From the IMG/VR virus record IMGVR_UViG_3300037484_000265, positions 1-27,005 of that record: a DNA stretch of 27,005 nucleotides; one strand, written 5' to 3'. The translations under genes and the position numbers were made by a program. The DNA comes from a virus (taxonomy: Duplodnaviria > Caudoviricetes). The notes beneath the pieces are model-generated. The model searched no databases and had not been told where the DNA came from. It saw only the letters and a list, made by a program, of their open reading frames with translations. Position 1 is the first letter of the stretch. Every line of letters starts with the position of its first letter. This document shows positions 1-27,005 of this stretch, one piece after another.

Positions 1-1
1 G

Positions 2-301
2 ATCGAGAACCTAAAGGATTCCCGGTTCATGGTTATCATCGAGAATAACTACAATAAGAACGTTCCCCCGGTGGCTGCCGGGAGGACTGTCTTTGAAGTT
101 CTCGGCTGGGACTTCGGCCTCGAGCTGAACGCTGCTGAACGTGACACGAACTCGGAAGAAACGCTTGGCGGGTGGCTGCTGACTGCCGGTTCTCATGATG
201 TCCTGAAGGAATCTACCGTTCCGCTTTCGTTCTTCGTTGGTGGTACTATAGCAACTACGAGGGCTGCACTTGCCTCCATGCTCGCTCCCTGCTGTGAATA
301 A
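2..301 (+). CDS. Structural protein, probable major tail (tube) protein, 5'-truncated
   Basis: Frame open from base 2 (IENLKDSRFMVIIENN...FEVLGWDFGLEL...GGWLLT). Resembles Bacteroidota phage tail-tube C-termini as recalled. Followed by a terminator, typical of a high-copy structural gene. Confidence 0.5.
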   Translation: MENLKDSRFMVIIENNYNKNVPPVAAGRTVFEVLGWDFGLELNAAERDTNSEETLGGWLLTAGSHDVLKESTVPLSFFVGGTIATTRAALASMLAPCCE

Positions 302-304
302 ATA

Positions 305-333
305 GGTGCGGATTAATTTCCGCACTCTTTTTT
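305..333 (+). terminator. Intrinsic terminator
   Basis: GTGCGGA(306-312)-TTAATT-TCCGCAC(319-325) perfect 7-bp stem followed by TCTTTTTT. Confidence 0.8.
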
Positions 334-873
334 ATGACAGCAGCGCAAGAGGTTATAAGGTTTGCAAGTGAATATATTAACGTAAAATCATCCCGTTCAC
401 TCAGGCGTAAACAGAAAATCTCGGAGGCTTATGAAAGATTGACGGGTAAAAAAATAGTAATATCTTGTAATACTTGCTATATAGAAGCTATCTTTACAAT
501 ATTAAATCTAAGTAAAATGACACAAGGCGGTTATGAACTCAAACGTGGTTATGTAGCTCAGTTTCAGGACGCTTACAAGGGCGTCAAGTCATTCACCAAT
601 GACAAGATGACCGATGAACTGGCCGAGGAATACCTTAGAAGGTATCCCGAAAGAGCGGTTTACTTTGCAAGGATGCCCCAGCCAAAGAAGCCCTTTATCC
701 CTTCGAACGTGAAGATAGTAAAGCCTGAAGAAAAGGCTCCTGAAGTGGTGGCTCCCAGCGTTCCTGATCCGGTAAGATTAGCGGATGCGCTGACTAAACC
801 AACTGAAATACTGGTCCCCCCGAAACCCAGGCGTTCACATCACGGGAAATCAAAATCTAAATCCAAATCGTAA
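334..873 (+). CDS. Hypothetical phage protein (CxxC motif, Pro/Lys-rich C-terminus)
   Basis: 179 aa ORF with SCNTC motif. Stop overlaps the portal start (TAATG). Confidence 0.75.
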   Translation: MTAAQEVIRFASEYINVKSSRSLRRKQKISEAYERLTGKKIVISCNTCYIEAIFTILNLSKMTQGGYELKRGYVAQFQDAYKGVKSFTNDKMTDELAEEYLRRYPERAVYFARMPQPKKPFIPSNVKIVKPEEKAPEVVAPSVPDPVRLADALTKPTEILVPPKPRRSHHGKSKSKSKS

Positions 874-2048
874 TGAGGGTATCCGCTACAAAAACGGCAC
901 AACGGGTTGAGCGGAATATATACATTACTTCAAAAAAAATAAAGGGGTACGGCACAAACAATGATTACCCTCAGAAAGTCTTGGAGATTGTAAACTCTTC
1001 CGGTACGGGTAAAACCTGTATGGATATTTACATTGACTTTGTTGATGGGGCCGGATTCACCGATCAAGTACTGGCAGAAACCGTACTTAACTCCAAAAAT
1101 GAACGGGCAAATTCCCTGCTTAGTAAATTCGCAAAAGACTATAAAGACTTCAACGGCTTTGCCTGCCTGGTAAAATATGACGGGCTGGGATTGCCTTCGG
1201 AATATTTCAACGTACCATTTGAACATTGCCGTCTCGAAATTACTTCGATGGGAGAATACACCGGGAAAGTCGCCGTTCATCCTGACTGGACAAATATAAC
1301 AGGACGGAGGTTCAAACAGGATGACGTGAAGTTCTTTCATAAGTTCGATCCGGCGAAGGTTATCAACGAGATGATCGAAGCCGGGGGACCGGAAAACTAT
1401 CTCGGTCAGATCCTTTATTTCACGGCTGATGGCGACTGGGAATATCCGATATGTCCCTTTGATCCGATAATTACCGATATGCTCACCGAGGAAAGCGTAT
1501 CAACGGTAAAGCATCGTAACGCAAAGTTCAACTTTCTGCCTTCGGGTATACTGGTGCGTAAAGGAATAAAACCAAGTCTCCTTAACAGTGGTGTTCGTGA
1601 TCCGAATGACCCTTATAATCAGGAACAATTACAGAGTGCTGAGAATATAAAAAAGATGCAGGGCGATGAAAATACTGCAAAGATATGGATTATTGACGTT
1701 GATGCCGATGAAGAAAAGCCCGAATGGATTCCGTTTTCAGCGAATAATTATGACCGGCAACATGAGTTAACAGAGAAAACCGTTCAGGAAAACATTGGCC
1801 GGATGTTCAAAATACCTCCGATCTTACGGGGTGTTGATGTTGGTGCGGGGTTCGGAAGTTTACTGGTACGACAAGCGTATAATTTTATGAATTCAGTTGT
1901 CGGAGGCGACAGGCGAAAACTGGAAACTGCTTTTATGAATCTATTGGAATTCTATATCATAAAGTTTACGGATTTCACTATAAAGCCACTTGAATATATT
2001 TTTCAGGATGAACCACAAGGAACAGAAATTAACCCACCTGAAGCATGA
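873..2048 (+). CDS. Portal protein
   Basis: 391 aa. YGTNNDYPQ N-terminal motif, NAKFNFLPSGIL and IGRMFKIPPILRG segments typical of Bacteroidota phage portals. Confidence 0.8.
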   Translation: MRVSATKTAQRVERNIYITSKKIKGYGTNNDYPQKVLEIVNSSGTGKTCMDIYIDFVDGAGFTDQVLAETVLNSKNERANSLLSKFAKDYKDFNGFACLVKYDGLGLPSEYFNVPFEHCRLEITSMGEYTGKVAVHPDWTNITGRRFKQDDVKFFHKFDPAKVINEMIEAGGPENYLGQILYFTADGDWEYPICPFDPIITDMLTEESVSTVKHRNAKFNFLPSGILVRKGIKPSLLNSGVRDPNDPYNQEQLQSAENIKKMQGDENTAKIWIIDVDADEEKPEWIPFSANNYDRQHELTEKTVQENIGRMFKIPPILRGVDVGAGFGSLLVRQAYNFMNSVVGGDRRKLETAFMNLLEFYIIKFTDFTIKPLEYIFQDEPQGTEINPPEA

Positions 2049-2590
2049 CGTCACTTGTTTTAAAATCGGATTTGGATGAACTGAAGTACATCGCTGATTC
2101 TGTAAAGAACACAACGATTTGGCCTCAGTTTGTTTCCGAGGCAGAGATGCTGGATGTTAAGTCATGGCTTGGCGATCCTTTACTTTATGAACTACTGACT
2201 CAGGCCGGAACTACACCGGAGACATTCTCAGTGCCAAATCAGAAACTTCTTAACGGCGGGTCATATACTTACCTGTCGAAAACCTATCTGTTTCAGGGAT
2301 TAAAGAAGTGTATCATCTATTACGCCTTCGCACGTTTTACAAACCGGTCACCGTTTAATTATACGGCGGCAGGGATCGTGACAAAGGATACTGACTTTTC
2401 GACTCCGGCCTCAGACAAGGTTATTCAGAGATTGGAGACCGAAGCAAGATTAACGGCAGATGCTTTAAAGTGTGAAATAATAGCGTTTCTTAACAGGAAT
2501 TATACTCTTTACCCGCTATGGACGGCAACGGGTTACGGGTGTGCGACTTCGTGTAATGACAATAGGCCCTTCACGGTGGTGGGGGATTAA
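2045..2590 (+). CDS. Head-tail connector/adaptor protein (DUF6712-like)
   Basis: Directly follows portal with ATGA overlap. EAEMLDVKSWLGDPLLYEL and GLKKCIIYYAFARF motifs. Confidence 0.6.
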   Translation: MTSLVLKSDLDELKYIADSVKNTTIWPQFVSEAEMLDVKSWLGDPLLYELLTQAGTTPETFSVPNQKLLNGGSYTYLSKTYLFQGLKKCIIYYAFARFTNRSPFNYTAAGIVTKDTDFSTPASDKVIQRLETEARLTADALKCEIIAFLNRNYTLYPLWTATGYGCATSCNDNRPFTVVGD

Positions 2591-2607
2591 TATAAAATAA
2601 CAATAAA

Positions 2608-2877
2608 ATGAGCAGACCAGTACCAACAATAGGAATGAGCAACATTTACCGGTCAGTTCCGGTAGATGTTTCGGCTAATGACTTTACGGATGAAAACGGT
2701 TTTTTTATCCGAAGTGCAGCCGGGGATATTTGTTACTGTCCGATGGGTAACGAGGATTCGGAGCCTATAACAAAAACAGTTGAGGCTAAAGTATATTTCG
2801 AAGACCCTGAGATGTGCAGGAAAATCTTCTCAGCCGGAACAACTGCAACAGGTATCTATGTAGGATACGGAGTATGA
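2608..2877 (+). CDS. Small beta-rich structural protein, putative head spike base
   Basis: 89 aa with alternating beta pattern, ending RKIFSAGTTATGIY, reminiscent of RcGTA Rcc01079-type spike-base proteins. Confidence 0.5.
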   Translation: MSRPVPTIGMSNIYRSVPVDVSANDFTDENGFFIRSAAGDICYCPMGNEDSEPITKTVEAKVYFEDPEMCRKIFSAGTTATGIYVGYGV

Positions 2878-3218
2878 CCACAGTCTATAACATAGAATAT
2901 TTTAAAGAAGATTGGGTTTTCACCAAAGGAGACACCATTAACTTTTTTCGTGGCATCCTGAAAAACGGTGTCGCTTATGATCTTACCGGGCTTCAGATAG
3001 ATATTCATGTTAAGCGTCCTGATGGTCACGTGATAAAGAAATTCAGCACGACCGGGGGCGCGCCTGAGATAACTGTCGCTATTAATGTGCTCAGACTTTA
3101 CTGTGACGGGTTCACTGAATCAGGATACTTTGACGGGGATGTTCAGGTAACGGACGGTACGGATGTTTTTACTATCGGTTACGTAAAGTTTGTAGTCAAT
3201 AAAGAAGTTACGGCGTGA
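2874..3218 (+). CDS. Ig-like structural adaptor (BppU N-terminal-like)
   Basis: Start re-called at ATG 2874 (ATGA overlap with upstream stop). KGDT...YDLTG...GYFDGDVQVT...TIGYVKFVVNKEVT pattern. Confidence 0.55.
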   Translation: MTTVYNIEYFKEDWVFTKGDTINFFRGILKNGVAYDLTGLQIDIHVKRPDGHVIKKFSTTGGAPEITVAINVLRLYCDGFTESGYFDGDVQVTDGTDVFTIGYVKFVVNKEVTA

Positions 3219-3778
3219 AGTTTACTACTGAAGATATTAACCCCAGTGTTTTCACCTGTGAGGAAAATTCCCCGGCTAAATTTACTTCCGAGTTTAACGC
3301 CGGTTATGAAGAAGTAAAAATAGGTTCTCAGGTCTGGATGCTCAGGAATTGGCACGTTGGCGGCTGGGTTCCTTCCGAGACTCACCGGGATATTTATGGA
3401 TCGTTTTATTCTCATGCTCAGGCAAAAGCTCTTTACGTACCCGGCTATCATCTTCCGTTAAATGCGGACTGGAACACGCTTATTAATTATCTTGGTGGGA
3501 CCGACTTTGCCGGAGAACACTTAAAAGAAGCGGGGCTGGCTCACTGGCTCACTCCTAACTTTGCTGATAATTCAAGCGGGTTCACGGCACTTGGATCAGG
3601 AACAGCGAATAATAACAACAGGTTTAATTTTAATTCAAGTTCAAGTTTCTGGTCAGCGGATGAGATTGCCCCCGGATGGCCGTATTACGTTCATCTGAAT
3701 CATGGTTTAGTAACTGCTGACTTATTATTTACGGCAGCAGGACTTCATCAGTTTTGTGTTCGATTAATAAAAGATTGA
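3215..3778 (+). CDS. FISUMP (Fibrobacter succinogenes major paralogous) domain protein, C-type-lectin-like fold
   Basis: VKIGSQVWM..N, YG.FY, GYHLP..DW.TL..YLGG, AG.HLKE.G..HW, NSSGFTAL, FWS, VRLIKD. GTG start overlaps the upstream TGA. Confidence 0.85.
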   Translation: MKFTTEDINPSVFTCEENSPAKFTSEFNAGYEEVKIGSQVWMLRNWHVGGWVPSETHRDIYGSFYSHAQAKALYVPGYHLPLNADWNTLINYLGGTDFAGEHLKEAGLAHWLTPNFADNSSGFTALGSGTANNNNRFNFNSSSSFWSADEIAPGWPYYVHLNHGLVTADLLFTAAGLHQFCVRLIKD

Positions 3779-3779
3779 C

Positions 3780-5111
3780 ATGGCATTAAGAATTGGCATA
3801 GGAAAAAATTTAAGGATACAGCCAAGCGGTGTTTCGTGGAGTACGGACTGTACACCACTATCAATAGATGTAACCCAAATAACCGGAGGCAATAGAATTA
3901 CATGGACTGATAATCCTAGTTGTACCGATGAGGACGGCTATGAGGTTTGGGTAAGCATTGACGGCGGTGCTTATGCTTTACTTGATACCGTTGCTGCCGG
4001 AGTAGGAACTTATGATGATAATACTGACTATGCCGGATCACAAGTCACTTACAAGGTAAGAGCATACAAAGGAACTTCTTATTCTGCTTTCACCGATGAA
4101 TCTGAAATAGTTATTGAACCGAATATAGAAAACCTTGCTGTTGTATGGTTAGAGGATCATGCTGTTATCACATTTGACGGTGTTGCAGGGTGGGAAACAG
4201 AACTTTATTCTTCTTTAGATGATATTACTTATTCTCTTGTAACGACTATTGCTGATGGAACTGAAACATATACGGATCATACATGGCAGGGAACAACGGT
4301 ATATTTTAAGGCAAGAGCAAAACAGGGCGTGGAGTTTGGTGATTATTGCGCTTCGATAAATATTGCAACTCCGCTTGTTTTTAAATGGGACAATAATCCT
4401 TACACAGCATTTTCAATTGGAGCTTTTGGATTACCTGCCAATAAAACGGTTACTATTTATTGGGGATGGGGCACACCTGAAAATCATGATGATATAACAT
4501 TAAATAATCAGGTTACTCTTGCTGCAAATGCAACCGCAAGTGATCCGCTATATATAAAACTATATGGCGATTTGAATAGCATCACAACATTCAATATTGC
4601 TTCAAGCGTAAAAAGATATGGTAATTTAAGTAAGTGGGTTATTCCTACGGGAGTAACAACTTTCTACCTGTTTGGGTGCGCCTTCACAGGAGATATATCA
4701 GGTTGGACTATTCCTCCCGCGTTAGTTGATTTCAGGATTTATGCCAATGCTTTTACCGGAGACTTATCATCATGGTCACTGCCGGTAACAAATACAATAG
4801 TTTGGCTAACGGAAACAAATGCCACTAATGAGTTTACCGGATGTCCGAGGGGTTCATTAAAACAAGTTGAAGCATCAGTGGGCGGTTATCGTTTGTTTCA
4901 TGCAGCCGTCCCGACTGCCGGAGTTGATGCTTTCCTGGCTTATGCAAATACTTATTTTGCAACCAATACACCTATTAAAAACAGCATTTTTGTTTTATCT
5001 GGAACTGGAATGGGTACGCCCACGGGAGGTAATAGCAATACGGATTTAGTGGGAATAAAGGCAAAATATGTGGCAGCAGGATTTACAGCAACAATTTATA
5101 ATAATACATGA
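3780..5111 (+). CDS. Fibre/receptor-binding protein with two FN3-like domains and short LRR-like repeats
   Basis: ITWTD...YEVW.S.DGG.Y...TYDD...YKVRA (FN3) and a second such domain, then GNLSKW/FTGDISGW/FTGDLSSW repeats. Confidence 0.65.
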   Translation: MALRIGIGKNLRIQPSGVSWSTDCTPLSIDVTQITGGNRITWTDNPSCTDEDGYEVWVSIDGGAYALLDTVAAGVGTYDDNTDYAGSQVTYKVRAYKGTSYSAFTDESEIVIEPNIENLAVVWLEDHAVITFDGVAGWETELYSSLDDITYSLVTTIADGTETYTDHTWQGTTVYFKARAKQGVEFGDYCASINIATPLVFKWDNNPYTAFSIGAFGLPANKTVTIYWGWGTPENHDDITLNNQVTLAANATASDPLYIKLYGDLNSITTFNIASSVKRYGNLSKWVIPTGVTTFYLFGCAFTGDISGWTIPPALVDFRIYANAFTGDLSSWSLPVTNTIVWLTETNATNEFTGCPRGSLKQVEASVGGYRLFHAAVPTAGVDAFLAYANTYFATNTPIKNSIFVLSGTGMGTPTGGNSNTDLVGIKAKYVAAGFTATIYNNT

Positions 5112-6451
5112 TAGCACCCTCAAATATACAGACTACAGCGATTGCGGGAGGTGTAAGAATTACGTGGGATGACAACTCTTCGGATGAACATGGTTTTGAG
5201 GTGTGGCGTTCTGATAATGGCGGTGCTTATGCTCTTATAACAACAACTGATATAGGTATCGAAACGTATGATGATACAGTGGGGGTGGGAACGTATAAAT
5301 ATAAGGTCAGGGCTAAGAGTGGGGAAACGCTTTCAAATTATGCAACAAAAGATGCACCCGCACCACTTGAGTTTGTCTTTACTTCAACAGGAGATGGATC
5401 AGGACTTGGTGTTTTCAATGTTGAGGTTTCCGAGAACACTGTTGCAACAATTGATGGCACGGGGAAATTCTATACTGATCTCGCCGGAACGGAAGGGGAA
5501 AGTTCAACATGGAATATTACAACAACGGGAAGCGGCTTTGCAGAACTCTTAAACAGGATTTACATTAAAGTACCTTCCGGGACTGCTACTCTGAGAATTA
5601 AAAATGTAGTAACAAAATGGGGAAGAGAGATAGGCGGGGGTGACTTATTAAACGACGGATGGGACACATCTATGGTCGATCCTGTTGCTGCCGCAAATTG
5701 TCCATCGGTAAGCATTGATGTTGCTACAATGACTTACAATACCTCTATCAATGTCTTTGGATTGAATACAACTTATGGTGACCTGACGGGCAACTCTATA
5801 ATAACATATATGGAGATTGCCGATGGTACGCCGAACCACACCACTCCCGGACATGGAGGCTCAACCATTGGAGGTGATATTTCTTTGATGCCGCTCACCA
5901 GTTTCGATTGTTGGGATGACACACATTTTACCGGAACATGTGCGTCTGCCACTATGAGTGTTATTTGGTGCAATGGACTTAATGAAGTGACTTTTAATGT
6001 TTCTGCAATGCCATCGCTAGGGACTATTATTATACTGGCAGAATGTTCTTGTACTGCTATTGGTGATATTTCTATATGTTCTGATCTGGCTTTTGCACAA
6101 ATATTAAGGCCGAATACACTTACTGGCTCAATTGCAGGATTAACTAGTTTATCTTATTATTTGGTAATATCAGGAAATATTACTGTTCCTAATGTAACTA
6201 ACCTTACTGATTTAAGTTATTTCAGTGGTAATCAGGTTTTAACGTCTGCTAATGTAAATCAAATACTTGCTGATATTTGGGCTAATAGAGATGCGGCAAA
6301 GACATATACATTCAGGTATTTCAAACTCAATGTAGAGGGATCAGGCGCGCCAACAGGACAGGGAATAACGGATTTAGCAAACTTAAGAGCATATAGAAGT
6401 CCTAATGATGATCCCACTAAGGATTTATGGACAATAGATACTATAGTGTGA
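5108..6451 (+). CDS. Second fibre/receptor-binding protein (FN3 plus LRR-like repeats), paralog of upstream gene
   Basis: APSN...ITWDDNS.DE.GFEVWRS...YKYKVRA, GDLT/GDIS/GSIA repeats, C-terminal SANVNQILAD...GAPTGQG. Confidence 0.65.
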   Translation: MIAPSNIQTTAIAGGVRITWDDNSSDEHGFEVWRSDNGGAYALITTTDIGIETYDDTVGVGTYKYKVRAKSGETLSNYATKDAPAPLEFVFTSTGDGSGLGVFNVEVSENTVATIDGTGKFYTDLAGTEGESSTWNITTTGSGFAELLNRIYIKVPSGTATLRIKNVVTKWGREIGGGDLLNDGWDTSMVDPVAAANCPSVSIDVATMTYNTSINVFGLNTTYGDLTGNSIITYMEIADGTPNHTTPGHGGSTIGGDISLMPLTSFDCWDDTHFTGTCASATMSVIWCNGLNEVTFNVSAMPSLGTIIILAECSCTAIGDISICSDLAFAQILRPNTLTGSIAGLTSLSYYLVISGNITVPNVTNLTDLSYFSGNQVLTSANVNQILADIWANRDAAKTYTFRYFKLNVEGSGAPTGQGITDLANLRAYRSPNDDPTKDLWTIDTIV

Positions 6452-6475
6452 TGTTGGTAGTAGACTTAACAAAGA

Positions 6476-6934
6476 ATGAAGACAGCATTATCAATATTAC
6501 TTTTGACTTTAACACTGAATCTTTCGGCTCAGAAGAATGAACCGTTAAAAGTTATTGGAGTCTACACTGCTGCTATTGTTCTCAATGCTGTAGGTGACGG
6601 GTTGAATGATGAAGGAACAAAAGGGTGGGGTCATGCCTGTAATGCCGCTTCGATAGGATTACTTCTTAGTTCACCGTTTATCATTAATTACGATAGAAAA
6701 AAGTGGTACTGGTATTTGGCGAGCTACACAAGTTTAAGAATAGGTTTATTTGATTACACTTATAATACAACAAGAGGATTGCCGCTTAATTATATCGGTG
6801 GAACAAGTACGTGGGATCAGGTATTGGGAAAACTTAACCCGCCAAGTACTTATTTATTGAGAGGTGTATTTTTTACCGTTGGTATTTCGATACCAATTCA
6901 TGAATTCAGAAAACCTTTAAATGAGAATAATTAA
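6476..6934 (+). CDS. Hypothetical membrane/exported protein
   Basis: Signal-peptide-like N-terminus (LSA-Q) and several hydrophobic segments. Confidence 0.7.
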   Translation: MKTALSILLLTLTLNLSAQKNEPLKVIGVYTAAIVLNAVGDGLNDEGTKGWGHACNAASIGLLLSSPFIINYDRKKWYWYLASYTSLRIGLFDYTYNTTRGLPLNYIGGTSTWDQVLGKLNPPSTYLLRGVFFTVGISIPIHEFRKPLNENN

Positions 6935-7364
6935 GAAATACAGATTTTTACTAATTGGAATAATCGTACTTATTCTCTTTTTGGGTGTAGTAGCAACTGC
7001 TTTTTCACTGCATCCACAGTCTGAATCACAATGGACTGTTCAGACGTTAAAAGAATACATGGATCAGAGGTTCGATTTAATGCAGGTAGCAGTAGACAAA
7101 GCTGAGGTATTCGCTAAAGAGAAATTTGAGAATACGAATGAATGGCGAACTACATTTGAAAACCTGGGGAGAACATACATTCCACGTGCAGAATATGAAT
7201 CTGCTCATACCGGGATACACACCGAAGTATCCGAGCTTAAAGAACGACTTGACAGGATTCAGAACATGAAGCAGGGAGGCAATGTTGTTTGGGCTTACGT
7301 ACTTGCGGGTGTATCATTAATAGTTGGTGTATTTTCAATAAAGGATAAGATTGTTAAAAAGTGA
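6921..7364 (+). CDS. Membrane protein with coiled coil between N- and C-terminal TM helices (lysis region)
   Basis: Two hydrophobic helices flank a heptad-rich segment. Confidence 0.65.
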   Translation: MRIIKKYRFLLIGIIVLILFLGVVATAFSLHPQSESQWTVQTLKEYMDQRFDLMQVAVDKAEVFAKEKFENTNEWRTTFENLGRTYIPRAEYESAHTGIHTEVSELKERLDRIQNMKQGGNVVWAYVLAGVSLIVGVFSIKDKIVKK

Positions 7365-7411
7365 AATAGTTTTGATTAAACATAAGAGTTATTAATTTAA
7401 AATTTGTTATT

Positions 7412-7828
7412 ATGAAAAAAATCAAATGGATCTTTCTTGCAGGACTTTTTTTCTTAGCCACCTTTATCGCTTTTGGACAGGAGCCAACGGAGCCACCGGC
7501 TGACTGGGGGGATATCATTATGAACCCTGCTAAGTGGTTCGCCGGGTTCGGGGCTATTTCCTTCCTGACGGCCTTCCTCGCAACCTTCGTGATAGGATTA
7601 CTCAAGATCACAAAGAACTTTTCCAAACAGCTTATTGCCTGGCTTGTGGCTGTAGTTCTTTTAATAGGATCAAACCTGATGAATTTCGGTTATGCGGCCA
7701 GCTTTCCAATCTTACTAACAGTCATACACGGCTTAGGTGCGGGACTTGCGGCAAACGGGGTGTTTGATATTCCACTATTAAAAGGACTTCTGGACGGTAT
7801 TGAGAAATTACTTAATGAGGACTCATGA
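7412..7828 (+). CDS. Putative holin
   Basis: 138 aa with 3-4 hydrophobic helices and GLAANGVFD motif. ATGA-coupled to the lysin. Confidence 0.6.
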   Translation: MKKIKWIFLAGLFFLATFIAFGQEPTEPPADWGDIIMNPAKWFAGFGAISFLTAFLATFVIGLLKITKNFSKQLIAWLVAVVLLIGSNLMNFGYAASFPILLTVIHGLGAGLAANGVFDIPLLKGLLDGIEKLLNEDS

Positions 7829-8238
7829 AATGGGTTCTCTCAAGACGGTACAGGCAGTTCCAGACAATGGGCTGCCTATACGTTTTTAATGAAGATCATT
7901 CGTTTTTTAACTGCCGGACACTTGAACTGCCGTGGTTGAATAATAAACCTAACGTAAGCTGTTACCCCGGTGAAGCGGTTTATGATGTAGAAAAATATAA
8001 AAGACCAAATGGCAGGTGGGCGTTTTGGGTTAAGAACGTACCGGGTCGTTCCGGGATATTATTCCATCCCGGCAATTATGCTTCAATTTACAAGACCGAT
8101 TCCGAAGGCTGTACCCTTCCCGGAATGGCTTATGATGACCTGAACCGGGACGGTTATATAGATATTCTGGAAAGCCAGGATGCCATGAACAGGCTTTTAT
8201 ATTTAATGCCGGATAAGTTCAAATTGTATGTGCTTTGA
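7825..8238 (+). CDS. Endolysin, DUF5675 family
   Basis: CRTLELPW..N....SC.P, NVPGRSGILFHPGN, DSEGC.LPG signature. Confidence 0.8.
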   Translation: MKWVLSRRYRQFQTMGCLYVFNEDHSFFNCRTLELPWLNNKPNVSCYPGEAVYDVEKYKRPNGRWAFWVKNVPGRSGILFHPGNYASIYKTDSEGCTLPGMAYDDLNRDGYIDILESQDAMNRLLYLMPDKFKLYVL

Positions 8239-8822
8239 AAAAAGTAAGCATTTATATTACCCTGGTTGCAATACTTATCATTCTCATATCGGTTTTTCTT
8301 TGGGGCTTCAGGACTTATCCGAAAGTTCACCCGCCCCCGGTCGCTTCTATTGACACATTTTACGTTCATGATACTGTCGTTCACCGTATTCCATACCCGG
8401 TCACTATCCGGGATTCAATCAGGTACAGGGATCAGGCATGGATCGACTCTATTGTTCAGGCCAACCAGGTAGATACCTCTGCCTTACTTGCTGATTATTA
8501 CGCTTTGCATTATTATACCCGGCACTGGGGGGATTCTCTTATCAGCGTTACTTTAAAAGATGTTGTCAGCGGAAACCGGTTTATTGATTCGGCTCTGACC
8601 TATCAAATACTCCGACCTCAACAGGTTATTAACAGTGTTATTAACAATTATACTTACTCACGATATCTTTACGCCGGTGCCGATATTCCGGTGGATAAAA
8701 TACGAAATGCCGAATATGGCCTTTTTTATGCCTCTAGACGAACTTTCGTTGGCGGGGCTTACTCACCCCTTACCGGAACCTTTTCGTTTAAATGCGGCCT
8801 AAAGCTGTTAGAATGGCACTAG
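8235..8822 (+). CDS. Membrane-anchored lysis accessory protein (spanin-like)
   Basis: N-terminal TM, DTFYVHDTV repeat-like segment, C-terminal amphipathic beta strands. Follows the lysin; TTG start. Confidence 0.5.
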   Translation: MKKVSIYITLVAILIILISVFLWGFRTYPKVHPPPVASIDTFYVHDTVVHRIPYPVTIRDSIRYRDQAWIDSIVQANQVDTSALLADYYALHYYTRHWGDSLISVTLKDVVSGNRFIDSALTYQILRPQQVINSVINNYTYSRYLYAGADIPVDKIRNAEYGLFYASRRTFVGGAYSPLTGTFSFKCGLKLLEWH

Positions 8823-8842
8823 GTTTTATTACCTTCATTTAG

Positions 8843-8880
8843 TTCACGAAGTCGGCGGGCTTCATCCGTGAATGTTTTAT
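8843..8880 (+). terminator. Possible terminator between convergent operons
   Basis: TTCAC/GTGAA outer and GAAGTC/GGCTTC inner stems with a bulge, followed by TGTTTTAT. Confidence 0.35.
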
Positions 8881-8949
8881 GATAGTAGTTACGATGCTTA
8901 TTCCCCTTTTGAATAGTCAATATCAAAAGAAGTAATACTGCAATCCCTA

Positions 8950-9159
8950 TTAAAAGTGCCGTTCCCATGATCTGTCGTATTTTGTCGTGTCATACTTATT
9001 ACGGTTTTCTTCCAGCTTCAGGAAGAACTTTTCTCTGGCCTCAGCATCAGGTATATTCTTTGATACCATGATTACCGTTCTGTGGTCGATCCTCACGGGT
9101 TTTAAATCCCGATGAGATTCCTTCGTATGAAGGGTGCTGACAGTTAAATGGCGTGTCAT
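8950..9159 (-). CDS. Hypothetical protein
   Basis: 69 aa, ATGA-coupled to the upstream HTH gene. Confidence 0.65.
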   Translation of the reverse strand: MTRHLTVSTLHTKESHRDLKPVRIDHRTVIMVSKNIPDAEAREKFFLKLEENRNKYDTTKYDRSWERHF

Positions 9160-9356
9160 TTTATAAAGTATTCAGCAATCCGCTTGCCTGTTAATGTTTC
9201 GATTGTCCGGGCTGATATGATATTTCCCTTCTCCCTGAGCTGGTAAATCCTGCCCGATAGCCTAAGGCATCCGTACAGACGTAACGCCTCGAGTGATGTC
9301 AACGGCTTGCCTGATTTCAGGTGCCGTAAGATTTGTGTGTTTTGTGATTCATCCAT
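9156..9356 (-). CDS. Winged helix-turn-helix protein (HTH_39-like)
   Basis: Start re-called at ATG 9356. SQ..QIL.HL..G..LT.LEAL..YG..RL..RI..LR..G..I motif. Confidence 0.8.
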   Translation of the reverse strand: MDESQNTQILRHLKSGKPLTSLEALRLYGCLRLSGRIYQLREKGNIISARTIETLTGKRIAEYFIK

Positions 9357-9366
9357 TGTCGTAAGT

Positions 9367-9573
9367 TTATTCTTTTTCCGGCACTGAATCAACATTCCCG
9401 TACTTTTCAAGTAATGGTTTGACTTCTTCATCCAGGCCGTAACCTTTTTCAAGTAATACAACCGCATTATTAAGTTGATCCTTAGCAATCGGTAAAAGTG
9501 CTAATCCTAATCTTGCTACATTGTCAAGATTGTAGTTTGCATTTTGTAATTCTTCTAAAATTGTTACTGACAT
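9367..9573 (-). CDS. Hypothetical protein
   Basis: 68 aa with A-rich upstream TIR; fits operon packing. Confidence 0.65.
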   Translation of the reverse strand: MSVTILEELQNANYNLDNVARLGLALLPIAKDQLNNAVVLLEKGYGLDEEVKPLLEKYGNVDSVPEKE

Positions 9574-9621
9574 AGTTTTAATTTTTAGTTTGTAAATACT
9601 TATTAATCGTTTAAAGATTGT

Positions 9622-10035
9622 TTATTCATTTGCTTTAAGCTCTTTAATTTTTGATTGAAAATATTTAATTTTTTCTTCCAATTCGAAGCGGGAAAACTTA
9701 TACCCGGTTCGCTTATAAGATGCAGCCCTGAGTTTTAATCTATCAAACCTTACCAGTCCGATCTTCATAACCAGGTTATCCCGGTATTCAATAAGATTGC
9801 CGGATAGAAAATTATTACAGTGAATACATTGACCATGAACATTGTCTTCATCAAATCTCAGTCCCGGGTAATGTCCCGCATTATAAAAATGTCCGGCGTT
9901 CATAAGCCTTTCGGATTTAATCTGACCGCATGAGATACATTTAAAATGATCGCCTGACAAATCCCGGAGTCTTATGTATTCATTGAAGACTTGCTGGCAT
10001 TTAGTGATTAGCTGCGGAAGGGATTTGTTACTCAT
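9622..10035 (-). CDS. ninG: NinG/Rap family recombination endonuclease
   Basis: FNEYIRLRD, CISCG, AGHF, LRFDEDNVHGQC..CN..LSGN..EY. Confidence 0.9.
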   Translation of the reverse strand: MSNKSLPQLITKCQQVFNEYIRLRDLSGDHFKCISCGQIKSERLMNAGHFYNAGHYPGLRFDEDNVHGQCIHCNNFLSGNLIEYRDNLVMKIGLVRFDRLKLRAASYKRTGYKFSRFELEEKIKYFQSKIKELKANE

Positions 10036-10310
10036 TTCACAAACATCTTTACCAGGGCTTCATATTTCTGTCGGAAGTATGGAACTTTACCGGAAAGCTT
10101 TTCCCCGGCCTGAATGGTTATCGTTACCCTCGGAGGGCTGAATCCTGTGATCTCAGCGATCTCGCCGTTCTTTTTCCCGGCTGATTTGAGAACCATGCAG
10201 TAAAGCTGGCGGGCTTCAGGGAGGCTGCCGTATTTGAAGTTCGAATTAAACTCGTCCTCTGAGATCGAATAATCCCGGCAGATAGCTTCTATTAGTTTTT
10301 GTGTATTCAT
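10032..10310 (-). CDS. HTH DNA-binding protein resembling DnaA C-terminal domain
   Basis: IEAIC..Y.IS...EARQLYC.VL...EIAEITG pattern. Confidence 0.55.
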   Translation of the reverse strand: MNTQKLIEAICRDYSISEDEFNSNFKYGSLPEARQLYCMVLKSAGKKNGEIAEITGFSPPRVTITIQAGEKLSGKVPYFRQKYEALVKMFVK

Positions 10311-11008
10311 AGTAATCTTTTTAAATTTCGCTTCTGATCAATAAGGGTAAACTTTTTGAGTTCGTCAATGAGCGCAAGTAGTTTTTCTTTTGATGGTTCG
10401 GGTAAGTGATTATTTTTAGAGTCCGCACCAATATTAACTTTATTGGGATTGGCATATTCTATTAATTCAACCATTTCTTTTAAATCAAAATCCATGATGG
10501 GTTCAATAGTAACTTGCTTTTCATAACCCCAAATATTTGGATTTGCTAACCGGTGCATTTCTATTGCTCTTTCCCCCGTTACTGGAGCATTACCCATTTG
10601 TTCGTACCACCTGTTAGTTTCAATAGTAGTACATAAAATAGATCCGGCTGGGTAATAACCAAACCAAATGCAAAACTTACCTGGATTCTTTGTTTGAAAA
10701 TAATATCTATTATCAGGGTATTTATGACATTGATGAATTATATCAGAGGCAAATTTCAATGGCGTATACTTTGCAAACAAATCATTTTGAGCGCAAACAA
10801 ACCAAGTATTTCCGCTTCCGAGATTCTTATTCATTGCCTTTTCGTCAAGTCTCAATTTACCAGAATACTTCGCTTCAATAACTGGATATCTCATTAAACT
10901 ACAAGTGCTACAATAGATACACTTGTGAGGACATTCACCAGCAAGCGGATTCCATGTTTTAACACCAGGATACATATTCCCTTTTGATTCATTTGTTTTC
11001 ATAGTCAA
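10307..11008 (-). CDS. DUF5131 (Gp37/Gp68) radical-SAM-like protein
   Basis: TWNPLAGECPHKCIYC (CxxxCxxC), FVC..NDLF, FQTKNP, TIEP, IGA.S. Confidence 0.8.
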   Translation of the reverse strand: MTMKTNESKGNMYPGVKTWNPLAGECPHKCIYCSTCSLMRYPVIEAKYSGKLRLDEKAMNKNLGSGNTWFVCAQNDLFAKYTPLKFASDIIHQCHKYPDNRYYFQTKNPGKFCIWFGYYPAGSILCTTIETNRWYEQMGNAPVTGERAIEMHRLANPNIWGYEKQVTIEPIMDFDLKEMVELIEYANPNKVNIGADSKNNHLPEPSKEKLLALIDELKKFTLIDQKRNLKRLL

Positions 11009-11490
11009 ACTATTTCCTTCAATTTGTCGATATAAGTTACATCAGTGGCATACCGAATACCCCAAAGAAAAGCCAGATAATCTTCCGTTACCCACCCCCG
11101 ACTGATGTAATAATCCTGCCAGTATTTATAGTCTCGCACGGAATCCGTAAAGTGGACATATTGAGCGTGACCCCTGCATTCACCAACTGCTGACGTGCAC
11201 CGATACTTAGGCACTTTCATCCCGAATAAATTCTTACCGTATCGGAATATGTTGCTTGTAAACTCTGCCGTCTCGATCCGCGCCTGTCTGAATACTATCT
11301 CAGGCTCTTTAATGTCAAAGTACAGTATAACCTTCATCAGGTTTTCAGGACTGAACTCTAGCGAATAAGGGTCTGCAAAGAATAATTCACGTTCAACCCC
11401 GAATTTAATCTGGTCCCGTTGCTCTAGTCCTGTTGGTGGGCAGCTTGCCAGAAGCGGAAGCATACCGAATATCAAAAGTAGTTCTTTCAT
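11005..11490 (-). CDS. Glucosaminidase (GH73-like) domain lipoprotein
   Basis: Lipobox-like LLAS-C, QARIET catalytic Glu, NLFGMK, SVRDY, YATD..Y..KL. Confidence 0.75.
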   Translation of the reverse strand: MKELLLIFGMLPLLASCPPTGLEQRDQIKFGVERELFFADPYSLEFSPENLMKVILYFDIKEPEIVFRQARIETAEFTSNIFRYGKNLFGMKVPKYRCTSAVGECRGHAQYVHFTDSVRDYKYWQDYYISRGWVTEDYLAFLWGIRYATDVTYIDKLKEIV

Positions 11491-11939
11491 TTCTCATAGT
11501 TTAAATTTAGACCTAAATATATTGCTGGTTCCCATCTTAAAATGTCGGTACTTACCGCAAAGGCGAACCCCTTTATCCTGACCGCTAATCCCATCTCGAA
11601 GGAAAGCGGGTTAAATATCTTAGAATCAACGGTTGCCCCTTCCAATTTCGCCGATCCGATATGATGATAATTCAGCCCGGCAGTTAAATTAAACTGGTTT
11701 CCGTTGTAATCCGGCAGGGGCGGCATGATTCCGACAGTAGCCTTAATATGGTTGCGGACATCATTGCATTTGTAAACCCCGCCGTTGCCATAGCTCAGTG
11801 AGTTATAAACCCGGAGTCCTTTGACCGTATAGTCACAGCGAACCCCTAGCCCAAAGTCTGCGGGCTGGAATGATCCGTAAATAACCTGAGCCTGAAGTGT
11901 GGCCGGAAGTAAAAGTAAAAACATTAATAGTGGTTTCAT
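11487..11939 (-). CDS. Exported protein, probable small outer-membrane beta-barrel
   Basis: Signal peptide (LQA-Q), amphipathic strands (FGLGVRCDY, FNLTAGLNY, FEMGLAV), C-terminal IYLGLNLNY. Confidence 0.55.
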   Translation of the reverse strand: MKPLLMFLLLLPATLQAQVIYGSFQPADFGLGVRCDYTVKGLRVYNSLSYGNGGVYKCNDVRNHIKATVGIMPPLPDYNGNQFNLTAGLNYHHIGSAKLEGATVDSKIFNPLSFEMGLAVRIKGFAFAVSTDILRWEPAIYLGLNLNYEK

Positions 11940-12556
11940 TGTTTAAAATTTAATGTCTGCTGCATCTTATGAATCTCAAATCTCTTAACCGCTGCATTAT
12001 AGTACTCTTTGTCGATCTCACAGATAACCATTTCAGCTATTCCGAAGTCGTATCCCGCAATAGCCAGACTCATTGATCCGCCGTGAGTGTCAATGATCTT
12101 ATCAGTTGGTTTGGCATAGTTCTTTAGGAGCCATTTATAGAGTTGCACAGGCTTTTGAGTGGGATGGATTCTGTTAAATGTTTCACTTCGTTTTTTATAC
12201 TGTTTTAAGACTCTATCAAAACTTGTCCAAATCAATTCTCCATCACCATAATCGCCTCCTAATTCCTTTTGCCAATAAAGCCAACCTCTTGAAATTGGTA
12301 TTTTGTCAGTAAAATAATTTCCTCCAAAAATGATTTGATTCTTACTTATTCTTTTAAGTTCATTAAAATATTCTGCAGACGGTGGTTTATTATCCCAGTT
12401 TTTCTTTTTACCATTTGTTTTATTACTGCCCCGTGTTCTGCATTTTCCCCCATCTTCACCTATCCCATACGGTGGATCAACAATAGCCAGATCAAAGTAT
12501 TTATCCGGTATGTCCTTCATGTATTTAAGACAATCGATATTGAGCAAAGTGATCAT
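11936..12556 (-). CDS. DNA amino-methyltransferase (N6-A/N4-C, beta class)
   Basis: DLAIVDPPY (motif IV), HPTQKP, IIDTHGGSMS (motif I variant), CEID..YY. Confidence 0.9.
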   Translation of the reverse strand: MITLLNIDCLKYMKDIPDKYFDLAIVDPPYGIGEDGGKCRTRGSNKTNGKKKNWDNKPPSAEYFNELKRISKNQIIFGGNYFTDKIPISRGWLYWQKELGGDYGDGELIWTSFDRVLKQYKKRSETFNRIHPTQKPVQLYKWLLKNYAKPTDKIIDTHGGSMSLAIAGYDFGIAEMVICEIDKEYYNAAVKRFEIHKMQQTLNFKQ

Positions 12557-12723
12557 ATTTTTGTCCCGTTAAATAACCGCATAACCACATATAGATCACA
12601 GCCCTTAATTCCAAGCGTGAGTAATAAGTCACCACAGTACAGATCATATTTATCAGGCTCTTTCAGGTATGCCTTGTAAGTCCTGCGGGGTGTCGATGTT
12701 TCAAATGTAATCAGGTCGTTCAT
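12553..12723 (-). CDS. Small hypothetical protein (56 aa, not in ORF track)
   Basis: MNDLITFETSTPRRTYKAYL...FNGTKI. ATGA overlaps at both ends and fills the gap exactly. Confidence 0.7.
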   Translation of the reverse strand: MNDLITFETSTPRRTYKAYLKEPDKYDLYCGDLLLTLGIKGCDLYVVMRLFNGTKI

Positions 12724-12932
12724 TGTTCGTTTGTAATATAAATCCTCAGTGCATCTTCACGCTGATCATCGGTCAGAAACTTTCTGATCTCAAACCATCC
12801 TAGCCACAGCGACCATTTATAAATCAGGTGAAATGCTGCGGGCTGCTTTGTCGGGTTGCCTTTGATGAACGCTAGTGTAAAACTATGTTCCGGCCAGTAA
12901 ACAAACTGATAAAGGTCAAAGTATTTTTTCAT
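12720..12932 (-). CDS. Hypothetical protein
   Basis: 70 aa, aromatic-rich, overlaps neighbours in the operon. Confidence 0.65.
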   Translation of the reverse strand: MKKYFDLYQFVYWPEHSFTLAFIKGNPTKQPAAFHLIYKWSLWLGWFEIRKFLTDDQREDALRIYITNEQ

Positions 12933-13785
12933 ATTGTTCTATTGCTTTAAATATTTCATAAGCTATTTGCGGGACTATTGCATTTCCGAGTGCTTTAATT
13001 CTGTCCACCCTATTGGAAATCCCATCATTTCTTCCACAAAGAGGGGACTGAGCTGGCCAAATTCCGGCTTTGCATATAAATTGTGTATTTTCACATTCAA
13101 ATCTGTTTCGGGGTTTATTCTGTGATGATTCTTCGATCTTGGGGATCTGTAATCCCGTGCTTTGGGTGTTGGTAACAAATTGTGAAACTGCATCCAGTTT
13201 ATCATATTGAACTGTCTTGAATTGTCCCCGTATTTTCTGCTCATTAATGGCAGTCCTTCGGTTTTTAATTTGATTACTTTCTCCGTTTTGTCTGGAGACT
13301 GCATTGATTGAGGTATAGGCAATAATCCAAAGTCTGTCCCTTCTATGTCTTGCGCCAACGGATACAGCTGGAATAATAAATTGTTCCGTTGTGTAGCCTT
13401 CACCTTCCAAATCAGCAATAATATTGTCGAGTTCCATGTCAATGATTCCAGGAACATTTTCGCCAACGACATAGGACGGTTTAATTTCCCGTATAACCCT
13501 AAGATATTCCGGCCAGAGGTGGCGGTCATCTGCCTTGCCTTTTCGCTTCCCGGCAACGGAAAAAGGTTGGCAAGGGAATCCACCTGTAAGGATGTCGATA
13601 AGTCCTCTGTACTTTGTCCCGTCAAATTCTTTAATGTCTCCATATCTTTTAACATTTGGAAAATTCTTCTCTAATACTTTCGTGCAGAACTTGTCAATCT
13701 CGACTTGAAAAATATTCTCCCATCCCATCCATTCAGCCGCCAAATCAAAACCACCAATGCCGGAAAAAAGTGAACCATGATTCAT
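12916..13785 (-). CDS. DNA cytosine-5 methyltransferase (motifs I-VIII and X)
   Basis: LFSGIGG (I), GGFPCQPFS (IV), ENV (VI), HRRDRLW (VIII), RIKALGNAIVP (X). No motif IX in this frame. Confidence 0.92.
   Translation of the reverse strand: MNHGSLFSGIGGFDLAAEWMGWENIFQVEIDKFCTKVLEKNFPNVKRYGDIKEFDGTKYRGLIDILTGGFPCQPFSVAGKRKGKADDRHLWPEYLRVIREIKPSYVVGENVPGIIDMELDNIIADLEGEGYTTEQFIIPAVSVGARHRRDRLWIIAYTSINAVSRQNGESNQIKNRRTAINEQKIRGQFKTVQYDKLDAVSQFVTNTQSTGLQIPKIEESSQNKPRNRFECENTQFICKAGIWPAQSPLCGRNDGISNRVDRIKALGNAIVPQIAYEIFKAIEQYEKIL
12975..13655 (-). CDS. Nested +1-frame ORF, putative beta subunit of the C5 methyltransferase (possible start ATG 13529)
   Basis: 226 codons open wholly inside the MTase gene. 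LLPIP/LLPTP..RD TRD-like motifs and motif IX-like LSPLFVEEMMGFPIGWT. Confidence 0.65.
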   Translation of the reverse strand: MLKDMETLKNLTGQSTEDLSTSLQVDSLANLFPLPGSEKARQMTATSGRNILGLYGKLNRPMSLAKMFLESLTWNSTILLLIWKVKATQRNNLLFQLYPLAQDIEGTDFGLLPIPQSMQSPDKTEKVIKLKTEGLPLMSRKYGDNSRQFNMINWMQFHNLLPTPKARDYRSPRSKNHHRINPETDLNVKIHNLYAKPEFGQLSPLFVEEMMGFPIGWTELKHSEMQ

Positions 13786-14435
13786 GTCCTTCGTGAATTT
13801 CCAAGTAACTCCATGATATTAAACATCTCTTTGAAGCGGTCAACGGTTTGTGCCCCGTATTTCTTCGTAAAAGTGTCGACCTTATAATTTGATGTTGCAA
13901 AAGTCAAAGCCCCGTTATCGTACCTCGAGGCGAATAGTTCCAGGATCGGCCTCTGGATCGTACCGTAATTATTGACGTATTCTTGTTCTTTTCCGAGGTC
14001 ATCGATAAGTAAATACTTACTGTTATACTCAGTCGTTTCCTCTTTCACGAGAATCTTATTCAGGTCCTGAGCCAAAAACGGAAGAAATATCTTGCCAGTT
14101 AATAGTTCGATTATCCCGGCGAAACCTTTAAGCAGGATCGTCTTTCCTGTTCCTAGCCCTCCGAGTAGCAGGATTCCCTTCTGAAGATCGCCCCGGAAAC
14201 CTTCCGAGAAAGTAAGGTAATGAAACAAGTCATCAATGACAATCTCATTTTCCTTATCAATTTTAAATGGCTTAAATATCCTTCGTATGATCAATGCCCT
14301 GGTACATTCGAGAATCAACAGCTCCCGGAAGTCGGGAAAATTTAAACCTGGTGCTGAGGGCCGTTTTTTCATTGCGTCAATCCTGTCGGATTCAATCGTG
14401 AACTTCATCTTTGAAATAACTTCATCAATTTTCAT
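13782..14435 (-). CDS. DnaC/IstB-like AAA+ ATPase (helicase loader)
   Basis: Walker A GGLGTGKT, Walker B LLIDDLG.E, TSN sensor, YG...DRF.EM. Confidence 0.88.
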   Translation of the reverse strand: MKIDEVISKMKFTIESDRIDAMKKRPSAPGLNFPDFRELLILECTRALIIRRIFKPFKIDKENEIVIDDLFHYLTFSEGFRGDLQKGILLLGGLGTGKTILLKGFAGIIELLTGKIFLPFLAQDLNKILVKEETTEYNSKYLLIDDLGKEQEYVNNYGTIQRPILELFASRYDNGALTFATSNYKVDTFTKKYGAQTVDRFKEMFNIMELLGNSRRT

Positions 14436-14438
14436 AGT

Positions 14439-14564
14439 CTATGTTTTTACTTTGCTTAAAAAATTAGCTATCGGGATAATGTGTTTTTTATTAATCGGAT
14501 AACTGCCATTTAGTCTCAGCCTCCTGATTATAAAATACCACTTTATGAATCGAATAAGCCTCAT
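14439..14564 (-). CDS. Small basic hypothetical protein (41 aa, not in ORF track)
   Basis: MRLIRFIKWYFIIRRLRL...SKVKT fills the gap between initiator and loader. Confidence 0.45.
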   Translation of the reverse strand: MRLIRFIKWYFIIRRLRLNGSYPINKKHIIPIANFLSKVKT

Positions 14565-14578
14565 TTATCTTTCAATAT

Positions 14579-15241
14579 TTAATAGTCGGTATCTTTAATT
14601 CCCTTGTTGTTGTTAAAAGTCTTTTTCTCAAAAACAGTAAAATACATTATTTGCTGCGGATCTTTTTTCCTGAGTTTTAATATAGACAGAAAGTTAGTTT
14701 TCCAGAAATCATCTATCCTGGTTCGTTTAATAATATTTTTTATATGCTCAGGTTTATGTCCGTCAATTCGAATAAGTTTATCAAGCGTATCACACCAATC
14801 CTGTTTTTGTTTTTCGGTTTTAGGTCTACAATTCTCATCAAAAAAAATCACAACTTCATTATAAAGATTTTCGATTTCTTTATCAATTACAATTATATCT
14901 TTATTTACATCTTCATTTTCATTTTCCATATGTGGGTCCATATGTGGGTCCATATGAACACTTTTTTTTAAGTTTTTTCTTCTGCTTTCAGTATAGTTAT
15001 TACGTTTATTAGTTTCGATTACCATGCGTTTATTATAAAAATATCCATCTTCCTGGTAGAATTTGCACCAAATATCTTCATCTTTTTCGCCGCAAATTTT
15101 AAGCATATCTTTTTCAGTAAGTTTTCCATTCTGATGTTGCAGGCAAAGAAGCATTATGTATTTACCTCTCTGTTCATCTGTCATTAGAATAGTTCCGGTT
15201 ATAAAATCCTGTGTGTAAAATAAAACGGCTGGATCTTTCAT
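14579..15241 (-). CDS. Replication initiator protein (DUF1376/YdaU-like N-terminus)
   Basis: KDPAVLFY..DF..GT..M..EQRG.YI.LLC.Q N-terminus, repeat-containing linker, C-terminal DDFWKTNFLS..KLR. Upstream of the DnaC-like gene. Confidence 0.8.
   Translation of the reverse strand: MKDPAVLFYTQDFITGTILMTDEQRGKYIMLLCLQHQNGKLTEKDMLKICGEKDEDIWCKFYQEDGYFYNKRMVIETNKRNNYTESRRKNLKKSVHMDPHMDPHMENENEDVNKDIIVIDKEIENLYNEVVIFFDENCRPKTEKQKQDWCDTLDKLIRIDGHKPEHIKNIIKRTRIDDFWKTNFLSILKLRKKDPQQIMYFTVFEKKTFNNNKGIKDTDY
14925..14956. repeat. 12-bp tandem repeat (TCCATATGTGGG x2.7), putative iterons
   Basis: Three CATATG palindromes at 12-bp spacing inside the initiator gene, next to T-tracts at 14962-14978. Confidence 0.7.
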
Positions 15242-15258
15242 GATAAAAACCTAGTTAA

Positions 15259-15687
15259 TTATTTTATAGCCTTTTTAAGTTGATTGATTATCTGAGGAAT
15301 AGCATTTGAATGAAATGAATATCTACTAGTACCATTATTAGAATGTTCATCAAAAATACATGTATTAGGATATGTAAGAATTATGAACCTTTTCCCTTGT
15401 TCATTCTTAAATTTAAGTGTAGATATATCGTTAAAATTAACGGAAGATAAGTAAATACCGGGACTATTGTTGCTGATAGATAAATGGCAATCTTCACAAA
15501 TGGTAACGAGTTGAGAATTCTTATATCCCCACGGAGTATTGCCGTTTATATATTCTTTGTGGTGTACGTGAAGCGGAGTATCTTTGTCTCCGCAAAGTTT
15601 ACAGGTAAATTTATCTCGCTTCATAATCTGAAGCCGTTTTTTCTGCCAGCGTGGGTCTTTAAGAAGATCAGAATAAGTTTTACTCAT
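15259..15687 (-). CDS. HNH endonuclease
   Basis: LKDPRWQKKR..I..RD.F.C..CG, LHVHH..Y, L.TICEDCH. Confidence 0.85.
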   Translation of the reverse strand: MSKTYSDLLKDPRWQKKRLQIMKRDKFTCKLCGDKDTPLHVHHKEYINGNTPWGYKNSQLVTICEDCHLSISNNSPGIYLSSVNFNDISTLKFKNEQGKRFIILTYPNTCIFDEHSNNGTSRYSFHSNAIPQIINQLKKAIK

Positions 15688-15702
15688 AGCTTAAAATATA
15701 GA

Positions 15703-15831
15703 AAGCCAAGCCCCGGCCTGATTGGAAAAAGCGACAAAACTTGATCGAATGAAGTTACCGGGGCCGGCTTGTTTTTTAATTTTTCTATGTCTGTCATATC
15801 TTCATTCAATAATTTAAAAGTTTGTCGCTTT
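15703..15831 (-). ncRNA. Structured leader / candidate antisense regulatory RNA
   Basis: GC-rich stem 15758-15770 with 15703-15716 encloses a loop complementary both to 15800-15831 and to early-gene start regions. Mismatches are G-U only on the minus strand. Confidence 0.55.
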
Positions 15832-15834
15832 GTA

Positions 15835-15866
15835 CAAAGATAGTAATAATTCGGATAATTAACAGA
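15835..15866 (-). promoter_or_regulatory. Bacteroidota sigma-A type promoter
   Basis: -7 element TATCTTTG (15842-15835) matches TAnnTTTG. TCTG lies 20 nt upstream as an imperfect -33. Confidence 0.7.
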
Positions 15867-15874
15867 ATTATGAA

Positions 15875-16735
15875 TTATTTTTTCTCATTAAACATCTCAG
15901 GCTCCCCGGATTCTTTCCCTGCCGTCTTTTCCTTTTTCGTTTTCTGAACTGGATCAGTGACGACAGTAGCCTCCTGAATATCTTCAAACATCCCGGCGTA
16001 CTTATCTTCTTTTGACGGGGCCAGATCATTTATTTCATTTTCATAATCATGACTGATTGAAGCGATAAGCTGCTCGGAAAAGTTCGTTTTAGGCAGAAGT
16101 TTGAATAGTCTTTTGAGTGCTGATTTTTTCCACATTTCATCCTCCCATGTTTCCCATGGAGAGAACTTCCGGGCATCTTCATTCTTATAACTCTCCGATG
16201 TTGCCCTTATTTTTTCGATTTCTTCACGTCCGAGTATCTCGAATTGAAAGCCGCCATCACGAAGGAAAGCAATAGCATAAGCGCCGATTTTTTCACCTTT
16301 ATTCGAAAGTGCGGGCTGATGTTTGAAATATGGATCGGAACCACGCCTGTAATCGTACTTGTCATTCGAATAAATAACTCCGGCATCAACATTTTTCACA
16401 GCCCCGGCATCGGTTAGAATCTTTATCATCCCGATGTATGAAATATCAAGGATACATTTCAATTCACCTTTGATCTTCCGGGGAACCAGGTAAGCATACT
16501 TCAAAGCCGGGTTAAGTGTTATTCCTGTCAGTGCTACATTGACAATGGCGTGTTTAACGGACTCTGAATCACATTTCATCAGATAGGGATTATTCATCAA
16601 TATCTGAATAGCAAAGCCAGCTTCACGATTGAAGTTCATCTTGTAATCATTACTAGCTTCAAATTGTTTTTGTGCAGTGAAAACAAGTAACTTGCTCTCT
16701 TTCTCTCTTACTGCTAATTGTGTGTTGTTTTCCAT
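15875..16735 (-). CDS. recT: RecT family ssDNA-annealing protein
   Basis: A.TG.TLNP...AYLVPR, ISYIG...I, GAYA.A, EIEKIR..S, PW.TW..EM..K...KRL.K.LP. Confidence 0.9.
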   Translation of the reverse strand: MENNTQLAVREKESKLLVFTAQKQFEASNDYKMNFNREAGFAIQILMNNPYLMKCDSESVKHAIVNVALTGITLNPALKYAYLVPRKIKGELKCILDISYIGMIKILTDAGAVKNVDAGVIYSNDKYDYRRGSDPYFKHQPALSNKGEKIGAYAIAFLRDGGFQFEILGREEIEKIRATSESYKNEDARKFSPWETWEDEMWKKSALKRLFKLLPKTNFSEQLIASISHDYENEINDLAPSKEDKYAGMFEDIQEATVVTDPVQKTKKEKTAGKESGEPEMFNEKK

Positions 16736-16766
16736 GTTTAAATAATTAAGTGGTTAATACTAATTG

Positions 16767-16916
16767 TTATTTATGTTCTTTTACTTTCGCATCAAAATAA
16801 TAAGCAAGCATAATTTTTATTTGCTCCCCTTCCTCGCCAAATGGCGCAATACCAAATGACCATGTAAGTAATTTTTCTGCAATAAAAAGTCTGATTTCTT
16901 TTTTCAGTTCTTTCAT
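16767..16916 (-). CDS. Small hypothetical protein (49 aa, not in ORF track)
   Basis: MKELKKEIRLFIAEKLLTW...KEHK. ATGA overlap with the exonuclease stop. Confidence 0.6.
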   Translation of the reverse strand: MKELKKEIRLFIAEKLLTWSFGIAPFGEEGEQIKIMLAYYFDAKVKEHK

Positions 16917-17860
16917 GTCGTCAATTCTTTTTGAGTTGAAATTTTATGATTTATATGATCGTAATAGGTCAGATCCTTTATTGCCCATGCCGGAAGCTTG
17001 AGTTCCAGGATTCCGTATTTATTCTCACAGAAAACCTGATAACCCGGCCAGATATTATTGTCGATACAGTATTTGTAAAGCTGTAAAAGCATTTCATATT
17101 CATAACGACCCTGAGAAATGAATTGAGGTGAACATTCAAAAAGATTGAAGGCATACGGTTTTCTTTTTTCCTGAGCAATAAAGACAAAAGTTATTGGTCG
17201 CTGATCATTGAAAAACAACTCCAGCATATCAGTGTAAAAGGCTGCTTGAATATGGTAATCATATTCTCCACATTCCCTTGCAAAGCCTTTTTCAGAAGCG
17301 TCCTTTGTTGTTTTCAGTTCCATGATTAAATGTTTAATATCCTTCCGGTAATCAGTAATAAGCTTAATCCCTATCTTCCCGACTTCGGTTTCAAGTTCTC
17401 CTAATATTCCCCGTTCAGCAACTCCGTTAGTAAGTAACATTTTTGCATAGAAATGAGAGAATAGCTTTTCCTTCATACCTTTCATTCTATCGAAATCTTT
17501 CTTATCAATGATTTCTTTATTATCCATAAGCTTTTCCTCTCCGGCAAGCCATATTTTATAATCTTTGGTTGCCCTCGGTTTCTCAACTCCTTTTGCGATA
17601 AGTGCACCGTAAACAATACTATCATCGAATACATAATATCTTTTTTCAAATTCATCAGGTTCGAGTACGTAACAATGATATTGCTTACCAAATACTTTCT
17701 CAGGAGTTTCGACATAAGGTTCGCCGTTCCTGTAATGATCCGGGGATTCTTTAATCCTGACAAGTCCTGATTTAGAAATATAATCTTTACAGGATTTCCA
17801 TTCCTCGGTTCCTCTTTGGCATTCCCGGAGACTGGCTGATTTTATGAAGTCGCTTGTCAT
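16913..17860 (-). CDS. PD-(D/E)XK exonuclease, RecE/ExoVIII-like (DUF3799)
   Basis: ISKSGL..I..SP.HY, FG..YH..VLEP..F, ELKTT.DAS, Y.YHIQAAFY. Adjacent to recT. Confidence 0.85.
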   Translation of the reverse strand: MTSDFIKSASLRECQRGTEEWKSCKDYISKSGLVRIKESPDHYRNGEPYVETPEKVFGKQYHCYVLEPDEFEKRYYVFDDSIVYGALIAKGVEKPRATKDYKIWLAGEEKLMDNKEIIDKKDFDRMKGMKEKLFSHFYAKMLLTNGVAERGILGELETEVGKIGIKLITDYRKDIKHLIMELKTTKDASEKGFARECGEYDYHIQAAFYTDMLELFFNDQRPITFVFIAQEKRKPYAFNLFECSPQFISQGRYEYEMLLQLYKYCIDNNIWPGYQVFCENKYGILELKLPAWAIKDLTYYDHINHKISTQKELTT

Positions 17861-17863
17861 AGT

Positions 17864-18082
17864 CTATCTTTTACTCTTTGATTTATAAGGATAATGATTC
17901 AGTTTTAGCTTAAAGAATGTGAAATTTCCGAATTGAAACGGCTTTGTTTCTTTGAGATTGTAAGTCACGGTCCGGTACAAGTGGTAAAGGTTAGCGGACT
18001 TGAGTGCCCAAACCAGGGATGTGAAGGGTTCTATTGCCCTCCCTGATTGCTTAATTTCTTCTTTCAGGTAAATGTATTTCAT
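17864..18082 (-). CDS. Hypothetical protein
   Basis: 72 aa ORF in operon orientation. Confidence 0.6.
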   Translation of the reverse strand: MKYIYLKEEIKQSGRAIEPFTSLVWALKSANLYHLYRTVTYNLKETKPFQFGNFTFFKLKLNHYPYKSKSKR

Positions 18083-18104
18083 GGTGCTAAGGTAATTAAT
18101 ATGA

Positions 18105-18314
18105 TTAAGTATTGCTAATATTATGCGCTTTATTTTGCAGCCAGATATCTTTTTCAGCCCGGCAGGCGTGTAGGGAATTTCTTACCGTTGTGAATAGTTC
18201 TCCGTCTATTGCCCGGTATTCATATTGGAACGCCCCGCCGGAATCGTATTTGAAAAACTGGTACTGTTCTTTACCAGGGAGACAGTTTGAAGAATCATCA
18301 AAGTCTGTATTCAT
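18105..18314 (-). CDS. DUF3873-like protein
   Basis: C.PG.EQY..F...QYEYR..DGELF......L..CR...D.WL matches the recalled Bacteroides family pattern. Confidence 0.7.
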   Translation of the reverse strand: MNTDFDDSSNCLPGKEQYQFFKYDSGGAFQYEYRAIDGELFTTVRNSLHACRAEKDIWLQNKAHNISNT

Positions 18315-18370
18315 CTCTTCTCGTTTAAATATGTTTCGTAATGACTTTAGCGGGGATTAATGCTGTGAAA

Positions 18371-18613
18371 TTACGGCATATCAGGAAGTTTCTTTTTGTG
18401 TTCAACCTGCCATTTTTCCATTGCGCTAGCGTGCCTCATGACTATTTCGGCCATTATTCCGCTACCGCCTCTGGAAAGCAGACCAATAGCCCATTGTCTT
18501 AATAATTCAGGGGCTAATACATCTTGTCCTCTTAAAAGGAATACGGGTTCATCATCTGGAATTAATTCATCAGGGTCTTGAATCCGGTCATAATCTTTTC
18601 TTGCATGTCTCAT
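18371..18613 (-). CDS. Conserved hypothetical phage protein
   Basis: IPDDEPVFLLRGQD.LAP....W motif, recalled as common in phages. Confidence 0.7.
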   Translation of the reverse strand: MRHARKDYDRIQDPDELIPDDEPVFLLRGQDVLAPELLRQWAIGLLSRGGSGIMAEIVMRHASAMEKWQVEHKKKLPDMP

Positions 18614-18659
18614 TGTCTTAATTGTTTTTAGTTAATAAATATCTCTCGTAATGTAATTT

Positions 18660-18995
18660 TCATATCATTTTACTTTTTAAATATGTTTCATAATCAAATT
18701 TAGCTTTCTCATCCATTCTCTTGAATCCCAGCCTGCACTTTGTCTCCTTTATCCCATTGTACCAGTTCCAGCCAAACATCACATTGATTGTCAGCAACCG
18801 GTTTTTAATCCTTCTGATCTTTGCATAGCCGTAATAGAATCGTGAATTCCCCTTATGCGTTATAAAGGTCATCAGCTTTTTACCTTCATGCGTGGTCTGC
18901 CATTCCTCTATACCGTCAATAGCGTGAAAAGGATACAATAAATGTCCGTCTTTAACTTTGATTTCGGGCATAATGAGAAGTGGTAAATTATTCAT
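18660..18995 (-). CDS. Hypothetical protein
   Basis: 111 aa, ATGA-coupled. Confidence 0.7.
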   Translation of the reverse strand: MNNLPLLIMPEIKVKDGHLLYPFHAIDGIEEWQTTHEGKKLMTFITHKGNSRFYYGYAKIRRIKNRLLTINVMFGWNWYNGIKETKCRLGFKRMDEKAKFDYETYLKSKMI

Positions 18996-19393
18996 TTTAT
19001 TTTCAATAATATTTCAAATGCTATAATATCAAGTATTCCTTTATTGTCAGGATGTGGATCATGAATAATTCCGTTTTTCCATACAACTGAATGATTGACT
19101 CTTTTCTCAATTGTACTTCTCGGACTTTTTCCGACAGCAATTATATATCCGTCAGTATCTGGTGCTAAAAGTGATGTTCTATCCGTATTCTCAATTGTGT
19201 AGCCAATCCATAAATAACCTAATGAATGTAACACCTGAAATATTTTAGGATAATAATCACTCCAATCATCTATGATATTCGGTGCTGGAAATAGTTCAAT
19301 ATCACATTCTAAAATAGATGCAAGACAAGCCCTCCAACAATCTCCGGCCTGCTCATCAGGTATGTGTAAATATTTTTGTTTAACTGGTATCAT
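18992..19393 (-). CDS. Papain/C39-like cysteine peptidase-fold protein
   Basis: Q...GDCWRACLASIL, NHSVV and HDPHP give a Cys-His-Asp order. Confidence 0.55.
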   Translation of the reverse strand: MIPVKQKYLHIPDEQAGDCWRACLASILECDIELFPAPNIIDDWSDYYPKIFQVLHSLGYLWIGYTIENTDRTSLLAPDTDGYIIAVGKSPRSTIEKRVNHSVVWKNGIIHDPHPDNKGILDIIAFEILLKIK

Positions 19394-19872
19394 TCCGCAA
19401 CCTTTAAAGTTCCTTCCATATACTTCCCTTCCCTAAACCACTCATTGAAGCCTGTGAAAGCGTTTCTCCATGCAGCCCAACAGAAGCAGAGATAGAGATA
19501 TTGAAGTTTCATTTTAAGAGGTAAATTATATGGTTCAACAGGTGCAAACATTTCTATAACTCCGAGAAATTCTCCGAACCACTTTTCTTTCAACTTCCGC
19601 TTATACCAATCCGGCCCGGCAAATTGATCATGCAACCCCGTCAGAAACCAGAACAGCAGGAAATACGGATGAATGAGATTACGTTTCTTAACACACGGCT
19701 TGAGCACGTAAATATGATTCACTTCATCTTCATAAACCCTTGCATTCATAAACCTGATGATCTGGTGCCGGAGCGGGAACACAAGAGTAGGATAAAGGAT
19801 CAAACCAATAGCTCTGCCAATGATTTCAATCAGCAGCAGGAATAGATAGAGTAGAATGTTTTTGAGTGTCAT
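19390..19872 (-). CDS. Hypothetical membrane protein
   Basis: Hydrophobic N-terminus, WAAWRNA motif, ATGA-coupled. Confidence 0.65.
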   Translation of the reverse strand: MTLKNILLYLFLLLIEIIGRAIGLILYPTLVFPLRHQIIRFMNARVYEDEVNHIYVLKPCVKKRNLIHPYFLLFWFLTGLHDQFAGPDWYKRKLKEKWFGEFLGVIEMFAPVEPYNLPLKMKLQYLYLCFCWAAWRNAFTGFNEWFREGKYMEGTLKVAE

Positions 19873-20033
19873 GGGTTAGTAGGTTGGTTTATTGCACTCA
19901 GTGATTCAATAAATTTCACTATTGTTTCAGCACATTGCGCGTCATCATCTCTTTCTCCAAGAGGATAGAAGTTACTTTGTAATATTTTAAGTACTTCATT
20001 ATACAAATAAGTGTGCATTTCTTCTTTTTCCAT
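19869..20033 (-). CDS. Small hypothetical protein (54 aa)
   Basis: MEKKEMHTYLYNEVLKIL...QPTNP. ATGA overlap downstream. Confidence 0.6.
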   Translation of the reverse strand: MEKEEMHTYLYNEVLKILQSNFYPLGERDDDAQCAETIVKFIESLSAINQPTNP

Positions 20034-20043
20034 AGCTTATTGT

Positions 20044-20205
20044 TTAGATTAAACCTTGTTGTTTCATAAGTTTCTCAAAGTCCTTAAGAGTTGATTCTTT
20101 TCGCGGACTTCTTCGATCCTTTTCTCTTTCGTGTTTTTTCCGATTAAGAGTTCTGTGTAGTGTTCTGTTATGTAACTTATTCTTCTTTTTACTTTTGTAT
20201 GCCAT
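20044..20205 (-). CDS. Small very basic protein (53 aa)
   Basis: MAYKSKKKNKLHNRTLHRTLNRKKHEREKDRRSPRK...GLI fills the gap. Confidence 0.5.
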   Translation of the reverse strand: MAYKSKKKNKLHNRTLHRTLNRKKHEREKDRRSPRKESTLKDFEKLMKQQGLI

Positions 20206-20210
20206 GACTT

Positions 20211-20384
20211 TTATAGTTTATATTTTTTACTCCACTTTTTAAGTGCCTTTCTCAACTCTTTGGCAGGCGAGCCGAAACGGGATATCTTCCCTTTAAGATG
20301 AATAACTATCTTATGCCTGTCATCCCTGCACATACGCAACTCAGAATCAGAACGGATGAATGTTATTGAATGTATTTTTGTCAT
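20211..20384 (-). CDS. Small hypothetical protein (57 aa)
   Basis: MTKIHSITFIRSDSELRMC...KKYKL. ATGA overlap upstream. Confidence 0.55.
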   Translation of the reverse strand: MTKIHSITFIRSDSELRMCRDDRHKIVIHLKGKISRFGSPAKELRKALKKWSKKYKL

Positions 20385-20557
20385 TGTTCGACTATTTCAG
20401 CATCGTCATAATCTACTGTTCTCAAAATTGTCCGGTAATTCCTGAGGACAAAACACATTTTATCAGCAGTCCGTAGTTGTTTTACAAGGTATGTTTTGCC
20501 TATCCGTGATTCGTACCACTTACCTTTGCCTGAGATTATTTTTATCCGCATCTTCAT
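20381..20557 (-). CDS. Small hypothetical protein (58 aa, possible SH3-like beta barrel)
   Basis: MKMRIKIISGKGKWYESRIGKTYLV...VDYDDAEIVEQ. ATGA overlaps at both ends. Confidence 0.65.
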   Translation of the reverse strand: MKMRIKIISGKGKWYESRIGKTYLVKQLRTADKMCFVLRNYRTILRTVDYDDAEIVEQ

Positions 20558-21300
20558 TGTTTAGATTGTGATTTAAAGTCCCTTGCCCACTGAGCACCCT
20601 CCTGCCTTCTAGAATTATCTCTTTGAACTACTCTTACAACAGAATTTGGTTCATCTGGGTATACTCTATTATTAAATTTCTCACTTATATTTTTTATATT
20701 TGTAGGAAATTTTCTTTCTATCTCTTCGTCACTCGGATGCTCTGCGAATTGTTCCGGGAGAGGTAGATCAGAAGCATGAATTATTTGATATATTTCAATC
20801 ATAGATTCATTTAATGCACGTACCTGATCGTGATCATAATTATACATATTAAGTTCCTGAAAATCATCCACTATCTGTTGTATCATGGAAATTGTTCCTT
20901 CCATACTTTCAACTTTCCGTGAATCCATCTGTTTGCCTTTGTATTGTCGAGAATGTCCAACCCCTTTAACTATGCCATTAAAATAGCCGTTCATGTATTC
21001 AGATAATCCCTCAGCATTAAAATCAGGATGTTCACGTACCAATGCTTCTGCTATTTCTTCTTCCCCCCTCTGAGGCTCGGAAGTCCATTTATCTCTGCCG
21101 TAATTATCATCGCCGGGGCCATAAATGTCATTGTGAGGATCACGTTTCGGACGAGGCTCGGACTGCAAGGCAGCGAGTTCGGATTCAAGTTGTTTAGTTC
21201 TCTCATGCCATTCCACTAATTTATCATTAGCCTGATATTCAAATGCTTTTAAAGCATGTTTAATCAATTCAGCCTGTTTCTGTTCAAGTTTACTGCTCAT
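20554..21300 (-). CDS. Hypothetical mosaic early protein
   Basis: 248 aa with N-terminal coiled coil and two EEEI...G...G/GAQW modules. Confidence 0.75.
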   Translation of the reverse strand: MSSKLEQKQAELIKHALKAFEYQANDKLVEWHERTKQLESELAALQSEPRPKRDPHNDIYGPGDDNYGRDKWTSEPQRGEEEIAEALVREHPDFNAEGLSEYMNGYFNGIVKGVGHSRQYKGKQMDSRKVESMEGTISMIQQIVDDFQELNMYNYDHDQVRALNESMIEIYQIIHASDLPLPEQFAEHPSDEEIERKFPTNIKNISEKFNNRVYPDEPNSVVRVVQRDNSRRQEGAQWARDFKSQSKQ

Positions 21301-21542
21301 AGCGTTTCAATTTCTTTAGTGAGTGATTCGATCTTTTGACGAATATCAGATGCAATATATGGCCTGCCTAATATTTCAAGTAATCCTCTGTAATCTTCTA
21401 ACAACTTACCCTGTTCCTTTATCAGTTCATCCCGCTTTTCAATGAGCGGGAGAAGGTCGGAGGCAGCTACTAAGATAATAGGCATATCGCCTTTTTCTTT
21501 ATAAAAATGTTCTTTAAGTATTTCAATGATTTTGTCTCTCAT
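21297..21542 (-). CDS. Hypothetical coiled-coil protein
   Basis: 81 aa, ATGA overlaps at both ends. Confidence 0.7.
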   Translation of the reverse strand: MRDKIIEILKEHFYKEKGDMPIILVAASDLLPLIEKRDELIKEQGKLLEDYRGLLEILGRPYIASDIRQKIESLTKEIETL

Positions 21543-21670
21543 ATCCTTACAATTTCTTTCGTTACCTCAACTAATCCGGCCCCTTTACAAGCCGGACAAA
21601 CATCAAGTTCATCAGCCTCAACAATCCCCTCCCCTTTACACCTGGGGCATTCTTTGAGACCTTCGGTCAT
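21539..21670 (-). CDS. DnaJ-type zinc-finger microprotein (43 aa, not in ORF track)
   Basis: MTEGLKE-CPRCKGEG-IVEADELDV-CPACKGAG-LVEVTKEIVRI has two CxxCxGxG motifs. ATGA overlap. Confidence 0.8.
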   Translation of the reverse strand: MTEGLKECPRCKGEGIVEADELDVCPACKGAGLVEVTKEIVRI

Positions 21671-21677
21671 AGTGAAA

Positions 21678-22151
21678 TTATCTTGCTGCATCGAGATATA
21701 TTTTATCAGCTAACGCCTTACAATATCCCGACAGGACCGTAACTGTTTCTATGGTGGTTACTTCCTTAGTAAAGACCTCACAGGACTCACTATTAGTCGC
21801 TATGATCTCTATTCTTACTGCCAACATTAAATCATAGTAGACTTTATAGCCAGGCATCCAAACAGTCAGCGTGGCGTGAAGTTCTTTTTTTGATATTGAC
21901 TTCTTAGGTTCCACCTGAAGGGCTGATGAAAGCTTCGTTAAAAGCTTATCGAACCGGTCAGCCGTTAACGCTTCTCCTACCGGGGAAATTCTTATATCGC
22001 CCCTGTAATGATCAGTTTCAATCTTCCATTGCTTGGGAATAAGATCGGCAATATTATCCGATACCATTTTACCATAGAAAATCTGCTTTACGCATTGTTT
22101 CAGGTCCTGTTTAATCTTCATGTAAGAATCCAAATAATCTGTTGTTTTCAT
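21678..22151 (-). CDS. Hypothetical protein
   Basis: 157 aa, preceded by AAAAAAGCGACAC motif. Confidence 0.75.
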   Translation of the reverse strand: MKTTDYLDSYMKIKQDLKQCVKQIFYGKMVSDNIADLIPKQWKIETDHYRGDIRISPVGEALTADRFDKLLTKLSSALQVEPKKSISKKELHATLTVWMPGYKVYYDLMLAVRIEIIATNSESCEVFTKEVTTIETVTVLSGYCKALADKIYLDAAR

Positions 22152-22166
22152 GTGTCGCTTTTTTAA

Positions 22167-22445
22167 TTATTTCATATAAAATTCATCATTCGATAAATCG
22201 TAGTAGACTTTGAAAACATGGCCTTCCTCACATTGATACCAGCCCGGTTCATCAAGGTCTTGAAGGTTCTTGTAACTGTGCGGTGATGTCCAGTCCTCGC
22301 CCATGAAAAAGCCCGTTTCGTGCTGTAAAGTATTCGATCCGCAGTCCGGGCAAATACCTTCAGGTTTCTTCTCCTGAATCTGGGCAGCCCGAACCATTAC
22401 TGCAGTACAGGCTATATCGAAAATGCTTTTACCCTGTGGTGTCAT
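22167..22445 (-). CDS. Zinc-ribbon protein
   Basis: CPDCGS and WYQCEEGHVF knuckles. Confidence 0.7.
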   Translation of the reverse strand: MTPQGKSIFDIACTAVMVRAAQIQEKKPEGICPDCGSNTLQHETGFFMGEDWTSPHSYKNLQDLDEPGWYQCEEGHVFKVYYDLSNDEFYMK

Positions 22446-22600
22446 AGTTGTATATTTAATTGAATTTTCAACGATGCAATTTCGCCCTCAACTTTGCTGA
22501 TCAGTTCCATTTCACTTGGTGGAATACGACCTAAATTAAACCAGTACAATTTTATCAGTTCATCATACTTGTCTATCAATTCCTTTGTTAGCTTATCCAT
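22442..22600 (-). CDS. Small coiled-coil protein (52 aa)
   Basis: MDKLTKELIDKYDELIKLY...VEGEIASLKIQLNIQL. ATGA overlap. Confidence 0.65.
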   Translation of the reverse strand: MDKLTKELIDKYDELIKLYWFNLGRIPPSEMELISKVEGEIASLKIQLNIQL

Positions 22601-22611
22601 TTACCTGTAAG

Positions 22612-22710
22612 TTAGTAAATAAATACTGCATAAATAATGATTGTGAGCCAGAGAATGAACGCGAGCTCTACAACATAGTGTAAATTCTGAATCTTTAAAA
22701 TCTTTTTCAT
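22612..22710 (-). CDS. Single-TM microprotein (32 aa)
   Basis: MKKILKIQNLHYVVELAFILWLTIIIYAVFIY, preceded by AAAAGCGACAAAAC motif. Confidence 0.55.
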   Translation of the reverse strand: MKKILKIQNLHYVVELAFILWLTIIIYAVFIY

Positions 22711-22723
22711 CGTTTTGTCGCTT

Positions 22724-22912
22724 TTAGTTTAATTCAACATCTTCCCCTTTTATTAAAGTATCAATAATTTCTGATGCTTCAGCTATTGATAGCCTTTTCA
22801 TAATCTGACTATTGTTATGAATAGTCGAAAATCCATTAAATGATCTCATCAATTCGATTTGTTTGTAGGTACACGGAACTGATGTTTTCTGAAATTTCAA
22901 TATTGTTTTCAT
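22724..22912 (-). CDS. Hypothetical protein, first gene of leftward operon
   Basis: 62 aa with T.KQ...LS..EAS.IID.L pattern, directly downstream of a promoter. Confidence 0.7.
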   Translation of the reverse strand: MKTILKFQKTSVPCTYKQIELMRSFNGFSTIHNNSQIMKRLSIAEASEIIDTLIKGEDVELN

Positions 22913-22933
22913 TTTGTCGCTTTTAATTCATGG

Positions 22934-22964
22934 TAAAGATAAGCATTATTTTAATATCTGCAAA
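22934..22964 (-). promoter_or_regulatory. Leftward (early) Bacteroidota-type promoter
   Basis: TTTG (22964-22961), 19-nt spacer, TATCTTTA (22941-22934), one mismatch to TAnnTTTG. Confidence 0.7.
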
Positions 22965-23020
22965 CATTTAGGTAAATAATTACAGGGAAAGTGTTATTTA
23001 TATCTGTTATTAATAAGCAA

Positions 23021-23052
23021 TTTCTTGTTATCCGGAATAAAGCATACCTTTG
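23021..23052 (+). promoter_or_regulatory. Rightward promoter of packaging/late operon
   Basis: TACCTTTG (23045-23052) is a perfect -7 element 17 nt before ATG 23070; -33 is weak. Confidence 0.65.
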
Positions 23053-23069
23053 AAGTCTAATTCCCCGCC

Positions 23070-23603
23070 ATGCAGCAGATAGTCATCCCGCTTTCAAAGC
23101 TCCAGGTTAACGCAGGTCAGGTGAAAGGGCTGCCGAAAAACCCCCGCCTGATCAAGGATGAGCGTTACCACAGGCTTTTGCAGTCAATAAAAGATGATCC
23201 CGAAATGCTCGAACTCCGTGAGTTGATCGTTTTTCCTCAGAACGGTTCTTTCGTTATCATTGCCGGTAACATGCGCTTCCGTGTCCTGAAGGAACTCAAC
23301 TACAAAGAAGCACCCTGTAAGATACTTGATGCCAAAACGCCGGTTGAAAAGCTCAAAGCGTACACTATAAAGGATAATGTTTCCTTCGGGGAGAACTCAT
23401 GGGATGACCTTGCAAACGAGTGGGATCAGGATCAGCTAATTGAATGGGGGGTGGAGATACCTGACTTTGCCTTTAAACAGGAGGCAACTGAAGACGATTA
23501 TGAGATACCTGATGAGATTGAAACGGATATTATTCTGGGCGACTTGTTTGAGATTGGAAATTATATCTATTGCCCTAAATGTAAGAAAAAACATTATGTA
23601 TGA
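23070..23603 (+). CDS. ParB/Srx N-terminal domain protein, N-terminal half of split ParB-MTase
   Basis: PKNPR.I...L..SI...P.ML..R, IIAGNMR, IKDN...GE..W..L...W, then linker EDDY...IILGDLFEIG, then YIYCPKCKKKHYV-stop. Confidence 0.88.
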   Translation: MQQIVIPLSKLQVNAGQVKGLPKNPRLIKDERYHRLLQSIKDDPEMLELRELIVFPQNGSFVIIAGNMRFRVLKELNYKEAPCKILDAKTPVEKLKAYTIKDNVSFGENSWDDLANEWDQDQLIEWGVEIPDFAFKQEATEDDYEIPDEIETDIILGDLFEIGNYIYCPKCKKKHYV

Positions 23604-24208
23604 TTTGTAAGGTTTGTCATATAGAATTTAAAGAAACTCATTTTAATCAAAAATGCTGTTCTGATGAATGCAAACATCAGGCAAAAAGAAATACACAGGA
23701 TAAATATAAAAAGAGCGAGAAGGGTAAATCTTCATATCAAAGATGGTGTAAGAATCCAGTAAAAAAAGAGATAGATAAAAAATATATGCAGACTGAAAAG
23801 GCAAAGAAGAAAGCAGTAATCAGATCAACACGGGCATTAAAAAATAATCAATCACTACAAGAAAAAAAGCGAATTAGAGATAGGTTATTTGCAAAAACGG
23901 AATACGGTAGGGAATTAAATAATAATGCAAAAAGAAAATATGCACATACAGAGAAGGGGAGAACAATCATGCTTCAATGTAAATATAGAAGACGTAATTA
24001 TTCGGCTGGAAAGTTTGACATGGAGGCATGGAAAGAAAAACTTGAATCACTACATTACAAATGTCAGATGTGTGGAACTGACGAAAGAATAACCATTGAT
24101 CATATCATCCCATTATCAAAAGGAGGCACAAATCATATTGATAATTTACAACCACTTTGCCATAGTTGTAATTCATCAAAGAACAATAAATTAATGGTAG
24201 CAGTATGA
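23600..24208 (+). CDS. HNH (putative homing) endonuclease with N-terminal zinc finger
   Basis: CKVC...CCSDEC, then CQMCG...TIDHIIPLSKGG.N...NLQPLCHSCN..K. A-rich, with ATGA overlaps at both ends. Confidence 0.9.
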   Translation: MICKVCHIEFKETHFNQKCCSDECKHQAKRNTQDKYKKSEKGKSSYQRWCKNPVKKEIDKKYMQTEKAKKKAVIRSTRALKNNQSLQEKKRIRDRLFAKTEYGRELNNNAKRKYAHTEKGRTIMLQCKYRRRNYSAGKFDMEAWKEKLESLHYKCQMCGTDERITIDHIIPLSKGGTNHIDNLQPLCHSCNSSKNNKLMVAV

Positions 24209-25017
24209 AATTGAAATGCGAATGCGGTCATATTATTGAATATACTGAAAAAGATGTTATTTCTGGACATCGGTTGTTATGCGGGGATTCAACGGATTCG
24301 GATAGTGTGGCGAAGTTGATGAATGGACAGAAAGCAGATATAACATTTACTTCACCACCATATAACGCAGGGAATAACAGATTAGGTGGAAATAAGAACA
24401 AAACTGAATCAAAGTACGCTAATAGCAAAGATGATGATGTTGAACAATGGTTTGATCTTGTTTGTGCTTCATCCGGACTTGCAATACAACACTCAATATT
24501 TGCATTTATAAATGTTCAACAACTCGCAAACAACAAATTTCGATTCATTGACTATTTGCATTTTGTTAAAGAATGGTTTGTTGATGAAATGATTTGGTAT
24601 AAAGGCGAAGGGAATCCCGCATTAGCTCCGGGAGTTTTAAATAGCAGATTTGAGAAGATAATTATTTTAAAGAACGAAGCATTTCCATCAAGGGCAATCA
24701 ATACAGTAAAATTCAGAGGAACAATATCAAACGTATATCAAGGCGGTCAACAAACAAAAAACGAATATTCGCAGCATCACGCAGCAACATTCCCCGTTCA
24801 TCTTCCCGCACATTTCATAAATTCATTTACAATGCAATCTGTCTTGGATTTATTCATGGGAACAGGAACGACAATGGTAGCTGCAAATCAATTAAATCGG
24901 AAGTGTTACGGTATGGAGATTGACCCGAAATATTGTCAGGTAATAATTGATCGCATGAGAAAACTTGATCCTGAGATTGTGATTAAAAAGAATGGAGTGG
25001 TAATTGACAAAATCTGA
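24205..25017 (+). CDS. DNA amino-methyltransferase (beta class), C-terminal half of split ParB-MTase
   Basis: MKLKCECGH extension, then HRLLCGDST, TSPPY (IV), HAATFP, VLDLFMGTGTT (I), GMEIDPKYC.VI..R. Confidence 0.9.
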   Translation: MKLKCECGHIIEYTEKDVISGHRLLCGDSTDSDSVAKLMNGQKADITFTSPPYNAGNNRLGGNKNKTESKYANSKDDDVEQWFDLVCASSGLAIQHSIFAFINVQQLANNKFRFIDYLHFVKEWFVDEMIWYKGEGNPALAPGVLNSRFEKIIILKNEAFPSRAINTVKFRGTISNVYQGGQQTKNEYSQHHAATFPVHLPAHFINSFTMQSVLDLFMGTGTTMVAANQLNRKCYGMEIDPKYCQVIIDRMRKLDPEIVIKKNGVVIDKI

Positions 25018-25396
25018 CACTATAAAAAAGAAAGCAATGATCGAGGCGTTAGTCGATGCCTTGGGAATCGTTACCCTTGCCTGTAAGAAAGTCGGAATAG
25101 CAAGACAAACGCATTACGAATGGTATAAGACAGATGAGAATTACAAACAGGCTGTCGATGACGTTCTGGATGTTGCTCTCGACTTTGCTGAATCCATGTT
25201 ACATCAACGGATACAGGATAAGGATACTATCGCAATACTATTCTACCTGAAGACTAAAGGCAAGCGGCGGGGATATATCGAGCGGCAGGAATTTGATCAC
25301 TCCGGCATCCCGCAATCCCTGAACATCATTGTCGATAAGTCAGAGACCGCAGAGACTTTAAAGAAGCTCAAAAATGGAACCGGCAAAGTTGACTAA
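25004..25396 (+). CDS. terS: Terminase small subunit (HTH type)
   Basis: ACKKVGIARQTHYEW...D..Y, AES.L...I, AILFYLKTKG..RGY.ER. Overlaps terL; TTG start. Confidence 0.8.
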   Translation: MTKSDTIKKKAMIEALVDALGIVTLACKKVGIARQTHYEWYKTDENYKQAVDDVLDVALDFAESMLHQRIQDKDTIAILFYLKTKGKRRGYIERQEFDHSGIPQSLNIIVDKSETAETLKKLKNGTGKVD

Positions 25397-26564
25397 TGTA
25401 TTTCATCGAACCGGTGAGGCTCTTATCGCTGCTCTAAATGGAACCGGCCCCAGGCTGATTGTCAATGAGGGAGGACAAGGAAGTTCAAAGACGATCAGCA
25501 CAATTCAAGTCATTTACAACTGCCTGAAAGGGAGTGACCACAATCTGAAAACAACCTTTTGCAGCTATGCACTTCCGCATCTAAAACTCGGTGTTATCGC
25601 TGACTTTGATAATATCATTCTTCCGTCTTTTGGTGAAAATGTCGCGGCGATCAAATCAAATCCCGCACAACCGGCCTATCATATTAACAAGTCAGAGATC
25701 AACTGTTATGGTGTCGAGGGTAATATTGCAATGGCGCACGGTCCCCGCAGAGATATACTTTTCATCAATGAAATAAACCGGAAAATCACTTATGAGGTTT
25801 TCGATCATCTGTTTTCCAGGTCCCGGATAACGCTGGTCGATTATAACCCTGACTGTGAATTCTTTCTCCATGAGAAGGTCCTTCCGTTCATTCCTCACGT
25901 GAAGATCAACTCAACATTTTTGGATAATCCCTATCTACCGGCCGGGGAGTATAATAATATCCTGATGAAAAAGGATAACCCGAAGTTCGCCAACTGGTGG
26001 CGGGTTTACGGATTAGGACTGCTCGGTAAGTTCGAGGGTGCTATATTTCAGGACTGGCGTTACCTTCGTGCTGACGAACAGTGGCCCGATTACCTTCCTT
26101 ATGGCTTCGGTCTTGACTTCGGATTCTCTGACCCGGACGCACTTGTTAAGACGGCCATAGACACGAAGGCTAAAAAGATGTACTGGGACGAAAAGATATA
26201 TAAATCAGGTAACACGTTTCAGGATCTGAAAAACTTATTAACAGTTTATTGTCCACGCTCAGATCAGATCATTGCCGATTGTGCCGATGCCCGAATGATA
26301 GCGCAACTGAGGCCGTTTTTTAACATTAAGCCTGTTGATAAAAAGAAATGGACCATACCTGAGGCTTTGAAAATGATGCAGGACTATGAGCATATCATCA
26401 CGCCGGAAAGCGTCAACCTGTCAAAGGAATTCAGTAATTACGTTTGGTCTGATAAAAAAGCCGGTATTCCTATTGACGGCTTCTCGCATCTTATTGACGG
26501 CGGCCGTTACCGGTTCATGGAGACTATCACACACCCCAGAAGTCACCAGCAATGGCACGGATAA
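25374..26564 (+). CDS. terL: Terminase large subunit (PBSX/SPP1-like)
   Basis: Walker A GGQGSSKT, Walker B LFINE, DYNP, STFLDNPYL, nuclease GLDFG..DP and HLIDGGRY. Confidence 0.93.
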   Translation: MEPAKLTNVFHRTGEALIAALNGTGPRLIVNEGGQGSSKTISTIQVIYNCLKGSDHNLKTTFCSYALPHLKLGVIADFDNIILPSFGENVAAIKSNPAQPAYHINKSEINCYGVEGNIAMAHGPRRDILFINEINRKITYEVFDHLFSRSRITLVDYNPDCEFFLHEKVLPFIPHVKINSTFLDNPYLPAGEYNNILMKKDNPKFANWWRVYGLGLLGKFEGAIFQDWRYLRADEQWPDYLPYGFGLDFGFSDPDALVKTAIDTKAKKMYWDEKIYKSGNTFQDLKNLLTVYCPRSDQIIADCADARMIAQLRPFFNIKPVDKKKWTIPEALKMMQDYEHIITPESVNLSKEFSNYVWSDKKAGIPIDGFSHLIDGGRYRFMETITHPRSHQQWHG

Positions 26565-27005
26565 AATCACTCAGGAAGCTCACCCTCAGAGATATGATGT
26601 TCAGCTTCGGGGAGTATTCCGGTCTGCCTGACGGCCTTTCTGAGCTTCCGGTTCCTGAGGTAATTCAGATTGGCCGGGGTAAATACGCCATTCCAAAGGA
26701 CCTTAAAGAACTGGAAAAAAACATCTGTTACGGGCAAAGAATATTCCTCACGCAGAAGGAAAATGATGATTTCAGTTTAATCCTCAGGATCATAGATGGT
26801 TACTATTTCCCTGTCGTTACACGTAAAGCGTGGGATCAGGATAGTGCATTGTCGTTCGGTAAATTAGTTCTAACTTGCAGGGTCGAACAATTATATCCCG
26901 TCTCAATGCACCTGGTCAATTTAATTGCTGATCTGACTGGTAGGGAACAAAAGCTTCTGCACCGTGAGCCGTCAAAGATAGAGCTGGCTGCCGGGATCGA
27001 TAAAC
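26552..27005 (+). CDS. Hypothetical protein, 3'-truncated, possible tail assembly chaperone
   Basis: Open from ATG 26552 to the window end (MARIKSLRKL...ICYGQRI...EQKLLHREPSKIELAAGIDK). Overlaps the terL stop; not in ORF track. Confidence 0.7.
   Translation, partial: MARIKSLRKLTLRDMMFSFGEYSGLPDGLSELPVPEVIQIGRGKYAIPKDLKELEKNICYGQRIFLTQKENDDFSLILRIIDGYYFPVVTRKAWDQDSALSFGKLVLTCRVEQLYPVSMHLVNLIADLTGREQKLLHREPSKIELAAGIDK

Follow-up and report, generated by a model that had tools for sequence, protein, structure and literature searches.

A predicted structured leader precedes the replication genes

The replication operon of this phage opens with a predicted structured RNA leader on the minus strand, and pairing of its hairpin loop with the start region of an upstream open reading frame (uORF) probably lowers expression of the HNH endonuclease-like protein, the replication initiator, and the helicase loader. 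RNA pairing in cis ahead of the replication genes is well supported by comparison of related phages, in which the leader is a widespread family without an Rfam match. What the sequences show directly is the loop–leader complementarity and how it covaries, the uORF with its AUGA overlap, and the surrounding genes.

The window, i.e., the whole stretch of DNA analysed here, is an entire virus record of 27,005 bases, linear and 59% complete. Its early and replication genes form a minus-strand block from 22912 to 8950, which encodes an exonuclease VIII-like protein, RecT, the HNH protein, the initiator, a DnaC-like loader, methylases, and NinG, and its packaging and structural genes are on the plus strand. 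Between the lysis end and the early start, the window runs on without a break. The first gene downstream of the leader (15259..15687, minus strand) is HNH endonuclease-like in Pfam/PHROG profile searches. The initiator gene (14579..15241, minus strand) has a DUF1376-like N terminus below the Pfam cut-off and DnaD/O-like PHROG matches, and the gene of the DnaC-like helicase loader (13782..14435, minus strand) matches phrog_50 with an E-value of 3.5e-13. Short tandem and inverted repeats within the initiator gene (14929-14956; protein HMDPHMDPHM) are possibly origin iterons. HNH genes like that of the window also occur between leader and initiator at L055:5700, L161:9560-9700, and L332:9018, with either leader type. 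Promoter boxes of the form TAnnTTTG, named as the -7 box in PMC9723704, point to a Bacteroidota host for the window phage; that paper also describes translation initiation without a Shine-Dalgarno sequence in such hosts.

The leader follows a Bacteroidota-type promoter, TCTG-20 nt-TATCTTTG, recognized by sequence match at 15835..15866 on the minus strand with the TATCTTTG box at 15842-15835, and its transcription would start near 15833-15830. Two 5' segments on the same strand are the cis targets of the loop. Segment a, the 5' seed AAAGCGACAAACUU (15831-15818), is complementary to loop segment a' with a duplex energy of -15.7 kcal/mol, and segment b (15809-15799, with UUGAAUGAAG at 15809-15800) is complementary to b' with a duplex energy of -12.7 kcal/mol, including one G-U pair. 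Segment b overlaps a 3-codon AUG at 15805 and lies directly 5' of the uORF AUG at 15797. The uORF (15684..15797, minus strand) has 37 codons, runs through the hairpin, and has no Pfam or PHROG match; its stop overlaps the HNH start in the form AUGA (ATG at 15687). The hairpin H2 (15703..15770, minus strand) has a GC stem with arms at 15770-15758 and 15716-15703, which form 13 pairs with one G-U and one bulged U, and a 41-nt loop (15757-15717) that holds b' at 15754-15745 and a' at 15742-15726. An interrupted U-rich tail (15702-15693) is located 3' of H2. A sequence-only reading of this DNA had described the promoter, the segments, the stem, the loop, and three distant start regions with their pairings, and all of these are present in the sequence; it had overlooked the uORF with its AUGA overlap and the position of segment b directly before the uORF AUG.

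H2 alone has a folding z-score of -4.2, and the entire leader one of -2.7. Two folds are predicted to be nearly isoenergetic, a leader-paired fold at -34.9 kcal/mol and a hairpin-enforced fold at -31.5 kcal/mol. The modelled leader-paired fold has 25 pairs, excludes the H2 stem, and could already have formed when transcription reaches about nt 106, at which point the 3' stem arm does not yet exist. It is predicted to bury the uORF start region and to keep a small terminator-like hairpin at 15719-15703. The two competing folds are in line with the cis RNA switch that the earlier reading had suggested.

The loop–leader pairing is kept in related phages

The initiator alignment (68 of 120 homologues listed) led to 80 viral, 80 metagenome, and 55 genome loci. 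The window, L010, and the viral and metagenome loci gave 162 initiator-bearing sequences, and 122 were left after removal of near-duplicates. The family test took every hairpin with a U-run that ends at most 30 nt from the initiator start, with complementarity ignored (n = 53). In 42 of the 53, the inner hairpin has a perfect complement of at least 7 nt in the 60 nt upstream, compared with 5.7 expected from shuffles; the same-sense control gave 2 of 53, and swapped partners gave 15%. The positives have 23 different seed words, and two (L175 and L180) look spurious. Because 14 of the 42 have one seed in common and are related, the count overstates independence.

Two further comparisons, with the short-type and the long-type elements, bear on the same pairing. 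In a sequence-only alignment of 17 short-type elements, two-sided changes occur at six of the seven loop–loop pairs, with pairing retained in 86.6% of the cells concerned. Over the structure as a whole, 84% of cells pair, compared with 36-49% when the partners are slid; the shuffle test is inflated by relatedness, and the sequences tested are also those from which the structure was derived. Of 21 hand-picked long-type loops, 15, among them the window's, pair best with their own leader, with L077, L124, and L295 scored as misses after automatic loop picking had failed. An HMM of 11 long-type relatives, from which the window copy was excluded, matches the window at 15790-15703 with an E-value of 1.7e-5, the next match being at 0.46. 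Hence, the window element is a family member by sequence as well as by layout. The leader is also present in all five cultured phages checked, namely Cellulophaga phi18:3, phi19:3, and phi13:2 and Flavobacterium lillamy9-1 and elemoC, with four different seeds and ahead of other initiator types. The covariation proposed as a check in the sequence-only reading is therefore found: loop–leader pairing is kept while the letters vary.

The same reading had pointed to the Rfam families C4 and isrK, and neither was matched. The window has no Rfam match at the gathering score, nor do 20 element-bearing loci, and the Rfam covariance models run against 15600-15950 with E-values up to 10 gave no C4 (RF01695) match; four matches at E 0.14-8.5 are chance. 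A blastn search of the element against cultured phages returned short chance matches only. Literature searches, as far as titles and abstract openings show, returned no description of the leader family; a motif absent from Rfam could be held in the supplement of PMC5737381 or the candidate tables of PMC8040213. A survey of sequencing runs listed no RNA run that contains the window; one soil DNA run (share 0.06) covered it only in short scattered pieces, which speaks neither for nor against the leader.

A seed/anti-seed pattern scan gave 17 loci, none of the leader family, and a scan for promoter plus seed gave 18 loci with real elements in two (L295 and L305). Among recT relatives the element was not found directly after recT; it is located farther downstream of recT in L004, L006, and possibly L005. 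A generic detector, used for candidate finding only, gave 20 antisense compared with 8 same-sense control matches and did not pick up the element of the window. One covariance model (from A2) was left unused, since seed shifts by the aligner had left it no consensus pairs. Two-segment seeds like the window's a and b are located at L006:18273-18420 and L210:6019-6147. The same design with a 13-nt seed and a TTGACA/TATAAT-type promoter at L171:449-563 suggests a non-Bacteroidota host. Outside the leader family, five viral contigs (L016:10001-10111, L017:5755-5864, L019:10001-10107, L023:551-660, and L025:7633-7744) have another conserved element in common, with ends complementary to each other and a terminator-like hairpin behind it.

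The seed is located at a start codon

Of the 30 hand-picked elements, 18 have an ATG between -3 and +5 nt relative to the seed end, and three have none near the seed. All 17 short-type elements have ATG, GTG, or TTG at the seed (ATG in 12; a count without control). The uORFs differ in length and sequence among relatives, which makes ribosome loading rather than the peptide the likely point. The uORF extends across the hairpin in the window, L032, L053, L119, L124, and L200, where its end meets or overlaps the next start. The AUGA overlap between uORF and next gene is found in the window, L053, L124, and L200, and is absent from some relatives. Other uORFs, e.g., those of L110, L122, L207, and L210, end before or inside the hairpin. 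These early-stopping uORFs, together with the elements that have no ATG near the seed, indicate that coupling is not universal.

The window loop also matches starts of early genes

What the window adds to the leader family is a replication-leader loop that is complementary to the start regions of the first early genes as well. The core AAAGCGACA occurs five times in the window compared with 0.23 expected, and none of 100 shuffles reached five; the five places are the loop, the cis copy in the leader, and three early start sites. A candidate early promoter, TTTG-19 nt-TATCTTTA, was recognized by sequence match at 22934..22964 on the minus strand. All three candidate trans sites are on this strand, and their energies are net values after opening costs. 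The first (22912..22924) is a 13-nt match that runs into the ATG of the first early ORF of 62 aa (-10.2 kcal/mol). The second (22712..22725) matches over 14 nt and ends 1 nt short of the ATG at 22710, which opens a 32-aa ORF (-11.1 kcal/mol); the third (22153..22163) matches over 11 nt and is likewise 1 nt from its ATG, at 22151, the start of a 157-aa ORF (-8.3 kcal/mol). Among the 214 start regions of the window, these three are predicted to form the top three duplexes with the loop. At least three loop matches of at least 11 nt arise in 31 of 500 shuffled-loop trials, a frequency that makes long matches unremarkable by number, and the 12-nt motif with two mismatches is not enriched in the window (8 compared with 4.2). 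The non-random signal is the common core, the strand, and the start-codon position, not the number of long matches. A fourth 11-nt loop match is located on the plus strand (24960-24970), inside a late methylase gene and about 34 nt 5' of the predicted small-terminase start. A small CxxC zinc-finger ORF stands 3' of the 157-aa early gene in the window (21539-21691) and likewise in L122 (2132), L307 (2520), and L308 (6813), with a match to the DnaJ central domain and a weak one to anti-TRAP.

AAGCGAC is present in 14 of 17,427 start regions (274 loci, pattern-selected loci excluded), and seven of the 14 are in the three records with that seed, i.e., the window, L122, and L307. In each of these three, the loop pairs with the gene that comes first behind the early promoter, and the site of this gene changes together with the loop, being GCGACAAAA in the window and GCGACUCA in L122 and L307. 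The best loop partner in L122 and L307 is the start of the first early gene, where, unlike in the window, the site has UC and the loop GA. As L122 and L307 are close relatives, this matched change counts as one event. At least two non-cis start-site seeds were found in only 2 of 42 records. A test of 23 records gave non-cis matches in six, among which L089, L090, and L071 are close to foreign-loop control rates. L308, which has early genes in common and another seed, has the cis site only; five further records examined have no convincing early site, and the seed is absent from the 41 annotated starts of lillamy9-1. The early-start seed copies are thus confined, in the sequences compared, to the window phage and one related lineage. 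Masking of the three early-gene starts in trans by the hairpin RNA may occur, with odds a little short of even. The repression of the first early genes suggested by the sequence-only reading accordingly stays plausible, limited as its sites are to the window phage and one other lineage with the same seed.

Alternative explanations

The early sites would have another meaning if the switch acted in cis only. They would then be start-associated boundary sequences copied between the early genes and the uORF start, and the loop would match them only through its match to its own uORF start. This is a contender that we would neither favor nor dismiss. Start-associated repeats unrelated to the leader loop do precede early genes in two other lineages (L333:5688-6630 and L334:5535-6704; L336:6384-8047), and such sequences, with function unknown, are described for cluster K mycobacteriophages (PMC3203893). 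Even outside the pairing reach of the L122 loop, the site at 22153 is almost the same as L122:767, and most other records, several of them complete, have no start-site seeds. On the other hand, the loops pair over longer stretches with the early sites than with their own cis a site: 13-14 nt with sites 1 and 2 compared with 11 unbroken nt in the window, and 8-10 nt compared with 7 nt in L122 and L307. The sites also precede seemingly unrelated genes in these three records, and AAGCGAC is not a generally favored start context, its 14 occurrences ranking 34th of 210 letter permutations (mean 8.1).

The two folds could also be read in the opposite sense, with leader–loop pairing acting as an activating anti-terminator or pseudoknot that opens the hairpin and frees the downstream start, by analogy with IncI repZ. 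The 25-pair fold of the window, which in the model excludes the stem and is slightly more stable, speaks for such an activator, which we nonetheless consider unlikely: relatives when folded mostly have a 7-10 nt seed and are predicted to keep the stem, the pairing covers the uORF start, and the terminator-like hairpin at 15719-15703 persists in the modelled leader-paired fold. Very improbable is control by a counter-transcript from a plus-strand promoter at 15556-15586, with the seed displayed in a loop of that transcript for a kissing contact with the hairpin. The HNH gene does contain a complete TTTG-19-TATCTTTG match that points through the leader, and a U-run stands 3' of the hairpin on that strand, but a full antisense promoter is present in 1 of 56 elements (the window) and equally in 1 of 56 control windows, and the antisense fold has a z-score of -1.6. 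That AAAGCGACA is a double-stranded DNA operator adjoining both minus-strand promoters hardly deserves any weight. Each of the two good minus-strand promoters does have a copy downstream, at distances of 3 and 10 nt, whereas two others have no promoter; the four sense copies are all on one strand, the inverted copy is in the loop, and comparison of phages shows complementarity maintained through changes of letters.

A model for the switch in cis

In the reading that we prefer, in which loop pairing at the uORF start lowers expression of the replication genes, a ribosome would load on the uORF early in infection, before the loop is transcribed. The loaded ribosome would melt the hairpin and re-initiate at the HNH start, giving the ON state. 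Later, loop pairing, either in cis or via accumulated short or processed hairpin RNA, would mask the uORF start. With the start masked there would be no coupling, the hairpin would stay shut, and transcription would probably terminate early, giving the OFF state. The interrupted U-tail and the 41-nt loop make termination uncertain. The outcome may be negative feedback or a timer on replication, like P4 CI. We infer each step of this race between ribosome and loop, including what turns cis pairing off.

The sequence-only reading had also proposed a role in immunity. A tyrosine integrase (PF00589) was not found in the 59%-complete window, and Pfam scans of the window gave no match to an integrase or a CI-like repressor. 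PF00589 is present in 2 of 24 records, or 1 of 16 near-complete ones, in a search for tyrosine integrases only, and scans did not find the leader in the two records that bear it. Cellulophaga phi18:3 has both an annotated recombinase and the leader. As PF00589 is rare and no leader was found in its carriers, lysogenic immunity fits less well than a timer or a feedback on copy number. Of the RNA circuit first proposed, the cis switch ahead of the replication genes is retained, in view of the covariation and the two folds; immunity finds no support, and repression in trans is kept as plausible. A more speculative extension, less likely than not, is that a single small RNA released from the leader throttles its own operon by masking the uORF start and silences the first early genes by masking their starts; a Bacteroidota phage that does not integrate would then pass from early to replication genes with no need for a repressor protein.

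Comparison with known systems

The comparison draws on PMC4825925, PMC5320573, PMC8546580, PMC3203893, PMC9723704, PMC2864571, PMC5737381, and PMC8040213. P4 CI pairs with seqA and seqC and terminates transcription of replication genes (PMC4825925). Likewise, an antisense segment in the replication-operon leader would pair here with an upstream, seqA-like sequence of the same transcript, and premature termination is predicted. Different from P4, the window has no seqC-like downstream target and no seed at the HNH or initiator start, and its candidate targets belong to another transcription unit; moreover, its leader has no Rfam or sequence match, has a Bacteroidota-type promoter, and is found in mostly non-integrating phages. 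A three-site form, in which an extra seed stands directly before the start of the next gene like seqC of P4, is located at L295:2989-2998 and L332:9009-9018.

The C4 RNA of P1/P7 (RF01695) also has segments a' and b', one of which covers a ribosome-loading region, and its letters vary with the pairing kept (PMC5320573, PMC8546580). The arrangement typical of C4 is present in the window sequence, with b directly before the uORF AUG and a at the 5' end. C4 consists of three stem-loops and is cut by RNase P, whereas the window has one stem and both segments in one 41-nt loop. The window leader would gate replication genes, not an antirepressor, and no covariance model matches it. The analogy to P4 CI and P1 C4 drawn in the sequence-only reading thus likely holds for the way of working and fails for membership, given the single loop and the lack of both an Rfam match and a downstream target.

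The IsrK-orf45-anrP leader of Gifsy-1 has a similar AUGA overlap of uORF stop and next start and a uORF peptide that is not conserved, and it serves both as a terminated small RNA and as part of the mRNA, as is predicted here (PMC4825925). According to the same paper, IsrK activates in trans and the uORF is downstream of the small RNA, whereas the uORF of the window starts upstream and runs through the hairpin, and no Rfam family matches the window leader. The Start Associated Sequences of cluster K phages are asymmetric, have one orientation, and stand just before the ATGs of non-structural genes, as the early sites do (PMC3203893). They differ in sequence and host, and in number, with 11-19 copies of a 13-nt consensus compared with three start-site copies here (PMC3203893). 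A further difference is the antisense copy displayed in an RNA loop of the window.

An arrangement of a related kind is that of a leader ORF coupled to a replication initiator gene. In the rep leader of IncI-alpha/IncB plasmids, leader peptide coupling and loop-mediated long-range pairing precede the initiator; in IncI rep, the pseudoknot activates, and a counter-transcript (Inc RNA) inhibits. Leader ORF coupling and long-range loop pairing ahead of the initiator are the features in common, and the counter-transcript promoter is not conserved among the 56 elements.

Significance

To our knowledge, the timing and limitation of replication in Bacteroidota tailed phages have been little studied. 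Should the trans arm hold, start-associated repeats in phage early genes would gain one concrete function, and if a single RNA runs the whole switch, diversification of the seed would lead to phage-specific superinfection exclusion. The cultured phages phi18:3, phi19:3, phi13:2, lillamy9-1, and elemoC carry the leader, which makes it accessible to experiment. Placed before several unrelated initiator types and with a freely varying seed, the leader would be a common control device for Bacteroidota phages.

Follow-up and report, generated by a model that had tools for sequence, protein, structure and literature searches.

The insert described here, a mobile nuclease cassette, breaks the ParB-methyltransferase gene of a phage in two, and each of the two broken ends of its host carries a short tail with a pair of cysteines. 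Judged from their sequences, these tails are probably the halves of one zinc finger that refold in trans around a single zinc ion, tethering the ParB half to the methylase without splicing. The family to which the cassette belongs is real, widespread and mobile.

Structure and ends of the inserted cassette

The window, by which we mean the whole stretch of DNA analysed, is a linear virus record, 27,005 bases long, in which the split gene and its nuclease form three coupled open reading frames (ORFs) upstream of the terminase genes (Table 1). The original prediction, of a ParB-methyltransferase split by an HNH gene with cysteine tails at both broken ends and of ATGA coupling among the three frames, is borne out. 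The ORFs, Pfam (HNH, E 1e-13; N6_N4_Mtase, E 2e-25; ParB_N weak, at E 0.005) and PHROGs matches agree on the ParB and methyltransferase assignments, and both junctions are ATGA overlaps. The N-half ends in a CPKC..H tail closed by a stop codon at 23601-23603, and the C-half begins with a CECGH tail that leads into HRLLCGDS at 24268.

Table 1. Features of the split gene and its surroundings in the window.
Feature	Position	Strand	Basis
N-half: ParB-like domain, acidic linker, host strand GDLFEIGN and insert-derived tail	23070..23603	+	Pfam, PHROGs, ParB tree
Inserted cassette, 706 nt	23562..24267	+	Intact homologs, DNA contigs of empty alleles
C-terminal tail of N-half, 13 aa, CxxC knuckle and His	23562..23603	+	Cys codons 23571, 23580; His 23592
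HNH endonuclease, 202 aa, putative homing nuclease of the cassette	23600..24208	+	Pfam HNH, family alignment
N-terminal tail of C-half, 21 aa, CxCGH knuckle and EY.E.D[VI]	24205..24267	+	Cys codons 24217, 24223; His 24229
Beta-class N6/N4 DNA methyltransferase catalytic domain (HRLLCGDS, SPPY, F.G.G)	24268..25017	+	Pfam, motif order
Whole tailed methylase ORF (C-half)	24205..25017	+	ORF list
Terminase small subunit-like gene (context)	25004..25396	+	PHROGs
Terminase large subunit (context)	25374..26564	+	Pfam, PHROGs

Intact ParB-methylases read GDLFEIG-x-HRLLCGDS without interruption, with G-x-H at the junction, in agreement with the earlier claim that GD...LG.HRL.CGDS is one contiguous motif in intact fusions. 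In contigs of sediment DNA from four of four runs (80% likeness), position 23557/23558 is joined to 24274 through G-Q/E-H-R codons; these contigs without insert represent empty alleles in related phages and do not come from splicing. Together, the intact G-x-H and the joined contigs assign the Asn codon at 23559-61 to the host. The alignment with uninterrupted homologs that had been proposed thus fixed the insertion point and a 706-nt insert at 23562-24267; the insertion stood as predicted, and its left end, placed by the original prediction after 23558, moved by one codon. The insert's length equals 1 mod 3; 38 and 59 nt of it flank the HNH ORF, and its GC content is 0.31 against 0.46 in the ParB part of the host. 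The methyltransferase part of the host is AT-rich too (GC 0.365; GC3 0.31 against 0.54 for ParB) and may have arrived with the cassette or separately.

Uninterrupted relatives lack the tails. Among the best 120 of 272 matches to the N-side profile, 116 were uninterrupted and without a tail and four had a tail followed by a stop, while 119 of the best 120 of 873 C-side matches had the tail at the start and then the methylase, the single outlier being a DUF4379 protein. No single-chain form with both tails was found in either set (best 120 of 873 C-side or best 120 of 272 N-side matches, with profiles that included host residues). The same zinc ribbon, which the original prediction had wanted sought in HNH-free single chains, was likewise absent from these best 120 C-side matches, and the intact N-side homologs have no tail.

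Paired tails and their likeness to a zinc-finger repeat

Loci of the family were gathered from viral, metagenome and genome contigs, which were searched with DNA patterns and with proteins, and chance DNA-pattern matches were dropped before counting (L102, L108, L110, L112, L113, L115, L118, L128 and L130, and further L131, L133, L139, L142, L143, L145, L150, L151 and L155). The count stands at 23 distinct loci with a C-half tail; the N-half tail is present in 19 of the 19 with enough upstream DNA, the other four being cut short. This pairing of tails is not chance. The gap between them holds the HNH family of the window in 12 of the 19 loci, another nuclease in three (a NUMOD3-HNH protein in L098, a short HNH in L132 and a Vsr/DUF559-like protein in L134) and nothing in four (L103, L124, L127 and L129). 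Spacers between the tails run from -4 to 912 nt, the value of -4 nt belonging to the four nuclease-free loci, where the halves overlap by ATGA. All four of these loci combine one ParB half with two tailed methylase halves, which are 39-42% identical and of which one has SPPY and the other DPPY.

A different tail pair, in which the N-half bears all four cysteines and the C-half a short strand, occupies the same site in L024, L050 and L075, where two to three C-halves stand in tandem and there is no nuclease. One long match for this second tail type (P0121, on one contig) has only one cysteine pair, looks like an indel product and was rejected. The cassettes with the window's tails occupy two sites in the host gene, the second (L105/L132) about 20 residues downstream of the first, and at this second site the host residues are split between the halves in a complementary way.

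The wider cassette search that had been suggested thus yielded 19 paired cassettes in scattered lineages. It turned up no unrelated host genes: no host other than ParB-methylases was found, with low power, the sole profile free of host residues having 20 positions and 18 matches. In tblastn searches of cultured phages and plasmids, no match covering a cysteine tail was among those listed (25/56, 15/22, 15/53, 15/148 and 8/8). Record titles of the loci include Clostridia, Saccharibacteria and Sedimentisphaerales bins, which are assembly labels rather than demonstrated hosts.

The tail codons vary at third positions, with pS of 0.93/0.75 against pN of 0.27/0.28, which indicates that the peptide is under selection. 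C, C and H are retained in each of the 18 distinct N-half tails, most of which were found via the C-half pattern, the Cys/His positions being part of the search patterns, so that invariance on the searched side is partly by construction. The 119 C-halves (from the best 120 of 873 matches) have CxC..H in 107 cases, CxN..H in eight and CxxC..H in two, with the His lost in two; the second Cys and the His are never missing together. A zinc ion would be held by both cysteines of the N-half tail together with the first cysteine and either the second cysteine or the histidine of the C-half tail. The hydrophobic and acidic tail positions (F/I, EY, D-I/V) are also well conserved. One locus, L167, has an HNH of the same family at the same site and Cys-free tails on both halves, its C-half tail being in register with the family profile (7.8 bits, against a maximum of 3.1 in 40,583 control windows). 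This joint loss suggests that the tails act together and shows metal to be dispensable in at least one lineage, Cys-free tails being known from this locus only; what is minimally needed may thus be the fold and not the metal.

A tail-only profile of 20 positions, run against 1.84 billion representatives, gave 18 matches, namely 14 tailed methylases and four repeat proteins, of which three were examined and comprise two DUF4379 (PF14311) arrays and one UPF0547 protein. Of 12 repeats in the arrays of P0243 and P0247, 10 have a stretch resembling the C-half tail and directly after it, at a gap of 0, one resembling the N-half tail; the opposite order gives negative scores. The comparison draws on few proteins, two or three, and the repeats within them are not independent of each other. 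The tails resemble a single DUF4379-type zinc-finger repeat whose two halves have changed places. In this repeat, a probable treble clef, a part reading C-x-x-G-H..F/EY....[VI]KS directly precedes a W-C-P-K-C part, both of them recalling the tails; DUF4379 repeats stand in tandem arrays within one chain, whereas the tails here are on two separate chains, stand in the opposite gene order and are attached to a foreign enzyme. One DUF4379 array seems to end in a Vsr-like nuclease domain, with no such Pfam match listed. Other likenesses are fainter: a Pfam scan of bare C-half tails of about 20 aa gave a weak CSL zinc ribbon in 6 of 16 (best E 0.003) and PF14311 in none, so that the link to DUF4379 comes from the search in the opposite direction, with the tail-only profile. 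The match to acetone carboxylase gamma, where CxC and CxxC form a four-cysteine zinc site (PMC5543143), has an E of only 1.4. An ESM Atlas search with the C-half tail reached a best score of 0.81, which is a lead only.

The reversed order could have arisen if a circle carrying the nuclease and a finger repeat recombined into the host gene, with the crossover falling in the middle of the repeat. Each host end would then be attached to the residue once bonded to the other, so that a refolded finger would bring the broken ends of the host together and set them side by side. The earlier proposal that the element supplies its own split cysteine tails thus survives in that the tails are insert-derived, paired and apparently halves of one repeat; its insistence on metal is weakened by L167.

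Spread of the cassette and consequences of the split

The HNH protein has an N-terminal Cys/His cluster, a long basic middle and an intact HNH core, in which H168, N182, N191 and four core cysteines are invariant in all 12 family members. Identity within the family is 44-58% among cassettes, across distant lineages. Five of the six full-length HNH relatives in the viral scan lie inside a cassette, and the sixth, L171, is not in a split methylase; the scan covers 18 of 80 HNH-relative loci, L166 and L168-L170 being contigs already counted and the rest matching mostly the HNH core.

In quick LG+G4 trees with the tails removed, the grouping of tailed genes as one clade was rejected both for ParB (AU p 5e-17; 17 versus 51 rows, with the tailed L132 taken out of the intact set) and for the methyltransferase (AU p 4e-81; 26 versus 64 rows), where starred branches force 11 changes; the window's own proteins served as queries for the intact comparison genes, which biases the latter to close matches. 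The window's N-half groups with six intact genes at 100, and its 20-aa flanks are identical to those of intact alleles (20/20 on the left and 20/20 on the right), against at most 10/20 for the left flank in comparison with other tailed loci. Domain swapping, common in such genes, could add to the scatter in the trees. These comparisons support the view that the tails, paired and together with the nuclease, have entered various host lineages.

A possible sign of homing precedes the nuclease gene. Among the 13 cassettes that have this HNH, 10 carry the host's L-M/I-C-G-D codons as a 15-nt copy, which is joined to a -10 box and scores above the control maximum of its locus, with perfect -35/-10 elements in L149 and L159. 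The copy is absent from the window, from L141 and L167 and from six tested cassettes without this HNH. I-TevI represses itself via a target-like operator (PMC2988022), and by analogy the copy may serve as a self-repression operator, in which case the CGD codons would be a putative binding site of the HNH protein; the alternative is a relic duplication. The nuclease would nick empty alleles near the CGD codons and spread the cassette by homing.

What the split does to the enzyme was considered on an intact homolog modelled with AF2 (104 rows, pLDDT 90); a single-sequence AF2 model of the C-half, at pLDDT 32, was discarded. In this model, site 1, that of the window, is the tip of a two-residue beta-turn between strands at the N-terminal edge of the catalytic domain, and site 2 is a loop before the catalytic strand. 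The fold and the motif order, with the catalytic SPPY/DPPY preceding F.G.G, are those of beta-class N6/N4 methylases, and the model superposes on M.BceJIV (Z 22.0, rmsd 2.8, 213 aligned) and also on CcrM, MboIIA and PvuII. Solved stand-alone methylases of this class start at model residues 17-23, residue 1 of M1.HpyAVI corresponding to model residue 23. The C-half of the window starts where these enzymes start and is thus nearly a whole enzyme in the model; it may work alone, and the clip may tether ParB rather than rescue catalysis. The motif is indeed interrupted, as had been claimed; the damage was overstated, the site being the tip of a turn where stand-alone methylases begin. A split at site 2 leaves the CGDS strand and the helix after it with the N-half, separated from DPPY. 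The Asp of that strand contacts the methyl donor, so that at this site the halves should need assembly.

Several other accounts of the tails have to be set against a zinc-held finger. The tails might pair as a small beta-sheet domain, through strand complementation and hydrophobic packing, with zinc as an optional stabiliser. Such pairing would suit L167, Cys-free on both halves yet in register with the family profile, as well as the good conservation of the hydrophobic and acidic positions, but the retention of CxC..H in 107/119 C-halves, where the second Cys and the His are never both lost, and of C, C and H in 18/18 N-half tails, most of them found via the other tail, makes it unlikely. That the halves stay separate, the C-half as a stand-alone methylase and the tails with other jobs (a homodimer hook, stability, translational coupling), appears quite improbable. 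The starting point of the C-half speaks for it, as does the Aeh1 system, whose tails are described as not required for heterodimer formation (PMC3045599); against this, the tails co-occur in 19/19 loci, fit one repeat at zero gap and have lost their cysteines jointly in L167, and the division of the CGDS strand and next helix from DPPY at site 2 is hard to square with independent halves.

It also seems decidedly unlikely that the split is now mainly an adaptation of the phage, in which the tails are a docking code, one ParB hub serves alternative methylase heads and the nucleases are passengers. The two tailed methylase halves per ParB half in 4/4 nuclease-free loci, the second tail pair with its tandem C-halves at the same site and the three other nucleases found in the gap would all fit, but a second tailed C-half occurs in 0/15 nuclease-bearing Cys-tailed loci (within the flanking DNA covered), one HNH family, with its operator-like target copy, accompanies the tails across distant lineages, and an insertion event accounts for the reversed order of the finger halves. 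The tandem C-halves do suggest a later use of the tails as a docking code, which is compatible with a zinc clip as a later stage of it. Restoration of one chain by RNA splicing, protein trans-splicing, frameshifting or ribosomal bypassing is scarcely credible on the sequence at hand, in which third codon positions vary freely. A GGA codon stands on both sides of the window's insert, as in T4 gene 60 (described in bioRxiv 10.1101/2022.08.31.505936), but other loci do not keep this match, and the first GGA has no stop after it. Group I and group II introns were rejected: no intron was matched in Rfam over 22500-25500 up to E 5, nor was there a ribozyme core around the ORF, the short flanks of the nuclease gene leave little space, and four loci have no spacer at all. 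A split intein was rejected as well, the 13- and 21-aa tails ending in a stop or leading to His, with no intein end (His-Asn then Cys/Ser/Thr) and no Hint match. The earlier judgement against a ribozyme and an intein agrees with these results.

The cassette among known split-gene systems

If a divided finger does refold around zinc, the cassette might represent a portable, non-covalent counterpart of the split intein: a permuted zinc finger placed in a surface turn, whose zinc-held ends come to lie at peptide-bond distance, giving a nuclease a safe berth and, later, a ParB hub the means of swapping methylase heads of different chemistry or specificity. We put this wider reading forward tentatively, as possible rather than probable. 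The tail pair, of about 34 residues, would if this is true be a very small natural heterodimeric metal clip, and the nuclease-free loci with two methylase halves suggest that a parasite's scar was turned into a combinatorial DNA-modification system beside the terminase. The proposed clip resembles the CD4/CD8-Lck zinc clasp, described as a heterodimeric tetrahedral zinc site built from a CxC motif of one protein and a hairpin Cys pair of its partner (PMC12198760); this is analogy only, with no homology, and the clasp does not stem from a mobile element.

Splicing-free rescue of nuclease-split genes by tails is already described for MobA and MobE, so the earlier idea of a splicing-free way to make an insertion harmless is supported in part and is not the first of its kind. 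As with those elements, we found a nuclease between the halves, tails that are absent from intact homologs and outlast the nuclease, and a patchy spread. The MobA element of T4-like phages (bioRxiv 10.1101/2022.08.31.505936) is described as an HNH cassette that splits its host gene and adds conserved C- and N-terminal extensions, which remain when the nuclease has been lost or a VSR-like one has taken its place, in a patchy distribution. It differs in its host, a topoisomerase (Topo2L), and in its tails of about 44 aa, which are called unique; zinc, cysteine and methyltransferases go unmentioned in the text of the preprint that deals with the element. Further, MobA is presented as having a bypass cassette, one insertion region and a re-fused clade, whereas the tails here, putative finger halves of 13-21 aa, occupy two sites; there is no bypass, a fused form was not found among the best matches, and in some loci alternative C-halves stand in tandem. 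A MobA element proper was rejected for the window, which has another host, no stop after the first GGA and matched codons that are not conserved.

The Aeh1 genes nrdA-a / mobE / nrdA-b (Crona et al., PMC3045599) are likewise reported as a nuclease-split gene with insert-derived tails and no splicing, and the nrdA tails were found essential by experiment. Those tails differ in being oppositely charged, without database matches or metal and not needed for the heterodimer, and what the paper says of them includes no mention of zinc; its authors expected tails to depend on the host, whereas here a single tail family turns up widely. Fractured genes with split inteins, reported by Dassa et al. (PMC2677866), also have halves around a free-standing nuclease, including Vsr-like ones, and one intein-less SbcD-like fractured gene has tails of 25 and 9 residues. 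In that account the split-intein genes are ligated by protein trans-splicing, and its description of them names neither a methyltransferase nor ParB; here there are no intein motifs. The ShiLan domain (Arsenault, Gosselin and Gogarten, PMC11855218) resembles our cassette in being an HNH insert that homes actively, sits in a phage DNA methylase and is not known to be spliced. There the methylase frame is described as open with the HNH hidden out of frame, whereas here two ORFs end in stops, and the part of that text that treats the domain is without mention of ParB or of a split. A hidden HNH of this type was rejected, the frame being closed by the stop of the N-half tail and the insert being 1 mod 3.

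The origin and structure of the rescuing tails of MobA and MobE are left as open questions in the parts of those two sources that discuss them, the sequences being called unique and the molecular details unresolved (bioRxiv 10.1101/2022.08.31.505936, PMC3045599). In the literature covered, mostly open-licence papers, we found no earlier metal-bound permuted-finger tails and no tandem alternative methylase halves. What is new here is that the tails look like halves of one DUF4379-type repeat in reversed order; they can be traced to a recognisable zinc-finger repeat, and the reversal would explain both the origin of the cassette and its fit to the broken ends of its host.

Variation among the split and tailed loci

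At the insertion point of the window, four loci (L024, L050, L068 and L075) carry a second tail pair, in which a complete four-Cys ribbon ends the ParB-like half and one to three methylase halves follow in tandem, each starting with a short basic strand; these four loci are without a nuclease. The tailed methylase half of L137 is interrupted again by a second, different nuclease-like ORF near site 2 (~20 residues downstream), and the short ends at this second split lack Cys. A third short ORF in the nuclease-free locus L103 starts with a tail like that of the methylase half, with no methylase after it; it may act as a decoy or offer a docking site to some other partner.

Directly past the stop of its ParB-like half, L134 has a Vsr-like nuclease with its own near-consensus -35/-10 promoter; the 15-nt target-like copy of host L-M/I-C-G-D codons is absent from this cassette. 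Within the Cys-free cassette of L167, the HNH gene is followed by an additional ORF of 138 aa, which matches a double zinc ribbon weakly. Both knuckle types also occur in single small proteins of L142 and L128, in opposite orders; CSL zinc ribbon is matched weakly by the L142 protein (E 2e-4) and not at all by the L128 protein.

Coordinates of additional features in the window and compared loci
Feature	Location	Strand
C5 cytosine methylase	window 12916-13785	-
Overlapping second frame	window 12975-13655	-
Further N6/N4 methylase	window 11936-12556	-
Second HNH match (weak)	window 15259-15687	-
Small single-chain proteins	L142 1926-2114; L128 1845-2117	
Second tail pair, same insertion site	L024 92-2629; L050 1764-4081; L068 1-1159; L075 2352-4378	
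Re-split tailed methylase half	L137 1989-2811 (reversed locus)	reverse
Third short ORF	L103 3474-3674	
Extra ORF	L167 2103-2519	

Other methylase genes of the window

The window genome has three methylase loci. In its C5 cytosine methylase, the Pfam match is limited to residues 2-221, and a second open frame of 226 aa overlaps the gene. The two may form a two-chain enzyme encoded in overlapping frames; the end of the second frame resembles the late motifs of C5 methylases.
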